Shown: one piece after another, positions 1-64,000 of the stretch | Layout of the letters: every line of letters starts with the position of its first letter | Numbering within the stretch: the stretch's first letter is position 1 | Virus record (IMG/VR): IMGVR_UViG_3300045988_150439 | Length of the DNA: 64,000 nt | Source of the DNA: a virus | Taxonomy: Duplodnaviria > Heunggongvirae > Uroviricota > Caudoviricetes | Direction: 5' to 3' (one strand) | The notes under the pieces: generated by a model | Databases searched by the model: none | What the model was told of the DNA's origin: nothing | What the model saw: only the letters and a program-made list of their open reading frames with translations | Position numbers and translations under genes: made by a program

Positions 1-216
1 TGTGCATTATCAAATTGTGTACGGCATATCACCGTACTTGTAATATAGAGGTCATTGTTACTTTTTTCAACAGGCAAATACAAGCAATGATTGCCAATTG
101 TTAACCACAACCTACCATTTTACCTTTACACCGCAGCCGTAGGCATTTAGGCTATATCACATATAAGAAAACAAGTTGTTTCAGACGATAATTATATACG
201 CAAAGGGAACTCTCCA

Positions 217-885
217 ATGACCAAGATCTTTGTGGTTGGCGGCACAAAGGGCGGGCCTGGCAAATCCACCGTTGCCCAGCAAATTGCCGTTTGCCTGAAA
301 GTCAAAAAGAAGAAGAAGGTTTATATCACTGATATAGATATTCAGCGCACGACAACAAGCTGGTGTGAAGACCGTCGACAGAACGAAGATCTTGAGCTGA
401 TTCCTTTTGCATACGTTCAGGATGACATCATTAAGCACCTAAAATCGCTTCAGGGTAGAGCTGAGTTTGTAGTGGTAGATGCTGGTGGCTTCGACTCCGA
501 AATTCAGCGACAAGCGATGCTGATGGCTGACGTTATCATTATCCCGCTGCGTCCTAAGCGTCGTGATTTGAAATCTTTACGTGACATCGATCCTATTATC
601 GACAATGTTCGCAATGTAAACGATAAAGTGAAGGTCCGCGCGGTCATGAACCAGTGCCCGGCTTTGCCATCACAAGTGTCTCGCATTCTGGCGGCTAAAG
701 AGATTGTTGAGACGTTTGGAATCGAGTCTGCGCCAGTCAATCTATATAACCGCAACGTCTATGATGATGCGGAAGAGTCTGGTCGTTCTATCTTTGAAAT
801 GACCGGTAGCGAGCGCGACAAAAAGGCGGAAGCCGAGTTTGAAGAATTTGTAGATTATCTGTTGAGTCTGGAGGAAGAAGAATAA
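217..885 (+). CDS. parA: ParA/MinD-family partition ATPase
   Basis: Deviant Walker A near the N-terminus (VGGTKGGPGKST); 222 aa, typical of small type Ib ParA; followed immediately by a small partner gene. Confidence 0.65.
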   Translation: MTKIFVVGGTKGGPGKSTVAQQIAVCLKVKKKKKVYITDIDIQRTTTSWCEDRRQNEDLELIPFAYVQDDIIKHLKSLQGRAEFVVVDAGGFDSEIQRQAMLMADVIIIPLRPKRRDLKSLRDIDPIIDNVRNVNDKVKVRAVMNQCPALPSQVSRILAAKEIVETFGIESAPVNLYNRNVYDDAEESGRSIFEMTGSERDKKAEAEFEEFVDYLLSLEEEE

Positions 886-1244
886 TGTCCATGAAAATGG
901 GTGACCTAGCAAAGCGCAAAGAGCCTGATGCACCGGCTAAGAACACAACTCCTTTGCGCCAACCAGTCAGACCACAGGGACGCCCGACTCGTGGCAAAGA
1001 GAAAATTAAAAGCCGCACAATGTCACTGGAAGACGAATACTTCGAACTGCTGGAGATGATGAAGTTCATCCCTCGCTTCGAGAAGTTCACTCGTTCTGAC
1101 GTGATTCGAGCAGCCATTTTCCATCTGGCAGAGAAGTCACCGCAGGAAATCGAGGACATCGTGAAGCTTAACGAGGCGATCACAGCTGCCGACGTTACGA
1201 TGCGTACCGATGAAATTAAACGAGAGTTGATGAAGAAAGGTTGA
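885..1244 (+). CDS. small partition partner protein (ParG/RHH-like), putative
   Basis: 119 aa ORF whose start overlaps the parA stop (ATGA); basic N-terminus and helical C-terminus consistent with a centromere-binding partner. No motif-level proof. Confidence 0.35.
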   Translation: MSMKMGDLAKRKEPDAPAKNTTPLRQPVRPQGRPTRGKEKIKSRTMSLEDEYFELLEMMKFIPRFEKFTRSDVIRAAIFHLAEKSPQEIEDIVKLNEAITAADVTMRTDEIKRELMKKG

Positions 1245-1286
1245 TTATATTGGGCGTTTGTTACGCCCAATATATGAATTAAAGGA

Positions 1287-2990
1287 TTGATACTAATGGA
1301 ATCGATAGAATCATTTCTAAAAAATTTTCTAGTTTCAGATCATCGGGTTGCCGTCATAAAAGGAGATTGGGGCGTTGGTAAAACTCATTATTGGAATAGT
1401 TTTTATACTAAGCATTCTGAAGGATTAGATTTTAATGCATATTCGTATGTTTCTTTGTTTGGGGTTAACTCTATTGGTGATATTAAAAAAACTCTTTATC
1501 ATTGTGCCACACCAATTAATGAAAAGAAATATAAAGAACTAATTTTATCTGAAACGGATCGAACTATGATTCGTTATAGAAATGGGTTTTGGGGATGGTT
1601 GAAATACAACTCCTTGTCAAAATTTTTAATACATTTCGGAAAGAACGATTTTTTTGGGTTCAAAACAGATAACCTGCTGTCATCTCTTGAGTATAAATTT
1701 GTTAATAATTATTTGGTTTGTATTGATGATGTTGAAAGAAAAGGTAATTCGCTAGAAGTTAAAGAAATTATGGGGGTAATTGATGAATTAGCAAGAAGAA
1801 AAGGTTGCAAAGTTGTTCTAATTTTAAATGAAGATAATTTACATGATGAAACTGCAAAAAAACAGTTTTTAGAGTACAGAGAAAAAGTAATTGATGTCGA
1901 AATAAAATACGATCCTACGCCTGAGAAGAACTTACGTAAAGTTTTTTATGAAACTGATTCTGATTTTCTTTTGTTAAAAGTCTTAGCAAATGACTTAGGC
2001 ATTAAAAATATCCGTATATTAAATAAAATAAAAACATCTCTGGTTAATCTTAGGAATGAGCTAAGCTTGGCAGAGGATAAGGTTAGAGAAAGTTTTATCA
2101 ATAGATTGGTTCTGTTTTCAGTGGTTTACTATTCTGGTGTTCCAGGTGTTGATTATGCCTTGTTTAAAGAATCAATTAAAAACATACATGTATTTGATTA
2201 CATGTTAGATGATAAAAAGGATGATTCTGTATATTCATTTATTAATAGTCTTGATATTATTTATGAACGAGCGGAAATTGCTTTCGATGATGACATAGAT
2301 TTTTATCTCAAGAATGGTTATCTTTCTACTGAAAGCAATATTCGAGGTATAATAGAAGAAAAAAATAAACAATATAAAGAACACAAGGCTTTATGTGAGG
2401 TTAACAATGTTTGGGATATTTTTAGTGACTCATTCAAGGACAATGAATCTGAGTTTATTTCTAAGATAAAATGTGTAATTAACGACAATCTTTCACACAT
2501 ACCTGTTGCTCACTTCATAGGCTTGATTGATATCTTAAATAGATTGTTGATTGATTGTGATAGTTATATAGAGGCATATGCAGATGCCTTTGTTAGCCAA
2601 GATGATGCTTATACTGCTTTTCGGAATTTGTATGTAGAGATATTTGGTAACGAAAAGTTAGGTCTGCTAATTCAAAAAAAATTGATGGATAAGAAGCCTG
2701 AAGAGACTAATTTAGAGAATGTTTTATACAAAATAATTGAAGGCAAATTTAATCATAGTGACATAGCATATCTTAACAGTTTCTCTGAAGATGATTATTT
2801 AAAGTGGATATTATCCCGCAATCAGGATGCTTTGGATTTAGTGAGAAAGGGGTTGCTCAGATTCAAAAGTATGCAAGAACTAACAGAAGAACAGCAAAAA
2901 ATCACGAATAAAGCAATAGGTGCATTAACGAAACTGGCCTCTAGATCAAGTCTTAACAAACTACGTGTGAGCAGATTGCTTAATAATTAA
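1287..2990 (+). CDS. KAP-family P-loop NTPase
   Basis: Walker A GDWGVGKTHYW near the N-terminus, 567 aa, strongly AT-rich relative to neighbours; domain order matches the KAP NTPase family (PifA-like). Confidence 0.55.
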   Translation: MILMESIESFLKNFLVSDHRVAVIKGDWGVGKTHYWNSFYTKHSEGLDFNAYSYVSLFGVNSIGDIKKTLYHCATPINEKKYKELILSETDRTMIRYRNGFWGWLKYNSLSKFLIHFGKNDFFGFKTDNLLSSLEYKFVNNYLVCIDDVERKGNSLEVKEIMGVIDELARRKGCKVVLILNEDNLHDETAKKQFLEYREKVIDVEIKYDPTPEKNLRKVFYETDSDFLLLKVLANDLGIKNIRILNKIKTSLVNLRNELSLAEDKVRESFINRLVLFSVVYYSGVPGVDYALFKESIKNIHVFDYMLDDKKDDSVYSFINSLDIIYERAEIAFDDDIDFYLKNGYLSTESNIRGIIEEKNKQYKEHKALCEVNNVWDIFSDSFKDNESEFISKIKCVINDNLSHIPVAHFIGLIDILNRLLIDCDSYIEAYADAFVSQDDAYTAFRNLYVEIFGNEKLGLLIQKKLMDKKPEETNLENVLYKIIEGKFNHSDIAYLNSFSEDDYLKWILSRNQDALDLVRKGLLRFKSMQELTEEQQKITNKAIGALTKLASRSSLNKLRVSRLLNN

Positions 2991-2998
2991 GTATTCAT

Positions 2999-3053
2999 GA
3001 CCTGTTTCTGTATATAAATAATAAGTAACTTATTAAATATACGGAAGCAGGTC
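2999..3053. repeat. 55-bp nested palindrome / hairpin directly after the KAP NTPase stop
   Basis: Arms gacctgtttctgtatat / atatacggaagcaggtc flank an AT-rich loop that itself contains the perfect palindrome aataagtAacttatt; a second copy lies at 53263-53324. Confidence 0.55.
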
Positions 3054-3159
3054 TTTCAAAAGATACCCACCAGAACAACTCCCTTCCGTTTCCACTTCCA
3101 AAAACTGCCACCAATCGCTATCATCAGCTCATTGTGATAAGTAAGTAACTACCTACCAG

Positions 3160-3909
3160 GTGAGCCACATGAGCCAAATCTTTTTCGACACCATCGACAA
3201 CGACCAGTACGACTTCATGACAGAGTGGAATACCGCTGTTATGGATAAGTGGGTTGCTGAAAACATTGGTTTGTCGCGCTGCAAAGACGAGGCTGAACTC
3301 TTCGATACGAAGTGGTTTGATTACCGCGACATGCATCCTCTTATGGCCACCTGTCTGTTTACGGAGGCATACAAACGTCAGTACTCAAATATCATGCTGA
3401 CGCACGGTCGCGAACACTTTGAAACAGCTCCGTTCACCACCGGGTTAAAACGCCTGCCTTATCAGGAGTTGTCGACTGCCAATAAAACGTCGCTATGGAA
3501 AGCACGCCAGTTTGCTGACCGCTATTGCTGCTCATACGACTACTTTATCTCCACCGTTCTTTCCGCAGCTGCACGACGTCTGTGGGACAAGCTGCCTCGC
3601 CCACAGCATTTGTGGCAGCCAGAACTGATTGAGATATTTGAAGAGAAATTAGCCAGACGCGCAACAACCCGTCTGGATGACTCTCTGGTTAGCTTTAAGC
3701 ATATAGGAGACATGCAGTTCAACCCGATCCAGGAAAGCTATTTTGAGTGGATTCTGGAGCGTTTACGCACCATCCCCCGCAGCAAGCGCATACGCGCAAT
3801 TTTCTCCGCTATCTGGCTAATGGAAATCGTTCCAGAGCGCCTTATTTCCGCCCACTTTCCAGAAGAACTGGAAGAAGCACGGCGGTTTATTGATCCCCTA
3901 TCCAATTAA
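3160..3909 (+). CDS. hypothetical protein
   Basis: 249 aa ORF in the coding strand of the block; GTG at 3160 or ATG at 3169; preceded by a taagta-type palindromic motif at 3135-3158. Confidence 0.45.
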   Translation: MSHMSQIFFDTIDNDQYDFMTEWNTAVMDKWVAENIGLSRCKDEAELFDTKWFDYRDMHPLMATCLFTEAYKRQYSNIMLTHGREHFETAPFTTGLKRLPYQELSTANKTSLWKARQFADRYCCSYDYFISTVLSAAARRLWDKLPRPQHLWQPELIEIFEEKLARRATTRLDDSLVSFKHIGDMQFNPIQESYFEWILERLRTIPRSKRIRAIFSAIWLMEIVPERLISAHFPEELEEARRFIDPLSN

Positions 3910-3952
3910 CTAATACTAGAAAACAATTTGTTTAAAAAACAAAGGAAAGCAC

Positions 3953-5293
3953 ATGACCGAACTTTGCCATACAGGACGCGGGCTGTCCGAAGAGTTTGAT
4001 GAAGATTTCCAGAACAGACTGACGGCATATTTTTGTCGTGATCACGAGTTTCTTACTCGTGCGGGAGATCTGGTTGTGCCTAGCCAATTTGCCAATGCGG
4101 CCAATGCCATATTGGTTAATATGGTTTCGGGCTATTACCGTATGTACAAGAGCGCGCCCTCTTCATCTGCAATTCTGGATATGCTTAAGCGTGCGAAACG
4201 CGATAAGACTATCCGTGAGGAACTATTCGCCGATGTTGTTGCTGCGTTTAAGCGCATCCTTGCAGAAAAATTGTCCGATACCTCGTACATGGTTGACCAG
4301 GTATCAACCTTCGCAAAAAGCGTAGCGTTTGATGATGCTCTGATTAAGGCTGCTGAACTGAAAGAGAAGGGCGACTTTCAGGGGGCGATGGCAATCATGG
4401 CCAAGGTTCAGCAGATTGGATCGAACGAAGCGACCGGAATCTATGACTACTACACCTCAGCAAGTGAGCGACTGAAAGCGCGTGAATATGAGGCCTCAGA
4501 GGAGTATGTGCCAAACAGTATTACAACTGGACTCCCTCTTCTCGATAGGTTGCTGTACCAAAAAGGCTGGGCAAAGCGCGAAATGGTGCTCTTCATGGGG
4601 TTCGCTAAATCCGGTAAATCGACCGCAATGGGTGAGTTTTCCATAAACGCAACGCTTGCTGGCTACAATGTTCTGTATCTCTCGCTGGAGGTTCACACCA
4701 CCATTTTATCCGACCGTTTTGACGCAAGATTGTCGGAGACAGAAATGTCCAAGCTGGTGGAACGGCGCGATGAGGTTCATCGTAAGTTGGCAGAGTTGGG
4801 AGCCACGAAGGGGATTGGTAGTTTGTGGGTGGTTGAGCGTCCGTCAGGAAGTATATCACCGGCAGATCTGGATCGTATGCTCAACAGCATGAAAGCCAAT
4901 GGCATGGTGCCTGACATGGTTGTTGTCGACTACGCAGATTTGATGCGTGCCAGTTATGACCTTCGTGATGATCGCGCCAACATTCGTAGTATCTACACCG
5001 ATTTGCGTGCTCTTTATGACAAGCATAACGTTGCTGGGATCACGGCATCGCAGACAAACCGTGAAGGTGGCGCGTCAGAAGTTGCCACAATGATGCACGC
5101 TGCCGACAACATCGAAAAAGTACGTATTGCTGACCTGGTAATAACGATCAACAAAACCGAAGAAGAAGAAGCGAAAGGAGAGGCTCGTCTCTACTTTGCT
5201 GGTTCACGTAACCAGCAGGGAGGGATCAGCATTCGCGTTAAACAAAACCTCGAACAAATGCGCTTCATTGAGCGAATCTTAGACGTTACCTAA
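3953..5293 (+). CDS. DnaB/gp41-like replicative DNA helicase
   Basis: C-terminal RecA-fold with Walker A GFAKSGKST and Walker B-like MVVVDYADLM; sits directly upstream of a primase-like gene. Confidence 0.6.
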   Translation: MTELCHTGRGLSEEFDEDFQNRLTAYFCRDHEFLTRAGDLVVPSQFANAANAILVNMVSGYYRMYKSAPSSSAILDMLKRAKRDKTIREELFADVVAAFKRILAEKLSDTSYMVDQVSTFAKSVAFDDALIKAAELKEKGDFQGAMAIMAKVQQIGSNEATGIYDYYTSASERLKAREYEASEEYVPNSITTGLPLLDRLLYQKGWAKREMVLFMGFAKSGKSTAMGEFSINATLAGYNVLYLSLEVHTTILSDRFDARLSETEMSKLVERRDEVHRKLAELGATKGIGSLWVVERPSGSISPADLDRMLNSMKANGMVPDMVVVDYADLMRASYDLRDDRANIRSIYTDLRALYDKHNVAGITASQTNREGGASEVATMMHAADNIEKVRIADLVITINKTEEEEAKGEARLYFAGSRNQQGGISIRVKQNLEQMRFIERILDVT

Positions 5294-5302
5294 AAAATAA
5301 GC

Positions 5303-6553
5303 GTGGAGAACACCTCCACGCTTGATTCATTTGTGAAACAACTTTTCTTTTGCCAAACCACAAAAGAAAAACACATGAGCCTTTATGTTATATCAACATT
5401 TAGGTTGGTCACAATATTGCCTATTAAAAGTGGAATTATCGTGAGCGAGCTGAAAGAGCTAATTACCGAATTAGATTTTGAACAATGGTTGGACACTGAA
5501 GGTATCGTTTATCGACGTGGAGGCGTGAGTGCTCGCGGTCGTGAAGTGAATATCAAGGAGTGTCCGGTATGCGGCAGCTCCAACTGGAAGGTATATTTCA
5601 ATCTGACCAGTGGTGTGGGTAAATGTTTCGCTGGCGACCATCCTGAAGAAATACAATTTAATAAGCTGGTGTTCCTCAAGCACTACAGCGGTAAATCACG
5701 GCGACAGTTCGAAGAATATGTGCAGAACGCCCTTCTTTCTCAGGGTTGGGCACCAAAGAAAGAAGAGATAGTGCTTGCAAGCACAGTCGAGTTAGAGGGG
5801 CCACTTGCACTCCCTCGTCATTACGAACTTCCTATAGATGGCCGTCTTCCAGACTATCTGGTTGAACGAAACATATCGCCTGAAATGGCAAAGTATTTTG
5901 ACCTACGATACTGCGTCGAAGGTAAGCACGCCTATGTAGATCCGTATACAGATCAGGTTAAAGGACAGATATTCGATATGCGAATACTGATACCGGTTTA
6001 CGATCTGGATGGGGTAATGAAGACATTTCAGGGACGAGACATTACCGGTACAGCAGAACGCCGCTACCTCTTTCCTATGCAGCTTCCAGCTTCAGGTAAA
6101 TTTCTCTACAACGGCCATAATGCAGTCGGCAAACAGACTGTAGTTGTCTGTGAGGGTGCGTTCGATGTTATGGGGGTCAAACGAGCTATTTTCGACGAAG
6201 AAACATTACGTGATTACGTGGAGCCAATAGGAACGTTCGGGATGCATCTATCTGGCAACACCACTCAGGATGCAGAAGATCAGTTGGGCGCGTTCCTGAC
6301 GCTCAAAGCGCGTGGATTACGTAATGTGATCATGATGTGGGATAGTGAAAAGCAAGCTATACGTAATACGATGGCCGCAGCCAGGCGACTGACCAGTATT
6401 GGTCTTAATGTCAAAGTGGCGTGTTTGGGCGAGGAAGGACTCGACCCGGGCGATGCAACGCCAGAGCAAATCATCAAAGCCTATTATCGGGCAAAACCGT
6501 ATACCAAGCAGTTGGAGTTACAAAGCAAGGTTTTGGGCATTAAGGCTCTATGA
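5303..6553 (+). CDS. DNA primase (zinc-binding plus TOPRIM), putative
   Basis: CPVCGSSNW...GKCFAG cysteine cluster followed by a TOPRIM-like VVVCEGAFDVMG acidic motif; adjacent to the helicase. Confidence 0.5.
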   Translation: MENTSTLDSFVKQLFFCQTTKEKHMSLYVISTFRLVTILPIKSGIIVSELKELITELDFEQWLDTEGIVYRRGGVSARGREVNIKECPVCGSSNWKVYFNLTSGVGKCFAGDHPEEIQFNKLVFLKHYSGKSRRQFEEYVQNALLSQGWAPKKEEIVLASTVELEGPLALPRHYELPIDGRLPDYLVERNISPEMAKYFDLRYCVEGKHAYVDPYTDQVKGQIFDMRILIPVYDLDGVMKTFQGRDITGTAERRYLFPMQLPASGKFLYNGHNAVGKQTVVVCEGAFDVMGVKRAIFDEETLRDYVEPIGTFGMHLSGNTTQDAEDQLGAFLTLKARGLRNVIMMWDSEKQAIRNTMAAARRLTSIGLNVKVACLGEEGLDPGDATPEQIIKAYYRAKPYTKQLELQSKVLGIKAL

Positions 6554-6631
6554 TAACAATCACCTTTAAAATAAGTAGATGATTACTTATCTTTCTGTGA
6601 GAATACTTTCATCTGTTAGCTAGGAGTTGGT

Positions 6632-7408
6632 ATGAAAGACGAAATTCAGAAATTAGCCTGCGACATCATTGATAAAACTGGTTTAGAAATCAGCGAGAGC
6701 AATCGGCTAGACATCATTGAAAAAGCCGTAAAAACAGCAATGGATCATATCGCCACTCGTTTGGTCGAGATCCCGCTACCAGGGCTACCTTATCTGAAAG
6801 TTGAGTTACACGTATGGGGTGAACCTTCTTGTTCACGGCGTTCTGCATTAGTTGTTTTTATTAGCAAAGAAAACCCGCTCAGTCTTAAAGTGCAGGTTGG
6901 TGCATGGATGGATGGAAAAGTGATCTACACAAATACCGTTTTTTGTCTTTCAAACGACGAAACTATTGAAGCGGCCATTCAAGAAGCAGTTCTAGCAATG
7001 CGCAGCAGCGGTTTGATGAAGAATAACTACGAAGAGTACTTGCGTTCGATAAGTGGTGAAAAGACATTATCTCTGAAAGCAGATTTCGTTACCCCGAAAA
7101 ATCTGTTGGAAGTCTTGCTTAATAAAGGGGCTAATGATGCCGTAAATGTAATCAGAGAGAGTGAGTATGCGTCTCTTTGCGACATGTGCAAAAGCCAGTT
7201 GGATCTGGTGCATATCGTTATTGATGCTGGGAAGGCATGTGATGGCGTAATGGCGGAATTTGCTTGGAAGGTGGTCAGGATTGCTAACGAATTACCGATG
7301 ATAGAGCAAGAGGCCAAATCATACGCCACCAATCATGTCACAGAGCTTCTTGTCCCCTATCGCTTAGAAAGCAATCAGCGCAAGATGGTTAGCTGGGGAA
7401 GTTGGTAA
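6632..7408 (+). CDS. hypothetical protein
   Basis: 258 aa ORF with RBS-like aggag upstream; no recognised motif. Confidence 0.45.
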   Translation: MKDEIQKLACDIIDKTGLEISESNRLDIIEKAVKTAMDHIATRLVEIPLPGLPYLKVELHVWGEPSCSRRSALVVFISKENPLSLKVQVGAWMDGKVIYTNTVFCLSNDETIEAAIQEAVLAMRSSGLMKNNYEEYLRSISGEKTLSLKADFVTPKNLLEVLLNKGANDAVNVIRESEYASLCDMCKSQLDLVHIVIDAGKACDGVMAEFAWKVVRIANELPMIEQEAKSYATNHVTELLVPYRLESNQRKMVSWGSW

Positions 7409-7463
7409 TCTCTCCGCGCGTCGTTTTTTACGCAAATAACGATAGGTAAGTACAAGATTATTT

Positions 7464-7946
7464 ATGGCGGTAGTTGTGAAAGCTGATTTGTCAAAAATCC
7501 CTTCTATTTCAGGAAATAACGGTTATTCACTTCGTTGTGAGGAAGTAAAGATAAACGGTGAGTCGGCATATTGCAGCTATTCCGTTTGCCAGCACACCAT
7601 TCTTGCCTTCAAAGAAAACCGTCTTCCTCGAACTTCTTTCCAGTCGTGCGCAACCGCTATTAAAGCAGGCAAATGCAAGGCGTTAAAAATGATGGTTGAA
7701 GAGATTCGTAAAGGAGAATCTCTGTATTTCGAAGATATGACCGCGCTCATTAAGGAGGTTGAAGAACGGAATAAACAAGCCAGAACTATAAAACGAAAAC
7801 GTGACAGTGTAACGATTAATAGCATGGTTAAGAAGAGCACCACATCACAAACAGCGATCACTGACGTGTATGCGGCGTTGCTTGAAGAAACAACAAAAGA
7901 AACACATGAGCAAATCGATCAACATATGGAGGCAAAACAACAATGA
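7464..7946 (+). CDS. hypothetical protein (Cys-rich)
   Basis: 160 aa ORF; start preceded by the gataggtaagtac motif; stop overlaps the ligase start. Confidence 0.4.
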   Translation: MAVVVKADLSKIPSISGNNGYSLRCEEVKINGESAYCSYSVCQHTILAFKENRLPRTSFQSCATAIKAGKCKALKMMVEEIRKGESLYFEDMTALIKEVEERNKQARTIKRKRDSVTINSMVKKSTTSQTAITDVYAALLEETTKETHEQIDQHMEAKQQ

Positions 7947-9265
7947 AAAAGTTGATCGCACTTAAGCATAAGCTGGACGAAATGAAAGCTATGGGAACCA
8001 ATGCAAAAAAAGAGGCATTGGCCAACATGGATGACTTCGAGCAAAGCATGGTTTCATTGATGCTCAACCCTTTCATCCGTTTTGGGGTAAAGAAATACAA
8101 AGTGGCAGAGCCGCTTAGTGAGTCCATCCCAAGTGACGAAAAAGCCATTGATGTACTGAATAAGCTGGCCTCTCGCGAGCTAACGGGGAACGCAGCAATA
8201 GCTGCTGTTGAGTCTATCGTGGCGTCAATGTGCGCCGATGGGCAGGACGTGTTCCGTCGTTTCCTCTTAAAAGACCCGAAAGCAGGTGTTGGGATTAGCC
8301 TATGCAACAAGGTTTTTGAAAATCCCATTCCGAAATTCGAGGTGCAGCTGGCGTCACCGTATAAAGAAAAAGGCGACAAATACCCCTTCAAGCCAAATCC
8401 TAAAGCAAAATGGCCGATGATTGGCAGTCTTAAGCTCGATGGTTTGCGAGTAATTTGTGAGGTTATTGTTGACGAGGAAGAGGTGAACTTCCTTTCTCGT
8501 ACTGGTAATCCAATCACGTCTCTCGATCACCTAAAGCCAGCCATGCTCGAATTAGGCAAACTTTCAGGCCACAAACACATCTTCTTCGATGGTGAAGGAA
8601 CAGCCGGTTCATTTAACCAGTCCGTATCTGCATTGCGCAAAAAGAACGTGCAGGCAATTGGCGCTATTTATCATGTTTTCGACTTCTTCCTACCGGAATG
8701 GCGGGCACAGGCTAAATCCAAAGAGTATGCAAAGACAGGTATGAAGCTGAAAGAGCGCCTGGCTATTCTCGTGGCGTTGTTCAAAAACGATCGCAGTGAA
8801 GGCTACGCACAAGACATTCACCTGCATCCGTTCTATATCATCCATAGCCACGAAGATTTCATCGAACGCTTCATGAAACGCCTGGACGATAACGAAGAAG
8901 GGGAGATGGGCAAAGATCCGAACTCTGTTTACGAGTTTAAACGTACCCGCAGCTGGTGGAAGTTAAAAGACGAAGATTCAGAAGATGGTGAAATTATCGA
9001 CTTTGAGCCGGGCGACCCGGACTCTGGTTTTGCCAACACGCTTGGAAAAATTGTTATTCGCCTTGAAAACGGTGTGATTGTTCGTGCGAGCGGCATTAAG
9101 CATAAATATCTGGACGAGATCTGGAACAACAAAGAGAAGTACCGTGGTCGTATTGTCGAGGTTCATTGTCACGAGAAAACGCCGGATGGCAGCTTACGCC
9201 ACCCACGACTGAAATGGCCGCGTTGCTTACGCGATACAGAAGATCGAATCGGAGATAAAGAATGA
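7943..9265 (+). CDS. ATP-dependent DNA ligase
   Basis: Nucleotidyltransferase motif I KxDGxR present as LKLDGLRVI; size (440 aa) and context fit a phage DNA ligase. Confidence 0.65.
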   Translation: MKKLIALKHKLDEMKAMGTNAKKEALANMDDFEQSMVSLMLNPFIRFGVKKYKVAEPLSESIPSDEKAIDVLNKLASRELTGNAAIAAVESIVASMCADGQDVFRRFLLKDPKAGVGISLCNKVFENPIPKFEVQLASPYKEKGDKYPFKPNPKAKWPMIGSLKLDGLRVICEVIVDEEEVNFLSRTGNPITSLDHLKPAMLELGKLSGHKHIFFDGEGTAGSFNQSVSALRKKNVQAIGAIYHVFDFFLPEWRAQAKSKEYAKTGMKLKERLAILVALFKNDRSEGYAQDIHLHPFYIIHSHEDFIERFMKRLDDNEEGEMGKDPNSVYEFKRTRSWWKLKDEDSEDGEIIDFEPGDPDSGFANTLGKIVIRLENGVIVRASGIKHKYLDEIWNNKEKYRGRIVEVHCHEKTPDGSLRHPRLKWPRCLRDTEDRIGDKE

Positions 9266-9441
9266 TGCTCGGCTGGATGATTGCATTTTTAGCAGTTGGT
9301 TTTTTCATCGGTATTGTGGTGATGTCCAGTTGCATTAATGACTACATTAAAAACGGTGTTATAGAAAGACGCGGTCGCATTTATCGCATTGTAGAAATAA
9401 CCAACACCGTGAAGGAGATTAAGGATGATCGTATTAAGTAA
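9262..9441 (+). CDS. small membrane protein (59 aa)
   Basis: Below the ORF-track cutoff; ATG at 9262 overlaps the ligase stop; one hydrophobic helix then ERRGRIYRIVE, paralogous to the product of 9637-9789. Confidence 0.3.
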   Translation: MMLGWMIAFLAVGFFIGIVVMSSCINDYIKNGVIERRGRIYRIVEITNTVKEIKDDRIK

Positions 9442-9640
9442 ACGGGAGAAGGAAACGCTTCATGAAATCAGTAAGTGGCCGGAGTTCCCTGAGTACTGGA
9501 AGCCTAAAACGCGAGCTAAGTTAGAGCGTTTAGGGTTGGTTGCAAACGTTTCTGAAACGTGGTGTTCGGCCAACTACCAGTTAACTGATAAAGGGAAAGT
9601 ATTGCTACAGCAATTAGTAGAATCAGGAGCGTTAAAATGA
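9425..9640 (+). CDS. hypothetical small protein
   Basis: 71 aa ORF overlapping neighbours by a few bases (operon-like packing). Confidence 0.3.
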   Translation: MIVLSKREKETLHEISKWPEFPEYWKPKTRAKLERLGLVANVSETWCSANYQLTDKGKVLLQQLVESGALK

Positions 9641-9789
9641 TTCCATACATCTCATTAGCTTTTATGGGTGGCTTCCTTATCGGCTTCGGCATCTGTCGTG
9701 ATTTAATTAAGCAGGAACTTAAAACCAAAACACTGTGCATCGGAAAGCGTGTGTATCGGGTAGTTCATGAAACAAAGGTGAAAAAATGA
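9637..9789 (+). CDS. small membrane protein (50 aa), paralog of 9262-9441
   Basis: MIPYISLAFMGGFLIGFGIC...GKRVYRVVHE; its first 15 nt (atgattccatacatc) recur at 10650 and at the lox-like site at 15356. Confidence 0.3.
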   Translation: MIPYISLAFMGGFLIGFGICRDLIKQELKTKTLCIGKRVYRVVHETKVKK

Positions 9790-10076
9790 GCAATTTAACT
9801 TCTTGGGAATGGTGGTTGGCCACCTATTTCTTAGCGACCGGAGTCGCATTCGCCTTTTACGTAGGTCAGTTAGTCGTAAAACTGTTGCTTATTAAATTTG
9901 CTAGTCATAAACGTATCGATGATGGTCTGTGGCGTCTTGGTACCCTGGTGGAAACTCGCTACGGGCAACTTAAGGAGAACGAAACCATTACTATCCAAGC
10001 GAAACGATTCACTGCCACCATCACAAGAACACCTGATCGTAGAGTGGCCTTGATCAAAAAAGTCACAACCGAATAA
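9786..10076 (+). CDS. small membrane protein
   Basis: 96 aa, N-terminal hydrophobic segment (WWLATYFLATGVAFAFYVGQLVV). Confidence 0.35.
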   Translation: MSNLTSWEWWLATYFLATGVAFAFYVGQLVVKLLLIKFASHKRIDDGLWRLGTLVETRYGQLKENETITIQAKRFTATITRTPDRRVALIKKVTTE

Positions 10077-10466
10077 AAACATGGTGATAAGTATTTACTT
10101 ACTTATCTTTTATGTATAAGATGACTTTGTTTTCGTTGAGACGCGACTGTTTGAACTTAAATACAAGTGCAAACGAAGAAGTCTATCTGGCAGTAGCCTA
10201 ATAAGCCAAACACCAGCGAGGTCAGTTTCCAGCCTCGTTACCGAAATGGGACACACTGAGCGAGTGTGATTGCAGAACGCAGGAGGGAACATTCATGTTC
10301 CCTCCGATGAAGTAACAGAATGGGCGGTTGGTATATTTTCAACTCCATATGACTCCCGGATTCTTAGCCACTGACCGCCCATCCTGTTACGTCATTTTGT
10401 TCAATTATGTCGTTTATACTGGGTTAAAAAGCGGCGACGTAGCCCGGCTGGTATGGTTAGCCAGCA

Positions 10467-10588
10467 CACAACGTTGAGGCCATTACATTTTTATCAATTC
10501 TAAGGTTCTATTCACAGAGATACCGGCGAGCGTTGATATGTAACATGTTGGGCAAACATTCAATCGGAGTAGTGGCCTCAACGTTGTG
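10467..10588 (+). repeat. long-range hairpin element (16-bp perfect inverted repeat enclosing about 90 nt)
   Basis: cacaacgttgaggcca at 10467-10482 is the exact reverse complement of 10573-10588. Confidence 0.5.
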
Positions 10589-10854
10589 AAGACGGGATTG
10601 TTGTGTAGGTTTAACCACTGTTGCCATTGGTGCCTGTTTTCACAACAAATGATTCCATACATCACATTGTATAAATTACAAAGTAGGTGCTGTCCTCAGA
10701 AACATCATCTACTTAAAGATTTTGCCTTCTACTATTGAGCGAAGTCGAAAGCGTCTGGCACTAACGAAAAGTGCAAGTAGCGGTGCGTTTCCTGGCAGAA
10801 ACTAAACCGTCGCGATTGGCACTGTTGAGTAATAAATACTGGCAGTGCTGAATT

Positions 10855-10929
10855 GATGGTGTAGCTCAGCGGTAGAGCAGTTGGCTGTTAACCAACTGGT
10901 CGGTGGTTCGAATCCACCCACCATCGCCA
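10855..10929 (+). tRNA. tRNA-Asn (anticodon GTT)
   Basis: Hand-folded cloverleaf: acceptor gatggtg/caccatc, D-arm gctcagcggtagagc, anticodon loop ctGTTaa, T-arm ggtggttcgaatccacc, encoded CCA. Confidence 0.8.
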
Positions 10930-10932
10930 ATG

Positions 10933-11007
10933 CCGGTTTAGCTCAGTTGGTAGAGCACCTGCCTTGTAAGCAGGATGTCAGCGGTTCGATCCCGTTAACC
11001 GGCACCA
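10933..11007 (+). tRNA. tRNA-Thr (anticodon TGT)
   Basis: Acceptor gccggtt/aaccggc, D-arm gctcagttggtagagc, anticodon stem cctgc/gcagg with loop ctTGTaa, T-loop ttcgatc, encoded CCA. Confidence 0.75.
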
Positions 11008-11026
11008 ACACAACAGGTAAGAGCAT

Positions 11027-11100
11027 TGGGCGAATCGGCGATACTGACCCACAAGCCCGTAAATCGATAGAGTCAGACCAGTGCTCTTACCGTTGTGAGG
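11027..11100 (+). repeat. long-range hairpin element ending in cttaccgttgtga
   Basis: gtaagagcattgg pairs with ccagtgctcttac (one G-U) enclosing about 48 nt; not foldable as a tRNA. Confidence 0.4.
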
Positions 11101-11156
11101 AAGTGCAGCTCTTTGAAGCAACCAGAAGATAAGCATCTGGCTTCACAACACAACGA

Positions 11157-11219
11157 TAAGATCATTACGGTTAATCGTCGTTCATGTGCACAATGACTGG
11201 TCGAAAGGTAGTGATCTTA
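11157..11219 (+). repeat. long-range hairpin element ending in cttaccgttgtga
   Basis: taagatcattac pairs with gtagtgatctta (one G-U); same 3' tail as the element at 11027-11100. Confidence 0.4.
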
Positions 11220-11327
11220 CCGTTGTGATGAATGCACAGGCTGATGTGCCGCAACTACAGTAGTGCGCGCTTTGCGGGGCTTGCTACAACCCTGTGTCGG
11301 AGTTCAGCACCGACCATCACAATAGCT

Positions 11328-11414
11328 GGAGAGTAGGGAGCATGGTGCTCAAGCGGTCTTGAAAACCGTCCCATTGCGCAAGCGATGATGGTTCGATTCC
11401 ATTACTCTCCGCCA
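11328..11414 (+). tRNA. tRNA-Ser (anticodon TGA), long variable arm
   Basis: 87 nt; acceptor ggagagt/actctcc, anticodon loop ctTGAaa, long extra arm, T-loop ttcgatt, encoded CCA. Confidence 0.7.
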
Positions 11415-11417
11415 GAC

Positions 11418-11493
11418 ACAGCGTTGAGCGGTTTGGCCTTTTAATCACCCAGATTAAGACTCCGCTAACATAAACCAGACCGCTCAACGCTGT
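11418..11493 (+). repeat. long-range hairpin element immediately 3' of tRNA-Ser
   Basis: acagcgttgagcggt (11418-11432) is the exact reverse complement of 11479-11493. Confidence 0.45.
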
Positions 11494-11567
11494 GATAGAC
11501 AATTACGGCAGACGTTCTTAACCATAGCTTGCTAACATCCTAGCAACACTTTTTTTCAGCGCAAAAT

Positions 11568-11592
11568 TCAAAGGGGCTTCGGCCCCTTTTCT
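11568..11592. terminator. bidirectional Rho-independent terminator
   Basis: GC hairpin aaaggggcttcggcccctttt with A-run before and T-run after; lies between the tRNA block and the 3' end of the minus-strand gene 11593-12804. Confidence 0.6.
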
Positions 11593-12804
11593 TCAAAAAA
11601 GTTTTATAAATTCATAATTCTGGTCAATTAAGGATTCAATACACACCATGCAAAAATCTACATCGTTAAAATCAGGTGTGTAATATTCATCCTCATAACA
11701 TTCATTTAGACCTTCAATCAATTTTTCTTTAAAAACTCCCCACGTTTCAATATGAACCATTTCCATATAAGGCGCATGTGTATGTACTTGCAATACATCC
11801 CAGGTGTCTATAACCTCGATCCGCGGCTTGCAATTAATTTTTTCTAAATATGCCCTCCCAGAATTGTAAATTTTCGACATTGATGCCCCAAAACCTGATG
11901 GTTGGTAATGAGTGTAAATGTCATAAATTTTTTGTCCTATTCTAGGGAGTTGAGAAGCATTGGATATTTGTGGCGAATGAAAGTATCGCTCTATGGAAGA
12001 AAACGCAGAAACATTAACTAGAGTAATCGTATATGGTGCTAAAGTTCTCTCGTTCAAATTTCTACATAAAATAGCAAACCCATGGCTATTAGTCTTTTCA
12101 CCGTCTGAGGACATTTTTGCCATGCTGGCTTTAATAACATTCAATTTCGAATGTAAACGAGAAGTGGAAGTCGGTTGATTATACATTTCATCATCATACA
12201 AACATATATGAAACCCGCCAAGATGACGAAATGAGAACTTGAGTGCTTCTTCCGCAATAACTAATTTATTAATATCTAAAGGAGTAAGTGATACGTTACC
12301 TTGTAAATCATAGCAAGGTTCTAAACATAGAAAGTTTTTCTTCTGCCACACAATCATATTAAAAATAAAGTGTCTAACCAAAGGTGGCCAGTCAGGTGAT
12401 ATAAGTACATTGGTAATATCTCCATCAGACAAGTATGACAAGTAACTTTTTAGTTCCGCAGCATATGCCACTAGCTCAGTTCCAGCTTCCCTTGTTGGTG
12501 TTGAAAAATTTTTTAACTCAATAAGAACTAAGGATTCATTCTCTGTTGAATAAGCAACGACATCAGGTCTTAATATCTCAGATTTTGTTGCTGAGATATT
12601 TTCATCATCTGTCATTAAATGTAACAATGTTATATTCTTTAAACAAAACTGATAACTCTCCTTAATTTTTTTCTCTTCGGGTCTTTTCGGATTAAATTCA
12701 TTTAATTTATCAATATTGATGATTGAATTATATAATCCATCTTGATCAGATAATTTGTCAATTATCCAATTTTGCATTTCCTTTTCGCTTAAAAATATTG
12801 ACAC
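11593..12804 (-). CDS. PD-(D/E)xK nuclease-like protein, putative (second gene of an AT-rich two-gene module)
   Basis: 403 aa; N-terminal region carries a PD-x14-ExK arrangement (RPDVVAYSTENESLVLIELK); GTG start with GGAG RBS; strongly AT-rich; 26 bp downstream of its partner. Confidence 0.4.
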   Translation of the reverse strand: MSIFLSEKEMQNWIIDKLSDQDGLYNSIINIDKLNEFNPKRPEEKKIKESYQFCLKNITLLHLMTDDENISATKSEILRPDVVAYSTENESLVLIELKNFSTPTREAGTELVAYAAELKSYLSYLSDGDITNVLISPDWPPLVRHFIFNMIVWQKKNFLCLEPCYDLQGNVSLTPLDINKLVIAEEALKFSFRHLGGFHICLYDDEMYNQPTSTSRLHSKLNVIKASMAKMSSDGEKTNSHGFAILCRNLNERTLAPYTITLVNVSAFSSIERYFHSPQISNASQLPRIGQKIYDIYTHYQPSGFGASMSKIYNSGRAYLEKINCKPRIEVIDTWDVLQVHTHAPYMEMVHIETWGVFKEKLIEGLNECYEDEYYTPDFNDVDFCMVCIESLIDQNYEFIKLF

Positions 12805-12830
12805 TAATTAGGCTCCCGTTAAACCAAAAA

Positions 12831-13652
12831 TTAAAAATCTTGCTTTACTTTATCCATAGTCAGAATTTTGCTAATAATTGAAGATTCAAATCCATCTAAA
12901 CCTGAGAGAAAGTTAATTAGCTTTTGGATATGTTGTTCTTTAGGTATAAGTATATATTTTATATCATTGAACTCAAAATCAATGCCAAACTTTGAAAATT
13001 TTGAGCTAATTTTTGCTTTGTCATCAGAAGTGATAACACGCTCCAAACTCAGACTAGGCCATAAATCACCAATAAAAGGAGCTGGCACATAACGCCACTC
13101 TTTCTCGTCTGCATATATATAATTCTCTATTGTTTTATTATCTTTTCGCTCTAGCTTGCCTCTGTAATTTTTCATATAACGCAGTAAATTATATAGATCA
13201 GAATATTCTGCTTTCAATTTCTCAAACTCTATTCTGTTTTTGGTATCTAAATTTCCTCTAGCCTTCCAAAGCGGCACCAACTTTTTTTTAATAAGTCGAA
13301 TTCTGGCATTGTATTTAGAAAATATTTCACTGCTCTTATTCATATATAGAACTGGGTGTAGACCTTTCTTTTCCGCCCAAGACTTAGTTAGCCCAAGACC
13401 GAATTCCCCATATTTTCCGCTATGATCTCTGATTTGTGATAGTTTTATGTCACAAAACGATACCATTGGTACTGCAAACCTCCTGCGTCCCCCGACTCCT
13501 CTTATTTCCTCGCGAGCAAGAAATGGTTTAAAATATTTCTCAGCCAATATGCTATAGAAAGCATCTTCGTTTTTTGTAAAATGAAACAACGTGGTTGGAT
13601 GAAGACTATAAACAGATTCAACATTCGCATCAGGATTTTCAAGGATAGTCAT
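12831..13652 (-). CDS. Abi-like hypothetical protein (first gene of the AT-rich two-gene module)
   Basis: 273 aa from the ATG at 13652 (RBS aaggtg); AT-rich, Lys-rich; gene sizes and order resemble two-gene abortive-infection modules such as AbiGi/AbiGii, but this is an unverified recollection. Confidence 0.35.
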   Translation of the reverse strand: MTILENPDANVESVYSLHPTTLFHFTKNEDAFYSILAEKYFKPFLAREEIRGVGGRRRFAVPMVSFCDIKLSQIRDHSGKYGEFGLGLTKSWAEKKGLHPVLYMNKSSEIFSKYNARIRLIKKKLVPLWKARGNLDTKNRIEFEKLKAEYSDLYNLLRYMKNYRGKLERKDNKTIENYIYADEKEWRYVPAPFIGDLWPSLSLERVITSDDKAKISSKFSKFGIDFEFNDIKYILIPKEQHIQKLINFLSGLDGFESSIISKILTMDKVKQDF

Positions 13653-13801
13653 TTTACACCTTGTGGAAAGCCAGTTTAGTTCTGTAAATAGTATCACACG
13701 ACAGGCGGCTATTCTTCTATCAATAAAGGATAGGTAAGCACTTACTTTTTACGCGCGTTAATTGTATAGTTCTTTCGGATACTCACTTGAAAGGACTCAA
13801 T

Positions 13802-13945
13802 ATGGGAAATAAATGTAAACATGCGCGTCGCGCATCTCGTCAGGTGCAGAAGTCAAATCCATACATTCACGAGCACTACCACCTCAGCTCTTTCACTAAC
13901 CGCTACACGTTCCCCAGCGAAGCGCATAACGAGGCAAGGCAATGA
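13802..13945 (+). CDS. small basic protein (47 aa), putative
   Basis: ATG with aagga RBS; stop overlaps the start of the glutaredoxin gene (ATGA), suggesting translational coupling. Confidence 0.25.
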   Translation: MGNKCKHARRASRQVQKSNPYIHEHYHLSSFTNRYTFPSEAHNEARQ

Positions 13946-14187
13946 CGATCACTATCTACGGACGAGATAACTGCTCATACTGCAAACGTGCGGTCGAGCT
14001 GGCGAAGCAACTAAAGGGACATGGCTACGGTGATTATGAGTACATCGACATCACCACTGCCGGTATCGACAAGAAAAAACTAAGTGAAATTGTTGGTAAA
14101 CCGGTAGAGACTATCCCCCAGGTACTGATCGATGGCCAACCGATTGGCGGATACACAGAATTTGCTGCTTTTGCGAGCACTCTGTAA
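13942..14187 (+). CDS. glutaredoxin (NrdH/NrdC-like redoxin)
   Basis: 81 aa with CSYC active-site motif in the thioredoxin-fold position (YGRDNCSYCKRA). Confidence 0.65.
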   Translation: MTITIYGRDNCSYCKRAVELAKQLKGHGYGDYEYIDITTAGIDKKKLSEIVGKPVETIPQVLIDGQPIGGYTEFAAFASTL

Positions 14188-14282
14188 TACAATACGGCTC
14201 CTTTTGGGGCCATTTATTATTTGTAGCTTTCATCAGCACAGCGTACACTTAGTTACGAGCCATTGAGTAGTTAAGAGGTTTT

Positions 14283-14891
14283 ATGCGTTTAGAAAATTGC
14301 CTAGAAGATATGAGTGTCATTAGCAATGCCCTTGCTACTGTGACCTCTAACGCTTCACGCTTTTCAAACGCAAAGCCTACAGCTAAATCTGGGCGTGATT
14401 TTATTGAACCGCGTGGATATCGACGCTTCCGTGGCACGATGAAGCCCTCTGCGAAATTCACAGGATTCAAAACACAAACCTATGTGAGCACTGCGGCTAT
14501 TCCTGTTCAAGAGAACCGCGATGCGGCACAGCTGGCAAAGATTGAAAGCAAGCTCGCAAAATTGACGGCGAAACACGTTCGCTTAGCCCATGCCATCTCT
14601 GGATGGAAAGCGGAAAAGATTCGCAGCAACTTCGGTGAAAGTCGTTACGAAGAACTGAAGAACGTTGACCTGACCATTCGTGGTTTGGAGGGATTCGTTA
14701 ACAAGTTGATTCGCGACTCTGAGCAACCTCATCCATATTTGAAACGCTTGAGCGATTCTGTAACTGAGTATCGTTTAGCTATCTCTGATCTGCTATTGAT
14801 TTTAAATCAGTGTTTTAACGACGTAAACGTCATCGAATCGCAGACTGGCCTCATTGATGAGGACGTCTTCGCCAACTTCTCATTCCATTGA
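14283..14891 (+). CDS. hypothetical protein (possible antitoxin-position partner of the YafO-like gene)
   Basis: 202 aa ORF with aagagg RBS, ending 10 bp before the YafO-like gene; no recognised fold. Confidence 0.4.
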   Translation: MRLENCLEDMSVISNALATVTSNASRFSNAKPTAKSGRDFIEPRGYRRFRGTMKPSAKFTGFKTQTYVSTAAIPVQENRDAAQLAKIESKLAKLTAKHVRLAHAISGWKAEKIRSNFGESRYEELKNVDLTIRGLEGFVNKLIRDSEQPHPYLKRLSDSVTEYRLAISDLLLILNQCFNDVNVIESQTGLIDEDVFANFSFH

Positions 14892-14900
14892 GGTTGAACG

Positions 14901-15311
14901 ATGAAGATCACATGGAACAGTGATAGTTACGCCCAATTTTTAAAGCCGACCTTCGATATAAAGCCTGACTTAGAGATTACGTTACTCAACGATTTCAAGT
15001 CGTTTAAACAAGGCATGTACCCAGCCCTATTCGGCAAAGATGGCCCGTATACGGCTCCTGGTGCTATCGTGTCCTCCCGCGTTTATCACGTTCATCTCTT
15101 GTTCACGAAGCAAGAACGAACCAGCAGCCGCAGCAGATTCAATTGCACAAGCGACCGTGCACTCGTTTACAGTCAACATGCACATTTCCAAGATGTGTAT
15201 AGCCTATTGGCAATCTTCCCTAACAACGCACATCAGTACGCGAAAGATCCAAAAATTATGGTCGATATCGCTGCCTACGCGGCCGCATTTCAAGCTCTCA
15301 CTAACCCTTAA
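14901..15311 (+). CDS. YafO-family toxin-like protein
   Basis: 136 aa; segments FGKDGPY...VYHVHLLF, RALVYSQHAHF and LLAIFPNNAHQYAKD...AAYAAAF parallel E. coli YafO as recalled from memory (not searched). Confidence 0.45.
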   Translation: MKITWNSDSYAQFLKPTFDIKPDLEITLLNDFKSFKQGMYPALFGKDGPYTAPGAIVSSRVYHVHLLFTKQERTSSRSRFNCTSDRALVYSQHAHFQDVYSLLAIFPNNAHQYAKDPKIMVDIAAYAAAFQALTNP

Positions 15312-15353
15312 CAATCATATTAATAACGCCTCAGAATTTAAATTCCTCCCTTA

Positions 15354-15386
15354 AATGATTCCATACCTACTATGTATGGAATCATT
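15354..15386. repeat. lox/FRT-like recombination site candidate (13-bp perfect inverted repeats, 7-bp spacer)
   Basis: aatgattccatac-ctactat-gtatggaatcatt, about 100 bp upstream of the tyrosine recombinase gene. Confidence 0.5.
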
Positions 15387-15484
15387 ACTAAAAATGAGTT
15401 ACTTTGACTCTTGATCCTATAAGAATCTATGCCTAATATACTGTTTACTTATACAGTGTATCGGCGTAACTCGGTGATTGTCAT

Positions 15485-16588
15485 ATGAAAAATAGCTTTG
15501 ACAGAGCACGCGCAGCGGAGAACACCTCAAAAGAGGCGATTGAGTATCTCGAAAGAGCATCTCAAATGCAGGCCGTTATGATCTCGCAGGTTAGCAATGA
15601 CATGAGATTCTCAGACGCATTCATGTTATTCACTCGCTTATCTCTGCTAATAACAAGACGTCGGCCAGAGATCGCTGTTCACTGTATTTTGATACATGTT
15701 TTGCCGCACATTGCTGATGTAAAAGTAAGTGACATTAATAGGTTCATGGTGAACCAACTGGTCAACCCACTAATACTGGATGGCAAAATTGTTATGGGCC
15801 GCCGCGTTTTCTCTCTGATGAAGCAGTTCCTTAGCTGGTGCGCCTTCCAGGGGATGATAGACGTGTCACCGTTAAACGATATGTCACTTAACAAAGTTGC
15901 CGGTGGCGCAAAGCCCACACCTCGCGAGCGGAAGCTGACCGACGCAGAGGTATGGGTGTTCTGGAATATATGGGACTACTTCAATGTGTGTGCTGGTACA
16001 AAATGGGCGGCAAGGCTATGTCTTGTATCCGCAAGACGACCTGATGAAGTACTGCGGGCTAAAAAAAGTGAGTTCAATCTTAAGCGTGGGGTTTGGAATC
16101 AAGGCAAAAGAAACAAGTCAGCACGTGAGCATTCGCTGCCTTTAAGCACATTAATGCGCACATGCATTGAAGAGTTGTTCGAATACGGTAAAGATAGCCA
16201 GTGGCTCGTTCCTTCGAATAAAAAAATCGGGAAAGACCTTCCTATGTCTAAAGTGGCAATAGCCCAGGCATTACGTCGTATTCTGGAACGACCAGAACTG
16301 ATGGAGCTTGAGCCATTTACACCCCGAGATTTGCGCCGTACTGCGCGTAGTTACTTCCCAGCATTAGGCATAAGCCAGGAGGTATCACGTAAAATCATGA
16401 ACCACAGTCTTGAGGGGATAGATCGGGTCTACGACCGGCACGATTATATGGACGAGATGCGAGACGCCTTAGAAAGTTTCTCGACGTACATCGCATCAAT
16501 CGTAGAGCAACCGGATTTAGACGAAATTGACCACAAATTTAAGGGAGATCGTCTATCAACAGAGCTTATTCGTGTAAATTTTTCATAG
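15485..16588 (+). CDS. int: tyrosine recombinase / phage-type integrase
   Basis: C-terminal catalytic region with ARLCLVSARRPDEV (Arg box), TPRDLRRTARSY and NHSLEGIDRVYDRHDY (His/Tyr box); true start may be internal to the listed ORF. Confidence 0.65.
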   Translation: MKNSFDRARAAENTSKEAIEYLERASQMQAVMISQVSNDMRFSDAFMLFTRLSLLITRRRPEIAVHCILIHVLPHIADVKVSDINRFMVNQLVNPLILDGKIVMGRRVFSLMKQFLSWCAFQGMIDVSPLNDMSLNKVAGGAKPTPRERKLTDAEVWVFWNIWDYFNVCAGTKWAARLCLVSARRPDEVLRAKKSEFNLKRGVWNQGKRNKSAREHSLPLSTLMRTCIEELFEYGKDSQWLVPSNKKIGKDLPMSKVAIAQALRRILERPELMELEPFTPRDLRRTARSYFPALGISQEVSRKIMNHSLEGIDRVYDRHDYMDEMRDALESFSTYIASIVEQPDLDEIDHKFKGDRLSTELIRVNFS

Positions 16589-16969
16589 AGACTTTATGGC
16601 CTCAACAACCTTTTGTGATGCGCCTTTCTCTTTACCGAATCGCTCGTTATATGCAGCAAGAACCTGTTTTTCGTCCTCGTTAAGAGGAGCAGTGCCTTCT
16701 TTGTATAAAAATGCTGCGAGTTCGGGTTGACGTTCTTCCAGCACCATCATCATAAGACGACTTGGCTCAATACCCAGTGCCAGCGCCAGCGGACGAACCT
16801 TATCGATAGGCAAAGGAATTTTGCCGCTTTTAATTAAAGAAAGGTTGTTGGCGTTTTTATACCCAATTGTTTTGGCTATCTGGGCCTGGCTCATAGGTGA
16901 GGATTCAATCAACCCTGCGATAAAAGCAGCGTAGCGACTTTCTATAAATTCAATCTTGTTATCAGACAT
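16583..16969 (-). CDS. XRE-family helix-turn-helix transcriptional regulator (repressor-like)
   Basis: HTH segment MSQAQIAKTIGYKNANNLSLIKSGK; same orientation as the recombinase gene's opposite strand, with a 250-bp AT-rich control region upstream of it. Confidence 0.6.
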   Translation of the reverse strand: MSDNKIEFIESRYAAFIAGLIESSPMSQAQIAKTIGYKNANNLSLIKSGKIPLPIDKVRPLALALGIEPSRLMMMVLEERQPELAAFLYKEGTAPLNEDEKQVLAAYNERFGKEKGASQKVVEAIKSL

Positions 16970-17220
16970 GGTTACAACCTTTGCGCGTTCAATTCTCTCT
17001 GGTAAGTGCTTACCGATATTACATCAAAGGTTAGGGTTGTAAAGCTATTATCATTTTTTTCGATAGGCACTTAAAATACCGGTTAAAGGCCATTGCACGG
17101 AGAAAAATTAGCCCAAAATAGGTAAGAAAATCAACTTTCATATGATATGAATGTATTCAGTATTGATACAAATTTTAGTAGTATTCCTTACCATAGTATA
17201 AGTTAGAATGGATTGATTGA

Positions 17221-17433
17221 ATGAAAACCACTATTTCCAGCCTAATCGCTCTTGAGATGGGACACGTACAGAAATTAGCTGATGAGTGTGTAGCTGACAT
17301 CCTCACCGATCTGCCGAATGAGCAGATTCAGGTTGGTGTGAATGACACAACTGGCTTTATATTCGAACTTAACAACAAACGCTTCACGCTTCTCAATACC
17401 GGCTCCTGGTCTTTAGCCGTCAGAATCTGTTAA
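17221..17433 (+). CDS. hypothetical small protein
   Basis: 70 aa ORF followed by hairpin ctgcgcgaa...ttcgcgcag at 17446-17478. Confidence 0.3.
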   Translation: MKTTISSLIALEMGHVQKLADECVADILTDLPNEQIQVGVNDTTGFIFELNNKRFTLLNTGSWSLAVRIC

Positions 17434-17531
17434 CCCCTCTTCTCCCTGCGCGAATGGCTTAGTTCCCTGTTCGCGCAGTGCTACATTAAACAAACTAGTA
17501 AATAATTTGTTTTCATAACAAAGGATTAGCC

Positions 17532-19640
17532 ATGTCTAAAAAACGTTCCATCAAAGAGGTTCAGGACTTCCGTGACAGTGTAAAACGAGTAGTCGCTCTC
17601 CTTTCAGGCAAAAACATCCCTGTTGCAGAACGAGGGGACGACGCTTATGTACGCTATAACGATGATGGAGAGCCAATTCTCGTAAACATCCCATCAATCC
17701 CGGATAACGCAACACCGGCATTGATGAATGCTGTGCGCGGATTTCTCGATCATGAGGTTGCTCACATTTTGTTTACCGATATTCGTGTGTCCAACAAAAT
17801 GAGAGAAAAAGGACGCGTTCCTTCCTGGTCGCTATGGAATGCCTTAGAAGACGTGTTCATCGAGCGAAAAATGGGTCAGGTCTTTAACGGAACAAGACGT
17901 AATCTGATGGCAACTCAGCGCCTTATAATCGAAAAAGTCTTTAAACCAAAGGCTTCAGAGGCTATTGCTTATTGTGGCAAAGATCAGCGCGCGCTTTTTC
18001 TAAACTTCTTTCTCTGTCCGGTTGTAAGAGCCTGGGATGGCCAAGCACCGTTCGTAGATTTCATGGATGAATATTGGCCTGTCATTGAGAAACCAATTTC
18101 ATTATTAAAAGAACATGGTATCGATGTGGCCATGCGTAACATGTCTTGCACCGAGGATTGTGTAAAGGTGGCTGCGACCATAGCTAAGATCCTCAAAGAC
18201 ACTGAAAGTGAAAGCAAAGGTAAGGAGTCAGCTCCGGGAAAAACTTCCGATCCTTCAGACGCTGACCAGACGGATGCCTCTGGAGAAAATAATGAAGATA
18301 ACGAAGATCATGAGACACCCTCAGCGTTAGATAATCACAAATCTATCAAATCAGAATCACACAGTAAGCACAAACATGATAATAACGACAGTGATGATTC
18401 AGATAATTCTGAATCATCAGAAACAATATTCAATGATACAGAAAATGATAAAGAGGTATCAGATTCTGATGCTTCTGATAACGCGGCGTCAGAATCATTA
18501 ACCGCTGACCACGAAAAAAGAAAAACGACAGAAGACGGCTCTTCAGATATTCCAACTCCGTCAAAAATGAGTCTGGAAGAGGCTTTAGAGGTGCTGGATA
18601 GCATAGAAGATGAAGTCGGAGGCATGACAGAAGATGCTCTATCCGAAACGATTAAAAGCGAGTTAACAGAAAGCTCGAAAAGCGAATACAGGCCATACAA
18701 TCGCTCATACGACTTCATCGGCTCGATTGATCAGGCAGAAGCCCATATCAAACGGCTTATTAAAACATTCTCCGATATTGATTTAGGTGGATATCCAATC
18801 AGCCGTTATCGCATCGTTCCTGAAGGCAACCAACTCTTCGACAAATATATTGAAAAGCACCTTTCGTCAGGTGTTTCGTCGACGCTGGCAAAAGACCTGG
18901 AACGTGCAATAGCAAGCAGAAACAGAGTTCAGTTTATACCTGGCCAGCGTCGGGGGCGCATTCATGGTTCAAGTATCTACAGATTAACAATGAATGATGA
19001 TCGCGTGTTTCGTAAAAAAGAAGAATCTAAAGCCGTTAACGCCTGTGTTCAACAAGTGATTGATTTATCGGGTTCAATGAGTGGCGAAACGATAAAACTA
19101 GCTCTTGCAAGTGCATATACCATCGCCGATGCACTTGATCGAATAAATGTTCCCAACATTATCACCGGCTTCACTACATTTGGCAATCATATGGCAGCAG
19201 GAGAACTTAAGGCTATCAAATATGAGTTCTCTCGCTTTGAATCTTTAATGCTACCTATCATCAAAAATTGGAATGAAAAAGCAAATTCTCGCGAAGTTCG
19301 CTCACGTATGGGGTGCGTAGGCTACACATTCCCACTTCTTAATAACGTGGATGGTGAAAGCATAGCCAGCCTTGCATCGTTATTTTCCGGTCGCTTGGAG
19401 GACAGGAAGATCATGCTTGTTCTGAGCGATGGCGAGCCGTGGGCTGTTGGGAGAGGTTTTGACGCTCATTTGCGTTCGGTTGCGAAGCAAATTGAAACGC
19501 AGACTGACATTGATTTGATGGCAATTGGCATCATGACTGACGCACCGGAGAGATTTTACTCAAATCATGCCCTGGTAACGAGCGTTGATAGTCTTGGTTC
19601 ATCTGTAGTTACTGAACTATCTCGTATCATTTTGAAGTAA
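17532..19640 (+). CDS. von Willebrand factor A domain protein (CobT-like), with acidic low-complexity linker
   Basis: 702 aa; MIDAS motif DLSGSMSG in the C-terminal vWA domain; long D/E/S-rich middle region; paired with the downstream AAA ATPase. Confidence 0.55.
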   Translation: MSKKRSIKEVQDFRDSVKRVVALLSGKNIPVAERGDDAYVRYNDDGEPILVNIPSIPDNATPALMNAVRGFLDHEVAHILFTDIRVSNKMREKGRVPSWSLWNALEDVFIERKMGQVFNGTRRNLMATQRLIIEKVFKPKASEAIAYCGKDQRALFLNFFLCPVVRAWDGQAPFVDFMDEYWPVIEKPISLLKEHGIDVAMRNMSCTEDCVKVAATIAKILKDTESESKGKESAPGKTSDPSDADQTDASGENNEDNEDHETPSALDNHKSIKSESHSKHKHDNNDSDDSDNSESSETIFNDTENDKEVSDSDASDNAASESLTADHEKRKTTEDGSSDIPTPSKMSLEEALEVLDSIEDEVGGMTEDALSETIKSELTESSKSEYRPYNRSYDFIGSIDQAEAHIKRLIKTFSDIDLGGYPISRYRIVPEGNQLFDKYIEKHLSSGVSSTLAKDLERAIASRNRVQFIPGQRRGRIHGSSIYRLTMNDDRVFRKKEESKAVNACVQQVIDLSGSMSGETIKLALASAYTIADALDRINVPNIITGFTTFGNHMAAGELKAIKYEFSRFESLMLPIIKNWNEKANSREVRSRMGCVGYTFPLLNNVDGESIASLASLFSGRLEDRKIMLVLSDGEPWAVGRGFDAHLRSVAKQIETQTDIDLMAIGIMTDAPERFYSNHALVTSVDSLGSSVVTELSRIILK

Positions 19641-19735
19641 TTAAAACAGCCTTAAAGATAAGTAACTACTTACCATAGTTAATGGTATATTTATATAAGA
19701 ACTTGAACGCTCATTAGAGAACAAAGGAAAAGCGC

Positions 19736-20971
19736 ATGACTACTACTGCACTGCAAAATGAAAAAAATCATTCTGATTACCTTGTTTGCAAGTGGTGCGG
19801 CAAATCATTTCACTATTTTAAGTCCCATGTAGCCAATGGTAATTGCGAGGGCATTCCTGAGTCAGTAAAAGATGCCGATCCTGACACCGTACTGAAAATG
19901 TACACAACGCAGTTTCCAGATGAACCAACGCTATCGAAAAAGGCACTTGATGCAATTCAAGCTAAACGTGCCGAGCAAAAAAGCGAAATGGCGAAATCTT
20001 CTGGCTTGACCAGTAGCCCAGGCTACACAGGCACAGTTGAGTACAAGACAGATCTGGTCGCAGCTCACGAACTGCTAAACGTAACGGTGGAAGAACTCGG
20101 AACAAAACGTGGGACGCCGCTCATGGTTAGCGTCAACGTCAATACGCCGTATCCAGAGTTCGTTCCAGAAGTGAAGAAGGGCTACGTATATGGCGACTTC
20201 GAACTGATCAAAGATATTTTCATGATGCTTGAACTTGGCATACCTGGCTATTTGTGGGGTCATGCAGGAACAGGCAAATCGTCATTGCCTACACAGCTAT
20301 GTGCTTTGCTCAATCGTCCGTTGATCCGTGCCCAACATACAGCATCAATGGAAGAGGCACATGTTACGGGGCAAATTCTGGCGCGTGATGGCTCTACGTA
20401 TTTCGAACCTGGCTTGCTTGCGCTCGCAATGAAGCATGGCTGGGTTTACCTCGCGGATGAATACGACTTTGCGTTTCCACAAATTCTTGGCGTGTATCAG
20501 CCAGTGCTGGAAGGTGAGGCGTTGGTCATCAAAGAGGCAACTCCAGAATGGCGTCGCATTACTCCGCATGAACGGTTTGCTTTCATTGGCACTGGCAACA
20601 CAAACGGTTCTGGTGATGAAACCGGCTTGTACCAGGGTACAAACATCCAGAACGCCGCGAACTTTTCGCGTTTTGGCATCGTTTCGAATGTGAAATACAT
20701 GAGCAAAGACGCAGAGATCAACATGTTGATAAATGCCGGTATCGTGGATGAATACGCTGAAAAGATGGTTAAGTTTGCCGGTATCGTTCGCGATGGATAC
20801 GAAGAACACCTTATCAGTCAGCCAATTGGCCCTCGTGAACTTTTGTTGTCGGCCAAGATTGGAATGATGCGAGGCGACTTTGTGACAGGTATTGAGCGTT
20901 CTTTCATTAACAAACTCCCTTCAGCTTCTGCACAAGCGGCTCGTGAAGTTGTTCAAAAAATATTTGGTTAA
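19736..20971 (+). CDS. AAA-type ATPase (CobS/MoxR-like)
   Basis: Walker A GHAGTGKSSL and Walker B-like VYLADEYD; 411 aa; immediately follows the vWA protein. Confidence 0.6.
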   Translation: MTTTALQNEKNHSDYLVCKWCGKSFHYFKSHVANGNCEGIPESVKDADPDTVLKMYTTQFPDEPTLSKKALDAIQAKRAEQKSEMAKSSGLTSSPGYTGTVEYKTDLVAAHELLNVTVEELGTKRGTPLMVSVNVNTPYPEFVPEVKKGYVYGDFELIKDIFMMLELGIPGYLWGHAGTGKSSLPTQLCALLNRPLIRAQHTASMEEAHVTGQILARDGSTYFEPGLLALAMKHGWVYLADEYDFAFPQILGVYQPVLEGEALVIKEATPEWRRITPHERFAFIGTGNTNGSGDETGLYQGTNIQNAANFSRFGIVSNVKYMSKDAEINMLINAGIVDEYAEKMVKFAGIVRDGYEEHLISQPIGPRELLLSAKIGMMRGDFVTGIERSFINKLPSASAQAAREVVQKIFG

Positions 20972-21151
20972 TCGTGCGTAAAGGATGTTTCGGCTCTCTT
21001 ATCGCTGCTTCTGAAACTGGCAAGGCTTGTCTGGGGTGTCCAGACAAGCCCGATTGTCACCAATCAGCAAAAGAAGTTGCGATTTCGATGTATGGGAAGT
21101 TCGTAGGCTTCCCCAATGACAAAATCAAAAAAACCAGAAAGGTAAAAACAC

Positions 21152-24100
21152 ATGAAGGCACTGATGGTTCGAACTGACTTCTCACTTGGGGAGTCGGCTC
21201 TAAAAGCAGAAAACGCGGTGAAGATTGCCAGAGAAGCTGGCTACACCGCTGTAATTTCAGCAGATAGCATGAATATTGCAAGTGTTATTCCACTACAACG
21301 TGCCGCTGGTGACGACATGGCGGTTATTTGTGGTGTGAAACTAAACATTGTTGATGATCCCACATACGAGCACCGGGCTAAACTTGCTAAAGAATCTATG
21401 AGATGTATGGAATCATTAGAGCGGGGACGCAACTACTCGTTTACCGCTCTAATTAAAAATGAGCAAGGATATCGCGACATCTGCGAACTAATGACGGCGG
21501 CCAACACACGAGAACAGTTCTACTTTGTACCGCGTCTCTCGCTCGAACAGTTGGTTTCTACATATGCCAAAGGCAACATCATCCTGCTTACTTCCGACAT
21601 CGGTAGCGTGTTCCAACGCAACGATTTTGCAAAAATCATAAGCACACTGATTACAGCGGGTGGAAAAGACAACTTCTATAGTGTGGTTTATCCGCACCCT
21701 ACCCCATTCTACGACCAGATTAACGTCCGGGCGATGAAAGTCGCCAGCGCACTGAAAATAGAGCCAGTAGCGTTTTATCCCGCTTATTACGAATCGATCG
21801 ACGATGCAGACATTAAAGACATTGCGCACATGGTTACGAACAACATCAAAATCGACCAGCCGCATCGTCTGCGTATCCCCCACCAGCGAGATAACGCCAT
21901 CAATGGTCGTCGCCATCTCCTTGAGGCGCTTAAAGCCTTCTCCGTTCGCATGGATGTGCCGGTAACAGCTGCAATGGCCTCAACAACGCAGGACTCCATT
22001 ATCGATGCCTGCACATGGCGCTGGCATGAATTGCCACCAGCACTGCCCAAGATGGCAGACGACGAACCTGCAACGCTGATGAAACTGGCTGTTGAAGGGC
22101 TGCGTAAACGTCTTACCACAAAAGAGTTTGGATACACACCACCTGCTTCTGAGAACAGGGTTTATGTTGAGCGGCTAAAGTACGAAATGGACACGCTGAC
22201 TCGCCTGGGATTCTGTGGTTACTTCCTGATGGTACGCGATCTGATGAATCATAGTCGTGAAACTGGCATTCCCGTTGGGCCTGGTCGTGGTTCCTCTGCC
22301 GGTTCTCTGGTGGCGTGGTGCATAGGCATAACCAACGTCGACCCAATCCGTCACGGTCTTCTGTTTGAGCGTTTCATCAACCCTGAGCGTCTCGACTTGC
22401 CGGATGCGGACTTGGACTTCAGCCAGGCACGTCGCCATGAGGTGATCGAGTATCTGAATGAACGCTACGGCGAAGATTACGTTGCAGGCATTCCGAACTT
22501 CACCTATCTGGGCGCGGCATCTGCGCTGCGTGACACTGCACGTATTTACGGTGTCGATGCTGCGGATATGGCGGTATCCAAAGAGTTCAAGAATATGGAG
22601 GACGACAGCCTGTCTCTGGAAGAGCTGCGCGAGCAACTGGCCAGCCTGGACAAATACGCCACGAAAAACCCGGAAGCGTTCAAAGCGGCGTGTAAGCTGC
22701 AAAGCCTGATGCGTGGTTTTGGTCGTCACGCTGCGGGGATGATCGTCGCTGGCGTTCCATTAGTAGAGCGCACGCCCGTCGAGCTGCGTGGCAATGCTCG
22801 ATGTATTGCGTTCGATAAACGTTACTGCGAGGCGATGGGGCTGATTAAGTTGGACGTTCTCGGTCTGGCAACACTCGATCTTCTGGATAGCGCGAAACGC
22901 TACATCAAAGAGAGCACCGGTGAAGACATCAATCTCGACGCTATCCCACTGGACGATCGCAAGGTTCTGGATGGGTTCGCTGCAGGGTACACGCAGGGCG
23001 TATTCCAGCTGGAGTCCGGCCCCATGCGTAAGCTGCTTAAAGATCTGGGCGGTGGCATCGAGCCAATGAGTTTCAAAACCGTTGTCGCAACTACCGCCCT
23101 CTTCCGACCGGGACCGATTCAATCCGGCATGTTGGATGACTATGTTTCCGTTGCGAAAGGATTTATGACGCCTACATCACTACATCCTGTCTTGGATGAA
23201 CTGACCTCTGAAACAAATGGAGTGATTCTCTATCAGGAACAAACGATGAACGCAACAAGGCTTCTTGCTGGTTTCACAATGGCTGAGGCGGATGGTGTGC
23301 GTTCAGCAATCGGTAAGAAGAACATGGAAAAGATGAGGAGCATGGGTGAGAAATTTGTCATTCAGGCTCAAGCTGGGTGGATCGACGTAGAGCTTGAAAA
23401 TGGCGCAATACAACGGATTCATCGCGCAGAACATTTTAAATGCGAGGACGGTACTCTGAGGACAGTTGAAGAGGCGTTGGAGCATGGAGTGAAGCTGCCA
23501 ATGCCAGTTGTGCGCGTTACAACGTCACATCCGGGTCTGTCTGAGACGAAGGCAAAAGAGATATGGACTGCATTTGAGAAAAACGGAGCCTATCAGTTCA
23601 ATAAATCACACTCCGTTGCTTATTCTTTAATCAGTTATCAGTCTATGTGGCTAAAGACGCACTACCCTGCTGAGTTCTTCGCAGCTGCGCTCACCATTCT
23701 GGGCGAGGATAAGCATCAGGGGCTGGTGAAGGATGCGCTGACCTATGGCATTCGCGTATTGCCACCAGACGTTAATGTGTCATCTAACCGAATTGAGATC
23801 CGCACACTCGAAGACGGCAGTCAGGCACTGTATGCGCCATTCTCTGCTGTGAAAGGCTGTTCTGAAAATGGTTGTCAGGCAATTATGCGTGCGCGTGAGA
23901 AAGTTGGTGGCAAATTCGAGTCAGTGGCACAATTCGATGAAGCGGTCGAGAAGCGTGCATGTAACAGTCGTGTACGCGAGTCGCTTCATAAAGTAGGGGC
24001 TTTTGCGTCAATTGAGCCAGGCAGTCTGCCAGCAACTGATCCTGAACGACTGCGCGACCAGGCTGAGCTGATGGGCAATCTCATCATTGACGCTGTTAAA

Positions 24101-24670
24101 GCATCACGTCCGTTCGAAATGAATCCTAAGCGTTCTGCCGAAATCAACGTACTCATGACACGTATGGCGGTTGAAATGGGCTTGGGTGAGGAGTTGATAC
24201 GCCCGACTATTGGTATTAAACCCAAAATCATGATCATTCTGGACAATGCGAACGGCAATGACGCTCGTACCGGCTACTTCATGGAGAACGGATACGACGA
24301 CTTTAAGGCAAAACTACTGACAGTTGGAGATCTGCGCATGGGCGATCTTTATGTCACGGGTGTTTGTAAGAAGGTTAAGGACAAAGAGAAAGACTATACC
24401 AAAGACGAGATAGGCCAGTTCACAGACTTTATGCGGGAAGAAATTAATCTTGTACGACCAACCTACATTTTGACGTGTGGTAGTCGTTCAACCGCACTAT
24501 TTAACAATAAGAGTAAACCATCAGATCTGATTGGTCGTAAGGAGTACTTCCCAGAGCTTGATGCAACCGTCTTCTACGGATTTAACCCGAATATCCTGTA
24601 CTTCCGACCGGAAGAAGGAGAGCGACTGGAGGCCATTCTGGCTGATATCGCGGAGACAATAAATAAGTAA
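21152..24670 (+). CDS. dnaE: DNA polymerase III alpha subunit (DnaE-like replicative polymerase)
   Basis: 1172 aa; conserved Pol III alpha core segments (GCSENGCQAI..., FNKSHSVAYSLISYQSMWLKTHYPAEFFAA); the N-terminal PHP-like region lacks the usual His cluster. Confidence 0.7.
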   Translation: MKALMVRTDFSLGESALKAENAVKIAREAGYTAVISADSMNIASVIPLQRAAGDDMAVICGVKLNIVDDPTYEHRAKLAKESMRCMESLERGRNYSFTALIKNEQGYRDICELMTAANTREQFYFVPRLSLEQLVSTYAKGNIILLTSDIGSVFQRNDFAKIISTLITAGGKDNFYSVVYPHPTPFYDQINVRAMKVASALKIEPVAFYPAYYESIDDADIKDIAHMVTNNIKIDQPHRLRIPHQRDNAINGRRHLLEALKAFSVRMDVPVTAAMASTTQDSIIDACTWRWHELPPALPKMADDEPATLMKLAVEGLRKRLTTKEFGYTPPASENRVYVERLKYEMDTLTRLGFCGYFLMVRDLMNHSRETGIPVGPGRGSSAGSLVAWCIGITNVDPIRHGLLFERFINPERLDLPDADLDFSQARRHEVIEYLNERYGEDYVAGIPNFTYLGAASALRDTARIYGVDAADMAVSKEFKNMEDDSLSLEELREQLASLDKYATKNPEAFKAACKLQSLMRGFGRHAAGMIVAGVPLVERTPVELRGNARCIAFDKRYCEAMGLIKLDVLGLATLDLLDSAKRYIKESTGEDINLDAIPLDDRKVLDGFAAGYTQGVFQLESGPMRKLLKDLGGGIEPMSFKTVVATTALFRPGPIQSGMLDDYVSVAKGFMTPTSLHPVLDELTSETNGVILYQEQTMNATRLLAGFTMAEADGVRSAIGKKNMEKMRSMGEKFVIQAQAGWIDVELENGAIQRIHRAEHFKCEDGTLRTVEEALEHGVKLPMPVVRVTTSHPGLSETKAKEIWTAFEKNGAYQFNKSHSVAYSLISYQSMWLKTHYPAEFFAAALTILGEDKHQGLVKDALTYGIRVLPPDVNVSSNRIEIRTLEDGSQALYAPFSAVKGCSENGCQAIMRAREKVGGKFESVAQFDEAVEKRACNSRVRESLHKVGAFASIEPGSLPATDPERLRDQAELMGNLIIDAVKASRPFEMNPKRSAEINVLMTRMAVEMGLGEELIRPTIGIKPKIMIILDNANGNDARTGYFMENGYDDFKAKLLTVGDLRMGDLYVTGVCKKVKDKEKDYTKDEIGQFTDFMREEINLVRPTYILTCGSRSTALFNNKSKPSDLIGRKEYFPELDATVFYGFNPNILYFRPEEGERLEAILADIAETINK

Positions 24671-24675
24671 TAAAG

Positions 24676-24700
24676 AAAACCCGCCTGTTGGCGGGTTTAT
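24676..24700 (+). terminator. Rho-independent terminator after the polymerase gene
   Basis: acccgcc-tgtt-ggcgggt hairpin followed by a T-rich tract. Confidence 0.7.
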
Positions 24701-24973
24701 AAAGAATTATGGCGCTTGTTGAGGAAGTCACTCCTCTTACGCACTTTGTTTTGCCATGCCGGCAGTTAGCTTCTGCCTTTGACTATTCATGCGGCAACCC
24801 CGCATTTCGCCACAATGGGCAATTCACTTTTATGGAATAAACTGGCCGTTGTGTCGATTTAATTAGCATGGCCTTACCATGCTAATTTATTCAACTTGTA
24901 AAATCCTACAAATCTATCCACTCAGGCTTACACCGTCTTCGTTATTGTAGAAATGAGGATCATCAGCGTTGAA

Positions 24974-25189
24974 TCAGCTTAGAGCAACGACATTTGCTGC
25001 TGCTGGGCCTTTAGCCCCATTCTCGATAGAGAATTCGACCTGCTGGCCTTCTTCCAAAGTGCGGAAATTATTACTCTGAATTGCCGAAAAATGTACAAAA
25101 ACATCTTTACTGCCATCAGCAGGAGAAATAAAGCCAAAGCCTTTATCAGAGTTAAACCATTTTACTAAACCAGTCATTTTATTAGACAT
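24974..25189 (-). CDS. CspA-family cold-shock protein (CspB/CspG/CspI-like)
   Basis: [38 protein letters not shown]... matches E. coli cold-shock proteins almost residue for residue; start taken at the internal ATG (25189) with RBS; long 5' leader upstream. Confidence 0.85.
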
Positions 25190-25518
25190 AGATACTACCT
25201 TCTTAATTTTGTGAGCCACATAGTGCGGCGAGAATTTGATCTGTATAGATTGGGACTTACTTAGGCACTTAAGGAGGAGACTCACGAAGAAGGGAAATCA
25301 GAAGATAACACTGAACTGAGACTGCTTTACTAAAACTGCTTACATAAGGTCTGTCTTGCAAACCAACGATGCTATTAACGCATACCCCTTCTTTTCATGC
25401 AACCTTTATTTTTCAAAGATAACTAATTTTTGTCACCATTGGTTTAGTAAACGTTAACGAACCAGACGATGCCAGACACCTTTACAGAGAACAGATGCCC
25501 GCCAATTGGCGGGCATCA

Positions 25519-26082
25519 TTATGCGCATTTCGCAATATCTTTGCGGCGTTTAATCAGTTTCTCCGCAATTTGCTCTATTTCGTTGAAATCTTTCGAGACG
25601 CTGTTTCGAAGCGCCAGATTCCATTTACTCAAAGTTCGGGCATTTTGGACAATTTGATCGCCCTCTTTAAGTCGTCCGTTATTCATGAGCCATTCAGCCA
25701 CATCAGCCCAATCCCAGAGAGGAGACTGGCCTTTTATGCGTTGTACAGGGCAAGGGAAGTCGCCGCTTCCGCGCTTACCGTCTTTGAGCAACGCCACTGC
25801 CTGGCGAGACAGGTCTGTCAGTTCCGCGATATCGCTTAAGCCCACAAGAGCCGAGTCGACGGATTCAACAATTGCACCGATACCGGCTGATTCAATATTG
25901 TCGACCGCAGATGCGATAGCTGCATCAAGTGATTGTGCTTCGCGGTCAAATTCTACATAGACGGAGTTTCCATATGCGCAAATTAGCGCATCGTCACAGC
26001 CGTTTTGGTACAGCGCGTCTTCCAGTCCTTCCGTCTCATACGATACGCCTGAGAGCGTCAGAGTGAAGTTATAAAGCGCCAT
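25519..26082 (-). CDS. hypothetical protein with probable C-terminal HTH
   Basis: 187 aa from the ATG at 26082 (aaggaaa RBS); LSDIAELTDLSRQAVALL resembles an HTH; downstream partner of the small Cys/His gene. Confidence 0.4.
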   Translation of the reverse strand: MALYNFTLTLSGVSYETEGLEDALYQNGCDDALICAYGNSVYVEFDREAQSLDAAIASAVDNIESAGIGAIVESVDSALVGLSDIAELTDLSRQAVALLKDGKRGSGDFPCPVQRIKGQSPLWDWADVAEWLMNNGRLKEGDQIVQNARTLSKWNLALRNSVSKDFNEIEQIAEKLIKRRKDIAKCA

Positions 26083-26142
26083 AGTTTTCCTTTGAAGATA
26101 GTTGGACAGTTTCTGCAAAAGGCGGCTAATGCCGCCTTGAAA

Positions 26143-26367
26143 TCATTTACAACGATCAACCATTCGTTTGATCTGTTTGGCATGGTTTTCGGGATTACCC
26201 GGAGTCGACCATACGCTCATTTGGTGAGTTTTGTGTTCACCTTCTGGATTACCGCATCGCAGTCTGCAAAAACAATGTGCAGCACCACCAGCTGCTACCC
26301 AGATCCAGCCTTTACTTAATGCATAGTCAATGGCTGCTTGAATATGCTTATTCGGATGTTGCTTCAT
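26143..26367 (-). CDS. small Cys/His-containing protein (74 aa), possible toxin-like or zinc-binding
   Basis: ggagg RBS; AHCFCRLRCGNPEGEH cluster; first gene of a two-gene minus-strand unit. Confidence 0.4.
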   Translation of the reverse strand: MKQHPNKHIQAAIDYALSKGWIWVAAGGAAHCFCRLRCGNPEGEHKTHQMSVWSTPGNPENHAKQIKRMVDRCK

Positions 26368-26621
26368 TCGCCTCCGATAATAGTATTCTATTCACAGTGT
26401 TGACATCTGTCAACGGCGACTGAATTTCATCCGTTCATGCCACACCCCCATCCATCTCATGTATGTGACCTAAAGATGGTCAGCACAGCTTACCAAAATA
26501 AGACAACTAATTATCTTCGGTGATCTCAATATTTTCCCCTGAACAAAGTTGACATGACGCCATAAACCCGTTCTCTGTTTGATATAATTGATACAGATTT
26601 TATAAGTAGGAACCTATTAGA

Positions 26622-27053
26622 GTGAACACTGATATTTTTTCTAAAATCATGGCCGATCTGGAGTTCGACCGCGACAACCTTGAGGAAGTATGGCGTAAAC
26701 AGCCACGGCTTTTAATGGAGTATGGGTCAAAACTAGCGCAGGCAGATCGAGATGTCGCAGAGGCAAAACTTAACCTTGAAGCTGTTGAAGCAAAGCTATA
26801 CGACACAGAGCGTAAGAACTTGAGTATGAACGGCATTAAGTTCAACGAGTCTGTACTGGACGCTAAGGTTAAAACAAACCCACAGTATCTGTCTAAACGG
26901 CAGAAGTTGGATGAAGCACGGCACATAGCAGACATATACAAACATGCTGTCGCCGCCTTTTCGCATCGCCGAGACATGATCGTTCAGGCGTCAAAGATGG
27001 CCATCGTTGAATTAGAGCGATTAGGCTCTGAACGCTTTATTACTCCCCGTTGA
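26622..27053 (+). CDS. hypothetical protein
   Basis: 143 aa, GTG start (alternative ATG at 26649); helical and charged. Confidence 0.4.
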   Translation: MNTDIFSKIMADLEFDRDNLEEVWRKQPRLLMEYGSKLAQADRDVAEAKLNLEAVEAKLYDTERKNLSMNGIKFNESVLDAKVKTNPQYLSKRQKLDEARHIADIYKHAVAAFSHRRDMIVQASKMAIVELERLGSERFITPR

Positions 27054-27170
27054 TTTTTGATAGATAATAAGTAAGTACTGATCTATCATTTAACAGCTCG
27101 AAAGAGCCACGAATGAACGAAAGCCCAACGCGCATAGCGCCATCGGCCAAATCACAACAAGGAGAAACAC

Positions 27171-28199
27171 ATGTCTAAGACATTACTTGATTTGCTTAAC
27201 AAAACTCGTGAAGACATTGCCGCCAAACGTGGCAACAACGTTGATCTGACTCGCTTAAAAGACGGCGTCAACTATATCCGCATCTTCCCGAATAAAGACG
27301 ACCCAAACGGTAAGTTCTTCCAGACTTTCGGTATGCACTACGTTAAGTATCAGAACGAGGAAGGTAAAGAAGCAACCAACGCTTATATTTGTGAGCAACA
27401 TACTCACGGTCGCGCTTGTCAGCTATGCGAAATGGTTATGGAAGGTCGCGCTCGTCACAAGGGTAACAAAGCAATGGAAGAACGCATCGGTCAAATGCGT
27501 GCCACTCCTCGCTACCTGGTCAACGGCATTCTTTCTGCTCGTGAGGATTTCGCAGATGCTGAGAAATGCCAGTTAATCGAGCTGCCGTCTACTGTATTCG
27601 ATGATATCTGCAAAGCAATCACCGAAGACATCGCTGATGATATCGGCAATCCACTGAGCAAAGAGGAAGGCTACGCATTCCTGATTAAACGTACTGGCTC
27701 TGGTCGCGATACCAAATATGACGTCTCGCCTAAGCGTAAAGTCTACAAAGGCGATATCGAAGATAAATTCTGGAACACCCAGCATGATCTGATCGCATAC
27801 GCAAATCAGGCTGATGAAACTCGTCTTCTGTCGACAGTTCGCACTATGGGTCGTCTGATTGGTATCGCTGCACCAACTGCCGCAGCATCTGCACCAGCAA
27901 TTTCCTCAACCGCGAAAACATCGGCTGCGGCACTACCTGGATTTGGCTCTGTCACTGGTCATACAGAAGGAGCGACGGCTGTAGCAACCGCGCACACACC
28001 GGCTTCTGAACCAACCAGTCTGGTTGATGAAGAAATCCTCCGTGCCGTTGAAACTGAATTTAAACCAGAAGCAAGTTCCGCTGCCGTTGCCGTATCAGTC
28101 AAAGAGTCTGAAGCAGTCGCAGCGACATCTGTAGCAACCGCATCTGCGACGGAAGATGAAGGTCTGGATGACCTACTGAGAGAGCTGGACTCTCTGTAA
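27171..28199 (+). CDS. single-stranded DNA-binding protein, T4 gp32-like
   Basis: YIRIFPNKDD...ICEQHTHGRACQLCE parallels the gp32 zinc-binding core; Ala/Ser/Thr-rich linker; acidic C-terminal tail EDEGLDDLLRELDSL. Confidence 0.6.
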   Translation: MSKTLLDLLNKTREDIAAKRGNNVDLTRLKDGVNYIRIFPNKDDPNGKFFQTFGMHYVKYQNEEGKEATNAYICEQHTHGRACQLCEMVMEGRARHKGNKAMEERIGQMRATPRYLVNGILSAREDFADAEKCQLIELPSTVFDDICKAITEDIADDIGNPLSKEEGYAFLIKRTGSGRDTKYDVSPKRKVYKGDIEDKFWNTQHDLIAYANQADETRLLSTVRTMGRLIGIAAPTAAASAPAISSTAKTSAAALPGFGSVTGHTEGATAVATAHTPASEPTSLVDEEILRAVETEFKPEASSAAVAVSVKESEAVAATSVATASATEDEGLDDLLRELDSL

Positions 28200-28216
28200 T
28201 CCCATTACGTGACCAG

Positions 28217-28246
28217 TAAGGCGTCTACGGACGCCTTACTTTTTGG
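28217..28246 (+). terminator. Rho-independent terminator after the SSB gene
   Basis: taaggcgtc-tacg-gacgcctta hairpin followed by cttttt. Confidence 0.65.
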
Positions 28247-28259
28247 AAGGAATGTACCG

Positions 28260-29204
28260 GTGAATTATCTCTTCGTAGATGGCAATAGCCTGGGTTATTA
28301 CCACCAACAATCTGACAAATTGCACAACGGCGAAATGGAAGTTCAGGCTGCTTTCGGCTTTGTTAAGAACGTCCGTCGTTATGCCTCCATCCTCCATGCC
28401 CGACCTATGATTCTTTGGGATGGATTTAGTGACAAGCGTCGCGACTTTTACCCGGACTACAAAGCAAATCGCGACGACGATCCTGATATGAAAAAGATGA
28501 AGGAAGGCTTTGCTGTCCAGAAGCCATACATCCTCAAAATGATGACCGCGCTTGGTGTTAACCAAATCATTGCAAAAGATGCAGAAGCGGATGATCTGGC
28601 CGGACTGCTGGTATCCCGCATGGCACCGCAGCCAACCGTTGAACACATCTATCTATTAACAGGCGATAGCGACTGGCTTCAGTTAGTTCGCGAAAACGTA
28701 AGCTGGGTAAGCCTGCGTGAAGACGCCAAAAACAAGCAGGTTAATTTTGAGCAATTTGCGGAGCTGACAGGATTCGCCACGCCTCGCGCATTTTTGGAAG
28801 CAAAAGCATTACAAGGCGATAACTCGGACAACATTAGCGGTGTTGGTGGCATTGGTGCTGGCGGTGCGAAAGAGCTGCTGCATGAATGGGGAAGTGTCGC
28901 AACGATGGTACGCGGCATCAACGACGGCTCAATCGTGGTTAATAAAGGGCGTCATAAGACCGCCTTCAACAAACTAGCGAAGAATGCCTTCAACGAGAAA
29001 ACAGGCTGTCGAATGCTCGAAGCGTTCAAGAGAAACATCACGCTAATGAACCTGATTGAGACGAAGTTTCCGCCTACCGAAATCGAAACAATCAAAGGCA
29101 ATCGTGACGTGAAAGCATTCGAGCAACTGTGCTACGAGCTGAATTTCCGTTCGTTCCTTGAAGACCTTGAAGTGTTTGTTCTTCCATTCGAAAGGTATTG
29201 CTAA
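28260..29204 (+). CDS. 5'-3' exonuclease / flap endonuclease (FEN family)
   Basis: N-terminal VNYLFVDGNSLGYY and later acidic clusters typical of the family; start placed at the in-frame GTG after the terminator rather than at the track start (28209). Confidence 0.6.
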   Translation: MNYLFVDGNSLGYYHQQSDKLHNGEMEVQAAFGFVKNVRRYASILHARPMILWDGFSDKRRDFYPDYKANRDDDPDMKKMKEGFAVQKPYILKMMTALGVNQIIAKDAEADDLAGLLVSRMAPQPTVEHIYLLTGDSDWLQLVRENVSWVSLREDAKNKQVNFEQFAELTGFATPRAFLEAKALQGDNSDNISGVGGIGAGGAKELLHEWGSVATMVRGINDGSIVVNKGRHKTAFNKLAKNAFNEKTGCRMLEAFKRNITLMNLIETKFPPTEIETIKGNRDVKAFEQLCYELNFRSFLEDLEVFVLPFERYC

Positions 29205-29470
29205 TGCTTAAATCGATTATTAATGGCGCTACAACCACCCCTACCCAACTGGCAAAAGAGATTGTCTTTTATCACGGTGAATACGCTGTCATCGCACTGC
29301 CGTCAATTCTGGGCGCTGCCGGAATGAAAGCGACAGATCGCGAGTTTGGATTAGTCAGCGAGCAGGTCGTAAAAATCCTCGCTCGTGTATCCAGACTCCT
29401 TAATCACGATGCGATTGTATTCGACGAATCCGCCGCTTTAAAACGAATCAACGAAACAAAAGGAGCCTGA
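29198..29470 (+). CDS. hypothetical protein
   Basis: 90 aa ORF between the FEN and RecA genes. Confidence 0.35.
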   Translation: MLMLKSIINGATTTPTQLAKEIVFYHGEYAVIALPSILGAAGMKATDREFGLVSEQVVKILARVSRLLNHDAIVFDESAALKRINETKGA

Positions 29471-29472
29471 TC

Positions 29473-31812
29473 ATGGCAAAAGGAAAATCCGCACTGGCAC
29501 TTGCTCTGAAAAAGAAAATCGGTAGCAACGACGAAATTCAGAAAGTAACTCATTGGATTGACACAGGCTTTCCTCCGTTAAACAAAGCTATTTCCGGTCG
29601 TTACGATGGCGGTTTCCCATGTGGTCGTATCGTAGAAGTATTCGGGCCACCAAGCGCGGGGAAATGTGTTACCGCAGACACCATGCTGCTGACGGAGCGT
29701 GGAATGGTAACAGTGAAAGAGTTGTTTGAGATTGAAGGGTACAAAGCGACATGCACTACTCGCGATGTAGAGCATAACGTTGGACTCATCAATGAAAATG
29801 GCGTGATAGAGAAGACCTCACACCTGACATGGAACAACCGTCGCAAATTCAAGCGTATTAAGCTGGCATCAGGCGGTTATATCGAGGCTACGTTCCGTCA
29901 CCCAATCCGTGTGGTTGACGACTTAGGTAATGTCGTCTGGCGACATGCTGAAAAAATCAGTGTAGGCGACACGATTCCTTCAATGGTTGGCACACATCAA
30001 TTCGGCGATCAGCACCTGGATGCCAATATCGCAAAACTGATGGGCTATTTAATTGCTGACGGATACGTGGCCTCTGAAAATTCAGTGAATTTTTCTAACA
30101 CAGATCCTTTCATCAAGGATGAGTACTACCGCCTCATTTCGCTGGTATCAGACAAGATGCCAGTTACGAGAAAACATAACGGCTCGGAAGACCATGTGCT
30201 GTTTAGCAAAGAGGTGCGTTCGCTGCTTTTTAAAGAATATGGTCTGGAGTATGAGAAAGCTGCTGGCAAGCAGGTTCCGTTGAGTGTGCGTCGCGCCAAT
30301 AGCGAGGCTCAAATTGCATTCCTTCGCGGCTACTTTGAGCTGGAATGCCACGTCAATGATGGTCGCTGCATTGAGGTTGTGAGCGCGAGTGGGCTGCTGC
30401 TACAGCAAATTCGCCTCATGCTCCTGAATCTGGGGATTACGTCAACTATCTCTGAAAAACACGTCGCGGGTTATGAAAATACATATTACCGGCTGTCATT
30501 CAGTGGCTCTAATTACGACCTTTTTCTGTCAACGATTGGTTTCGAATCTCCGGCACGTTTATCAGTGGCAACCAAACGGGACATTGGTTTTGACCGCACT
30601 TACTCAGGCTATGTTCCGCACATCAGCGGCTTAGTGAAATCACTCTACGAGTCGCTCACCAAGACCACCCGTGAAGACTACGCTCTGGTAGACCACGTTA
30701 TTGGCCGCGGCGATCGTGTCGGAATAGACAAACTGCGAGAAATCTATGTCTCCTTCATTGGCAGAAAGAATCGTTTTAACGAGCATCTGTTTGCACAACT
30801 GGCAGCGGTAATTGGCTCTAACTTGTTCTACGACGAAGTCGTGGCTATTGAGGAAGGTGAAGCACCAACGTTCGACGTAGCGATGCCGGAAACACACTCT
30901 TTCTGGTCTAACGGGATTATCAGCCACAACACATTCCTTGCAACAGCAGCGATGATCTCCGCACAGAAACAAGATGGTCTGGCGGTATTCCTCGATCATG
31001 AGAACAGTTTTGACGTTGGCCTGGCTGTAGCCAATGGCCTGAACGCAGATGAGGATGACGGTCAGTGGGTATACAAGCAGCCAGATACCTTCGAAGACTC
31101 TGTAGAGTTGATCGGCACAATACTTAAATTGGTTCGTGATGAAGAGCTTATCCCCGAATCAGCACCTATCTGTATCGTGGCTGACTCTCTTGCGTCTATG
31201 GTTCCGAACTCCAAAGCCGAGAAGTTCGAAAAGATGGCTGAAGGCACTGCCAAAGACAAAGATCAGCTAAACATGAACGACAATACGGCACTGGCTCGTG
31301 CGACGAGTGCGAACTTCCCTACTCTGGCTTTGTGGGCACGCAAATACAACGCCTGCATCATCTTCTTGAATCAGGTTCGCACAAAAATCGGTGTAATGTT
31401 TGGCGACCCTACTACGTCGCCAGGTGGAGATTCACCGAAGTTCTACGCTTCTGTACGTATCCGTCTTGGTGCATCGGTGATGAAGGATGGTAAAGAGAAG
31501 ATCGGCCAGGACGTAGGCGCAGAATGCATCAAAAACAAAGTTGCACCACCGTATGGCAAATGCACCTGGAAATTCTACTTCGATCCTACTCGTGGCCTCG
31601 ACGTTATCGAATCGCTCGTCGAGTACATGCTGGAAGAAGGATACCTGCCAAAGAACGCCAGCGGGCGAGTTGAAATTGGTGACAAGAAATACACCAAATC
31701 GCAGATCGTCGAGATGTATCGGGAGAAGCCATTAGCAGAAATCATTGCTGCGTTACAGACGATAGATGACCGACGAGAGAAGACATCACCAACAGAAGAA
31801 CTAGAAGATTAA
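29473..31812 (+). CDS. recA: RecA-family recombinase interrupted by an intein
   Basis: N-extein ends GRIVEVFGPPSAGK; C-extein begins TFLATAAMISAQKQ and carries ICIVADSLASM, IIFLNQVRTKIGVMFGDPTTSPGG and KFYASVRIRL, all RecA signatures. Confidence 0.8.
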   Translation: MAKGKSALALALKKKIGSNDEIQKVTHWIDTGFPPLNKAISGRYDGGFPCGRIVEVFGPPSAGKCVTADTMLLTERGMVTVKELFEIEGYKATCTTRDVEHNVGLINENGVIEKTSHLTWNNRRKFKRIKLASGGYIEATFRHPIRVVDDLGNVVWRHAEKISVGDTIPSMVGTHQFGDQHLDANIAKLMGYLIADGYVASENSVNFSNTDPFIKDEYYRLISLVSDKMPVTRKHNGSEDHVLFSKEVRSLLFKEYGLEYEKAAGKQVPLSVRRANSEAQIAFLRGYFELECHVNDGRCIEVVSASGLLLQQIRLMLLNLGITSTISEKHVAGYENTYYRLSFSGSNYDLFLSTIGFESPARLSVATKRDIGFDRTYSGYVPHISGLVKSLYESLTKTTREDYALVDHVIGRGDRVGIDKLREIYVSFIGRKNRFNEHLFAQLAAVIGSNLFYDEVVAIEEGEAPTFDVAMPETHSFWSNGIISHNTFLATAAMISAQKQDGLAVFLDHENSFDVGLAVANGLNADEDDGQWVYKQPDTFEDSVELIGTILKLVRDEELIPESAPICIVADSLASMVPNSKAEKFEKMAEGTAKDKDQLNMNDNTALARATSANFPTLALWARKYNACIIFLNQVRTKIGVMFGDPTTSPGGDSPKFYASVRIRLGASVMKDGKEKIGQDVGAECIKNKVAPPYGKCTWKFYFDPTRGLDVIESLVEYMLEEGYLPKNASGRVEIGDKKYTKSQIVEMYREKPLAEIIAALQTIDDRREKTSPTEELED
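29665..30930 (+). mobile_element. intein with LAGLIDADG homing-endonuclease domain, inserted in the RecA P-loop
   Basis: Begins with Cys (CVTADTMLL), ends SHN followed by Thr; two LAGLIDADG-type motifs (LMGYLIADGYV and FLRGYFELECHV); removing the 422 codons restores GPPSAGKT. Confidence 0.75.
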
Positions 31813-31816
31813 TTAT

Positions 31817-31843
31817 CAGGCGTCCAAACGGACGCCTTTTTTG
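31817..31843 (+). terminator. Rho-independent terminator after recA
   Basis: ggcgtcc-aaac-ggacgcc followed by six T. Confidence 0.75.
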
Positions 31844-31905
31844 TATGTTGAAAATGTATAAGCACTTACTTATCATTAGCACACAATAACCACATAGGAA
31901 AACAC

Positions 31906-32106
31906 ATGATCAAACTCTATCTTATGGCAGTAGTTACAGGTCTATCTGTAGTTTTCATCTACTGTTTGCTGGTTCCGTCGCTGATCTCTACTAAAAGCGA
32001 CATTGCCGTAATGCTTGGAATCATCGTTGCTTTTGGCGCTCCTGTGATCGGGTTTATTGCAGGTCGTAAGTTTCTAAAGTCACTCATCAATTCGAAGGAG
32101 AAGTAA
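31906..32106 (+). CDS. small membrane protein (possible NfeD-like partner of the SPFH protein)
   Basis: 66 aa with two hydrophobic segments; ends 4 bp before the SPFH gene. Confidence 0.4.
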   Translation: MIKLYLMAVVTGLSVVFIYCLLVPSLISTKSDIAVMLGIIVAFGAPVIGFIAGRKFLKSLINSKEK

Positions 32107-32109
32107 GTA

Positions 32110-32940
32110 ATGAAGAAAGGTTTACTGGCAGTGATCGTGGCCGCTGTTTGCACAATGGGTCTTACTGGCTGTGATCGCGTGGAGCCTGGATACGTTGGCA
32201 TCAAAGTAAACAAATTAGGTGAAGACAAAGGGATTGGTGAAGTGGTTGGCGTTGGTCGCCAATGGACAGGTCTTAACACCGAACTTTACGTATTCCCGAC
32301 CTTCAAACAAATGAAGACCTACGACGAGCCGTTCACATTCCAGATGAGTGACGGTACTGCTATTGGTCACAAAATTGGCGTTGCGTATCTGGTTAATCGT
32401 GACAAGGTAACGACGGTGTTCCAGACCTATCGCAAAGGCGTAGACGATATCACCGAATCAGATCTGCGTCAGAAAATTGCCGACTCTCTAAACCGTTTGG
32501 CAAGCCGTATGACCACTGACTCATTTATCGACGGTGGTAAGGCACAATTGCTGGACAACGCACTGAAAGATATTCAGAAAGAGATGTCTCCGGTTGGTAT
32601 TGAGGTACTGAGCTTGTCATGGGTTGGAAAGCCTGATTACCCAAAAACCGTCATTGAGTCTATTAACGCCAAAGTAACGGCTAACCAGCGTACTCTGCAA
32701 CGTCAGCAGGAAGTTGAACAACGTAAAGCTGAGGCGAATATGCTACGTGAACAGGCTAATGGTGAAGCTGATGCTATCCGTGCTCGTGCGCAAGCAGAAG
32801 CAGACGCCATTCGTCTGCGCGGTGAAGCTCTGCGTCAAAACCCGAACGTTATGGAGCTGGAAGCCATCAATAAATGGAATGGCCAGTTACCGCAGTACAT
32901 GACTCAAGGGGCTAACACTCCTTTCATTACAGTGAAATAA
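32110..32940 (+). CDS. SPFH/band-7 (prohibitin/stomatin-like) lipoprotein
   Basis: Lipobox LTGC in the signal peptide (MKKGLLAVIVAAVCTMGLTGCD); SPFH-like core and charged coiled-coil C-terminus. Confidence 0.6.
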   Translation: MKKGLLAVIVAAVCTMGLTGCDRVEPGYVGIKVNKLGEDKGIGEVVGVGRQWTGLNTELYVFPTFKQMKTYDEPFTFQMSDGTAIGHKIGVAYLVNRDKVTTVFQTYRKGVDDITESDLRQKIADSLNRLASRMTTDSFIDGGKAQLLDNALKDIQKEMSPVGIEVLSLSWVGKPDYPKTVIESINAKVTANQRTLQRQQEVEQRKAEANMLREQANGEADAIRARAQAEADAIRLRGEALRQNPNVMELEAINKWNGQLPQYMTQGANTPFITVK

Positions 32941-32956
32941 CTCCCCTTAAAAGTTC

Positions 32957-32983
32957 AGGCGTCCAGTTGGACGCCTTTTTTAT
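32957..32983 (+). terminator. Rho-independent terminator, near-identical to the one after recA
   Basis: ggcgtcc-agtt-ggacgcc followed by six T. Confidence 0.75.
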
Positions 32984-33031
32984 CGCAATTATCTTATTAA
33001 GAAAATAATTTGTTTAAAAGGATAAGAAAAC

Positions 33032-33457
33032 ATGACTGCTATTAAGAAACTCTACGATGCCGCAAACGTGGCTCTGGATGTTATTGATGATGAAGTAGCA
33101 AAAGGCTTTCCTGAACCTGATTGGGCGCATCAGCTACGAAACGCTATCGCAGAAATGACCCCACCAGATCCAACCCCCGACGAGACAGACTGGCAGCGAT
33201 TCATCCGTATGTACGCTCAGGAAATAGGCCCAACGCCAACGGCAGAGCAGGCAATGCTGCTGAAATACTTCAAAGAGGCGGGAGAGGATTTACCAATTGA
33301 TGACTCAGCATATTGGTTCCACTGCGCATGGCGTAAGTATGACGTGATATTCACGCAAGGTATGGGAAGCAAAGATATGGTTGTGTGGCATCTACTCCAT
33401 ATAGACACAGCCGTTGACAGAGTTATTGAACAGTTTTTCCCTAAACAAGAAGATTGA
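33032..33457 (+). CDS. hypothetical protein
   Basis: 141 aa; preceded by the gaaaataatttgttt motif and the conserved start context. Confidence 0.45.
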   Translation: MTAIKKLYDAANVALDVIDDEVAKGFPEPDWAHQLRNAIAEMTPPDPTPDETDWQRFIRMYAQEIGPTPTAEQAMLLKYFKEAGEDLPIDDSAYWFHCAWRKYDVIFTQGMGSKDMVVWHLLHIDTAVDRVIEQFFPKQED

Positions 33458-33512
33458 TCGCCTATTCGTAACTAACAAAATAAGTAAACACTAACCACAA
33501 AAGGAAAAACAC

Positions 33513-33788
33513 ATGAGAGTTTTAGTTCGAATCGTTACCAGCACTGTCTATGACGTGTTTCCGCTTTTTATGGTCAAAGCCGATGGCCTTAACGACGAAG
33601 AAACTGACGCGCTTATCCAGCGTATTCTCGTTGAATATACAGGTCATGACGCTGATTCAGTGATGGTTGATGATGATGGTGTTTGTTGGCATAACGGCAA
33701 CTGTTGGTACGTAGAAGAGACTCAACAAATCAGTGATGAAGATGCCGCACATCTTGAGCGTATTTTAAGCATCAGCACTTTTGAGTGA
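33513..33788 (+). CDS. hypothetical protein
   Basis: 91 aa; start context aaaaggaaaaacacATG. Confidence 0.4.
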   Translation: MRVLVRIVTSTVYDVFPLFMVKADGLNDEETDALIQRILVEYTGHDADSVMVDDDGVCWHNGNCWYVEETQQISDEDAAHLERILSISTFE

Positions 33789-34003
33789 GTTTACAGTAAA
33801 ATTTATATAAGTTAGTATCTACCTATCATGAAGATTTTTATTGAATACTTGTTACTCATCGTGTCAATAGCTTTTGTCATCGACTGCATTTTCACTGGTG
33901 TCATTCGTAAAGTCTTTTCCCCGGTGAACGACGTAGTCATAAACGCTTTGGCTATCGTGCTCGTATTTAATTCAGCATTTGATGTAATCAAAGAGGTGGC
34001 AGC

Positions 34004-34339
34004 ATGAAGGCCATCCCATTCGCGCTGTTGTTCCTTTCTTCGATCGTTGTGGCCGACACCACTGTTTATCAGTGTGAAATGTCTGTAGCCGACGTTAAGA
34101 ATGGCTCTCTTACCGACGTCATAAAAGCACCATATGGAGCGATGGTCGTAGACAGCGGCGACCAGTTCTATGTTGTGCGTGACGATCGAGTATTGTCATC
34201 CCCATATCTCACAAACCGTAATGGCAAATTAACCGGCGTCGGAGAAGACCACTTCGTATACAACAAATACAAGGGCTTCTATGGCGTTCACGCTTCTCAG
34301 CAAAGCTACCTTTTCGATGACTGCAAGGAGGTTGGATAA
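34004..34339 (+). CDS. secreted hypothetical protein
   Basis: N-terminal signal peptide MKAIPFALLFLSSIVVA. Confidence 0.45.
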   Translation: MKAIPFALLFLSSIVVADTTVYQCEMSVADVKNGSLTDVIKAPYGAMVVDSGDQFYVVRDDRVLSSPYLTNRNGKLTGVGEDHFVYNKYKGFYGVHASQQSYLFDDCKEVG

Positions 34340-34551
34340 TGGCATTAACACTGGCAGGTCTGGAAATCGAGAAAACAAGCGGATACTGGCGTGCTAAGGG
34401 TTTCAAGCAGCCTGGCGTTCTTGAGCGTCTGGAACGTGAAGATGGGTATATCGTCCACCAGCGGCGTGAATGGCGTATGTACGATCCAGAAACAGGAAAA
34501 CTGACTACAAAAGCCGGAACACTTTGGGGCCTGTTGAAGAAAATACACTAA
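34339..34551 (+). CDS. hypothetical small protein
   Basis: 70 aa ORF overlapping the previous stop. Confidence 0.35.
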   Translation: MALTLAGLEIEKTSGYWRAKGFKQPGVLERLEREDGYIVHQRREWRMYDPETGKLTTKAGTLWGLLKKIH

Positions 34552-34558
34552 TAGCACC

Positions 34559-35036
34559 AACCACTGCGGTGAGTAGCCAGCTCACCGCATTCGTATCAGC
34601 TCATTATCCACTGTGGTCTGCAGTCCTCTCTTCCTACATATCTGCTAACCACTGTAGCGAGTAGACAACCTTTCATTCGTATCAAACAACCACTATGGTG
34701 AGTATTGGAGTGAGATGTCCAGCGAGTATCCACTATGGTGAGTAAGCCTTTGCTGTTTTCAGTGGATATCCACTCGCCACAGTGGATACGCTCAAAGATG
34801 AGGGCGACAACAACCACTATAGACAGTAAATTTTCCAAGATACCCAGTGACCACTAACCTCGCAGCCCTTGTTTCATCAGTGTTAGTGATCACTAACATT
34901 TAATTCAGTATTTGCATTCTACTGCCTACAGTGGTTATCAACAGATAACGATACTCACTATAGTGGATAGCGAATTACAGATATAAGTAAGGCTCACTAC
35001 AGTGGATAGTGAGCCTTACTACTAACTACAGTGGTT
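34559..35036. repeat. iteron array downstream of the rep gene (incA-like control locus)
   Basis: About a dozen copies of CCACTRYRG / CYRYAGTGG in both orientations (e.g. aaccactatggtgagta, ctcactacagtggatag). Confidence 0.6.
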
Positions 35037-35039
35037 GGG

Positions 35040-36095
35040 CTATTTGCGAGTCTTTGCCTTGCGCAACTCTTCGAGAAGCGCCAGTTCTTCTTTACTCAAC
35101 ATGACCATTTTGCCTTCTTTTTCGTCAGGCACAACGTCGATAATGTCATCTTGATTCTCATCTGGGAGGCTATATTCCGTCTCATCATTATCGATTTTTG
35201 TTGATATTTGTGCCTGGCGTAACTTTGGCCGCCTATAGTGGATGACGAAGTAGACCGAGTTTCCGCGCTTAACTTCCGTGTAATCGAGATATCCTATCTC
35301 TCGCAGCTGTTCCATAGCCTTTCTTACCGTCGCATTCTGAGTAATAGTGCGACTTGTCAGATTAAGTCTGGCGCGTAAACGGGCTAGTGATATTGGTGCC
35401 GGATCAGGCGGCAAACTTTCAATAAAAGTATAAAGCGCCTGAGCGGATTCTTTTCTTGAGAGTTCGTTTATAGCCCGGAGTTGCAGAAGAACCTTTTTGT
35501 CGAACTGGTAGAGTTCGAAAATCTTGGGATCTGCTTTCAGTTCGACCGTATCGTGCTTGACACTATATTTTGCCGTTTGCACAAGATGCGTTACGTAAAA
35601 CTCATCAGAGCCTTTGCTACGGAACGAGATGGTATTTGTGGCAATACGGCTTAGCGAACTGTCCAGGCGTTTGCGTAACTTCGCTGATGACCTGGCGGTC
35701 GGAATGCCACACAGCCTTACAAACTCAACGAACGGCAGCGTGACAGTATCGCCAACGACCTTGTGTTTGGCAAACGCGTGGATTATTCCCACCCACGTTT
35801 TAAAGTCGTTATCCATATCAAGCCGAAGGCCAGAGATCCTTATGTCTTCGTACCCTTCGGCTTTTGCCAGAGACAGCTGTTTGAGTTCAGCAGAGGCATC
35901 CATAGAGACCATTTGCCCCTTTCTTCCTCTGGATGTCGATTTCAGCGTCGGAACGAAGAGGCCCAGACGCATCAAAGCAACAGGCTGAACAGTGTTATTA
36001 GTGTTAGGAACCAACGTAACAACTTCGCCTGTCTTTTTATCTGTTTCTGAAAATGCTTCAACGATCGCTATGTTTTTATTGCCGTTTTCGCTCAT
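35040..36095 (-). CDS. repA: RepA-like iteron-binding replication initiator
   Basis: 351 aa minus-strand gene bracketed on both sides by iteron arrays with matching core sequence; assignment is by context, not by a recognised protein motif. Confidence 0.55.
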
Positions 36096-36139
36096 TCCAA
36101 ATGTCTCTTGTTATTCGACGGCTTTGGTGGCCTTTGCTG

Positions 36140-36257
36140 ATTACAGTGGATAGTAGCACTCATCACAGCGGTTATCCTACCGTCTATAGTGGTTTTTCTC
36201 CTCTCTATAGTGGTTGCTTTGCTCCCTATAGTGGATTATTCGCTCTCTATAGTGGAT
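36140..36257. repeat. origin iterons, set A (about 21-bp phasing)
   Basis: gattacagtggatag, cgtctatagtggtt, ctctctatagtggtt, ctccctatagtggatt, ctctctatagtggatat at roughly two-turn spacing. Confidence 0.6.
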
Positions 36258-36367
36258 ATCGATCATGTCTGAAGGCAGATGGCACAACGGTTTGAGGTGG
36301 GCGGGGATCTTATTGGGTCTTTATGGGTCTCTTTGGTTCTCTTTGTGATCTGAATTACTGGATCGGG

Positions 36368-36376
36368 CCTGTGGAT
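36368..36376. promoter_or_regulatory. DnaA box (tgtggataa) within the origin region
   Basis: Exact match to the reverse complement of TTATCCACA; further 8/9 matches at about 36416, 36512 and 36743; flanked by GATC clusters and an AT-rich stretch. Confidence 0.45.
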
Positions 36377-36538
36377 AAAAATCAGAGGATTTCAAGAACA
36401 GGTAACTCTACTCTTCTGTGGATATTTAAGGACATAAGAATCATGACTAAGAGTAGAGTTTAAAATATATCTATGTATATCAGTATGTTAATGAAGAATT
36501 AAGTCATTAAGTTATCCATAAAAGACAATGTGCTCTAC

Positions 36539-36640
36539 TCTCTACAGTGGATATATACAGCTCTCCAGAGTGGTTGTTTTACTCTTCATAGCGGTTATTC
36601 AGCTCTCTACAGAGGTTTCTTTGCTCTCCATAGTGGATGG
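36539..36640. repeat. origin iterons, set B (about 21-bp phasing)
   Basis: ctctctacagtggatat, ctctccagagtggttg, ctcttcatagcggtta, ctctctacagaggttt, ctctccatagtggatgg; followed by a GATC-rich stretch at 36665-36745. Confidence 0.6.
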
Positions 36641-36838
36641 CAACACCCTTTCAGACCAGTAACCGCAACGGCTAGAGGCGATCGGGGATCTCTTTGGATC
36701 TTCTATTTGATCTTACTTGGGATCTCTTATTTGGATCTATCCAGTGGATAACTGGGATAAGTAAAACAGGCAAATGCAGATTAAGGTATGCCTAATGAGT
36801 TATCGTAGCATCGGCCAATAACTACTGAAAAAACGATT

Positions 36839-37483
36839 ATGGATCTAAAACGCACGCGCTGGGTTCGTCGTCTTGAGGACGGCTCCTACACTATCGAATC
36901 AAATTCCAACCTGAATAAGCAGAAGTTACTTTGTGATATCTGCGGTATAGCGGCGAAGTGCCCGATCTACGAAACCAGAATTAAACTTGATAAGGCTGGT
37001 GTGAACTTTCATTTGAATAGTTGTATCAGGTACGTTCCATTGCTCGCATTTCGTAAACCGATCATCGGATTGGATGCGCCCTACTTCAACACACTCCGTT
37101 CAGGAGTAACGTGGCGAGATCGTTTATCACCAGACAAGCTGATTTGCCTCGTATCCGCAGACACAGGGAAAATCATCCGTTTTGGGAAAGTAGACAAGGT
37201 TTACTCAGGCCCAGTTGACGAGATGTTGCGGAAACACAGCCGGTTTAATCACCTCTGCATGGGTGGTGAGAAAATCGAGAAGGTTGAAGAAGTGATCCGC
37301 AAATCCTACGGACACTTCCTGACCAAAGATAGCCTGCTCACTGCAATCTACATCAGACATGTAAAACGTGAGTTCGACCTTGAATACCATAGCGAAGAAG
37401 AACTGAACCTTGTCGATCCACGTCCTAAAGCTGGCGTCATAAGCATAAATGCAGCGCGTAAAAAGCCCACTGACGCGCTGTAA
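36839..37483 (+). CDS. hypothetical protein
   Basis: 214 aa ORF after the origin region. Confidence 0.45.
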   Translation: MDLKRTRWVRRLEDGSYTIESNSNLNKQKLLCDICGIAAKCPIYETRIKLDKAGVNFHLNSCIRYVPLLAFRKPIIGLDAPYFNTLRSGVTWRDRLSPDKLICLVSADTGKIIRFGKVDKVYSGPVDEMLRKHSRFNHLCMGGEKIEKVEEVIRKSYGHFLTKDSLLTAIYIRHVKREFDLEYHSEEELNLVDPRPKAGVISINAARKKPTDAL

Positions 37484-37737
37484 CCCTCCAGATCGTATAT
37501 TGGCGTAGATAGAATCTACGCCCCCTCAAAATAGCTCTCATAGCGTTCTACAGTGATCCTGTCTTATTTTTAGTCATACAGACAAGCAAAGTTGCGCCAC
37601 GATAAATAGGTATATACTTACTTATAAATTTTGTATATTAAGGCGCTCGTTTCATTCCTAACATACCGTTATGCATAGTTGTTTACCTTCTCATTGCTCT
37701 TAAAATTTGTATCAAAATAACCACAAAGGAAAAACAC

Positions 37738-38823
37738 ATGACTTTGCCATACGGCGTCATTTCTGACTGCCACTACCACAAATGGGATGCGTTCTCCACG
37801 ACGAACGCTGAGGGGCTTAACTCCAGACTTGAAATACAGTTGGAAGCAACGAAAGAAGCAGCCATCGCCATGAAGAAGGCCGGTTGTAAGTACATGTTGG
37901 TTGCCGGTGATACATTTCACGTCCGAGGAACTGTGTCCCCTTCTGTTTTGCATTACGTAACTGAAACGTACAAGTGGATTATCAACGAGCTTGATCTGAC
38001 AGTAGTAATGCTGGCCGGTAATCACGATCTTGAAACCAACGATTCAGTATATAGCGCCAACGCAGCAGCATCGCTGAGTTCTATCGGCGTGGTAATCGTA
38101 TGTGGCAAGCGCCCACACTCAATAAAAATTGGTGATGTGACTGTCCACCTGATTAGCTGGCGTAACAATCATGCGGAGCTTATCAGCGATCTGAAAGCAT
38201 TACGTAAGAGCGTAGAAGGTGATAATCATGACGTTGTTATCCATACATCCATTAACAAAGCCATTCCAACAATGCCTGACGTCGGTATCGATGCGCAGGA
38301 GTTAAAGGATATCGGCTTTCGTCTCGTGCTTAGTGGGCATTACCACAACCACAAAGAGGTCATTCCTGGAGTTATCAGTGTCGGTGCACTGACTCATCAA
38401 AATTGGGGAGATGTTGGATCTCTGGCTGGCTACATGATCGTAAACCCGGACGGCAGTTTCAGTCACTACGAAACCAGTGCGCCTAAATTCATTAACCTGG
38501 AAGATGATGTTGCTGATGACCAAATTCGCGGCAACTACGTGCGTTTCCGCGCCGTAATTGAGAACGATGAAGAAGGCATTAAGTACCAGAACATCCTCAA
38601 AACAATGGGTGCAAAAGGTGTCGTGTGCAACTTCATCCGTAAGTCATCAATGATGGAAGGGACAGCCAGCACAACAGAAACCAGCAAAATCGATAGCCTG
38701 GGAGAGTCGGTATCTGCTTATTGCAAGATTGTCCACGATACTGACGGCGGATTTGATCTGAGCAAGTTGGATATTTTGTGTCAGGAAATCCTCACCGAAG
38801 CGGAGAGTTCGGAGGCTGTGTGA
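37738..38823 (+). CDS. sbcD: SbcD/Mre11-family nuclease
   Basis: Calcineurin-like phosphoesterase motifs (VAGDTFH, LAGNHD, GHYH); immediately upstream of the SbcC/Rad50-like gene. Confidence 0.7.
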   Translation: MTLPYGVISDCHYHKWDAFSTTNAEGLNSRLEIQLEATKEAAIAMKKAGCKYMLVAGDTFHVRGTVSPSVLHYVTETYKWIINELDLTVVMLAGNHDLETNDSVYSANAAASLSSIGVVIVCGKRPHSIKIGDVTVHLISWRNNHAELISDLKALRKSVEGDNHDVVIHTSINKAIPTMPDVGIDAQELKDIGFRLVLSGHYHNHKEVIPGVISVGALTHQNWGDVGSLAGYMIVNPDGSFSHYETSAPKFINLEDDVADDQIRGNYVRFRAVIENDEEGIKYQNILKTMGAKGVVCNFIRKSSMMEGTASTTETSKIDSLGESVSAYCKIVHDTDGGFDLSKLDILCQEILTEAESSEAV

Positions 38824-38864
38824 AGCAAAGTCGTTATGGGAGCTTTCGAGACTTTGCCATCACG

Positions 38865-39056
38865 ATGAAAAGACTTGAACGAGGCCAGACGGTGATGTTT
38901 CACAAGCCCTACCCGCCACAAGGAAATCCCGTAGCGTTTTATCTTGGAAGGTTAACAAGAAAAGGCGTATTGAGGCGCAGATCCTTCCCGGCGCATACGG
39001 AGTTCAGATTGAAAGAAGGTCAAAAGCTAACACACGGTATCAAAGGTGTTATATGA
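38865..39056 (+). CDS. hypothetical small protein (63 aa) between sbcD and sbcC
   Basis: In-frame ATG at 38865 within track ORF 38778-39056; stop overlaps the sbcC start (ATGA). Confidence 0.25.
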   Translation: MKRLERGQTVMFHKPYPPQGNPVAFYLGRLTRKGVLRRRSFPAHTEFRLKEGQKLTHGIKGVI

Positions 39057-40969
39057 AGTTTTTAAAGCTCCAGGTTGAGAATTTTATGGCTATCGCCAGC
39101 GCGGAGGTCGAGTTAGATCAGCGTGGTTTAGTGCTCATTCAGGGTGTGAATAGTGATGATAGTTCCGCATCAAGTAATGGCTCTGGAAAGTCAACTCTAA
39201 TGAATAGCCTGATGTGGTGTCTTTATGGCGAAACAGCTCATGGTGTGAAGGGGGACGATGTGTTGTCTACCGACCATGAAAAGAACTGTCGTGTTGCAGT
39301 AACCATCGAGGATGAAGGCAAGAGATACGCAATCATTCGTCACCGTAAACACAAAGAGTTCAAAAATCGTCTTATCGTTCGTGGTGAAGATGGCGATATG
39401 ACGAAAGGCAAAGATGCGCTGACGCAGGAGTTCGTCGAGCGTCTGATCGGTGCATCTAAAGAGGTTTTCATGGCTTCCATCTATGCGAGCCAAGAAGCTA
39501 TGCCAGATCTACCTGGAATGTCCGACAAAAACCTCAAAACCATCGTAGAAGAAGCCGCTGGCGTTGACAGACTGACACGTGCCTACGCTATTGCTCGTGA
39601 ACGAGCTAACGCAGCTGCCGCACGCATGGACGTGGTTAAAACCAAATTGGAGTCGACAATCTCGACCATTGAGGCAACACAGTCAGAAATTGAGTCCGCG
39701 AAAGCTTCCTCTGAATCATGGGAACAAGAGCGTTCTAAACGTTATGACGATGCCCTGGCTGGGCTGGCAAGTGCCGAAGTTGAGTTAACGGAAGTTGAAC
39801 TTGAGATCCGCACTCTTCCCGAACAGATCCGTGATACCGAGAAGGCAATCGAAAGTGAGCGCAAAAAGTTAGCCTCAAAAGAAGAACATGATGCCAAATT
39901 GCTCAAAGTGCGTGGTGCGATAACTGATATTCGGGCAAGCATCAAAGCTACAGAAAATAGTCAGGCTGATGCAATGAGCCGCGCGCGCAATTTTAAGACC
40001 AAAGCAGAAGAGGTTGGTACTAAAGTAGGATCACCATGCCCTACTTGTGGCAAAGCCTACTGCGAAGAAGATCTATCAACGGTGAAGGAGAATTTCATTG
40101 AACAAGCACGTCAGGAAATTGGTCAGGCGAAGACACTTGCAGAGGCAATGGCTAAACACAAAACGAATCTTGAGAAGGCGTTAAGCATTGAGTCTGCCCT
40201 TGTTAAAACGACACCTGATGTAACGGCTATCATTGCCCGGATTGAAGAGCTTACTAAACAACTTTCATCTTTGCGTCATCGTGAGAAGGAGGTTGTTGCT
40301 ATTGAGTCTCTTGTGACTCGTGCTCGTACTGAGGTCGATCGTATATCAAAAGAGATTAATCCGTTTACTGCTCTTATCGCCAGACACGAAGATAACCTGG
40401 TATCCAGTAAGTCTACCTTCAAGTCCTTAAAAGATGAGTTGAAGGCTATTCAGGAACAAACGTTGCTATTGGAAAAAGCTCGTCAGGTCTACTCTCCTGC
40501 CGGGGTGCGTTCTCATATTTTGACGTCTGTTACGCCTTTCCTGAATACACGCACAGCCGAATATCTCAATACGTTGTCTGACGGGAACATTACTGCTGAG
40601 TGGTCGACGATGGATGTCACTAAAAAAGGTGAGTATCGCGACAAATTCAACATTAGTGTGCAGAAGAAAGGTTCAAGTAAGTCGTTCCAAACCCTCTCTG
40701 GTGGTGAGAAGCGGAAGGTTCGCATTGCGTGTTCTTTGGCATTGCAGGATCTGGTTAGTAACCGGGCGAGTAAAAACATCGATTTGTTTATCGGCGACGA
40801 AATTGACGATGCACTCGATACAGCCGGTCTTGAACGCCTCATGGGTATTCTGGAGTCCAAAGCTCGCGAGCGAGGTACTGTGCTGATTATCTCCCATAAA
40901 GAGATGAAGTCATGGTTCAGGGAAACTATTACGCTGGAAGTTAAAGAGGGGCGCAGCTATGTCGTTTAA
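39053..40969 (+). CDS. sbcC: SbcC/Rad50-family ATPase
   Basis: N-terminal Walker A NGSGKST, long coiled coil with central CPTCG zinc hook, C-terminal signature LSGGEKRK and Walker B LFIGDEID. Confidence 0.7.
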   Translation: MKFLKLQVENFMAIASAEVELDQRGLVLIQGVNSDDSSASSNGSGKSTLMNSLMWCLYGETAHGVKGDDVLSTDHEKNCRVAVTIEDEGKRYAIIRHRKHKEFKNRLIVRGEDGDMTKGKDALTQEFVERLIGASKEVFMASIYASQEAMPDLPGMSDKNLKTIVEEAAGVDRLTRAYAIARERANAAAARMDVVKTKLESTISTIEATQSEIESAKASSESWEQERSKRYDDALAGLASAEVELTEVELEIRTLPEQIRDTEKAIESERKKLASKEEHDAKLLKVRGAITDIRASIKATENSQADAMSRARNFKTKAEEVGTKVGSPCPTCGKAYCEEDLSTVKENFIEQARQEIGQAKTLAEAMAKHKTNLEKALSIESALVKTTPDVTAIIARIEELTKQLSSLRHREKEVVAIESLVTRARTEVDRISKEINPFTALIARHEDNLVSSKSTFKSLKDELKAIQEQTLLLEKARQVYSPAGVRSHILTSVTPFLNTRTAEYLNTLSDGNITAEWSTMDVTKKGEYRDKFNISVQKKGSSKSFQTLSGGEKRKVRIACSLALQDLVSNRASKNIDLFIGDEIDDALDTAGLERLMGILESKARERGTVLIISHKEMKSWFRETITLEVKEGRSYVV

Positions 40970-41702
40970 ATTAAGCCGCTCGCAGTTTTTGCAGGTATTT
41001 GCAGTGATGCAGTCGATAAAACTGATCAATGGGCATACTTCCAATGGTGCGGCTCCACGTATTCTGTGGGGCAGCAACAATATTGACGGAGTACAATTCG
41101 CCGCGTTGCTTGGTCTAATATCCGAGACGCCATTGATGCAAAGTTTGAAATCACTACCACCTGGATGTATTGCGCCGATCCTGATTAATCCTTTTGTTGA
41201 GGGGGGATATCTTCCCAACGTCGGGCCTGGGTTTATTGCATCCCATGAAACTGAAGATCTTAACATTAATAGCGAAGGGTTCTTTGGGGGAATGGGTGCG
41301 CATCACTGTATGGCTTTCACGAACCTTATTCGACTTGCCAATAAGCGGGTTGATAGTTTGGCATCGCCAGGTGATGCTTTTACTGGTTTCCTTATCCAAA
41401 GGAGGGATAAAAAGTACAGTGCGGACAAACTACAGTTTGTTGGTAAGTATGGGGAAATGGTGGAAATCGAACTTCAGCTCCCTCATGTTTTAGCAAACGA
41501 TAGTGCAGACAGTCGGAGGCTGTTGGGCATCATGCGTCATTTCATAGCAAGTGGCGTTAAACATGCCGTAGATAAACGTGTCACGCAGGAAAATGAGTAT
41601 TCAGACTTTGCAAACTATCCCCAACCAACGTTGCAAACGGCAGTAGTAACCAATTCGTTGGAGGCGAGATTATTGGAAAACCCTATATGGGGAACATGGT
41701 AA
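40959..41702 (+). CDS. hypothetical protein
   Basis: 247 aa ORF overlapping the sbcC stop. Confidence 0.45.
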   Translation: MSFKLSRSQFLQVFAVMQSIKLINGHTSNGAAPRILWGSNNIDGVQFAALLGLISETPLMQSLKSLPPGCIAPILINPFVEGGYLPNVGPGFIASHETEDLNINSEGFFGGMGAHHCMAFTNLIRLANKRVDSLASPGDAFTGFLIQRRDKKYSADKLQFVGKYGEMVEIELQLPHVLANDSADSRRLLGIMRHFIASGVKHAVDKRVTQENEYSDFANYPQPTLQTAVVTNSLEARLLENPIWGTW

Positions 41703-41711
41703 GGAGACTAT

Positions 41712-42281
41712 ATGAGTAAAAAAATCAGCGTAGTTGGTGTTGATCCCTCAATGAGCAACTTTGGGCTTGCTGTGGGCACTTTAGACCTTGAAACGGACGA
41801 ACTTGAGATTCACGGCCTTACTCTTGTTGAGACTAAAGCGGGGAGTAACAAAAAGACCGTTCGTGTGAACAGTGACGATCTGCGCCGTGCCAGTGAAATA
41901 TGGCGTGTTGCGAAGCCAATCATTGATAAGGCAAATATGGTTTTTTGTGAGCTACCGGTTGGGAGCCAAAACTCTCGTTCGCAGACGTCTTACGGTATTT
42001 GCATCGGTGTACTTGCGTGCGTAGATAAGCCATTGATCCAGGTTACTCCAAACGAAATTAAACATTTTATCGGCAATAAACTTACAACATCGAAAGAAGA
42101 GATTATCCAGTGGGCTACGAAAAAACACCCTAAAGCACCGTGGCTGCGTCGTAAGCAATCTGGACAGGATGTTCTCGTGAACAAAAACGAACATTTGGCT
42201 GATGCGGTGGCTGCCATCCATACCGGTATGCAAACAGATCAGTTTCGCCAGGTGCGCGATGTTCTCAAGTCTCTCATTTGA
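41712..42281 (+). CDS. RuvC-like Holliday-junction resolvase, putative
   Basis: N-terminal VVGVDPSMSNFGLAV (RuvC-type first acidic motif), CELPVGSQ, and C-terminal HLADAVAAIHTG. Confidence 0.5.
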   Translation: MSKKISVVGVDPSMSNFGLAVGTLDLETDELEIHGLTLVETKAGSNKKTVRVNSDDLRRASEIWRVAKPIIDKANMVFCELPVGSQNSRSQTSYGICIGVLACVDKPLIQVTPNEIKHFIGNKLTTSKEEIIQWATKKHPKAPWLRRKQSGQDVLVNKNEHLADAVAAIHTGMQTDQFRQVRDVLKSLI

Positions 42282-42315
42282 TCTCATTGATAGGTAAGTG
42301 CTTATCTATTAATAT

Positions 42316-42346
42316 GGGCCACTAAATATAGTGGCCCTCTTTATTT
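42316..42346 (+). terminator. terminator-like hairpin between the resolvase and nrdA
   Basis: gggccact-aaatat-agtggccc followed by a T-rich tract. Confidence 0.55.
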
Positions 42347-42354
42347 GGTGATAC

Positions 42355-44670
42355 ATGATAAGCATCGTAAAACGTAACGGCCAAACAGAGCCGTTATCCG
42401 AAGATAAATACAACCGCGTCGTAATGTATGGCGTAGAAGACATTCGTGGCGTAAGCGCATCCGCTGTAGCAATGGGAGCTGCGGCCAGCATTTTTGATGG
42501 GATTACCACCAGCCAGTTGCATGAGGCTTTGGTTAAATCTGCCGCTGATTTGATCTCACCAGAAGCACCAAATTACTCACAGGTGGCTGCCCGCCTGAAC
42601 ATTTTTAAAATCCGCAAAGATGCCTTCGGTCGTTACGACTATCCGAACTTCTACCAACACATTGTCAAGAACGTTAACAAGGGCGTTTATGACAAGGATT
42701 TGCTGACACATTATTCATTTGAAGAGATCGAAGAACTCGGCAATTACATTAAGCCTAAACGTGACGATCTTTTTGGCTATGCAGCTACGGTGCAATTGCA
42801 AAGCAAATACCTCGTTCAAAACCGCGTTACTGGTGAGATTCATGAGGGGCCGCAACATATCTATATGCTGGTAGGCATGTGTCTGTTCCAGAATTGGGAA
42901 GACGACTGCGCTGGCAAAACACGTATGGAGATGGTCAAAGGTTTCTATGACGTTACAAGTACGTTCAAACTGTCTCTGCCCACACCAATCATGGCCGGCG
43001 TCCGTACTCCAACCCGTCAGTTCTCCAGTTGTGTGCTGATTGAGTCTGGCGATAGTCTGAAAGGGATTAGTGCAGCTTCAGCCGCAATTATCGACTACGT
43101 TTCACGTCGTGCTGGAATTGGTATTGGTTTTGGCCGTATCCGTGCGCTGGGCAGCGAGATCCGCAATGGTGAAGCCACCCATACCGGAGTTATTCCATTC
43201 CTGAAGCATTTCCAGACGGCTGTTAAATCTTGTTCGCAAGGTGGTGTTCGTGGTGGCGCAGCAACAGCGTTTTACCCGATCTGGCATCTTGAAGTTGAAA
43301 GTCTGCTGGTGGTGAAAAATAACCGTGGTATTGATGAAAACCGCGTTCGCCATCTTGATTACGGCGTCATGAGTAACCGTCTAATGTACCGTCGACTCGT
43401 CAGAAGCGAGAACATCACTCTGTTCAGCCCGCATGATGTGCCTGATATGTACGAAGCCTTCTTCACAGACCAGGATCTGTTTGAAAAGCTGTACCATAAA
43501 TACGAAGCCGATGATTCAATTCGCAAGAAGTCAGTACCTGCCATTGAGCTGTTCTCATCTCTGATGCAGGAACGAGCGTCCACGGGCCGAATTTATATTG
43601 CGAACGTCGATCATATTAACGAGCATGGCGCTTTCATTCCTGCTCTTGCACCTGTTCGCCAGTCAAACCTGTGCATGGAGATCACTCTACCCACTCGTCC
43701 ACTGGCATTTACCGACGACCCGAACGGTGAGATCGCGCTTTGCACTTTATCCGCTTTTAACCTCGGAGCCATCCGTTCACTGGAGTCTCTTAAAGAGGTG
43801 GCGTTCTATGCCGTTGCTGCACTGGATTCGTTACTGGATTATCAAGACTATCCGATGGAGGCAGCCGAAGTGCCAGCCAAAGCTCGCCGTAGCCTGGGAA
43901 TCGGTGTAACCAACTTTGCTTATTACCTGGCAAAGAATGGCGTTCGTTATTCTGATACCGCTGGCAATAAACTGGTGCATGAAACGTTCGAAGCTATCCA
44001 GTATTACCTTCTTGATGCCAGCTGCCGACTTGCTGAAGCAAAAGGTGAGTGTGACTGGTTTGAGCAGACCAAGTACGCAATTGGTCAGTTGCCGATCGAC
44101 CATTATCGTTCTTCATTAGACGAAAGTGGCGAAACCAACTTTGAGTTAAAGATGCCGTGGGAAGAACTGCGTGAACGTATTGCAAAATACGGTCTTCGCA
44201 ACTCCACACTGACGGCACAAATGCCATGCGAGACTTCCAGCCAGATCACTAATTCCACCAACGGCATCGAACCGCCTCGTGGCCCTGTGTCGGTGAAATC
44301 TTCTAAGGACGGCATCGTTAAGATGGTCGTGCCTGAGTTTGAAAAACTGAAGGAACAGTATGAATACCTGTGGGATATGCCGGACAACCGCGGCTATCTG
44401 ACAAAGGTGGCGATCATCCAGAAGTTCTTTGACCAGGCTATTTCAGCCAATACCAACTATGACCCTTCTCGCTTTGAAGGCGATAAAGTCCCAATGATGA
44501 CGCTACTGTCAGATTTGCTTCTCGCCTACAAGATGGGAGTTAAAACGCTTTACTACCACAACACCAGAGATGGTGCAGGAAAGCGTGATGACGACGAAGC
44601 GCAGAATCCACTTACGCAAGCTGTAGCCGTCGAGCCAGAAGATGAGTGCGACGGAGCCTGCAAAATCTGA
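42355..44670 (+). CDS. nrdA: ribonucleoside-diphosphate reductase alpha subunit (class Ia)
   Basis: 771 aa with N-terminal ATP-cone, catalytic-core segments (NLCMEI, PCETSS) and C-terminal CDGACKI redox tail. Confidence 0.85.
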   Translation: MISIVKRNGQTEPLSEDKYNRVVMYGVEDIRGVSASAVAMGAAASIFDGITTSQLHEALVKSAADLISPEAPNYSQVAARLNIFKIRKDAFGRYDYPNFYQHIVKNVNKGVYDKDLLTHYSFEEIEELGNYIKPKRDDLFGYAATVQLQSKYLVQNRVTGEIHEGPQHIYMLVGMCLFQNWEDDCAGKTRMEMVKGFYDVTSTFKLSLPTPIMAGVRTPTRQFSSCVLIESGDSLKGISAASAAIIDYVSRRAGIGIGFGRIRALGSEIRNGEATHTGVIPFLKHFQTAVKSCSQGGVRGGAATAFYPIWHLEVESLLVVKNNRGIDENRVRHLDYGVMSNRLMYRRLVRSENITLFSPHDVPDMYEAFFTDQDLFEKLYHKYEADDSIRKKSVPAIELFSSLMQERASTGRIYIANVDHINEHGAFIPALAPVRQSNLCMEITLPTRPLAFTDDPNGEIALCTLSAFNLGAIRSLESLKEVAFYAVAALDSLLDYQDYPMEAAEVPAKARRSLGIGVTNFAYYLAKNGVRYSDTAGNKLVHETFEAIQYYLLDASCRLAEAKGECDWFEQTKYAIGQLPIDHYRSSLDESGETNFELKMPWEELRERIAKYGLRNSTLTAQMPCETSSQITNSTNGIEPPRGPVSVKSSKDGIVKMVVPEFEKLKEQYEYLWDMPDNRGYLTKVAIIQKFFDQAISANTNYDPSRFEGDKVPMMTLLSDLLLAYKMGVKTLYYHNTRDGAGKRDDDEAQNPLTQAVAVEPEDECDGACKI

Positions 44671-44675
44671 CATAT

Positions 44676-44703
44676 GGTGGGGTATATCCCCACCTTATCT
44701 TTG
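44676..44703 (+). terminator. terminator-like hairpin after nrdA
   Basis: ggtgggg-tatat-ccccacc followed by ttatcttt. Confidence 0.55.
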
Positions 44704-44770
44704 ATTTGTAAGCCTTGTTTAAACACATAAGATAACAACTTGTTTAAACACATCAAAAAAGGAAAAACAC

Positions 44771-45913
44771 ATGTCATATTCAACGTTCCGTTTGGGTGCT
44801 AATGATGCAACCAAAGAGCCTATGTTCCTCGGACAATCTGTCAACGTGGCACGTTACGATCAGCAAAAATACCGTGATTTTGAAAAGTTGATTGAACGTC
44901 AATTGTCTTTCTTCTGGCGGCCGGAAGAAGTTGATATTTCGAGCGATCGTATCGACTTCAACACGAAGCTGCGAGACCACGAACGTCACATTTTTCTGAG
45001 CAATCTCCGTTATCAAACGTTACTCGATTCAGTTCAGGGACGTAGCCCAAATGCAACGCTGCTGCCGCTTATCTCTATTCCTGAACTGGAAACGTGGGTT
45101 GAAACATGGTCTTTCTCTGAGACTATCCATAGCCGCAGCTACACCCACATTATTCGTGGCATGGTGGACGATCCGAGTATTGTTTTTGACGGTATTGTTA
45201 CGGATGAAGAAATCATCAACCGAGCGATCAGTATCTCTGCTGAATATGACAGGCTTTATGGGATGACCTGCGAGCGCCAGTCGTTAGGTGAGAAAGAGTT
45301 TGAACGTCTGTACGTAAATGAATATGGCTGGGAGCCATACCCTTTGCACCGTCAGCTTTTCCGCACGTTGGTGTCCATTAATGCGCTTGAGGCGATCCGT
45401 TTCTATGTAAGTTTTGCATGTACGTTTGCCTTTGGCGAACGGAAGTTGCTTGAGGGTAACACCAAAATTATGCGCTTTATTGCCCGTGATGAAGCTCTGC
45501 ATTGCGAAGGAACTGAACGCATGATCCGCTTCATGCGTACCGGTCGCGAAGGTTTATTGTGGAAAGAGATTGCTGCTGATGAAGAAAACGTCATTTACGA
45601 CACCATGAAATCAGTAGCCGAACAAGAAATGAACTGGGCAGACTATCTCTTCAAAGACGGTTCGATGATTGGTTTAAACGCGGATATTCTGAAGACCTAT
45701 GTAAAATACCGCACCAATCTGGCTATGAATCGTCTTGGCCTGAAGGCTTTATTTCCAGAAGTTACCACAGATCCGCTGGTCTGGATGAACAAGTGGTTGT
45801 TAACCGACACACTGCAAATTGCACCACAAGAGGCAGAGCAAAGCACATATCTGGTAGGTCAGATCGATTCTACCGTGGACAAGGCTTCTCTAAGCCAGTT
45901 TGCAGACCTGTAA
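44771..45913 (+). CDS. nrdB: ribonucleoside-diphosphate reductase beta subunit
   Basis: 380 aa; ferritin-like di-iron fold with EALHCEG-type ligand segments; directly downstream of nrdA. Confidence 0.8.
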
Positions 45914-45990
45914 ACCGATACAAAGCATTATGTGGCCTGGCAACGCTGGGCCACAATGGATCACAAGAATTAAGAAGGAACAAAACTAGC

Positions 45991-46860
45991 ATGAACTTTA
46001 CCAAACTGACTGACCACCTGAAACTTGCCACCGATCGACTCATTGGATTTAAGCCAGAACCATATGAGTTGCATGAAGGCCATGGTGTAGCCACTGAAAG
46101 TATTTACAAGATGGTCGATCAGTTTCATGAACTCTTCCAGCATCCGAGACGCGTTATGCCGACACCAGAGCTGCTTCGTCTCCGTGCAAGCCTGATTCAT
46201 GAAGAAGCTGTAGTGGAAGGTATTCCAGCCGCAATGAATGGGGATATTGAGCAACTGCTGGATGCAATGGCCGACTTTTTATACGTTGGTGTTGGTACGA
46301 TGGTCTCCATCAAAGGTGGTATTTCTACCGGCATGACCTATTACACGCAGGAACAGAGCATTGATCGCTTTATGCAGACAATTTTTGTGCCCGGTAACAC
46401 TGTTTTCGATGATATGGCAATGCCATTTCAGGAAGCTCGTGAGGCGTCATGTATGCTCGAAGAGCTGGCAGATAAACTTGAGAAGAAGACTGTTAAGGAT
46501 TCTGAGCTGATTCAGGAACTGCGCCGTGTAATGAACAAAATCTATGTGGCGTGCATGATGACTTATCGACTGGCTGATTTCCTCGGTATCAATGTCGTCG
46601 AGCTGGTTGGCGAAATTCATCGGTCTAACATGACAAAATTATGGCCTGCTGATGTTGAGGAACGTCGCCAGGCTGTGGCCAACTGCAAATACGACTCTTC
46701 AGATCTGGGATTCCGCCATGCTGATGGCACCGATAAGATGATCGGTTTTCGAATTTCCGATGGAAAGATTCTGAAGTCTCCAACCTATAGTGATGTCGAT
46801 TTATCCTCCTTTGTTGAGCAAGCTAAAGCCTCAGCAATGTATGGAATGATCAAAAAATAA
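45991..46860 (+). CDS. MazG-like NTP pyrophosphohydrolase, putative (tandem all-alpha domains)
   Basis: Start moved to the ATG at 45991 (aaggaa RBS) because the track ORF start lies inside nrdB; two helical segments resemble EExxD-type NTP-PPase motifs (IEQLLDAMADFLYVGVG; ELVGEIHRSN). Confidence 0.4.
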   Translation: MNFTKLTDHLKLATDRLIGFKPEPYELHEGHGVATESIYKMVDQFHELFQHPRRVMPTPELLRLRASLIHEEAVVEGIPAAMNGDIEQLLDAMADFLYVGVGTMVSIKGGISTGMTYYTQEQSIDRFMQTIFVPGNTVFDDMAMPFQEAREASCMLEELADKLEKKTVKDSELIQELRRVMNKIYVACMMTYRLADFLGINVVELVGEIHRSNMTKLWPADVEERRQAVANCKYDSSDLGFRHADGTDKMIGFRISDGKILKSPTYSDVDLSSFVEQAKASAMYGMIKK

Positions 46861-46925
46861 TTGTAGGTAGTTATCTATCTGTGTATATTTAACATGCGTA
46901 ATAAAACTCTGGAATGACTATTCGT

Positions 46926-46954
46926 TTTGGTGGCCTATGGCCACCATTTTTTTA
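46926..46954 (+). terminator. Rho-independent terminator
   Basis: ggtggcc-tat-ggccacc followed by eight T. Confidence 0.75.
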
Positions 46955-47030
46955 TCTGTCTGGTCTTGTTCTCTCAATGAATGTAAACTCACATGATGAA
47001 TAAGTAATTACTTATCTTTGTGAGGTTTTT

Positions 47031-48134
47031 GTGTCACTCCTTTTGAATCGTGAGCATACGAACGGTCAGGTAACAAACGCATCGTATGCAAAAGTTATTG
47101 AGACGGTGCTTAAAAGCGGCGTGCAGGCTGATGATCGCACAGGCACTGGTACTTTAAGCACCTGCTACGTTCCCTCTTATTACATGCTTACTGGTGGGAC
47201 TGTGCCGCTTATTTCTGGAAAGGCGGTAAATCTTAAGCCACTGCTTGTCGAACTTGAGTGGTATCTGAAAGGCACGGGCAACATCCAATTTCTCAAGGAT
47301 AACGGCGTTAAGATTTGGGATGCATGGGCCGATGAGAATGGCGATTTGGGGCCGGTTTACGGTAAGCAGTGGCGTCGATGGGAAGATACCCGCATCGTGA
47401 GCCATAGTGAATATCTGAGCAAGATCGATACTTTCCGTGAACGCGGGTACAAAGTCGAGGGATACCTGGGTATCAGTGAAGATCGCGTAGTGCTATCCCG
47501 TGAAATCGATCAGCTACAGCGTATTGTCGATACACTGCGCACGAACCCTACCGATCGTCGCATCATGCTTAACGCATGGAACGTAGGCGAGCTTGAGGAT
47601 ATGAAACTGCCACCTTGCCACTTTGTCTTCTCTTTGTGGAGTCGTGAGCTGGATTTTGAAACCCGTTTAACGATGGCAACTGACATTGGTCTTCAACACA
47701 GTCGCCTCGGTTACGAGTCTATCTACACCAAGATGCTATACGATCTGGAGATGGACGGCAGTGTTACTGAAGCTGAACTGGATGAACTTGGAATCCCCAA
47801 ACGCATCCTCAACTCCTGCCTCGTACAGCGTAGCGTAGACACTTTTGTTGGTATGCCATTCAATATTGCTGGCTATGGCATTCTCACTCATTTTCTCGCG
47901 AAGATTACGGGTCACATGGCCGGTGCATTTGTGCATTTTGGCTTTGACGTGCATTTGTACAACAACCACATGGAAGGTGTGTGTGAGCTAATGAAACGAC
48001 AAGCTCCAGAGCATTCAGATCCGGTCGTTATTTTCCCTCATGAATGGTCAGAGTTGGATGATTTCAAATGGGACGAGGTTTTAATTCTTGGCTATGACCC
48101 TCTACCGTGGATCAAGGTTCCAGTGGCGGTGTGA
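47031..48134 (+). CDS. thyA: thymidylate synthase, with an internal insertion of roughly 50 aa
   Basis: DRTGTGTLS, IWDAWADENGDLGPVYGKQWRRW, DRRIMLNAWNVGELEDMKLPPCH, FNIAGYG and C-terminal GYDPLPWIKVPVAV closely match E. coli ThyA; GTG start. Confidence 0.85.
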   Translation: MSLLLNREHTNGQVTNASYAKVIETVLKSGVQADDRTGTGTLSTCYVPSYYMLTGGTVPLISGKAVNLKPLLVELEWYLKGTGNIQFLKDNGVKIWDAWADENGDLGPVYGKQWRRWEDTRIVSHSEYLSKIDTFRERGYKVEGYLGISEDRVVLSREIDQLQRIVDTLRTNPTDRRIMLNAWNVGELEDMKLPPCHFVFSLWSRELDFETRLTMATDIGLQHSRLGYESIYTKMLYDLEMDGSVTEAELDELGIPKRILNSCLVQRSVDTFVGMPFNIAGYGILTHFLAKITGHMAGAFVHFGFDVHLYNNHMEGVCELMKRQAPEHSDPVVIFPHEWSELDDFKWDEVLILGYDPLPWIKVPVAV

Positions 48135-48135
48135 T

Positions 48136-48549
48136 ATGGCAAGAGGTATGTATGTCTTATGCGAAATTGAAGGTGTGCTGGCAAATACCAGCCATCGTAA
48201 ATCTGTATCTGACTCGGATGCAGGCCAATTCATTGCCGGTGATGAACTCATTTTCCCCACCAGCCGTATGTTGCGTGGTTTTGCTCGCTCAGGGGCTGAA
48301 GTGGTGCTTATCAGTAGCCGCTCTGAAACTCTTGAAGCGCCCACTAAACGATGGCTGAAAGATTTTGGTGTTGATTACGACTGGCTTCATCTCGTACCGA
48401 ATAGCACCAGTTATGAGAAGCATATTAAGCGCACATTAGCGGAGCATAAAGGCGATCTGCTTATCGCTGCGCTGGTGCACGATCCTCGACTCCGTGCCGC
48501 TTTAGCTGACTCTCATCATAGACCGGTCATCTATGAGGTGAGCAAATGA
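48136..48549 (+). CDS. hypothetical protein
   Basis: 137 aa from the ATG just after the thyA stop; stop overlaps the DHFR start. Confidence 0.4.
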   Translation: MARGMYVLCEIEGVLANTSHRKSVSDSDAGQFIAGDELIFPTSRMLRGFARSGAEVVLISSRSETLEAPTKRWLKDFGVDYDWLHLVPNSTSYEKHIKRTLAEHKGDLLIAALVHDPRLRAALADSHHRPVIYEVSK

Positions 48550-49022
48550 AGATGATAGCTGCTGTTGGCCGTAACTATGAGATCGGCATAGCGAACGAAC
48601 TGCCCTGGCGTTGTTCTACCGATCTGAAGCTATTTAAGAGACTCACCAAAAACGCCACTGTCGTTATGGGGCGTAAAACGATGGAAAGTCTCAAACGCCC
48701 TCTTCCAGAGCGTCATAACCTCGTTTTGACGCGCTCTCATGGCTTTGTACCAAATGGATTCTACCCTGCTGGTGTGGATGATGTGTTGCGATTACCAGAG
48801 CCTGTGTGGGTGATTGGCGGGGAACAAATTTACTCGCTATTCATGCCGCATGTTGAAGAGATTTGGCTCTCCCACATCGGCGTTGATGTGCCAAACGCCG
48901 ATGCATTCTTCCCGGCAAGCATGATGCGTAATTTAGGCTTTGTGCCTGTTGAAACAGTTTTTACCCAACGAGCCAGCGAGGAAGAGCCTGGCTTTTCGCA
49001 GATCGTATACAGAAGGTCGTAA
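48546..49022 (+). CDS. folA: dihydrofolate reductase
   Basis: MIAAVGRNYEIGIANELPWR, VVMGRKTMESL and VWVIGGEQIY are canonical DHFR segments. Confidence 0.8.
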   Translation: MKMIAAVGRNYEIGIANELPWRCSTDLKLFKRLTKNATVVMGRKTMESLKRPLPERHNLVLTRSHGFVPNGFYPAGVDDVLRLPEPVWVIGGEQIYSLFMPHVEEIWLSHIGVDVPNADAFFPASMMRNLGFVPVETVFTQRASEEEPGFSQIVYRRS

Positions 49023-49666
49023 TGGATTACCGGATTGGGATCACTGGTGCTCAGGGCAGTGGGAAAACAACCCTGGCTAAATATATCGACAAACATTACG
49101 GAATCCCTTACGTGGATGCTGGTGTCGGAAGTTTGATGAGCCGCCTCGGTGTTCGAGTAGGTGATTCTATGCCTCTATATGAGCGGCTTCAGATTCAAAT
49201 GGAAATAGCAAAGCATATAGAGCTACTTACGCGTGGTGTTGAAGGCTTTGTTATCGATCGCACACCTGCTGATGTTATGGCCTACACGTTGGATTTGGTC
49301 GGCCATACAAATGAAGATCGGTGTATTGAGTTAGCCCTCGATATCGAAAAGTTTTGCCACAAAACTGCTATTTCAAACTTTAACGCCATTGCTGGCCTAC
49401 GCCCGGGGGTCGCTCTCTCAGAGCGAGATTACTTGCGGTCACAACGAGCATCATTAGACCGTCTGTATGTCGCTCGTATTGATGCGTTGATGTGCGGGGA
49501 ACTGACAAAAATTCACCTGCATCCGCAAAGGGGAGATCTGCAAACCTTCGTCGTTTCCAACCGGTATCGCACAGTTGAAGCAAGAGCCAGATCAGTGATG
49601 AGAATGCTAGATAACGCTGTAGAAAAGATAGAAAACCGGTTCTGTGGCCGAGTGACCGTTCATTAG
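49022..49666 (+). CDS. P-loop NTPase, putative nucleotide kinase
   Basis: Walker A GITGAQGSGKTT at the N-terminus; 214 aa; located in the nucleotide-metabolism cluster. Confidence 0.4.
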   Translation: MDYRIGITGAQGSGKTTLAKYIDKHYGIPYVDAGVGSLMSRLGVRVGDSMPLYERLQIQMEIAKHIELLTRGVEGFVIDRTPADVMAYTLDLVGHTNEDRCIELALDIEKFCHKTAISNFNAIAGLRPGVALSERDYLRSQRASLDRLYVARIDALMCGELTKIHLHPQRGDLQTFVVSNRYRTVEARARSVMRMLDNAVEKIENRFCGRVTVH

Positions 49667-49727
49667 AAATTGTTCGCCTCTTCGACATTGCGACAATAAA
49701 ACTCTCAAAATGGGTTAAGGATAAAAA

Positions 49728-50147
49728 ATGTTTAGTGAAATGTTGCTTGAAGATGAACTGGATCGGAAAACAACAGAGGCTTTGATTCGTGTAGCGGACG
49801 AACATTCCCGGTCGCTTATGAGCGATCGAGAGGCTCGTCTGGCTATTCGTGCCATATTCGAAACTGCGCAGGGGCTTGTTGGTACACAAGTGGGTGAAGC
49901 CATTAACATCGCCATGTCTCAGTTCAGTGAAGGCAGTAAAAAGCCTCTGTTTCCTATGCATTTGATGCTGGCTGGTGGCACGGTGCTTTATATCTCTGTT
50001 TGTCTGGATAGCAACCAAATCAATATTCTCAACACTGTGTCAGGTAAGTGGAAAGATCCGATTGTCTGTGAAACCAGTGAAGAAACTTTGAAAAAAGCGG
50101 CTCAATTTGTACGTAGCGCACTACTTAAGGGCGCTAAGAAGTTGTAA
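49728..50147 (+). CDS. hypothetical protein
   Basis: 139 aa ORF. Confidence 0.4.
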   Translation: MFSEMLLEDELDRKTTEALIRVADEHSRSLMSDREARLAIRAIFETAQGLVGTQVGEAINIAMSQFSEGSKKPLFPMHLMLAGGTVLYISVCLDSNQINILNTVSGKWKDPIVCETSEETLKKAAQFVRSALLKGAKKL

Positions 50148-50156
50148 GGAGTAGTA

Positions 50157-50951
50157 ATGGGACAACCGGTAGACATAACAGGTAAACGTTTTGGAAAGTT
50201 GGTTGCACTTAAATATTCCGGTATTTCAAACAAACAAGGGCGACTTTGGGATTGCATCTGCGATTGCGGCAACACCTGCCTGGTTAGTTACGGGAAGCTA
50301 AATCACGGGGCGACAATATCGTGTGGCTGTGTCTACAACGCACATCGCCGTAGCGTAAAGCCTCATGGTATGAGTAAAACGCCAATTTATCGTATATGGC
50401 TGGGTATGCGGGAACGATGTGAAAAACCAACCCATCACGCCTATAAGTGGTATGGCGGCCGAGGTATCAAAGTCTGCGAGCGGTGGCAAATATTTGAAAA
50501 CTTTTATGCTGACATGGGAGAGCGACCAGAGGGGATGTCTCTTGATCGCAAAGATGTGAATGGTGACTACGAACCTGAAAATTGCAGATGGGCGACTTTT
50601 GAAGAACAGGCCAATAACACGCGTTCAAACTTAATTTTGGAGCATAAGGGGGAAAAGCTGACTCTCTCACAATGGGCTAAAAGAGCCGGGATTCAGACAT
50701 CAACTCTTCACTATCGAATCAAGAAAGGGTGGCCATTAGATCGCGCGCTTAACGCCAGCGTCGACACGTATGCCAACCGAGATAGTAAGCGTCTGATCGA
50801 GTGTCGCGGCAGAACTCAGCGAATTACCGAATGGGCTAGAGAGGTTGGCTTGACTGCGACCATTATATCGCAGCGAATCTTGAGGGGGTGGGATGTTGAA
50901 GCTGCCATCTTCACACCGTCCAAACGACCAGTAAAAGGAGATAAAAAGTGA
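50157..50951 (+). CDS. free-standing homing-endonuclease-like DNA-binding protein (HNH/AP2-like), putative
   Basis: Cys/His cluster CICDCGNTCLVSYGKLNHGATISCGC, AP2-like segment YRIWLGMRERC...YKWYGGRGIKVCERW, and two repeated HTH-like modules (LSQWAKRAGI..., ITEWAREVGL...). Confidence 0.4.
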   Translation: MGQPVDITGKRFGKLVALKYSGISNKQGRLWDCICDCGNTCLVSYGKLNHGATISCGCVYNAHRRSVKPHGMSKTPIYRIWLGMRERCEKPTHHAYKWYGGRGIKVCERWQIFENFYADMGERPEGMSLDRKDVNGDYEPENCRWATFEEQANNTRSNLILEHKGEKLTLSQWAKRAGIQTSTLHYRIKKGWPLDRALNASVDTYANRDSKRLIECRGRTQRITEWAREVGLTATIISQRILRGWDVEAAIFTPSKRPVKGDKK

Positions 50952-51496
50952 TTGCTACAGGGGTGGACATCGAATCAACAGGTCTTGATTTCCTCTCAGG
51001 CCATAAAATCATTGAAATCGCAATGGTGAAGTACGAAATTGAGACACAGACAATGGTTGATAGTTTTGTAATGCGGTTCAACCCGCGTCGCAGTATCGAT
51101 CCGAAAGCGCAAGCGGTACACGGCATCAGTCTTGAAGATTTAGCCGCCGAGCCGTTACTAGCCGATCACGCTTCATCTGTCGCTTCGTATCTCTCTTCTT
51201 CCGATATTTGGATAGCCCACAACGGCGAAGCGTTCGATATTCCGTTTATTAGGCATGAGCTGAAAAGTTACGGTTTTTCGCTTCCAGACATCCCATTGAT
51301 TGACACTCTATTTTCCCTGTGGGCCACAGAAGACGGTAAACGTCCACGCCTTGAAGAGTTGGCCTTCTCTCTTGGCTTTATATACGATCATGCCAAAGCA
51401 CATAGTGCCTTATATGACACAAACTTAATGATGCAATGCTTCTTTAAGGCACGTAATAAGTACGGATTTTTTAAATTACCCTCTGAAATTGTGTAA
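50948..51496 (+). CDS. DnaQ-like 3'-5' exonuclease (DEDDh family)
   Basis: Exo I GVDIESTG, Exo II IAHNGEAFDIPF, Exo III HSALYDT; GTG start with aaggag RBS. Confidence 0.65.
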   Translation: MIATGVDIESTGLDFLSGHKIIEIAMVKYEIETQTMVDSFVMRFNPRRSIDPKAQAVHGISLEDLAAEPLLADHASSVASYLSSSDIWIAHNGEAFDIPFIRHELKSYGFSLPDIPLIDTLFSLWATEDGKRPRLEELAFSLGFIYDHAKAHSALYDTNLMMQCFFKARNKYGFFKLPSEIV

Positions 51497-51499
51497 AAC

Positions 51500-51538
51500 A
51501 AAAGCCTACTTTAAAAAGTTTAAAGTAGGCTTTCTTTT
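51500..51538 (+). terminator. Rho-independent terminator
   Basis: aaagcctacttta...taaagtaggcttt long hairpin followed by cttttaa. Confidence 0.65.
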
Positions 51539-51654
51539 AAAGAACAGTCGCCTTTCAATCATTTCCTGCCTGTATTTAATACTTTTCCGCCTGATAGGTT
51601 TAGTCAAAATGTAGCCATCGAAACGCAAATGTAACCAAACAGAAGGAGACTTAC

Positions 51655-52464
51655 ATGAGTTCGGTTGAAAATGTAATGACAAATTATGATCTGGACGAAC
51701 TGACAGCCATGTTGCAATCACTTGATGAACCGGTAAAAAAAGCTGCACAGGTTGAAAATACTGATGATATTGACGATCTGCTGCTCGGCCTAGATGCTGG
51801 CGTAGCCATGAGTTCTGATGATGTTGCCGAAGAACTGTTCAATGAAGAAAAAGCAGGTGATTTCAGCTCTGCTTTAAATGAGTTGGAGTTAGCGCATGAG
51901 CCTATAAACGTAATTAACGCTGAAAGTGTTGAAGCTGCCGAAAACGAGCCAGAACAATTGGGATTTATTGAGGTTGAAGAGTGTGTTGAGGTTAATGATG
52001 AATTAAAAGTTCAACAGTCAAATGATAGCAACACAAATAAAAAAGCGCGTACTGCAAGAGGTCCTCGTTTTACTCTAAGTGATAAAGATGATGCGTTTTT
52101 CAATAAAGCGGGTTTAGAGAAAGATATTTTTTTAGATGCTTATGAGAACGCGCCTGTCAAAGCAAAGGATAAGATATTAAACCTTCTTAATTGGTTTAGC
52201 GGAGGTCCAGATATTAGTGTTTACACGGTAATTTCCATGAGACACCTTCTCACAGAAAAGAAGGCTACAAGTAATAGTATTAAGATTGCTTTAATGAGCA
52301 ATCCAGAAAAACCGTATCCGCTTAACACTGCGTCAACTCAGGCTGGGCAAATGATGGCTGTATTTCCAGCTACAGGAATTGCTGTTAGAGACGGTGGAAA
52401 TCTAACATTGAACGAAGAATCACCGATCGTTAATAAGTTTGTCGCGGAGTACACTATTGGATGA
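51655..52464 (+). CDS. acidic hypothetical protein
   Basis: 269 aa, strongly D/E-rich N-terminal half. Confidence 0.45.
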   Translation: MSSVENVMTNYDLDELTAMLQSLDEPVKKAAQVENTDDIDDLLLGLDAGVAMSSDDVAEELFNEEKAGDFSSALNELELAHEPINVINAESVEAAENEPEQLGFIEVEECVEVNDELKVQQSNDSNTNKKARTARGPRFTLSDKDDAFFNKAGLEKDIFLDAYENAPVKAKDKILNLLNWFSGGPDISVYTVISMRHLLTEKKATSNSIKIALMSNPEKPYPLNTASTQAGQMMAVFPATGIAVRDGGNLTLNEESPIVNKFVAEYTIG

Positions 52465-52647
52465 CGTTCCCCTACTGAAAATAAAGCCCATAGAGAGCTT
52501 TATAGTGCTGGGTAAGCCAATCACATACCCAGCACCACAAAAACGCGCCAGAGAGCTTCTCGTTTGCATTTCTGGCGCGTTTTATTTGATTGCCAGACAT
52601 AAAATCAAATGCAAAAATAGGTAATCACTTACCTATCGAGAAAGAAG

Positions 52648-53241
52648 ATGATTGCAGCCGAAAAAATCAAACAGCGAAAGCGCGACAACTCTCTTCGTGA
52701 CCTCTGGAGAACACCTGATTGGCTGTTTTCTGCCATTCAACGTTATCTTGGAGTGACATTTGATGTTGACGTTGCCTGCAACAAGGACAACGCAAAGCTG
52801 CCTAATTTCATAGGCATTGAGCGTGATGCTTTGAAATCTGAATGGGGACAGCCAGGTACAATTGCCTTCCTCAATCCACCCTACTCCAAAATCTCCCCCT
52901 GGATTGATGCTGCTATACGTGAGCAGGCTCGCGGAGTTACAACAGTGATGCTAATTCCTCAATCCCTCGATACAAAGTGGTATGAGCGTGCAACAGAGTA
53001 TGCGAATGAGACGATTATTCTGTCTGGTGGCCGCGTAGCGTTTGTCGAGCCTGACGTCAATTTGGGTCAGGTAGAAGTAAACATCAACCCCGGTGGCAGT
53101 ATGCTCGTTGTTTTTCGAGGATTCTGTCAGGACGCTGGGCACTCTATAAGCAAGATCCCTTTGGACGTCATGAAAAGTCTGGGAGGGTATAATCCTGCGA
53201 ATGTGATCAGGAAAAAAAGACCATCAAAGAAGGCTGCTTAG
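52648..53241 (+). CDS. DNA N6-adenine methyltransferase (phage Dam-like)
   Basis: NPPY catalytic motif (FLNPPYSKISPW) and size (197 aa) fit small phage N6A methyltransferases. Confidence 0.6.
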   Translation: MIAAEKIKQRKRDNSLRDLWRTPDWLFSAIQRYLGVTFDVDVACNKDNAKLPNFIGIERDALKSEWGQPGTIAFLNPPYSKISPWIDAAIREQARGVTTVMLIPQSLDTKWYERATEYANETIILSGGRVAFVEPDVNLGQVEVNINPGGSMLVVFRGFCQDAGHSISKIPLDVMKSLGGYNPANVIRKKRPSKKAA

Positions 53242-53262
53242 TTTGCTCTGGCGTCTGTAATT

Positions 53263-53324
53263 AGCCTGCTTCTGTATATATATAAATAACTACATATTAA
53301 TTATTAATATACGGAAGCAGGCTG
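53263..53324. repeat. second copy of the nested palindrome / hairpin seen at 2999-3053
   Basis: Arms agcctgcttctgtatatat / atatacggaagcaggct around an AT-rich loop containing tataaata; followed by gttttgt. Confidence 0.55.
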
Positions 53325-53404
53325 TTTTGTATCAGAGACTCCAGACCTGAACATCACTACAGAATCCACTAGAACCCCTTCCCAGACGCTTTAAAATCGA
53401 TTTT

Positions 53405-53659
53405 ATGAACCACTTTAAGGAAACCAACATGTCATACCCGACTAATGTCGTTGCGCTCGTAGAGAGCGATTTTCTGGCTAAGGCTCGTGAAATGATGAAA
53501 GATCGCGAGCAGGCTTTCAACTTGTACGAATGGGCAATTAAGTGCTTGCATCTTGGGGAGCATCGCGAACTTGTTGAACAGCTTTTAGGTGAGTTGATCA
53601 ACGAGGTGTTTGCCTTGAATGTTCAACTACATGGTCGAGAAAATAATCAATCGAAATGA
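53405..53659 (+). CDS. hypothetical small protein
   Basis: 84 aa ORF (alternative ATG at 53429). Confidence 0.35.
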   Translation: MNHFKETNMSYPTNVVALVESDFLAKAREMMKDREQAFNLYEWAIKCLHLGEHRELVEQLLGELINEVFALNVQLHGRENNQSK

Positions 53660-54241
53660 TAGATAAGTACAAACTATTCATAAAATGAATTGTAAGTGCT
53701 AAGATCTGATAGTTTCCAGTCGTAGACTGGAGACTCGACCTGATGGGTGGGGGTAAGCGTCACTGGCGTCAGGTTTAAAAAAGCTCACTACCAGCGTAGA
53801 ACCGGTGCCGTTTAGGTGTCGGGGAAGGGGGAACCAAAGTGAGCGGAGACAAGGGTCACTTTATGATTGTCGAGTCTGGGGTGTTTCGAGAGGTTGAATC
53901 CAGTACTCCCCTTCATAAAGTGTGGGAAGATCTCGGTTCTGGGGTGCTGTCATCCATAACTTCCCAAGTCTAAGCTGGCAGTAGACTTAGACCATAGCTT
54001 TTCAGGTTATGAAACGACCAGGTTGGTGAGGAATTTTATACTCACCTCCCTGGGAGAGTATTACCTGAAAAGACAACCTCTCACTTCGTTCGAGGTGAAC
54101 TTCACTCACTTCGTTCGTTCAGTTCAGGTTTATAAAAACCTGTTCTGGGAAGTAATTTGTTTATTTTAATAATTATTAACACGCACGCGTGTGCGCACGC
54201 GCGAGGAAAAAATCGGCGCGGCGCTTGATTCAGGAGTTTAT

Positions 54242-54835
54242 ATGACGACGAAGACACCAGCCCGATCGCAAGAAAAAACTCGCAAAAAAGCCAAAAACAA
54301 AAATTCTCCCCGCGCCAATTCCACAACGCCTGTCGTAGAGTTCAATCCCCAGCTTAAAACCGTGAAAATCTTCAGTGATGGCTCTTGCCTTAAAAATCCG
54401 GGTGGCCCGGGCGGTTACGGTATAGTTCTCCAGTATCGTGGTGAGGAACGCGAGTTCTCAGATGGTTTTCATAGCACCACCAATAACCGCATGGAGATGA
54501 TGGGGGCACTTATTGGGCTGGAGCGTTTGAAATATCCATGCAACGTTATTTTGCACTCTGATAGCCAGTATCTGAAAAACGGCATGACACAGTGGATGAA
54601 ATGGTGGAAACGCAATGGATGGGTGACTTCTGACAAAAAACCGGTAAAGAATGTTGATCTGTGGAAGCGTCTGGATGAGGCCGCAAGTCGACATAATGTT
54701 CGCTGGAAGTGGGTTAAAGGTCACGCCGGGCATCGTGAAAATGAAATATGTGATCGACTCGCGAAGATCGCAGCTTTTTCCGCAGCAGATATGCCTCACA
54801 AGAAAGATATTGGTTTTGTTTACAACAAGCAGTAA
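54242..54835 (+). CDS. rnhA: ribonuclease HI
   Basis: [55 protein letters not shown] and [13 protein letters not shown] closely match E. coli RNase HI; start set at the ATG with aggag RBS (track ORF begins at 54191). Confidence 0.85.
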
Positions 54836-54980
54836 GTAAGTGTTTACCTATCATTTTAAATCATGTATCTTATCAGCGTCAGGATGACAATGTGTCGGTA
54901 AGACACAGTTCCAGGATGGAACGAGAAAGGCGGCTGGCAATCGCCAGCCGCAACTCTTTCTGACACTGGATGGAGTCCAC

Positions 54981-55475
54981 ATGGCACGTCAAACCTATTT
55001 CACTTCTGCAACTAAACGTCCTCGTTCACTACGTCAAATTTTGGCCGAATTATTTAGCGGTCGTGTTCTGTCACGTCTTGATGAACTAGAGACTGCCGTT
55101 CGGTTGCTGAATGAACGTTTAGATAAGCAAGCGTCAGTTGTTGCGAACGTGGGGGCGATTGTTACCTCTGGTTCTTCACGCGAAGCGAAAAGTACACGGC
55201 CTTTAGTGAAGGAGAAAAACAACAAGGACAGTTCGAATGGAAAATTTTCAAAGAAAGAGGCTGAAACCAATGGCCTACGTTCTCATTATAGTTTCACTGG
55301 CGACGATAGCCGTTCCAGCCGGCCAGAGCCTTTTGATGCCGGGTTCATCCATCACCACACCTCCGTCGACGACAATTACCACCACTCCAGTAGAGCGTCC
55401 TGTCACTCTGGATGGGATGACGGTGGATGCGATACCTCAAGTTCATCCAGTTACTCAGGATCATGCTGTGACTAA
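54981..55475 (+). CDS. hypothetical protein (C-terminal part doubtful)
   Basis: N-terminal 90 aa look like a real helical protein; the C-terminal third is low-complexity and overlaps a better-supported gene in another frame. Confidence 0.3.
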   Translation: MARQTYFTSATKRPRSLRQILAELFSGRVLSRLDELETAVRLLNERLDKQASVVANVGAIVTSGSSREAKSTRPLVKEKNNKDSSNGKFSKKEAETNGLRSHYSFTGDDSRSSRPEPFDAGFIHHHTSVDDNYHHSSRASCHSGWDDGGCDTSSSSSYSGSCCD

Positions 55476-55488
55476 GGCGGTTGTATGA
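55270..55488 (+). CDS. small membrane-anchored protein
   Basis: ATG with agagg RBS; hydrophobic N-terminus MAYVLIIVSLATIAV then Thr/Pro-rich segment. Confidence 0.3.
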   Translation: MAYVLIIVSLATIAVPAGQSLLMPGSSITTPPSTTITTTPVERPVTLDGMTVDAIPQVHPVTQDHAVTKAVV

Positions 55489-55682
55489 ACTGGTTTTCAA
55501 ATCACTTTGGAAAAACTTGGCTGGCGATTCTGGCTTTCATAGCTCTCATGGCCGCCGGTTGGGTATCGAACATTGTAAAACTCGTTTGCTCTGGTGATCT
55601 CCAGTTTCAGGCTGGTATGACCTTGGCTCGTGTTGTTGGGATTTTTGTTTTTCCAGTCGGTTCGGTACTTGGTTATTTCTGA
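55485..55682 (+). CDS. small membrane protein
   Basis: 65 aa with two hydrophobic segments. Confidence 0.35.
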   Translation: MNWFSNHFGKTWLAILAFIALMAAGWVSNIVKLVCSGDLQFQAGMTLARVVGIFVFPVGSVLGYF

Positions 55683-55775
55683 CGGTTGTTAGTGCATATG
55701 CATTGACCGTCTTTTCGTAAGCAATTCATGTAACTAGAAAACAACTTGTTTTAACAAATAATAAAAGGAAAGCAC

Positions 55776-56201
55776 ATGTTAGGTTTATTCAAAAAGAAAA
55801 CTCGTAAAGCTGTTATCGAGGTCAAAAAAATGGAGAACCGAGATGCGGTTGAAGCCACCGTGTGGGGCGCGTACATGATCTCCTATGCCGATGGCACATG
55901 CGACGCAAAGGAAATTTCCATTCTTGAGAAAACAATTGCAGCTCTGCCTGCGTTTTCTCCGTTTGCTGGTGAGATTGCCCAAATGAGCGCCAATATCCGT
56001 GCTCAATACGAAGCCTCACCGCGCCGCGCTAATGCCCAGGCTTTACGTGAGCTGGCTGATGTGGCCGGGACTAATGATGCAGTAGATGTACTGTGTCTGT
56101 GCCTTGATATTGCCGACCAAGACGGTATTGGCGAACAAGAAGAGCTGGCCCTGAAAAAGATCGCACAGGCGCTTCAGTTGTCACTGGATGCTTATCTCTA
56201 A
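55776..56201 (+). CDS. TerB-like domain protein, putative
   Basis: 141 aa all-helical; segments AYMISYADGTCDAKEISILE and LCLCLDIADQDGIGEQEELALKKIA resemble the TerB/DjlA N-terminal domain pattern. Confidence 0.4.
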   Translation: MLGLFKKKTRKAVIEVKKMENRDAVEATVWGAYMISYADGTCDAKEISILEKTIAALPAFSPFAGEIAQMSANIRAQYEASPRRANAQALRELADVAGTNDAVDVLCLCLDIADQDGIGEQEELALKKIAQALQLSLDAYL

Positions 56202-56359
56202 TGCTTGAGAGATTCCGGCTTGTGACCGTCATTGCTCTTCTGGTGATGGCGGTGTTGGTGGATTTTACGGGAAAGATGATGTCTGTCATTTCTGATGGCG
56301 TCCTCATTGGTCTGGCGATCTACTTCGCTTATCCGCTAGTCCGTAAAGCAACGTGTTAA
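56201..56359 (+). CDS. small membrane protein (52 aa)
   Basis: Below the track cutoff; ATG overlaps the previous stop (TAATG); hydrophobic throughout. Confidence 0.3.
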   Translation: MLERFRLVTVIALLVMAVLVDFTGKMMSVISDGVLIGLAIYFAYPLVRKATC

Positions 56360-56360
56360 T

Positions 56361-56389
56361 GACAAGGGCCAAATGGCCCTTGTGTTTCG
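56361..56389 (+). terminator. Rho-independent terminator
   Basis: acaagggcc-aaat-ggcccttgt followed by gtttcg. Confidence 0.6.
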
Positions 56390-56498
56390 TTGACCGAAAT
56401 AGAGAGTTTGCACCTTTACGTTTAGCTTGCTCCCCTTTTATGCCACATCACAATAAAGCCAATAAGAAAACAACTTGTTTAAGCATTAGGAAAAACAC

Positions 56499-57068
56499 AT
56501 GTGCAAGAAATGCAAAGCGATAGCTGATGAACAAAACGCCTTATTCGAAGAAATGGATGCTAATGAACTGGTCAAAATGTTAGCCATTCTTCGAGGAATA
56601 GAAGACGTTTCCATATTTGAGAGAGTGGTTACAGCACTTAATTTTGAGTCCACCTTTGAAGAGCCAACTCAGGTTGTAGCTTTAGCACATCATTTCGGTG
56701 TTCATTATCTTGCTGAAAAAGAGCGCGCTGATAAGTTGCAGGCGGCTTTGGATATGGTGAGCGAGACTCAACGAACTGATGACACTAACAAGAGTGAGGC
56801 GATTATTGCCAGCAAAGATCGTGAAATTGCTGGGCTTAAATCCTCTCTAACGATGTTGATGTCTGCGTTCAATCTTATGTCTTCTCAGGCGGGTTATAAA
56901 ATGCCATCACTAAACAGTGATGATCCGATGGCCGTTCGTCAGCTTTTGGGAGCAATGGCCGACCAACTCGACGACACAAAGAGTCGGCTTGAAGACATGA
57001 TGCGTGAGTTAAGCCATCGACATAACCTCGCAACACAGCCACACAAAGCCTTTCAAAGCTCTAATTGA
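56499..57068 (+). CDS. hypothetical protein
   Basis: 189 aa; preceded by the gaaaacaacttgttt motif. Confidence 0.45.
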   Translation: MCKKCKAIADEQNALFEEMDANELVKMLAILRGIEDVSIFERVVTALNFESTFEEPTQVVALAHHFGVHYLAEKERADKLQAALDMVSETQRTDDTNKSEAIIASKDREIAGLKSSLTMLMSAFNLMSSQAGYKMPSLNSDDPMAVRQLLGAMADQLDDTKSRLEDMMRELSHRHNLATQPHKAFQSSN

Positions 57069-57123
57069 TCTGATATGGCCGCATGATCGGCCATATTGTG
57101 TTGATAAAAAACAAGGATGAAAA

Positions 57124-57405
57124 ATGGCATACGGTACAGGGATTTACAACAATAAAGGAATTAACGTTACTGGCTTCCTTACTCCTATTTTTTTTCTTGA
57201 TCGATTTACTGCGTCATCAGGCTCTAAGACGTACTCCAATCCGCCACCGGGTAAATCGCTACATGCCGTGTGGTCATTGATGCCTCTTAACAACGACAAC
57301 TACATTAATTTACCTGTTCCAACAGTTACTATTAATGGAAATACGGTTAGTTGGTCAAATTTATATACGGGGCTTGGTTCTTACATATACACATACTGGG
57401 GATAA
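57124..57405 (+). CDS. hypothetical protein (AT-rich, beta-rich)
   Basis: 93 aa with aagga RBS; Asn/Tyr/Thr/Ser-rich. Confidence 0.4.
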   Translation: MAYGTGIYNNKGINVTGFLTPIFFLDRFTASSGSKTYSNPPPGKSLHAVWSLMPLNNDNYINLPVPTVTINGNTVSWSNLYTGLGSYIYTYWG

Positions 57406-57407
57406 TT

Positions 57408-58022
57408 ATGTTCGGGATGTCAATTACACAATCAGATGGAAGTTTGTGGATGAGTCCAGAATTTACTCCGCAAAATCTGATTAATAAAGGGACAATGTCT
57501 ACATCTAAAGGTTCTGTTTTTCAAACATCAATCCCATCAAACAAATCATGCTTTTTCTTCATAAAAAGCAGTAATAAGGCGAACATGATGTTTATTCATG
57601 AGCATAGTAACGGATACAATGCTCTCAGATTGCATCAGGTAAATGGTAGCCCCGGAACAATAACAGTTTATGCTTTTTCTGATATGGTGTTACCACATTC
57701 TGGCTATGGCATTGCCATGTATAACAGCGCAGGCGCAATGGTGTATCACGGTGAGATGATGCCCCTTGATGCGAAACTTATCACTATTTCTGACCCTCAA
57801 TTTACAATAGATATGGGGTATCCATGTGCGGTAATGCCTGCTATGGTTGGGGTATATAACTATAGACGAACCGATTACGACAGACCTGTCTATGTAACAA
57901 TGACAGGTGCAACTGGAAACCAAGTATATAACGGTCAATGGTATTCCGGTAATGTCACATGGGATATTAAGAAGATTTATACAAACAAAATTCTGGTGAT
58001 AAATACCTCCAAGTATGATTAG
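57408..58022 (+). CDS. hypothetical protein (AT-rich, beta-rich)
   Basis: 204 aa from the ATG 2 bp after the previous stop; same composition as its neighbour. Confidence 0.4.
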   Translation: MFGMSITQSDGSLWMSPEFTPQNLINKGTMSTSKGSVFQTSIPSNKSCFFFIKSSNKANMMFIHEHSNGYNALRLHQVNGSPGTITVYAFSDMVLPHSGYGIAMYNSAGAMVYHGEMMPLDAKLITISDPQFTIDMGYPCAVMPAMVGVYNYRRTDYDRPVYVTMTGATGNQVYNGQWYSGNVTWDIKKIYTNKILVINTSKYD

Positions 58023-58125
58023 CCAATGCCTTTATTTGAAGGATTGCCTGTTTATTTCTATTTAGTACCTTTTCATTTTTGAAATAATTGCACCATTAAA
58101 CAAATCACTTCTTAATGGTGCAATT

Positions 58126-59811
58126 ATGAATACAGCCCTTTCCATCATCGACGATGCCAACTCAAACACTGCTATCGACTATCGGCAGGAAATGAACGTC
58201 ATCCACGAAATTGTGGCCGAGTGCGAGAAAGAGATCGCCTTCATGTATCAGGTACACGACTTCGTTTATGGCGACGAACGCCACAACATGATTAATCGCC
58301 TGCTGAGACTAAACCATCGACCAGATGAAGATCGCTCGCGTTTAAATCGAGGTTGGTTGGATAAAGTCGATCTGGAATGGGTGAAACAGAATATTTGGGC
58401 CGAGTACTGGAGGAAGGTCACGGACATGACTAACGTTTTGCTGATCATGCCAGCTTCCCGTCGAGATGAGTGGCGCGAGCAGTTTATAGAGGGCAAACAG
58501 GAAGTCATCAAAACTGACAGAACCGGCTACCAGATGAAGGTTAAAGAGTTCGTTGGTGTACCGGAGTTCAAAGCAGAAACGGTCATACCCACGATGCTTA
58601 ATTTGCTGAATGACAGGCACAAATATCTCTCTGAGCGCGTGTATGGCTTGTTTAAGGCGCTGAGTCCTGCGCACAAGACAAATAAGACAAACGGTTTCAG
58701 CGAGCGTCTGATAATCGCTGACTGCATTTCTGATTTCTGGCGGGACAGCGTTAGCGTGAACTATCGCAAAGAGGACTACATCGACGATCTGCGTGTCTTG
58801 CTTCATTTCTTCGCGCACAAAGAATTTATTACCATCAACCGCACTGCTGAGGTGCTATCAGCTGCGTATCGAGCAAACGACTGCCAGACCGGTGACTGGA
58901 TTAACGTCGATGGAAATCTGATGCGCGTGAAGATGTTCAAGAACGGCAACGTTCACTTTGAAATACATCCTGACGTGGCCTGGAAGTTGAATGAGGTGCT
59001 GGCTTACAGTATGCCTGCTGCAATCCCCGCGCCATGCCGAACTGCGCCAAAAACACGGGCACCAAAGCAGTTCGGTTTAATCCAGAAGACGATCTCCGTG
59101 CAGGTTCGCACTGCGCTTCGTGACGGGCGATTGAGCAAAGACAAAGGCGTATGGTACTTCTCTGATTCAGCTCTCCAGAAGTCGCAGGTGGAAGAGCTTG
59201 AGCGCACACTGAGCTTCATTGGCGGCGTGCAGGAGAAAAAGCACTGGCAGTTCCCGTATGACATCGGCCATACGCTAAATACGATTGTGGCTACCGGTTT
59301 AATACCGGATACAAAATCACACCAGTTCTACCCTACCCCACGCTTGATTGCTGAGTACGTTGCCAGAGCCACTGAATTGAAGCCTGGTGAGAAGCTGTTG
59401 GAGCCTCAAGCCGGACGTGGGGATCTTCTGGCCTATATTAACGCCGATCTGGAAGATGTTACCTGCATAGAAATCGCACCTCTCTTCGCTGATATCCTGC
59501 GTGGAAAAGGGTATACGAACACGATTTGCTGCGACTTCATAAAGTGGTCTGAGGACAACGCAGGTTATCAGTTCGACAAAATCGTTATGAACCCGCCGTA
59601 CTCGCTTGGTCGTCATAGAGAGCACACGCTGGCTGCGCTGGGGCATCTGAAAGTCGGCGGGCGTCTTGTAGCAGTATTGCCGGGCACTGCGCCAATACTG
59701 GACTGGATGACGATGGATAATTACGTTTATGCCAGAGGGAAGTCGTTTACCAACGAGTTTGAAGACACAGGGATCACAGTCAGCGTATACGTTTTCAAAC
59801 GCGTTAAATGA
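58126..59811 (+). CDS. N6-adenine DNA methyltransferase with a large N-terminal domain of unknown function
   Basis: C-terminal class I SAM-MTase with motif I LEPQAGRGDL and motif IV NPPYS; about 380 aa N-terminal extension unassigned. Confidence 0.55.
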   Translation: MNTALSIIDDANSNTAIDYRQEMNVIHEIVAECEKEIAFMYQVHDFVYGDERHNMINRLLRLNHRPDEDRSRLNRGWLDKVDLEWVKQNIWAEYWRKVTDMTNVLLIMPASRRDEWREQFIEGKQEVIKTDRTGYQMKVKEFVGVPEFKAETVIPTMLNLLNDRHKYLSERVYGLFKALSPAHKTNKTNGFSERLIIADCISDFWRDSVSVNYRKEDYIDDLRVLLHFFAHKEFITINRTAEVLSAAYRANDCQTGDWINVDGNLMRVKMFKNGNVHFEIHPDVAWKLNEVLAYSMPAAIPAPCRTAPKTRAPKQFGLIQKTISVQVRTALRDGRLSKDKGVWYFSDSALQKSQVEELERTLSFIGGVQEKKHWQFPYDIGHTLNTIVATGLIPDTKSHQFYPTPRLIAEYVARATELKPGEKLLEPQAGRGDLLAYINADLEDVTCIEIAPLFADILRGKGYTNTICCDFIKWSEDNAGYQFDKIVMNPPYSLGRHREHTLAALGHLKVGGRLVAVLPGTAPILDWMTMDNYVYARGKSFTNEFEDTGITVSVYVFKRVK

Positions 59812-59872
59812 TAGGTAAATACTTACTTAATTTGTGTAAGAATGTAGTTACTAAACGATAAGAGAAAAACAC

Positions 59873-60577
59873 ATGAACAACCTCCAGTTAGAGCATTTTA
59901 ACGTCACAGGCCATTCTGATTTTCCTTTCAAGTTTACATTGAAAGGTTATGCAGAGGATGCGGTAGGCCAGATCATTATTGATAAAGGCATCGTTAAGTT
60001 TGAGGGGAATTTTGATGAATCCGCGAAAACATTCATAGACTTCGTTGCCAAACGTTGGAGCGAGCAATGGAAAGACCTGGAAAAGCGCGCTAGTGAGTTT
60101 GATCGGTTCATGGATGCAATGGATACAGCAAAAGAGGCTCTGGCTGCCGGGACTCCGTTAGATCTGGAGTCACTTTTCAACGGCGAAGTGGCATCTGCGA
60201 TGTTCGCTACCATGTTCGCGGGTGAGTTCGTCCGCAGCGGTGCCAAAAATTACCTTGAGCTGGATTACAACGTCCCTGCAATTGGCGATTTCGTCGTTAC
60301 CATCCAACGCAAAGAAGGTAAGACGCCAGGTGAACGCGTCGCAGAACTTGAGGCTGTTGTGGATCAGCGTAACGGAGAGTGTGACCGTTTGATCAACGAG
60401 CTTCATGCACTTCGGGAAGAAAGAATATGCGCGGGTAGCAATACACGTAATGCAGCGGACATCTACTTCCAGTTAGTTGAGGAATGCCAGATTCCACCAG
60501 GTGGCTCTCTTGTCGATTACGTAAGACATTTAATGGCGGAAGTTAGCTCCAGCCATAAAGATGGTGAGGTGCGCTGA
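59873..60577 (+). CDS. hypothetical protein
   Basis: 234 aa; start context aaaaacacATG. Confidence 0.45.
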   Translation: MNNLQLEHFNVTGHSDFPFKFTLKGYAEDAVGQIIIDKGIVKFEGNFDESAKTFIDFVAKRWSEQWKDLEKRASEFDRFMDAMDTAKEALAAGTPLDLESLFNGEVASAMFATMFAGEFVRSGAKNYLELDYNVPAIGDFVVTIQRKEGKTPGERVAELEAVVDQRNGECDRLINELHALREERICAGSNTRNAADIYFQLVEECQIPPGGSLVDYVRHLMAEVSSSHKDGEVR

Positions 60578-60957
60578 TGTTTGGCATTGATGCACAGCGT
60601 ATAGCAGCTTTTGCAAAAAGCCCTCTTGATAATCCCTTGTCTCGTAGTGAGCAAATGGAGCTGGCAAGGCTTTTTCTTCACATTCAAAAACAGGCAGACG
60701 TTTTCAATAACATGCCTGATCAACCTATTCTGGATGGTCACATCCAGATGGTCATTAACAGTCATGAGAAAGGCTGGGCTGCAATCGTCCCCTGCACAAT
60801 TACATACAAGTTGGCGAAAGAGGTTCAAGAGTTTCGAAAAGTCAGCGTCGAATCAGAGTCTACCAAAGCCGCAATAAACACTCTTATTCGCATGGGGTTC
60901 ACATGGGACGGTGGAGCTTACTGGCAAGCACCTCAACCCATTTTATACGGAAATTAG
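60577..60957 (+). CDS. hypothetical protein
   Basis: 126 aa ORF overlapping the previous stop; hairpin ggccat-aagcc-atggcc follows at 60990-61006. Confidence 0.4.
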   Translation: MFGIDAQRIAAFAKSPLDNPLSRSEQMELARLFLHIQKQADVFNNMPDQPILDGHIQMVINSHEKGWAAIVPCTITYKLAKEVQEFRKVSVESESTKAAINTLIRMGFTWDGGAYWQAPQPILYGN

Positions 60958-61774
60958 GCTCTACAAATCCTTCTGCATGAATAAATAAAGGCCATAAGCC
61001 ATGGCCTTAAATAAATTGTTTTCTGCCTTTACTTGTTTGTGAAAATAACCACAATTAGAAAACAACGGAGTTAAGAATGTCTCGCATTTCCGAAGCACAT
61101 ATGTTCGCCGCTGGCGTTCAATAGCGGAAACCGCCATGTACAGGGTCAAACAGTTGTTCGGAGGTTCACTGACGCAGCGTGATTATGACGGTCAGGTTGC
61201 AGAGGCACTGGCTATGGCGCGCCCTGAACAAAATGACAAAGGCAGGTATGCCAGAAAGCGTTCGAGTTGCCTGAAAACCCAACCGGATACAGAGAGGTTC
61301 ACCCGAAATCTGATTTATACAATAAAGCCTCAGAGTGGTCTGGGATGCTTCTTTCGCCACGCCATCCACATTCTGTATTCTGTCCTTATGTTTCCTTCAG
61401 AAGTTACTTTATTGTACTTTGTGGTCGGTGGAGAGGCTAAAACGCTTTCGAGCGTTTCACCTGCATCGAATCGCGCGTACAGCTTGTAATCGGCGGCATT
61501 CGGGTTTGTCGGCTCACTTTTACCATGACTCATTTTTATCATCCTTTGCGATAAGAGCTTAACTCTGCCAGACGCCGGCTGTTGACGCCATAAACGAATT
61601 TTACGTCTAGTGGTAAAGCACCTTAGGGAATCGACACCTCAGGGTTTCAAATCCTAATACATAGTGAAGGTCTTACTCAATACTCGCCTAAACGGAATTA
61701 TTCTTCATCACCGGCAGGGGCTGCTGTGCAGTCGAAGATATTGAGCTTGTACTGTATGCATAAGGTAAAACGCT

Positions 61775-62086
61775 ATGGGCTTCCCTTCTTCTGTGGCGGA
61801 TAGCCATCACCGTGAGGGAATATTGCAGGGTGCATTGCTAGTGGTCGATTCCTCACTTACCCCGGTTGATGGTTCTCTGCTTGTGTGCGCTATGGAGGGG
61901 GAATATCGCGTAAAAAGATACCGGAAGTATCCACGTCAGCATCTGGAGGATTTAAGAACCGGTAAGAAGGAAGCATTGCCAAAGGATGACGATGGATGCA
62001 CGGGCAGCAATGCCGTGTTTGGTGTGATCACTCACATTATCAACGACGCAAGAAGTGGCGAGTTTGATGATTGTCCCGTGATGTAG
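61775..62086 (+). pseudogene. UmuD/LexA-like S24 peptidase remnant (catalytic segment missing)
   Basis: GFPSSVAD, LLVVDSSLTPVDGSLLVCAMEGEYRVKRY and VFGVITHIIN align to UmuD as recalled, but the region containing the active-site Ser motif is absent. Confidence 0.4.
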
Positions 62087-62123
62087 GAGAACTGATTAGG
62101 CGGTGCAATGCACCGCCTTTTTA

Positions 62124-63224
62124 TCACACTGCGCGGAATGCGATCTCTCCAGGTATTACTTCGCCTTGCCAATACATTTGGGCAGCAACGCGATCTGCGA
62201 GGTCACGATAAATAGCCGTAAATTCGCTATCTGGACGACTAATAACGGTTGGTGTTCCGTTATCCAGATCTTCACGAAGTGAGATATGAAGTGGCATTTG
62301 GCCTAACAACAGCGTGTTGTATTTCTCGGCCAGTTTCTGTGCGCCACCGGTGCCAAAAATTGGCTCGTGATGACCGCAGTTACTGCAAATATGCACACTC
62401 ATGTTTTCGACGATACCCAGTACCGGCACTTCGACTTTTTCGAACATCACAATGCCTTTCTTCGCATCGATCAGCGCGATGTCTTGCGGCGTAGTTACCA
62501 CAACCGCACCAGTTACAGGAATGTTCTGCGCCAGCGTCAACTGAATATCACCAGTGCCCGGCGGCATATCGAGAACGAGATAGTCCAGATCAGGCCACAG
62601 TGTTTCTTGCAACATTTGCATCAACGCCTTGCTCGCCATAGGGCCACGCCACACCATCGCGTTGTCGTCAGTGACCAGATAACCAATTGAATTGGTTGCC
62701 AGGCCATGAGACATAATAGGTGCCATGTGAGTACCGTCTGGTGAGGTTGGACGTTGGTTTTCCGCGCCCAGCATGGTTGGAATTGATGGCCCGTAGATAT
62801 CGGCATCAAGAATGCCAACTTTCGCACCTTCAGCGGCTAACGCCAGCGCCAGGTTTACCGCCGTGGAAGATTTACCTACCCCACCCTTGCCTGAGCTGAC
62901 GGCGATAATGTTCTTAACGCCATTAATGCCTGGTTGGTTTTTAACGCGCTTCAGCGTGGCAATGTTGTGAGACAGCTTCCAGTCGATAGCCTTTGCACCA
63001 GTGATACGGAGCAGATCACCACTACATTGCTCTTTCAGGTCTTCAAAAGGCTTATTCCACACGAAAGGCATGATTAGTTCGACATGCAGTGTGTCATCCA
63101 TCAACGCAACATGGTGTAACGCTTTAAGCGTAGTCAGGTTGTGTTTCAGGGTTGGGTGCTGAAAAGTAGCCAGCGTACCGGCTACCATTGCTCTCAGGGC
63201 ATCCGGCGATTTGGACTCGCTCAT
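62124..63224 (-). CDS. apbC: iron-sulfur cluster carrier ATPase ApbC/Mrp (chromosomal)
   Basis: 366 aa; Walker A SGKGGVGKS and CxxC (CSNCGH) motifs; divergent from metG, as in enterobacterial chromosomes. Confidence 0.9.
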   Translation of the reverse strand: MSESKSPDALRAMVAGTLATFQHPTLKHNLTTLKALHHVALMDDTLHVELIMPFVWNKPFEDLKEQCSGDLLRITGAKAIDWKLSHNIATLKRVKNQPGINGVKNIIAVSSGKGGVGKSSTAVNLALALAAEGAKVGILDADIYGPSIPTMLGAENQRPTSPDGTHMAPIMSHGLATNSIGYLVTDDNAMVWRGPMASKALMQMLQETLWPDLDYLVLDMPPGTGDIQLTLAQNIPVTGAVVVTTPQDIALIDAKKGIVMFEKVEVPVLGIVENMSVHICSNCGHHEPIFGTGGAQKLAEKYNTLLLGQMPLHISLREDLDNGTPTVISRPDSEFTAIYRDLADRVAAQMYWQGEVIPGEIAFRAV

Positions 63225-63381
63225 CCCGTCTCCTTTATTTTAATTTGCGCAATTGTCGCCTTGTAGTGTACTCCAGCTACGACATTTAATCATTTATGAG
63301 AAATGCTGTTATCACATGGCAGACATAAGGCCATTTTGTTACTATCAAGCCCCTTTTCACTACAAAGAAGTAATGCCTACT

Positions 63382-64000
63382 ATGACCCAAGTCGCGAAGA
63401 AAATTCTGGTGACGTGCGCGCTGCCGTACGCTAACGGCTCTATCCACCTCGGCCATATGCTGGAGCACATCCAGGCTGATGTCTGGGTTCGTTACCAGCG
63501 AATGCGCGGCCACGAGGTCAACTTCATCTGCGCCGACGATGCCCACGGTACACCGATCATGCTGAAAGCTCAGCAGCTTGGTATCACCCCGGAGCAGATG
63601 ATTGGCGAAATGAGTCAGGAGCATCAGACTGATTTCGCAGGCTTTAATATCAGCTACGACAACTATCACTCGACGCACAGCGAAGAGAACCGTCAGTTGT
63701 CTGAGCTTATCTATACTCGCCTGAAAGAGAACGGTTTTATTAAAAACCGCACCATCTCTCAGTTGTACGACCCGGAAAAAGGTATGTTCCTGCCGGATCG
63801 TTTTGTGAAAGGCACCTGCCCGAAATGTAAAGCGCCAGATCAATACGGCGATAACTGTGAAGTCTGCGGCGCGACCTACAGCCCGACTGAACTGATCGAG
63901 CCGAAATCTGTGGTTTCTGGCGCTACGCCGGTAATGCGTGATTCCGAACACTTCTTCTTTGATCTGCCCTCTTTCAGCGAAATGTTGCAGGCATGGACCC
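63382..64000 (+). CDS. metG: methionyl-tRNA synthetase, 5' portion (runs off the window end)
   Basis: [46 protein letters not shown] (HIGH motif) and zinc knuckle CPKCK...CEVCG. Confidence 0.9.

Follow-up and report, generated by a model that had tools for sequence, protein, structure and literature searches.

A probable free-standing homing endonuclease gene between the ribosome-binding site and the start codon of an exonuclease gene in an SSU5-type phage-plasmid

We find that an intact open reading frame (ORF) of 264 codons, located in the window (the whole stretch of DNA that was analysed, 64,000 nucleotides), is probably a free-standing homing endonuclease gene (HEG) that sits between the ribosome-binding site (RBS) and the start codon of an exonuclease gene in an SSU5-type phage-plasmid. 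The ORF is an insertion relative to the closest relatives of the window. In E. coli as well as Klebsiella backbones, the ORF and the initial ~370-390 nt of the exonuclease gene move together as a single cassette.

Results

Genomic setting of the inserted ORF

The window belongs to an SSU5-type phage-plasmid, and the region is 98-99% identical to the Escherichia phages Cyrano, CMS-2020a and PhiR41_1; Salmonella phage SSU5 is a further relative of it. The T4-like context suggested by the initial annotation therefore has to be replaced. The same annotation had correctly set the gene within a thyA-DHFR-kinase-dnaQ cluster, and the ORF and its neighbours are arranged as follows.

47031-48134, thymidylate synthase, the first gene of the cluster around the ORF
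Between thymidylate synthase and DHFR, a small HAD/PNKP-phosphatase-like protein
48546-49022, plus strand, DHFR
49022-49666, P-loop kinase-like protein
49728-50147, 139-aa protein of unknown function, directly upstream of the inserted ORF
50157-50951, plus strand, the inserted ORF, a probable free-standing homing endonuclease gene; intact, 264 aa, PHROG 374/3377, absent from the closest relatives
50948-51496, plus strand, DnaQ-like 3'-5' exonuclease (Pfam RNase_T, 1.3e-22; PHROG 192, 'DNA polymerase exonuclease subunit')
Farther on, past the exonuclease, Dam methylase

The DHFR, encoded ~1.1 kb upstream of the insertion, is identical at 156 of 158 residues to a protein of related E. coli phage-plasmids (loci L005 and L006) to which RefSeq gives the name trimethoprim-resistant DfrA51; the two differing residues are adjacent (VF versus AY).

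The window also encodes a 779-aa RecA (29473..31812, plus strand) that contains an intein with a LAGLIDADG_3 domain (Pfam RecA 3.4e-36, LAGLIDADG_3 2.4e-17, Intein_splicing 2e-11), as had been anticipated when this intein was named as the other homing element. Together with the inserted ORF, it gives the window two homing-type elements of different nuclease families. No second member of the ORF's own protein family was found within the window.

The insertion has taken over the translation start of the exonuclease gene

Four features define the junctions and the extent of the transferred DNA.

50146..50151, plus strand, Shine-Dalgarno sequence AAGGAG, serving the exonuclease in empty relatives and the inserted ORF here
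50153..51336, plus strand, the entire foreign cassette, made up of the ORF and the first ~370-389 nt of the exonuclease gene
50935..50951, plus strand, replacement exonuclease start, with a Shine-Dalgarno AAGGAG (50935-50940) within the 3' end of the ORF and a GTG codon (50948-50950)
51088..51317, plus strand, exonuclease nt ~141-370, the only cassette segment common to all 'exposed' alleles, filled and chimeric-empty

At the empty site, as found in Cyrano, PhiR41_1 and SSU5, just 9 nt separate the stop codon of the 139-aa gene from the exonuclease start codon, with no ORF between them. Identity between the window and Cyrano is ~99-100% up to position 50152, just beyond the common TAAGGAGT, and is absent across the entire ORF. 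Junction sequences and alignments place the left insertion edge directly after the Shine-Dalgarno sequence, at 50152/50153. On the other side, the GTG start of the exonuclease overlaps the TGA stop of the ORF (50949-50951). Because the ORF captured the old RBS and brings a new RBS and GTG, the exonuclease N-terminus, which reads MTTIVAG in empty alleles, is (M)IATG in filled alleles and 3 aa shorter. Neither a promoter nor a terminator was found inside the insertion, and no RNA structure occludes the translation start of the ORF (z = +1.0); thus, there is no sign that the ORF is regulated separately.

The ORF travels with a flank of the exonuclease gene

The foreign DNA extends well beyond the ORF. 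Between 50153 and ~51336, its identity to Klebsiella phage-plasmids, GArcari-2022b among them, is ~96%. The exonuclease part of this segment is only ~65% identical to the window's own E. coli relatives, which are otherwise 98-99% identical to it. Mismatch coordinates put the right edge of the cassette at exonuclease nt 371-389 (window positions 51318-51336), past which the window sequence is again 96-100% Cyrano-like. The same comparison within Klebsiella, between the filled GArcari and the empty pKA2-4, showed identity up to the RBS, divergence over exonuclease nt 1-378 and identity thereafter. The same cassette with the same edges within a Klebsiella backbone indicates that it entered two different backbones. 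Two filled Klebsiella backbones, GArcari and Kp41, gave no further signal of transfer when compared, since they are ~99% identical throughout. The empty site of Cyrano, PhiR41_1 and SSU5, together with this sharply bounded foreign flank, supports the initial reading of the gene as a mobile insertion of the homing endonuclease kind.

Three allele classes are found in E. coli and in Klebsiella

Close relatives were found to be polymorphic for the presence of the ORF at this one site, which lies outside any intron or intein; presence/absence polymorphism had been put forward as a check on the homing interpretation, and it is borne out. Among ~205 records of complete E. coli genomes with the locus, 8 were filled, 29 chimeric-empty and 167 naive-empty. 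In PLSDB, with all genera included, 112 of 457 locus-bearing records carried the ORF (105 Klebsiella and 7 Escherichia), and no filled allele occurred in Enterobacter, Salmonella or Citrobacter among these 457. A Klebsiella query of PLSDB found ~105 filled alleles in 278 Klebsiella records, the two empty classes together accounting for ~170.

This distribution bears on one alternative, namely that the ORF encodes a core accessory nuclease, either a terminase-associated packaging HNH enzyme (as HK97 gp74 and GVE2) or a replication/repair factor acting with the exonuclease. The ORF does sit in a replication/nucleotide-metabolism operon, lacks a promoter or terminator of its own and shows translational coupling with the exonuclease gene. 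Most viable related elements, however, lack it, including the plaque-forming SSU5, Cyrano and PhiR41_1, and no terminase genes are adjacent. Packaging HNH enzymes are present at a fixed position in every genome of their group (PMC12724721), the opposite of the distribution seen here; the packaging idea was rejected because of the distribution and position of the ORF. The presence/absence data effectively refute a core accessory nuclease of either sort, which we regard as extremely improbable.

Each host genus, E. coli as well as Klebsiella, contains the same three classes: filled, naive-empty and chimeric-empty. Chimeric-empty alleles start with a naive exonuclease 5' end and then continue with cassette-type sequence to the same right edge (nt ~370), without the ORF. 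In the E. coli chimera pCUPF07B (L005 1958..2512) the left crossover lies at exonuclease nt 94-103, and in the Klebsiella chimera, K. pneumoniae pSZP4-9-2-109k (L012 1002..1556), at nt 133-140. These different crossover points indicate that the E. coli and Klebsiella chimeras arose in independent events. Sharp cassette edges in two backbones, accompanied by chimeric alleles, are the co-conversion expected of homing endonuclease genes, and at the level of sequence the footprint is compatible with homing. In E. coli, chimeric exonuclease alleles without the HEG are commoner than filled ones (29 versus 8 records).

The two exposed classes are not symmetrical. All filled alleles carry the full cassette, and no filled allele with a naive distal tract (exonuclease nt ~141-370) was seen among the alleles compared. 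Such an asymmetry between filled and chimeric alleles is expected if the enzyme cuts naive alleles within exonuclease nt ~141-370, and from the allele sequences we infer that the cleavage site may lie in the matching stretch of naive alleles. Simple recombination combined with selection could also have produced the asymmetry.

Two records depart from the common pattern. In the filled K. pneumoniae record NZ_CP084243.1 of PLSDB (84157..87710), the locus match is split in two and an 'IS5 family transposase' is annotated beneath it, indicating that an IS element landed within or beside the cluster. The most divergent copy of the ORF, in K. variicola p_AC125 (CP133154; L011 1501..2296), has 83% nucleotide identity in the same gene context. 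This alignment contains 95 gaps in 1388 aligned nt, and 27 features are annotated in 77 kb; the divergence probably reflects a low-accuracy assembly, not a truly divergent or decaying copy.

The ORF is maintained by purifying selection

Comparison of the E. coli and Klebsiella copies of the ORF revealed 24 synonymous and 7 non-synonymous changes (dN/dS 0.075), and the ORF is under strong purifying selection. This selection, together with the stable high frequency in Klebsiella (~105 of 278), suggests a benefit to the carrier. The ORF might then encode an active site-specific nuclease selected mainly for competition, by marker or superinfection exclusion against incoming or co-resident related phage-plasmids or phages with naive exonuclease alleles, with gene conversion as a by-product. 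Phage HNH homing enzymes can lower the plating of HEG-less phages ~1000-fold (PMC12724721), and everything that speaks for nuclease activity counts equally for competition. Competition and homing are not exclusive: the same cleavage yields both outcomes and the sequence data fit either selective explanation. The co-conversion footprints, however, attest to repair from the filled allele. We prefer to describe the gene as a homing endonuclease gene and consider selection for competition as its primary explanation quite unlikely.

Domain architecture of the protein

The encoded protein was modelled by AlphaFold with a pLDDT of 92.7 for the entire protein and 90.2 for the core alone. It consists of the following parts.

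50157..50336, plus strand, aa 1-60, N-terminal Cys-rich beta module (C33, C35, C37, C56, C58; AF2 beta strands 15-23, 29-35 and 40-44)
50358..50630, plus strand, aa 68-158, conserved predicted catalytic core, a PacI-like His-Me-finger domain
50538..50618, plus strand, aa 128-154, beta-beta-alpha finger (beta1 SLDR, omega-loop KDVNGDYEPEN, beta2 CRWA, helix FEEQANN)
50631..50771, plus strand, aa 159-205, C-terminal repeat 1, a beta-hairpin and three-helix HTH-like module
50790..50930, plus strand, aa 212-258, C-terminal repeat 2, a copy of repeat 1 with the same modelled secondary structure

The Cys cluster pointed out initially is real: all five cysteines are kept in 77-78 of 80 homologues, the conservation figures here and below being columns of these 80, a sample of a far larger family. 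The Cys-rich module is presumed to be a zinc-binding DNA-recognition module, and it is duplicated in the homologues P0062, P0016, P0054, P0057 and P0106. The two repeated HTH-like modules proposed at the same time are equally well founded. Repeat 1 (aa ~154-198) matches repeat 2 (aa ~206-251) with a BLASTP E-value of 2e-9, and the model shows each of them as a beta-hairpin with three helices (repeat 1: strands 160-163 and 166-169, helices 170-177, 181-189 and 194-199). HTH-type Pfam matches occur in homologues of the ORF protein. The number of modules varies in the family, from one to many Cys-rich modules and from one to three or more C-terminal repeats. At the extremes, in homologues such as P0123, P0134 and P0258, as many as 11 stretches match the Cys-rich module, and in a 1537-aa homologue 19 stretches match the C-terminal repeat.

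The third element of the original description, an AP2-like basic segment, was not recovered: aa 58-120 are modelled as helices of the nuclease core and do not form the beta-sheet of an AP2 domain, and neither AP2 (PF00847) nor NUMOD models match the ORF protein or the 80 homologues. Profile searches, also proposed at the outset as a check, spoke for the nuclease assignment in PHROGs though not in Pfam. The protein falls into the PHROGs families phrog_374 (E = 2e-79) and phrog_3377 (E = 1e-70), both labelled HNH endonuclease, while Pfam HNH families (PF01844 HNH, PF13392 HNH_3 and relatives) match neither the ORF protein (E<=0.1) nor the 80 homologues (E<=0.01). Pfam PVL_ORF50 (PF07768) scored 19.9 bits, below its gathering threshold of 27, over aa 162-207 only; it matches 3 of 80 homologues at E<=0.01 and reflects only the C-terminal repeat. 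Two further candidates were discarded, namely NCBIfam BcepMu_gp16, a sub-threshold match to a single helix, and gamma-crystallin, a spurious hit driven by Cys/Tyr composition in a PDB sequence search with the single protein. A Foldseek search against the PDB returned nothing significant (best E 0.6, VapX over 48 residues).

A very large family at many loci, some within inteins

The first family search produced >7,700 matches. In a profile search, 216,896 representative clusters passed E<=0.001 and 96,076 passed E<=1e-30, part of which match the repeated modules only; the core is without a Pfam model even though the profile finds >200,000 representative clusters. Invariant residues of the ~90-aa core are R87, Y99, G100, G103, W110, F116, R131, Y138, N142 and W145.

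Searches with tblastn located relatives in 1190 phage records, typically inside or adjoining genes for polymerase, helicase, dUTPase, MazG or exonuclease. In Salmonella phage vB_SenS-Ent3 (NC_024204), an intact 247-aa relative (L008 2348..3091) lies within a DNA-polymerase intein (2256..3152), on the same strand as the intein-coding DNA and in another reading frame. The same arrangement is seen in APSE-7 (LR794151), where an intact 216-aa relative (L009 2483..3133) lies within the DNA polymerase CDS (457..3438). The middle part of the in-frame intein has no similarity to the ORF protein. These records annotate the polymerase only, with the addition in Ent3 of an intein 'encoding splicing domains'. 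Out-of-frame endonuclease ORFs of other nuclease families have recently been described in inteins (bioRxiv 10.64898/2026.09.14.751524; PMC11855218). The nesting of family members in DNA polymerase inteins and their presence at replication genes lend independent support to a homing role.

The core resembles R.PacI and lacks the canonical catalytic histidine

R.PacI (PDB 3m7k), a rare-cutting HNH restriction enzyme, was the best structural match for the whole model as well as for the core alone. The model contains the His-Me finger fold, i.e. two antiparallel beta strands with an omega-loop followed by an alpha helix (strands 128-131 and 143-146, helix 148-153 by DSSP); structure prediction thus yields the beta-beta-alpha-metal nuclease motif whose absence would have spoken against a nuclease. 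When the family profile was run against the PDB, the best match was I-HmuI at a non-significant E-value of 0.65. In that alignment, sLDRiD..NcRW..eqanN of the family corresponds to VVDHKD..NLRW..INVEN of I-HmuI, and Arg131 falls on the catalytic His75.

The protein is therefore not the canonical H-N-H enzyme that the first description implied. The catalytic His that acts as general base at the C-terminal end of beta1 is absent, and Arg131 occupies its place in 80 of 80 homologues. Also conserved are H70 (77/80), D/E130 (79/80), Y138 (80/80), N142 (80/80) and N154 (79/80, the sole exception being His). By sequence, N142 would be the Asn at the start of beta2 after the omega-loop, and N154 the Asn/His metal ligand of the helix. 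The PacI-type replacement of D-H by D-R, with a Tyr in the omega-loop between beta1 and beta2 (Y138), is likewise present, the equivalence being suggested by motif order. The two CxxC/CxxC zinc sites of PacI (CxxCN helix) are absent; the protein has no CxxC pair and its helix reads EEQANN. Its cysteines are C33xC35xC37...C56xC58 plus C88, C107 and C143. Near-invariant H70, C88, C107 and C143 are candidates for a structural metal site that would replace the CxxC sites of PacI.

Ordinarily, an Arg aligned with His75 of I-HmuI would point to an inactive enzyme; PacI, however, is a documented exception. PacI lacks the catalytic His, has an omega-loop Tyr in its role and forms group 20 of the His-Me finger classification (PMC5714182). 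Its metal ligands are one Asp and one Asn (PMC4081073), and its catalytic residues are given as 'H, DR, CxxCN', with the Tyr after DR (PMC11529989). We propose an active site in which D130 and N154 would bind the metal, Y138 would be the base or nucleophile, R131 would stand in for the canonical His, and N142 would be structural. Tyrosine-based chemistry in the ORF protein is, we infer, well motivated by these parallels.

The same substitution could be taken to mean that the protein is a catalytically dead, HNH-derived, sequence-specific DNA-binding protein, for instance a regulator of the replication/nucleotide-metabolism operon carried as an accessory gene ('moron'), its patchiness and mosaic flank being the work of ordinary homologous recombination. 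His-Me fingers with neither the His nor a Tyr substitute, as in Smad MH1 and Enpp, are inactive and bind DNA or substrate (PMC5714182), most of the ORF protein consists of DNA-binding-type modules, Pfam nuclease models fail to match it, and the sole Skunavirus 'PacI-like' enzyme assayed had no activity (PMC12724721). A pure binder, however, would have no need of D/E130, N154, N142 and loop Y138, all of which are all but invariant as in active PacI. Nor does such a protein fit well with members that overlap DNA-polymerase inteins at the endonuclease position, or with the same cassette in two backbones alongside recurrent asymmetric chimeras. The spread of the family over many unrelated loci is also unlike that of an operon-specific regulator. 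On balance we judge a dead binder unlikely and favour an active homing endonuclease.

Discussion

A homing cycle can be outlined for the ORF as follows. The Cys module and the two HTH repeats would read a long DNA site, and the core would cut or nick the HEG-less allele via a PacI-type site, with D130 and N154 holding Mg2+, Y138 of the omega-loop acting as base or nucleophile and R131 instead of the canonical His. Should a filled phage-plasmid meet an empty one in the same cell, the break would be repaired from the filled copy, and the gene and its flank would be copied. The cut site probably lies within the exonuclease gene, at nt ~141-370 of naive alleles. With a cut inside the exonuclease, conversion would in some repairs be confined to that stretch, and the outcome would be chimeric alleles that lack the HEG and are probably resistant. 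Repair would then always convert nt ~141-370 and only sometimes reach the ORF; if a filled allele retained a naive target, it would be cut by its own product.

Taken jointly, these elements allow a broader reading that we put forward tentatively, as somewhat short of an even chance. His-less, tyrosine-dependent beta-beta-alpha-metal homing endonucleases may form a very large clade, with ~10^5 clusters at 50% identity and no Pfam model, of which PacI would be a domesticated offshoot and not an oddity. The ORF enzyme would cut the exonuclease at nt 140-370, and the three allele classes of E. coli and Klebsiella (naive, filled and 'immunised' chimeras) would be the record of an ongoing homing cycle between co-resident plasmid-prophages.

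Free-standing HEGs with flank co-conversion are of a kind long known from T4-type phages, and 'PacI-like' free-standing phage endonucleases have already been named in Skunavirus (PMC12724721). Three points are new: an assignment for what SSU5-type phage-plasmid records call a 'hypothetical protein', a homing-like footprint traced in detail in two host genera, and the finding that the D-R...Y...N pattern does not vary in the sampled members of a very large family without a Pfam model. The literature found on SSU5-type phage-plasmids makes no mention of homing endonucleases, and all the related plasmid records listed give the gene as 'hypothetical protein'. Annotation as a mobile endonuclease gene is now possible, and the mosaic 5' end of the exonuclease gene can be accounted for. 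Homing-type gene conversion thus appears to shape SSU5-type phage-plasmids, which are frequent in clinical E. coli and Klebsiella; in the window, the ORF lies ~1.1 kb from a dfrA51-like trimethoprim-resistance gene. Confirmation of PacI-like tyrosine chemistry would alter the interpretation of 'HNH endonuclease' labels in phage genomes and make available a large new set of long-site nucleases. The case is solid and instructive; it would surprise specialists only if the tyrosine chemistry and the distant cut site were borne out.

Among known enzymes, R.PacI shares with the ORF protein a beta1 that ends in D-R where D-H is usual, the subsequent omega-loop Tyr, a helix Asn that in the ORF protein would likewise be a metal ligand, and an upstream His; both are Cys-rich and presumably zinc-stabilised. 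I-HmuI (PDB 1u3e), an HNH_3/NUMOD-type enzyme of group 2, aligns with the finger motif for motif (DxxD...N.RW...N), albeit in a non-significant match. It has a similar layout, with helical DNA-binding modules after the nuclease finger, and a similar lifestyle in phage replication genes. It differs in having catalytic His75 where the ORF's family has an invariant Arg, and in being intron-encoded and nicking one strand, whereas the ORF is free-standing; Pfam HNH_3, NUMOD and AP2 match 0 of 80 members of the ORF's family.

In their genetic behaviour, the closest parallels are the free-standing HEGs of T4-type phages (SegB, SegG, MobE and the trans-homing I-TevIII). Like the ORF, they are intergenic and intron-less, lie between nucleotide-metabolism and replication genes, are polymorphic for presence among close relatives and co-convert flanking markers. 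The proposed distant cut within a neighbouring conserved gene would fit what has been reported for MobE and SegB (PMC2790892, PMC2330249). These enzymes are GIY-YIG or canonical HNH, belong to virulent phages and have demonstrated cleavage; the ORF, in contrast, resides in a temperate phage-plasmid and encodes a putative His-less PacI-type nuclease whose cleavage is predicted. The lactococcal Skunavirus 'PacI-like' HNH endonucleases, assigned to PacI by HHpred remote homology, are also phage-encoded, free-standing and variably present, but they number 2 of 268, occupy one site in the morphogenesis module and gave no detectable activity (PMC12724721). Finally, the out-of-frame ORFs of the family in polymerase inteins recall nested HEGs such as those of the cyanobacterial dnaX intein and the ShiLan insertion; the published cases are LAGLIDADG or canonical HNH enzymes, whereas the copy in the window is free-standing and not nested.

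Follow-up and report, generated by a model that had tools for sequence, protein, structure and literature searches.

The window, the whole 64,000-nucleotide stretch of DNA analysed here, belongs to an SSU5/pHCM2-like phage-plasmid of E. coli and carries two genes whose products are adenine-N6 methyltransferase-type enzymes, an assignment supported by profile HMMs, motifs and fold. The smaller enzyme is itself of an ordinary kind; the larger joins a minimal methyltransferase core to a DUF4942 module that occurs elsewhere as the stand-alone plasmid protein YdiA. Our preferred reading, to which we give a probability of about one half, is that these two orphan enzymes methylate the DNA of the phage-plasmid itself, with DUF4942 positioning the core of the larger one, and that the sensitivity of the element to restriction is lowered as a result.

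The window is 99.2% identical to non-mobilizable E. coli plasmids of ~110 kb, 97.6% identical to Escherichia phage Cyrano and 83% identical to SSU5. SSU5-like phage-plasmids spread CTX-M and other resistance genes in Enterobacteriaceae. Both open reading frames lie on the + strand (52648-53241 and 58126-59811), surrounded by nucleotide-metabolism and replication genes (among them nrdAB, thyX, dhfr, exonuclease and RNase HI); their immediate neighbours encode the exonuclease, RNase HI, a TerB-like protein and hypothetical proteins. Both proteins are present in NCBI, the small one as 'phage N-6-adenine-methyltransferase' and the large one as 'DUF4942 domain-containing protein'. Our search of the available literature found no methylation data for either protein, or for any DUF4942-methyltransferase.

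The smaller protein (197 aa; 52648..53241, +) had been described in a sequence-only reading as Dam-like with an NPPY motif, and this is borne out by profiles: PF05869 'Dam' scores 130.8 bits (E 5e-38; Pfam cut-off 28.1) and TIGR01712 phage_N6A_met 113.6 bits (curated cut-off 97.05), while phrog_111 'DNA methyltransferase' matches at 5e-65 and the PADLOC orphan MTase profile at 1e-12. The catalytic motif IV, read from the translation, is the NPPY of residues 76-79 (52873..52884, +), set within FLNPPYS. Judged by these matches the protein is a member of the T1/VT2 phage Dam family; it shares with T1 Dam and M.EcoVT2Dam its small size, the NPPY motif and the lack of a target-recognition domain, and is 39% identical to the Dam of Stx-converting phages, but its gene differs in location, being carried by a phage-plasmid whose plasmid origin is rich in GATC. 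The target of M.EcoVT2Dam is GATC (PMC6602927), and this sequence is most probably methylated by the small enzyme too; the specificity is inferred, since the small enzyme shares no more than ~27-39% identity with GATC enzymes that have been characterised.

The larger gene (58126..59811, +) encodes 561 residues, and its fusion of DUF4942 with a methyltransferase is the standard layout of a large family and not peculiar to the window's element. The family phrog_6263 'DNA methyltransferase' covers the full length (5e-299), 367 homologues were found in SSU5-like elements and prophages, and the exact sequence falls in a cluster at 90% identity that has 1384 members and bears the name 'DUF4942 domain-containing protein'. 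Some 600 cluster representatives, drawn from phages, prophages and IncHI2 plasmids, keep this layout without change, nearly all of the best 150 of them being 500-590 aa long, and DUF4942 is present in every one of 87 sampled homologues. An AlphaFold model (pLDDT 83.6, pTM 0.70), read together with conservation, divides the protein into four parts. Residues 1-85 (58126..58380, +) form an acidic, helical and poorly conserved N-terminus (pI 4.9; 1.27 bits per column), in which residues 1-18 have pLDDT <50 and helices are modelled at 19-48 and 52-62. The DUF4942 (YdiA-like) core, with its signature residues, occupies residues 86-310 (58381..59055, +) and is followed by a small alpha/beta linker subdomain, defined from modelled secondary structure, at residues 311-395 (59056..59310, +), with a variable stretch at 331-360. 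Residues 396-561 (59311..59808, +) are a minimal Rossmann-fold N6-adenine methyltransferase core, identified by Foldseek, the family profile, Pfam MTS and hhalign.

Within this core, the motif I and C-terminal NPPY that had been picked out from the sequence are both conserved. Motif I, LEPQAGRG, the AdoMet-binding motif, spans residues 425-432 (59398..59421, +), with E426 and G430 invariant in 87 sequences; the catalytic motif IV, NPPY, spans residues 489-492 (59590..59601, +), with N489 and P491 invariant in the same set; and a motif X-like QFYPTP at residues 400-405 (59323..59340, +) aligns with 'ETPPEV' of M.TaqI. Across two diverse sets of homologues, of 22 and 87 sequences, all three show no or almost no variation. 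The order X-I-IV within a Rossmann fold is that of gamma-type enzymes, and the large protein shares it, together with NPPY, with M.TaqI and its EcoKI/TaqI-like relatives; it differs from them in lacking a C-terminal target-recognition domain and in carrying an extra 395 residues at its N-terminus. The chain ends 69 residues past NPPY, all of them in core beta-strands, and no S-subunit-like neighbour was found. When the family profile was compared with solved proteins, M.TaqI was the closest sequence relative (5.6e-6), followed by other adenine-N6 enzymes. Pfam MTS is matched by 67 of the 87 homologues; Pfam N6_Mtase (PF02384) stays under its gathering threshold with the C-terminal 211 aa (17.5 bits against 20.4), which counts against our preferred reading, and only 9 of the 87 match it at E <=0.01. 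In PADLOC and PHROGs the large protein matches DNA methylases, Mad2, and large phage proteins that carry a DNA-methylase annotation.

The N-terminal ~380 aa had been thought to have no obvious assignment, which is true only in part: residues 140-295 match Pfam DUF4942 (PF13708; 74.1 bits, cut-off 25), although DUF4942 is itself an uncharacterised family. Its signature residues here are W95, L179-S180-x-x-H183-x-T185-N186, D221-L-R223, W258, D262-G263, H277 and N289. We found no solved structural relative of DUF4942, and the 395 residues preceding the core are unrelated to any solved structure. Homology to stand-alone YdiA extends over residues 82-303 (hhalign probability 99.3%, E 1.2e-20) and includes the patterns LS..x.TN, DDL, GT.H and PD...LN, while H183 and H281 of the fusion protein are not conserved in YdiA. 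YdiA lies beside oriT in IncI/K and IncL plasmids and is carried by at least several thousand conjugative plasmids. The IncL/M group includes the pOXA-48-type plasmids. In Samuel et al. (2024) YdiA is leading-region family 24, found in IncI, IncK and IncL/M plasmids; the family is over-represented in leading regions, the parts of conjugative plasmids that enter early, and its median position counted from oriT is 1 (PMC11541004 supplement). YdiA differs from the window's protein in having ~282 aa, no methyltransferase part and a gene that is nearest oriT on conjugative plasmids, whereas the window's DUF4942 shares one protein with a catalytic core and is encoded by a phage-plasmid that is not conjugative; the element is non-mobilizable, and the large gene lies among early/replication-type phage genes and not beside an oriT. 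Since DUF4942 occurs alone as YdiA and is as conserved as the catalytic core, it behaves as an autonomous module and not as a classic variable target-recognition domain.

The catalytic core likewise has a life of its own. A 187-aa 'class I SAM-dependent methyltransferase' from the leading region of IncF plasmids (WP_001311069.1) aligns to residues 398-557 (hhalign probability 99.8%, E 1e-28), so that the whole core is homologous and all motifs are common; this protein differs in being stand-alone and in being encoded downstream of a DUF3560/YdbA gene, DUF3560 being unrelated to DUF4942. The core is also of the same EcoKI/TaqI-like class as the methyltransferase module of the DarB-like polyvalent proteins, which are proteins of virions or of transfer (Iyer et al. 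2017). PHROG families with lengths of 1259-3925 aa match the core at between 1e-8 and 1e-50, phrog_9133, a phage family of 1259 aa, aligning with residues 324-560 at 1e-50, and there is a further match to the 'DarB-like antirestriction protein' of Serratia phage Parlo. However, the resemblance is confined to the core: the 561-aa protein lacks the SF2 helicase and LPD36, is small, and is encoded among early/replication genes, and BLASTP against P1 DarB gave no significant match, so that it is not a member of the DarB-like methylase-helicase dyad. M.EcoGIX and M.BceJIII are single-strand-specific methyltransferases of leading regions, orphan adenine methylases that have been shown to counter restriction when their mobile elements enter a cell (PMC7736820). 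The window's proteins resemble them as orphan adenine methylases of a mobile element, yet M.EcoGIX and M.BceJIII are beta-class enzymes with DPPY (PMC7736820), while both window proteins have NPPY and another motif order, and no sequence relationship to either was found.

Orphan methyltransferases are a main way in which phages and plasmids evade restriction. No restriction partner was detected for either gene: the neighbours are without nuclease or defence matches in Pfam, PHROGs and PADLOC, small hypothetical ORFs being a possible exception, and in these searches there is no adjacent cognate endonuclease that would make a Type II restriction-modification system. Distant homologues of the large protein occur in prophage early regions beside orphan methylases of N6_N4, C5 or Dam type, and on IncHI2 plasmids a homologue lies beside a Dam-family gene. 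Restriction pressure on the element is real, because 6-bp palindromes are strongly avoided in the window (26% have observed/expected <0.3, against 0.2% of non-palindromes). The palindromes strongly avoided include the A-containing GAGCTC, GCATGC, AAGCTT, GAATTC and GGATCC, which counts against broad adenine methylation of the element's DNA, since such methylation would make their avoidance needless; and in E. coli, which already has Dam, a second GATC methylase offers no obvious anti-restriction gain. Taken together, the type of enzyme, the orphan neighbourhood, the context of homologues and the avoidance of palindromes make anti-restriction by self-methylation a reasonable and plausible reading.

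In proposing how the two enzymes might act, we suggest that both would methylate the element's own DNA, and that the large one would do so as two modules, a TaqI-like core without a recognition domain and the DUF4942/YdiA module of residues ~86-310, followed by the linker. As the most likely working model, DUF4942 would engage the element's DNA, or a factor bound there, and thereby position the core, which would then methylate adenines and so render host restriction less effective on an element entering or replicating in a new host. That DUF4942 is as conserved as the core counts against a sequence-reading domain that diversifies with specificity. Equally, because both modules stand alone elsewhere, the core may not need DUF4942, and the role of DUF4942 may be unrelated to methylation. 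A less likely alternative is that the large protein is bivalent, DUF4942/YdiA being an independent establishment or anti-defence effector (one that binds or inhibits a host defence protein, for example) fused to a self-sufficient core of low specificity, with the halves acting separately. Both halves are indeed widely conserved as separate genes, the IncI/K leading region has YdiA and lacks the gamma-type core, DUF4942 is highly conserved and not variable, and phages and plasmids are known to fuse anti-defence domains (PMC5512222). Against this, hundreds of clusters keep one domain order and one partner, unlike the shuffling of polyvalent proteins, the pTM of the full-length model is compatible with a defined domain arrangement, the core itself lacks a recognition domain, and DUF4942 is mildly basic (pI 8.7) and hence not a DNA mimic.

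It is unlikely that the methylases chiefly serve epigenetic control of the element's replication, segregation timing, packaging or expression, for instance through a Dam-like enzyme that keeps the origin methylated. GATC sites in the window do cluster most densely (7 in ~70 bp) in an origin-like region, where they adjoin 21-bp iterons, a DnaA-box-like site and the gene for a Rep3-family initiator; there is no avoidance of GATC (276 observed, 320 expected), both genes lie among genes of nucleotide metabolism and replication, and P1 oriR and oriC need Dam methylation. Because of this cluster, the small enzyme may have a part in replication control alongside or in place of anti-restriction, but the Dam of the E. 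coli host would methylate origin sites anyway, no regulatory site is linked to the large enzyme, and the clustering of homologues with several orphan methylases is a better fit to protection against many restriction systems. Less probable still is a substrate other than DNA for the 561-aa protein, either RNA (rRNA or tRNA) or protein. The NPPY motif also occurs in methylases of tRNA, rRNA and protein, Foldseek places the tRNA m6A enzyme TrmN first, ahead of M.TaqI and the StySJI M subunit (all three at ~1e-7) and with Trm11, RlmKL and KsgA-type enzymes close behind, and Erm, KsgA and METTL5 are among the NCBIfam and PDB profile matches; yet its best structure-bearing sequence relative is a DNA enzyme, its PADLOC and PHROG matches point the same way, and its contexts are phage early regions and plasmid leading regions, adjoining DNA methylases. 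A single-chain, Type IIG-like restriction-modification enzyme with a nuclease in the N-terminal half would account for the 'RE endonuclease' label on homologues from Pseudomonas phages Dolphis and Jeremy and Aeromonas phage ST4, but we consider it highly improbable, given that no nuclease family was matched in Pfam, NCBIfam or PADLOC, no conserved PD-(D/E)xK-type pattern was seen in alignments, and thousands of plasmids and prophages stably carry the gene with no separate methylase to protect them.

Self-methylation by both orphan enzymes therefore stays our preferred reading, and it is the large enzyme that gives it wider interest, because its N-terminal half and YdiA are one module, and YdiA is a family with thousands of members that comes first after oriT on major resistance plasmids (IncI, IncK and IncL/M). 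We tentatively suggest that the DUF4942/YdiA module is new in structure, that it engages DNA or counters defence, and that its natural partner activity is adenine methylation by a core that lacks a recognition domain. If this is true, a new mode of targeting a DNA methyltransferase would be defined, and the fusion protein would offer a direct experimental handle on YdiA, which ranks with the largest leading-region families that are uncharacterised and whose gene enters the recipient first on these plasmids. Once found, the target of the fused enzyme and its need for DUF4942 would give the YdiA family its first functional assignment.

The larger of the two adenine methyltransferases (58126-59811, plus strand, 561 aa) is present exactly as the sequence-only reading described it, with motif I and NPPY confirmed, but the ~380-aa N-terminal domain that had been left with no obvious assignment can now be given one: residues 140-295 match Pfam DUF4942 (PF13708), and the conserved core of this domain, by alignment, spans residues ~86-310. 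When residues 1-395 were searched in 1.8 billion representatives, 609 clusters were recovered, and the best 150 of these are nearly all of 500-590 aa with the domain in N-terminal position; DUF4942 is found in 87/87 sampled members and a recognisable methyltransferase Pfam match in 67 of the 87. The apparent 'fusion' is therefore the usual architecture in a large family, represented in SSU5-like elements, in phages of Aeromonas, Pseudomonas, Marinomonas and Vibrio, in lambdoid prophages and on IncHI2 plasmids. The exact sequence is already public, within a 90%-identity cluster of 1384 members named 'DUF4942 domain-containing protein', and the enzyme is a member of a catalogued but uncharacterised family; we found no known target, structure or functional paper for any member, nor any functional study in the literature on DUF4942, SSU5 methylases or pHCM2 methylases.

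The DUF4942 core is as well conserved as the catalytic core (2.22 and 2.27 bits per column respectively), with peaks at residues 166-195 and 256-300 that match motifs I and IV in height, and with invariant residues that include W95, L179, S180, H183, T185, N186, W258, H277 and N289. Confident AlphaFold models were obtained for the full-length protein (pLDDT 83.6, pTM 0.70) and for residues 1-395 (pLDDT 83.3, pTM 0.74), the H-x-T-N loop being the sole low-confidence stretch within the domain in the latter. A Foldseek search for structural relatives of residues 1-395 among viral models returned one match only, an unnamed protein of 247 aa. The presence of a nuclease in this half was rejected (no family match, no nuclease fold and no conserved PD-(D/E)xK pattern), and the idea that DUF4942 is a DNA mimic was dropped because its core is mildly basic (pI 8.7).

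The catalytic core (396-561) contains QFYPTP (residues 400-405), LEPQAGRG (425-432) and NPPY (489-492), and these positions vary little or not at all among 22 homologues (identity down to 33%) and among 87 cluster representatives (~30% identity). Foldseek matched the full model only to Rossmann-fold methyltransferases, over ~170-200 residues and with E about 1e-7, among them TrmN, M.TaqI and the StySJI M subunit. The best solved sequence for a profile of the 87 homologues is M.TaqI (5.6e-6), followed by KsgA/Erm/METTL5-type enzymes, and all of these are adenine-N6 methyltransferases. Since the score against Pfam N6_Mtase is under threshold, we describe the enzyme as TaqI-like and not as a member of that family. 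M.TaqI-type enzymes have a C-terminal recognition domain, whereas the present protein ends 69 residues after NPPY, all of this tail being core beta-strands in the model, and therefore has none. Further matches of the core are to the PADLOC models for Mad2 and Type II methylases, to PHROG families whose members are very large phage proteins (1259-3925 aa), and to a 'DarB-like antirestriction protein'; the methylase class of these very large and DarB-like matches has been described in polyvalent proteins (PMC5512222). Direct homology between the core and P1 DarB was not upheld, BLASTP being not significant and the resemblance confined to the level of motifs.

The small enzyme (52648-53241, plus strand, 197 aa) is likewise just as previously read, with NPPY at residues 76-79. 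It matches Pfam PF05869 'Dam' at 130.8 bits, far above the curated threshold, and TIGR01712 'phage N-6-adenine-methyltransferase' at 113.6 bits (threshold 97), and its exact sequence is already public in a 90%-identity cluster of 818 members bearing the latter name. It has no recognition domain, and a sequence search found no solved relative. In tblastn comparisons its identity is 39% to Dam of Stx-converting and lambdoid phages and 27-30% to Dam of T1-like phages. Because the Stx-phage Dam group includes M.EcoVT2Dam, whose reported target is GATC (PMC6602927), this sequence is most likely the target of the small enzyme too. Kinship with the non-specific methylase Hia5, which is a Dam/DpnM-like alpha-class enzyme and not a member of PF05869 (PMC3299994), was rejected, as was kinship of either enzyme with M.EcoGIX/M.BceJIII, which are beta-class DPPY enzymes. 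Phages and plasmids are already known to carry orphan methyltransferases (PMC11541004, PMC7736820), of which the small enzyme is an ordinary example.

The plasmid replication region of the window (35040-36760) comprises a Rep3-family initiator gene (35040-36095, minus strand) and two origin-like modules, each with about five iterons at 21-bp spacing (36159-36257 and 36540-36640) and a DnaA-box-like site (36370-36378 and 36742-36751, respectively). Each module also holds a block of GGATCT-type repeats; the second contains the densest GATC cluster of the window (7 sites within about 70 bp), and the first has degenerate GGGTCT versions of these repeats. Because the densest cluster sits in the plasmid origin, the Dam-like small enzyme may serve replication control as well.

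The 8-kb stretch around both genes shares 99.2% identity with non-mobilizable E. coli plasmids of ~110 kb, 97.6% with Escherichia phage Cyrano and about 83% with Salmonella phage SSU5, and both phages are also collinear with the window over its first 25 kb; these identities and this collinearity indicate that the window comes from an SSU5/pHCM2-like phage-plasmid. Both methyltransferase genes lie on the plus strand amid a long series of genes of nucleotide-metabolism and replication type, which includes nrdAB, thyX, dhfr, a 3'-5' exonuclease, RNase HI, and TerB/TciA-like and Ead/Ea22-like genes. The RNase HI gene (54191-54835; NCBIfam equivalog, 219.6 bits) stands between the two; its longest ORF has a Lys/Arg/Thr/Ser-rich N-terminal extension of ~55 residues, and the Cyrano record has a shorter start. 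TerB-family and DUF3927 genes (55776-56359), annotated in Cyrano as P1 TciA-like and TciB-like, precede a strong terminator-like hairpin (56362-56383). A scan of 51.5-60.8 kb placed a terminator-like hairpin after rnhA likewise, and promoter-like sites there are fewer than in shuffles. The junction at 60900-61800, leading from an Eaa-like gene to a HumD-family S24 peptidase gene (61775-62086), is unusual: the whole 0.9 kb is common to only 2 of 72,556 plasmid records, relatives such as NZ_CP103696 have ~3.7 kb of Ead/Ea22-type genes in its place, and an NCBIfam search with ORF 61136-61489 gave no match.

Since no neighbour of either gene matches a nuclease or defence system in Pfam, PHROGs or PADLOC, both methyltransferases appear to be orphans. 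In the early regions of prophages and on IncHI-like plasmids, genes distantly homologous to that of the large enzyme directly adjoin other orphan methylases (N6_N4, C5 and Dam-type). In the lambdoid early regions of prophages of Variovorax and an Enterobacterales bacterium (L004:8001-10936 and L006:4948-12320), one or two further orphan methylases (N6_N4_Mtase, C5 DNA_methylase) lie directly alongside the DUF4942-methyltransferase gene, and these stacks contain no recognisable nuclease. This is the arrangement to be expected where an element stacks methylases for protection. The present element shows visible signs of restriction pressure: across the whole window (1-64000), 15 of 58 testable 6-bp palindromes (26%) have an observed/expected ratio below 0.3, a depletion seen in only 0.2% of non-palindromic hexamers (Mann-Whitney p = 9e-15), and AGCGCT, CTCGAG, GAGCTC, GCATGC, GGATCC, GGCGCC and TCCGGA are absent. 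Among 4-mers, CTAG is depleted (0.38) and GATC is not avoided (0.86). Adenine is present in many of the avoided palindromes, and this speaks against a broad, non-specific methylation of adenines in the element's DNA.

Each half of the large enzyme also occurs alone in plasmid leading regions. The DUF4942 core matched at least 5000 plasmids by tblastn, 3897 of these conjugative, and on IncL (pOXA-48-like) and IncI-gamma/K plasmids the match is a stand-alone leading-region protein of ~282-286 aa (L010:6722-7570 and L008:6710-7570, on IncI-gamma/K and IncL plasmids). The same regions carry ardA, psiB/psiA, ssb and a KlcA-like gene, and on IncI-gamma/K plasmids the DUF4942 gene is the nearest to nikA/oriT on its strand. 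This protein, the form best modelled by Pfam (173 bits), is homologous to residues 82-303 of the large enzyme (hhalign 99.3%, E 1e-20). The supplement of Samuel et al. 2024 (PMC11541004) names the family YdiA ('Uncharacterized; DUF4942; Methyltransferase'), ranks it number 24 by size, with 2171 members, among leading-region-enriched families, and gives its median position, counted from oriT on the transcribed strand, as 1. In CP4-type islands, DUF4942 proteins adjoin KlcA, RadC and CbtA/CbeA genes (PMC6980539). The catalytic core alone likewise matched at least 5000 plasmids; in IncF leading regions it is a stand-alone protein of 187 aa, homologous to the whole catalytic core (hhalign 99.8%, E 1e-28), encoded near ssb and psiB and just downstream of a DUF3560/YdbA gene, which it follows immediately at L011:3718-5689. 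No relation was found between DUF3560 and DUF4942, and in DUF3560/YdbA the catalytic core may have a further partner module, unrelated to the first.

We propose a model in which the small enzyme would methylate GATC and the minimal core of the large enzyme would methylate adenine in DNA, with DUF4942 and the linker contacting DNA, or a DNA-bound factor, on behalf of that core. In the main alternative, DUF4942 would act independently, as an establishment or anti-defence effector merely fused to the core; both the occurrence of each module as a stand-alone gene and the high conservation of DUF4942 favour this reading. However, coupling is favoured by the fixed architecture of the DUF4942-methyltransferase proteins, by the core's lack of a recognition domain and by the confidence of the full-length model. 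The N-terminal module ties the large enzyme to YdiA, an uncharacterised family.

Follow-up and report, generated by a model that had tools for sequence, protein, structure and literature searches.

Introduction

Large, intricately folded RNAs are uncommon, and most of the known examples (ROOL, GOLLD and OLE) occur in organisms that are hard to manipulate and are without a known function. ROOL and GOLLD, whose structures have been solved by cryo-EM (PMC12286853), come from Firmicutes or from rumen and lake metagenomes, and are typically found in the neighbourhood of tRNA genes. Here we describe an RNA, termed class A, which resembles them in having a large, multi-helix, pseudoknotted fold that is supported by covariation and borne by phages; the likeness is one of resemblance and not of homology. 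In contrast to ROOL and GOLLD, the class A RNA belongs to phage-plasmids of the Enterobacteriaceae and is expressed in lysogeny.

The RNA lies in a 64,000-nucleotide stretch of viral DNA (the window), which is an SSU5/pHCM2-type phage-plasmid; 12 phage records, including SSU5, Cyrano and PhiR41_1, match a 1.3-kb query around the locus. Its hosts include E. coli, Klebsiella and Salmonella, among them the pHCM2-type plasmids of S. Typhi. We conclude that the locus is very likely a non-coding RNA gene on the plus strand, and that its product is a genuine large structured RNA, apparently not described before, which widespread phage-plasmids of enterobacteria carry.

Results

A gap without sizeable ORFs upstream of rnhA

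The gap at 53660-54241 separates the stop codon of a small gene (53659) from the ATG of rnhA at 54242. It sits in a long plus-strand array that comprises nrdAB, thyA, DHFR, an AAA ATPase, a DnaQ-like exonuclease, a Dam methylase and the small gene, and that continues 3′ of the gap with rnhA, TerB/TciA and DUF3927. The RepB replication initiator is encoded ~17 kb away. An earlier note, made from the letters of this DNA, had proposed a structured RNA or a regulatory region here because the gap is comparatively GC-rich and has no sizeable plus-strand ORF. Both observations hold: the plus-strand ORFs inside the gap are only 30, 44, 30 and 48 aa long, and the GC content is 0.51 at 53700-53999 compared with 0.38–0.45 in the flanks. 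The GC skew over the same interval is +0.34, giving a G-rich RNA strand. The sole ORF of more than 60 aa is on the minus strand (74 aa, 54102-54326) and overlaps the start of rnhA. The gap had also been called unusual. It is kept as an unannotated gap of 495–860 bp at the same position in every relative inspected, but it is not unique, as the window has a second ORF-poor structured gap at 10077-10855. The main features of the locus are as follows (window coordinates).

53429..53659, plus strand: gene for a 76-aa acidic three-helix protein (phrog_5343), directly upstream of the RNA
53677..53705, plus strand: predicted sigma-70 promoter, with −35 TTCATA (53677-82), a 17-nt spacer and extended −10 TGcTAAGAT (53697-705)
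53712..54152 (ends approximate), plus strand: class A large structured RNA, ~440 nt, from conservation, fold z-score, covariation, the G-U/A-C balance and Cyrano RNA-seq
54242..54835, plus strand: rnhA, RNase HI with a basic N-terminal extension (Pfam RNase_H, 1.7e-44; phrog_531)

The true start of the upstream gene is probably Met 53429, as its homologues show, giving the 76-aa product. This gene adjoins the large RNA gap in all the loci fetched, these loci having been found via the protein. The protein has no Pfam family, and its AlphaFold model (pLDDT 77, three helices) gave no PDB fold match at E ≤ 0.001; a Rop-like identity was rejected on the same two grounds. Its net charge is about −4 and, being acidic, it is no obvious RNA binder. 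Since it also lacks a recognisable fold, a direct partnership between the protein and the RNA is hypothetical.

Conservation and distribution of the class A RNA

Diverged homologues were gathered via relatives of the 76-aa protein, and their contigs were then fetched. In a 13-sequence alignment, pairwise identity in the core (53731-54148) was 0.86–0.995, above the 0.77–0.90 of the flanking protein genes, and fell to 0.5–0.6 at 53673-53730 and to 0.63–0.76 at 54149-54240. By blastn, identity was 88–92% for the gap alone compared with 77.6–82.5% for the gap plus genes (88% and 77.6%, respectively, for the Klebsiella relatives). Cyrano is 97% identical to the window in this region.

A profile of the core used with nhmmer recovered the element in 193 of 207 loci, down to ~40% identity, and there are 96 unique class A sequences. 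Of 5426 complete E. coli genomes, 232 (~4%) contain the RNA, as do 687 PLSDB plasmids; the 1.3-kb query matched 686 PLSDB plasmids, with Klebsiella, Escherichia, Enterobacter, Salmonella, Citrobacter and Cronobacter as hosts. A scan of species-dereplicated genomes added only two loci, both from Kluyvera, and a DNA-pattern scan of IMG/VR returned no contigs beyond those already found. The diversity of class A is confined to the phage-plasmids of the Enterobacteriaceae.

None of the 4227 models of Rfam 15, which include ROOL, GOLLD, OLE, RNase P, tmRNA, 6S, group I and II introns and RNAI, matched the gap at the gathering threshold. At E ≤ 10 the hits over the gap were at chance level, the best being an HCV stem-loop with 21 bits where 56 are needed, and ten diverged relatives gave nothing relevant at E ≤ 0.1. 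A tRNA/tmRNA scan found neither in the gap, and a literature search aimed at prior descriptions of the class A RNA found none. On these comparisons the RNA could not be assigned to any known family or functional class. A ToxI-like type III toxin-antitoxin RNA was considered and rejected, as there is no tandem array (TRF reports 0 arrays of tandem repeats or iterons in the gap) and the sole duplication is a 13-nt motif spaced by 25 nt.

A covarying, pseudoknotted fold

The plus strand folds at −202.7 kcal/mol (z −6.3) and the minus strand at −168.6 kcal/mol (z −6.65), with 0 of 100 shuffles as good in each case. The RNA was assigned to the plus strand because G-U cells outnumber A-C cells (134 and 43, respectively, in the alignment; 7 and 0 in the window itself). 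For 13 lineages RNAalifold returned 68 pairs, 33 of them with a compensatory change.

A 15-helix model (P2, P2a, P4-P12, P14, PK1 and PK2) was built by hand and scored on a MAFFT alignment (A2) of 13 lineages that was not fitted to the structure. In the model 88.2% of cells are paired, compared with 34.6–53.1% when the partners are slid by 1–3 columns. Changes on both sides were seen for 49 pairs and 116 cells, compared with 13–26 pairs and 19–36 cells in the slid controls, and 0 of 500 shuffles reached any of the five model measures. Scoring of shift-fitted helices against decoys was uninformative for helices shorter than 7 bp, and the PK2 and P2a helices rest on invariant columns. The comparative model shows at least 14 helices and a long-range pseudoknot in the class A RNA. 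The elements are listed from 5′ to 3′.

53713..53733, plus strand: P1, 5′ hairpin ending at the invariant CUCG (53734-37), from lineage comparison
53737..53775, plus strand: P2/P2a, 53737-49 with 53761-75, enclosing the invariant GGGUGGNGG and CUGG, from covariation
53783..53844, plus strand: P4, GCUCAC (53783-88) with GUGAGC (53839-44), from covarying variants; inside it, on the same strand, the invariant ACCAGCG (53790-96) and the variable hairpin P5 (53802-22)
53857..53922, plus strand: arm of P6 (53857-66 with 53913-22) and P7 (53872-79 with 53900-08)
53888-96, plus strand: P7 loop GAGAGGUUG, the 5′ strand of pseudoknot PK1
53923..53992, plus strand: P8 (53923-29 with 53960-66) enclosing P9 (53942-55), and P10 (53968-74 with 53986-92) with loop UGGCAGUA
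53998..54072, plus strand: P11, a long helix (53998-54010 with 54060-72) enclosing P12 (54018-30 with 54041-53)
54074..54082, plus strand: 3′ strand of PK1, CAACCUCUC, pairing with 53888-96, 180 nt upstream
54077..54121, plus strand: twin hairpins P13 and P14, each with a (C)UCACUUCGUUCG loop (the duplicated motif)
54125..54149, plus strand: variable hairpin P15 (54125-42) and the invariant 3′ CUGGG (54145-49)
54153..54227, plus strand: AT-rich linker (54153-78) of variable length, then a GC-rich alternating tract with CGCGCGAGG(A)n

Several of these elements had been picked out by the earlier note. The two hairpins that it named, ccagtc-gta-gactgg (53716-53730) and ggtgag...ctcacc (54025-54046), are present and are true helices of the fold (P1 and P12b). 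Its duplicated motif, CTCACTTCGTTCG, is found at 54080-92 and 54105-17, where it forms the loops of two adjacent hairpins. Its alternating purine-pyrimidine tract is at 54179-54202, outside the conserved core. Covariation, which it had suggested as a check, bears out the fold through compensatory changes across the 13 lineages.

The sequence of P1 is wholly different in each lineage and always forms a perfect hairpin (GCUUCCGGA/UCCGGAAGC, GCUGGCAGAU/AUCUGCCAGC, GUCUGGC/GCCAGAC or GUCAGUU/AACUGAC). For P2/P2a (helix 1), 98.8% of cells are paired and 8 of 13 pairs have changed on both sides. P4 occurs as GCCCAC/GUGGGC, GCUAC/GUAGC, CCUG/CAGG, GCCG/CGGC and CGCG/CGCG, and two lineages (L088 and L138) have extra hairpins inserted in the P4/P5 region. 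P6 retains 9–10 of its 10 pairs despite different sequences in L134, L135 and Buttiauxella, and P7 switches from CUGG/CCAG to CCAGAC/GUCUGG, its place being taken by a GAAA tetraloop in L138. All cells of P8 (helix 9) and P10 (helix 11) are paired, with four covarying pairs in the former and seven of seven in the latter. In P11 of L090 a C and a G are lost together, one nucleotide from each of the opposite strands, and in L135 CUGG/CCAG replaces the CAGG/CCUG of the window.

The pseudoknot PK1 has all nine pairs in four sequence versions: GAGAGGUUG/CAACCUCUC, GAGAGGUGU/ACACCUCUC, UGAGAGUUU/AAACUCUCA and UGGGUUUUG/CAAAACCCA. The two-loop layout of P13 and P14 is retained in all lineages, and the stems of P14 covary (GAAC/GUUC, GAAAC/GUUUC, GGGAA/UUCCC, CAAACC/GGUUUG and AGAGC/GCUCU). 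P15 is missing from L090, L134 and L135. The invariant 3′ CUGGG possibly pairs with CCAG at 53791-94 as PK2 (helix 4), which is invariant in 13 of 13 lineages. Two sets of helices are mutually exclusive: P11 competes with a local hairpin, CAUAGC/GUUAUG (53993-54011), and the 5′ strand of P13 overlaps PK1. The invariant unpaired nucleotides comprise CUCG, GGGUGGNGG, ACCAGCG, GAGAnAAGG, UUGUCGA, GAUCUCGGUUCUGGGG, the twin CACUUCGUUCG loops and the 3′ CUGGG.

Three other pairings were rejected. A long-range 5′ CUCGAC/GUCGAG pairing fails as a main helix because its GAGU pairs locally with ACUC in P7 and because L138 has a GUC-GAAA-GAC tetraloop hairpin. At the variable position a CGCUGG/CCAGCG pairing fits 5 of 13 sequences, compared with 12 of 13 for P2a. 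Pairing of the P10-loop CUGG with ACCAGCG is contradicted by L088 and L138, where this CUGG is not conserved.

The tract at 54179-54227 lies 35–60 nt downstream of the RNA core. Among the class A lineages only L138 lacks its CGCGCGAGG, which is retained whether or not rnhA follows. The tract could serve as a protein site, or as an element of the 3′ end or a terminator.

Promoter and transcript

The predicted promoter would place the start of transcription near 53712. Its TGnTAnnAT motif is found 7–9 nt upstream of P1 in all class A lineages, within surrounding sequence that is 50–60% conserved, and the promoter overlaps an imperfect palindrome.

A stable transcript, which the earlier note had named as a check on a structured RNA, exists for the Cyrano homologue. 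RNA-seq has been published for E. coli LF82 carrying Cyrano, as counts per annotated ORF in ten samples (PMC9928086 S1 Table). The log2(fpkm+5) values were 6.8–10.35 for CYRAN_81, which lies inside the RNA, 3.1–5.8 for CYRAN_80, the upstream small gene, and 2.6–5.0 for CYRAN_82, which is rnhA (PMC9928086 S1 Table). By these per-ORF counts, the CYRAN_81 region is 12–40 times more abundant than either neighbour in lysogens. In overnight LB the level was 117 for CYRAN_81 compared with 9.5 and 8.4 for its neighbours, and levels peaked at 6 h inside macrophages (PMC9928086 Table 1 and S1 Table). The published data show that in Cyrano the class A RNA accumulates as a discrete lysogen transcript, the ends and strand of which are predicted.

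CYRAN_81 is annotated as a 44-aa ‘hypothetical protein’ (OV696614.1 78657-78791, L208:2680-2814; equivalent to 53839-53973 in the window). Of 22 representatives, 8 have a frameshift or a stop in this frame, and five more have lost its start or stop codon. Indels of 1–3 nt or stop codons break it in the lineages of Klebsiella, Buttiauxella, Concord, pSTM_Phi and L090, and L135 and L134 lack its start or stop. The three codon positions account for 17, 11 and 12 variable sites, respectively, with no third-position bias. No conserved ORF was found within the RNA among the 22 representatives, and there is no PGAP annotation beneath it in the 232 E. coli genomes. The CYRAN_81 call is therefore very probably an annotation artefact, and no normal protein gene occupies the gap in the relatives. 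Class A is unannotated everywhere or mis-annotated as a hypothetical protein, a recurrent annotation error.

A second RNA in the same slot, and other elements of the window

In a sister clade (L091, L137, L139 and L198-L206), in which the small protein is ~50% identical, the same slot holds a different conserved, structured RNA of ~450 nt, termed class B. It shows no similarity to class A by nhmmer. RNAalifold gave 123 pairs, 10 with a compensatory change. Class B begins with a 5′ hairpin and a U-run and ends in an intrinsic terminator that precedes rnhA, and its 3′ helix CCUAAC/GUUAGG covers the Shine-Dalgarno sequence of rnhA. In L091 two RNase H genes follow the RNA. The class B loci are:

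L139:3266-3715
L137:446-895
L198 and L201-L206
L091:3226-3760

The second ORF-poor gap of the window (10077-10855, plus strand) lies directly upstream of tRNA-Asn/Thr/Ser and has a fold z-score of −6.78. At its start are a promoter-like site and TAAGTATTTACTTACTTA, a perfect palindrome. Two motifs of the class A RNA, CUGGCAGUAG and ACACCAGCG, recur in it, and it is 74–80% conserved in Klebsiella and Enterobacter relatives. No Rfam match was found in it. This gap is a candidate for a further large non-coding RNA in a ROOL/GOLLD-like tRNA neighbourhood.

A palindrome, TAAGTA-N(2-6)-TACTTA, recurs at gene boundaries. It is exact at 6572, 10088 and 19659 of the window and has one mismatch at 3138, 7447, 27068, 31859, 37603, 50110, 54833 and 59812; at two mismatches the count is not above chance. 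The palindrome is also found in L088, L138 and L139; its positions in relatives include the rnhA stop codon and the point directly behind the small gene. It has the look of a recurrent intergenic element of these phage-plasmids, similar to a promoter or operator. Elsewhere in the window, 24949-25367 (minus strand) gives a full-length match of 184 bits to the Rfam cspA thermoregulator, at a cold-shock protein gene with its 5′ UTR. Four DnaA-box-like sites, one of them exact, lie within ~400 bp at 36370-36751, near the position of the RepB initiator in the closely related plasmid NZ_CP126951.1; this cluster is probably the plasmid oriV.

The gene downstream of the RNA is not constant

The usual downstream neighbour of the RNA is rnhA. 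It is absent or replaced in five lineages (L093, L134, L135, L136 and L138), in which the RNA is intact. A Tad2-like gene follows the RNA in L134 (4098-4412) and L136 (3939-4244), and a gene for an uncharacterised 200-aa protein follows it in L135. In L138 rnhA is simply missing and phrog_10411 comes next. In Buttiauxella (L093) the RNA faces a convergent pair of Gabija-like genes (OLD-TOPRIM and UvrD helicase; 3895-6231, minus strand), and there is no plus-strand gene for more than 2.5 kb. In L012 a betT insertion replaces everything 3′ of the core, which is itself intact. The proposal that the gap is a regulatory region for rnhA is therefore unsupported for the core, since the core is kept where rnhA is absent. 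The structured-RNA reading of the earlier note has strong support: the sequence is more conserved than the genes on either side, the helices covary, the promoter is conserved, and published RNA-seq contains a discrete, abundant transcript.

Accessory genes recur at the site immediately 3′ of the RNA, a hot spot with Gabija-like genes in Buttiauxella and genes of the Tad2-like, anti-Thoeris family in other lineages.

The variation in the downstream gene makes either a leader or an RNase H-dependent primer role unlikely. Were the RNA a cis-acting leader, it would act as an attenuator, a riboswitch-like element or a processive-antitermination element of very large size, controlling read-through into, or translation of, the downstream genes. 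A mostly terminated leader would account for the excess of reads over the RNA relative to rnhA. The conserved mutually exclusive pairings would fit a switch and leave room for a conformational or cis-regulatory role. In class B, moreover, a helix lies over the rnhA Shine-Dalgarno sequence and a terminator precedes the gene, and in the window the ribosome-binding site of rnhA has a possible pairing partner at 54131-42. That last pairing, however, is not conserved in SSU5-type relatives, and no canonical terminator follows the class A core. The core outlasts both the loss of the same-strand association in L093 and the betT insertion, and 440 nt with a pseudoknot is far above the size of known leaders. 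We consider a leader unlikely.

A replication primer or R-loop RNA, similar to ColE1 RNA II, would form a hybrid with its template close to the AT-rich tract, and cleavage by the adjacent RNase HI would then yield the primer for lytic or plasmid DNA synthesis. The position directly upstream of rnhA in most lineages of both classes would suit such a role, as would the surrounding replication and nucleotide-metabolism genes, the size, which is close to that of RNA II, and the G-rich RNA strand with an AT-rich stretch and then a conserved GC-rich tract behind it. Against this, the RNA is kept in the five lineages without rnhA, and neither the length nor the sequence of the AT-rich tract is constant. 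Iterons are absent from the gap, and no DnaA boxes were found in 53660-54241 with up to one mismatch; the DnaA-box-like sites lie at ~36.4–36.8 kb and RepB is ~17 kb off. Rfam gave no RNAI/RNA II-type match. A consensus scan, which is weak evidence, showed no RNA I-like antisense promoter over the 5′ part, its sole promoter-like site on the minus strand (53718 to 53689) being directed away from the RNA. The invariant unpaired nucleotides and the pseudoknot also imply selection on a three-dimensional fold, which a primer would not need. A primer role is thus improbable.

We regard it as very doubtful that the gap acts at the DNA level, for instance as an origin, as a site for packaging or through clustered protein-binding sites, and is transcribed only incidentally. 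The palindrome at the start of the gap, the TAAGTA..TACTTA palindromes at gene boundaries and the purine-pyrimidine tract near rnhA could be read in this way. However, compensatory changes keep the pairing, including G-U pairs that are A-C mismatches on the other strand, there are no repeats, and the transcript is discrete and abundant. That the gap encodes one or more small proteins, such as the 44-aa ORF at 53839-53973, which is annotated in OV696614 and was listed as a protein ‘moron’ by the authors of the RNA-seq study (PMC9928086), is scarcely credible given that the frame is broken in several lineages and shows no bias at third codon positions.

Discussion

We judge it probable that the class A RNA is an independently transcribed molecule of ~440 nt acting in trans as a folded particle, either RNA or RNP. 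For the trans-acting particle as a mechanism we put the chances at about even, and infer it because selection acts on a three-dimensional architecture with many invariant unpaired nucleotides, because the RNA persists where another gene, or one on the opposite strand, lies downstream, and because the unrelated class B RNA, of similar size, fills the same slot. Such a particle would be analogous to ROOL/GOLLD; antisense regulation and leader or primer roles would not be involved. As a working guess, it may bind or sequester a protein, from the host or the phage, that serves nucleic-acid metabolism or defence while the plasmid state is maintained; this guess is prompted by the position of the slot in a variable accessory stretch with Tad2-like and Gabija genes. 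The presence of rnhA beside the RNA in most lineages of both classes could reflect a functional link.

More tentatively, SSU5/pHCM2-type phage-plasmids may hold a slot for interchangeable large ornate RNAs (class A, class B and possibly a third near the tRNA genes), which would act as self-contained RNA machines, whether catalytic, ligand-binding or self-assembling, in lysogeny.

Comparison with known systems

The immunity RNAs of phage-plasmids and satellites (the C4 RNA of P1/P7, the CI RNA of P4 and the CB RNA of N15) are likewise non-coding, made in lysogeny and present as type-specific variants. They are antisense regulators of 70–200 nt with known complementary targets, whereas the class A RNA is far larger and more complex; no antisense targets of its conserved loops were found within the 64-kb window.

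RNA II of ColE1 is similar in being a structured transcript of ~0.5 kb with alternative foldings, and the class A RNA is like it in lying beside an RNase HI gene in a replicon with a plasmid state. The class A RNA differs in having no homology to RNA II, in showing no RNA I-like antisense partner in the consensus scan, and in being kept without rnhA, and the phage-plasmid has its own RepB-type replicon elsewhere. To our knowledge, RNA II has no counterpart of the pseudoknotted, covarying architecture.

The likeness to ROOL and GOLLD is in a length of several hundred nucleotides, many helices, pseudoknots, invariant unpaired positions and carriage by temperate phages. It extends to the occurrence of unrelated RNAs in equivalent genomic contexts, represented here by class A and class B in one slot, and to the tRNA genes that follow the gap at 10077-10855. 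The class A RNA matches neither model and, at ~440 nt, is shorter than the ~580 and ~800 nt of ROOL and GOLLD, respectively. Because class A is found in E. coli and is visible in public RNA-seq, a large phage RNA becomes testable by standard E. coli genetics. If the slot reading is true, these phage-plasmids would provide an enterobacterial, genetically tractable counterpart of ROOL, GOLLD and OLE.
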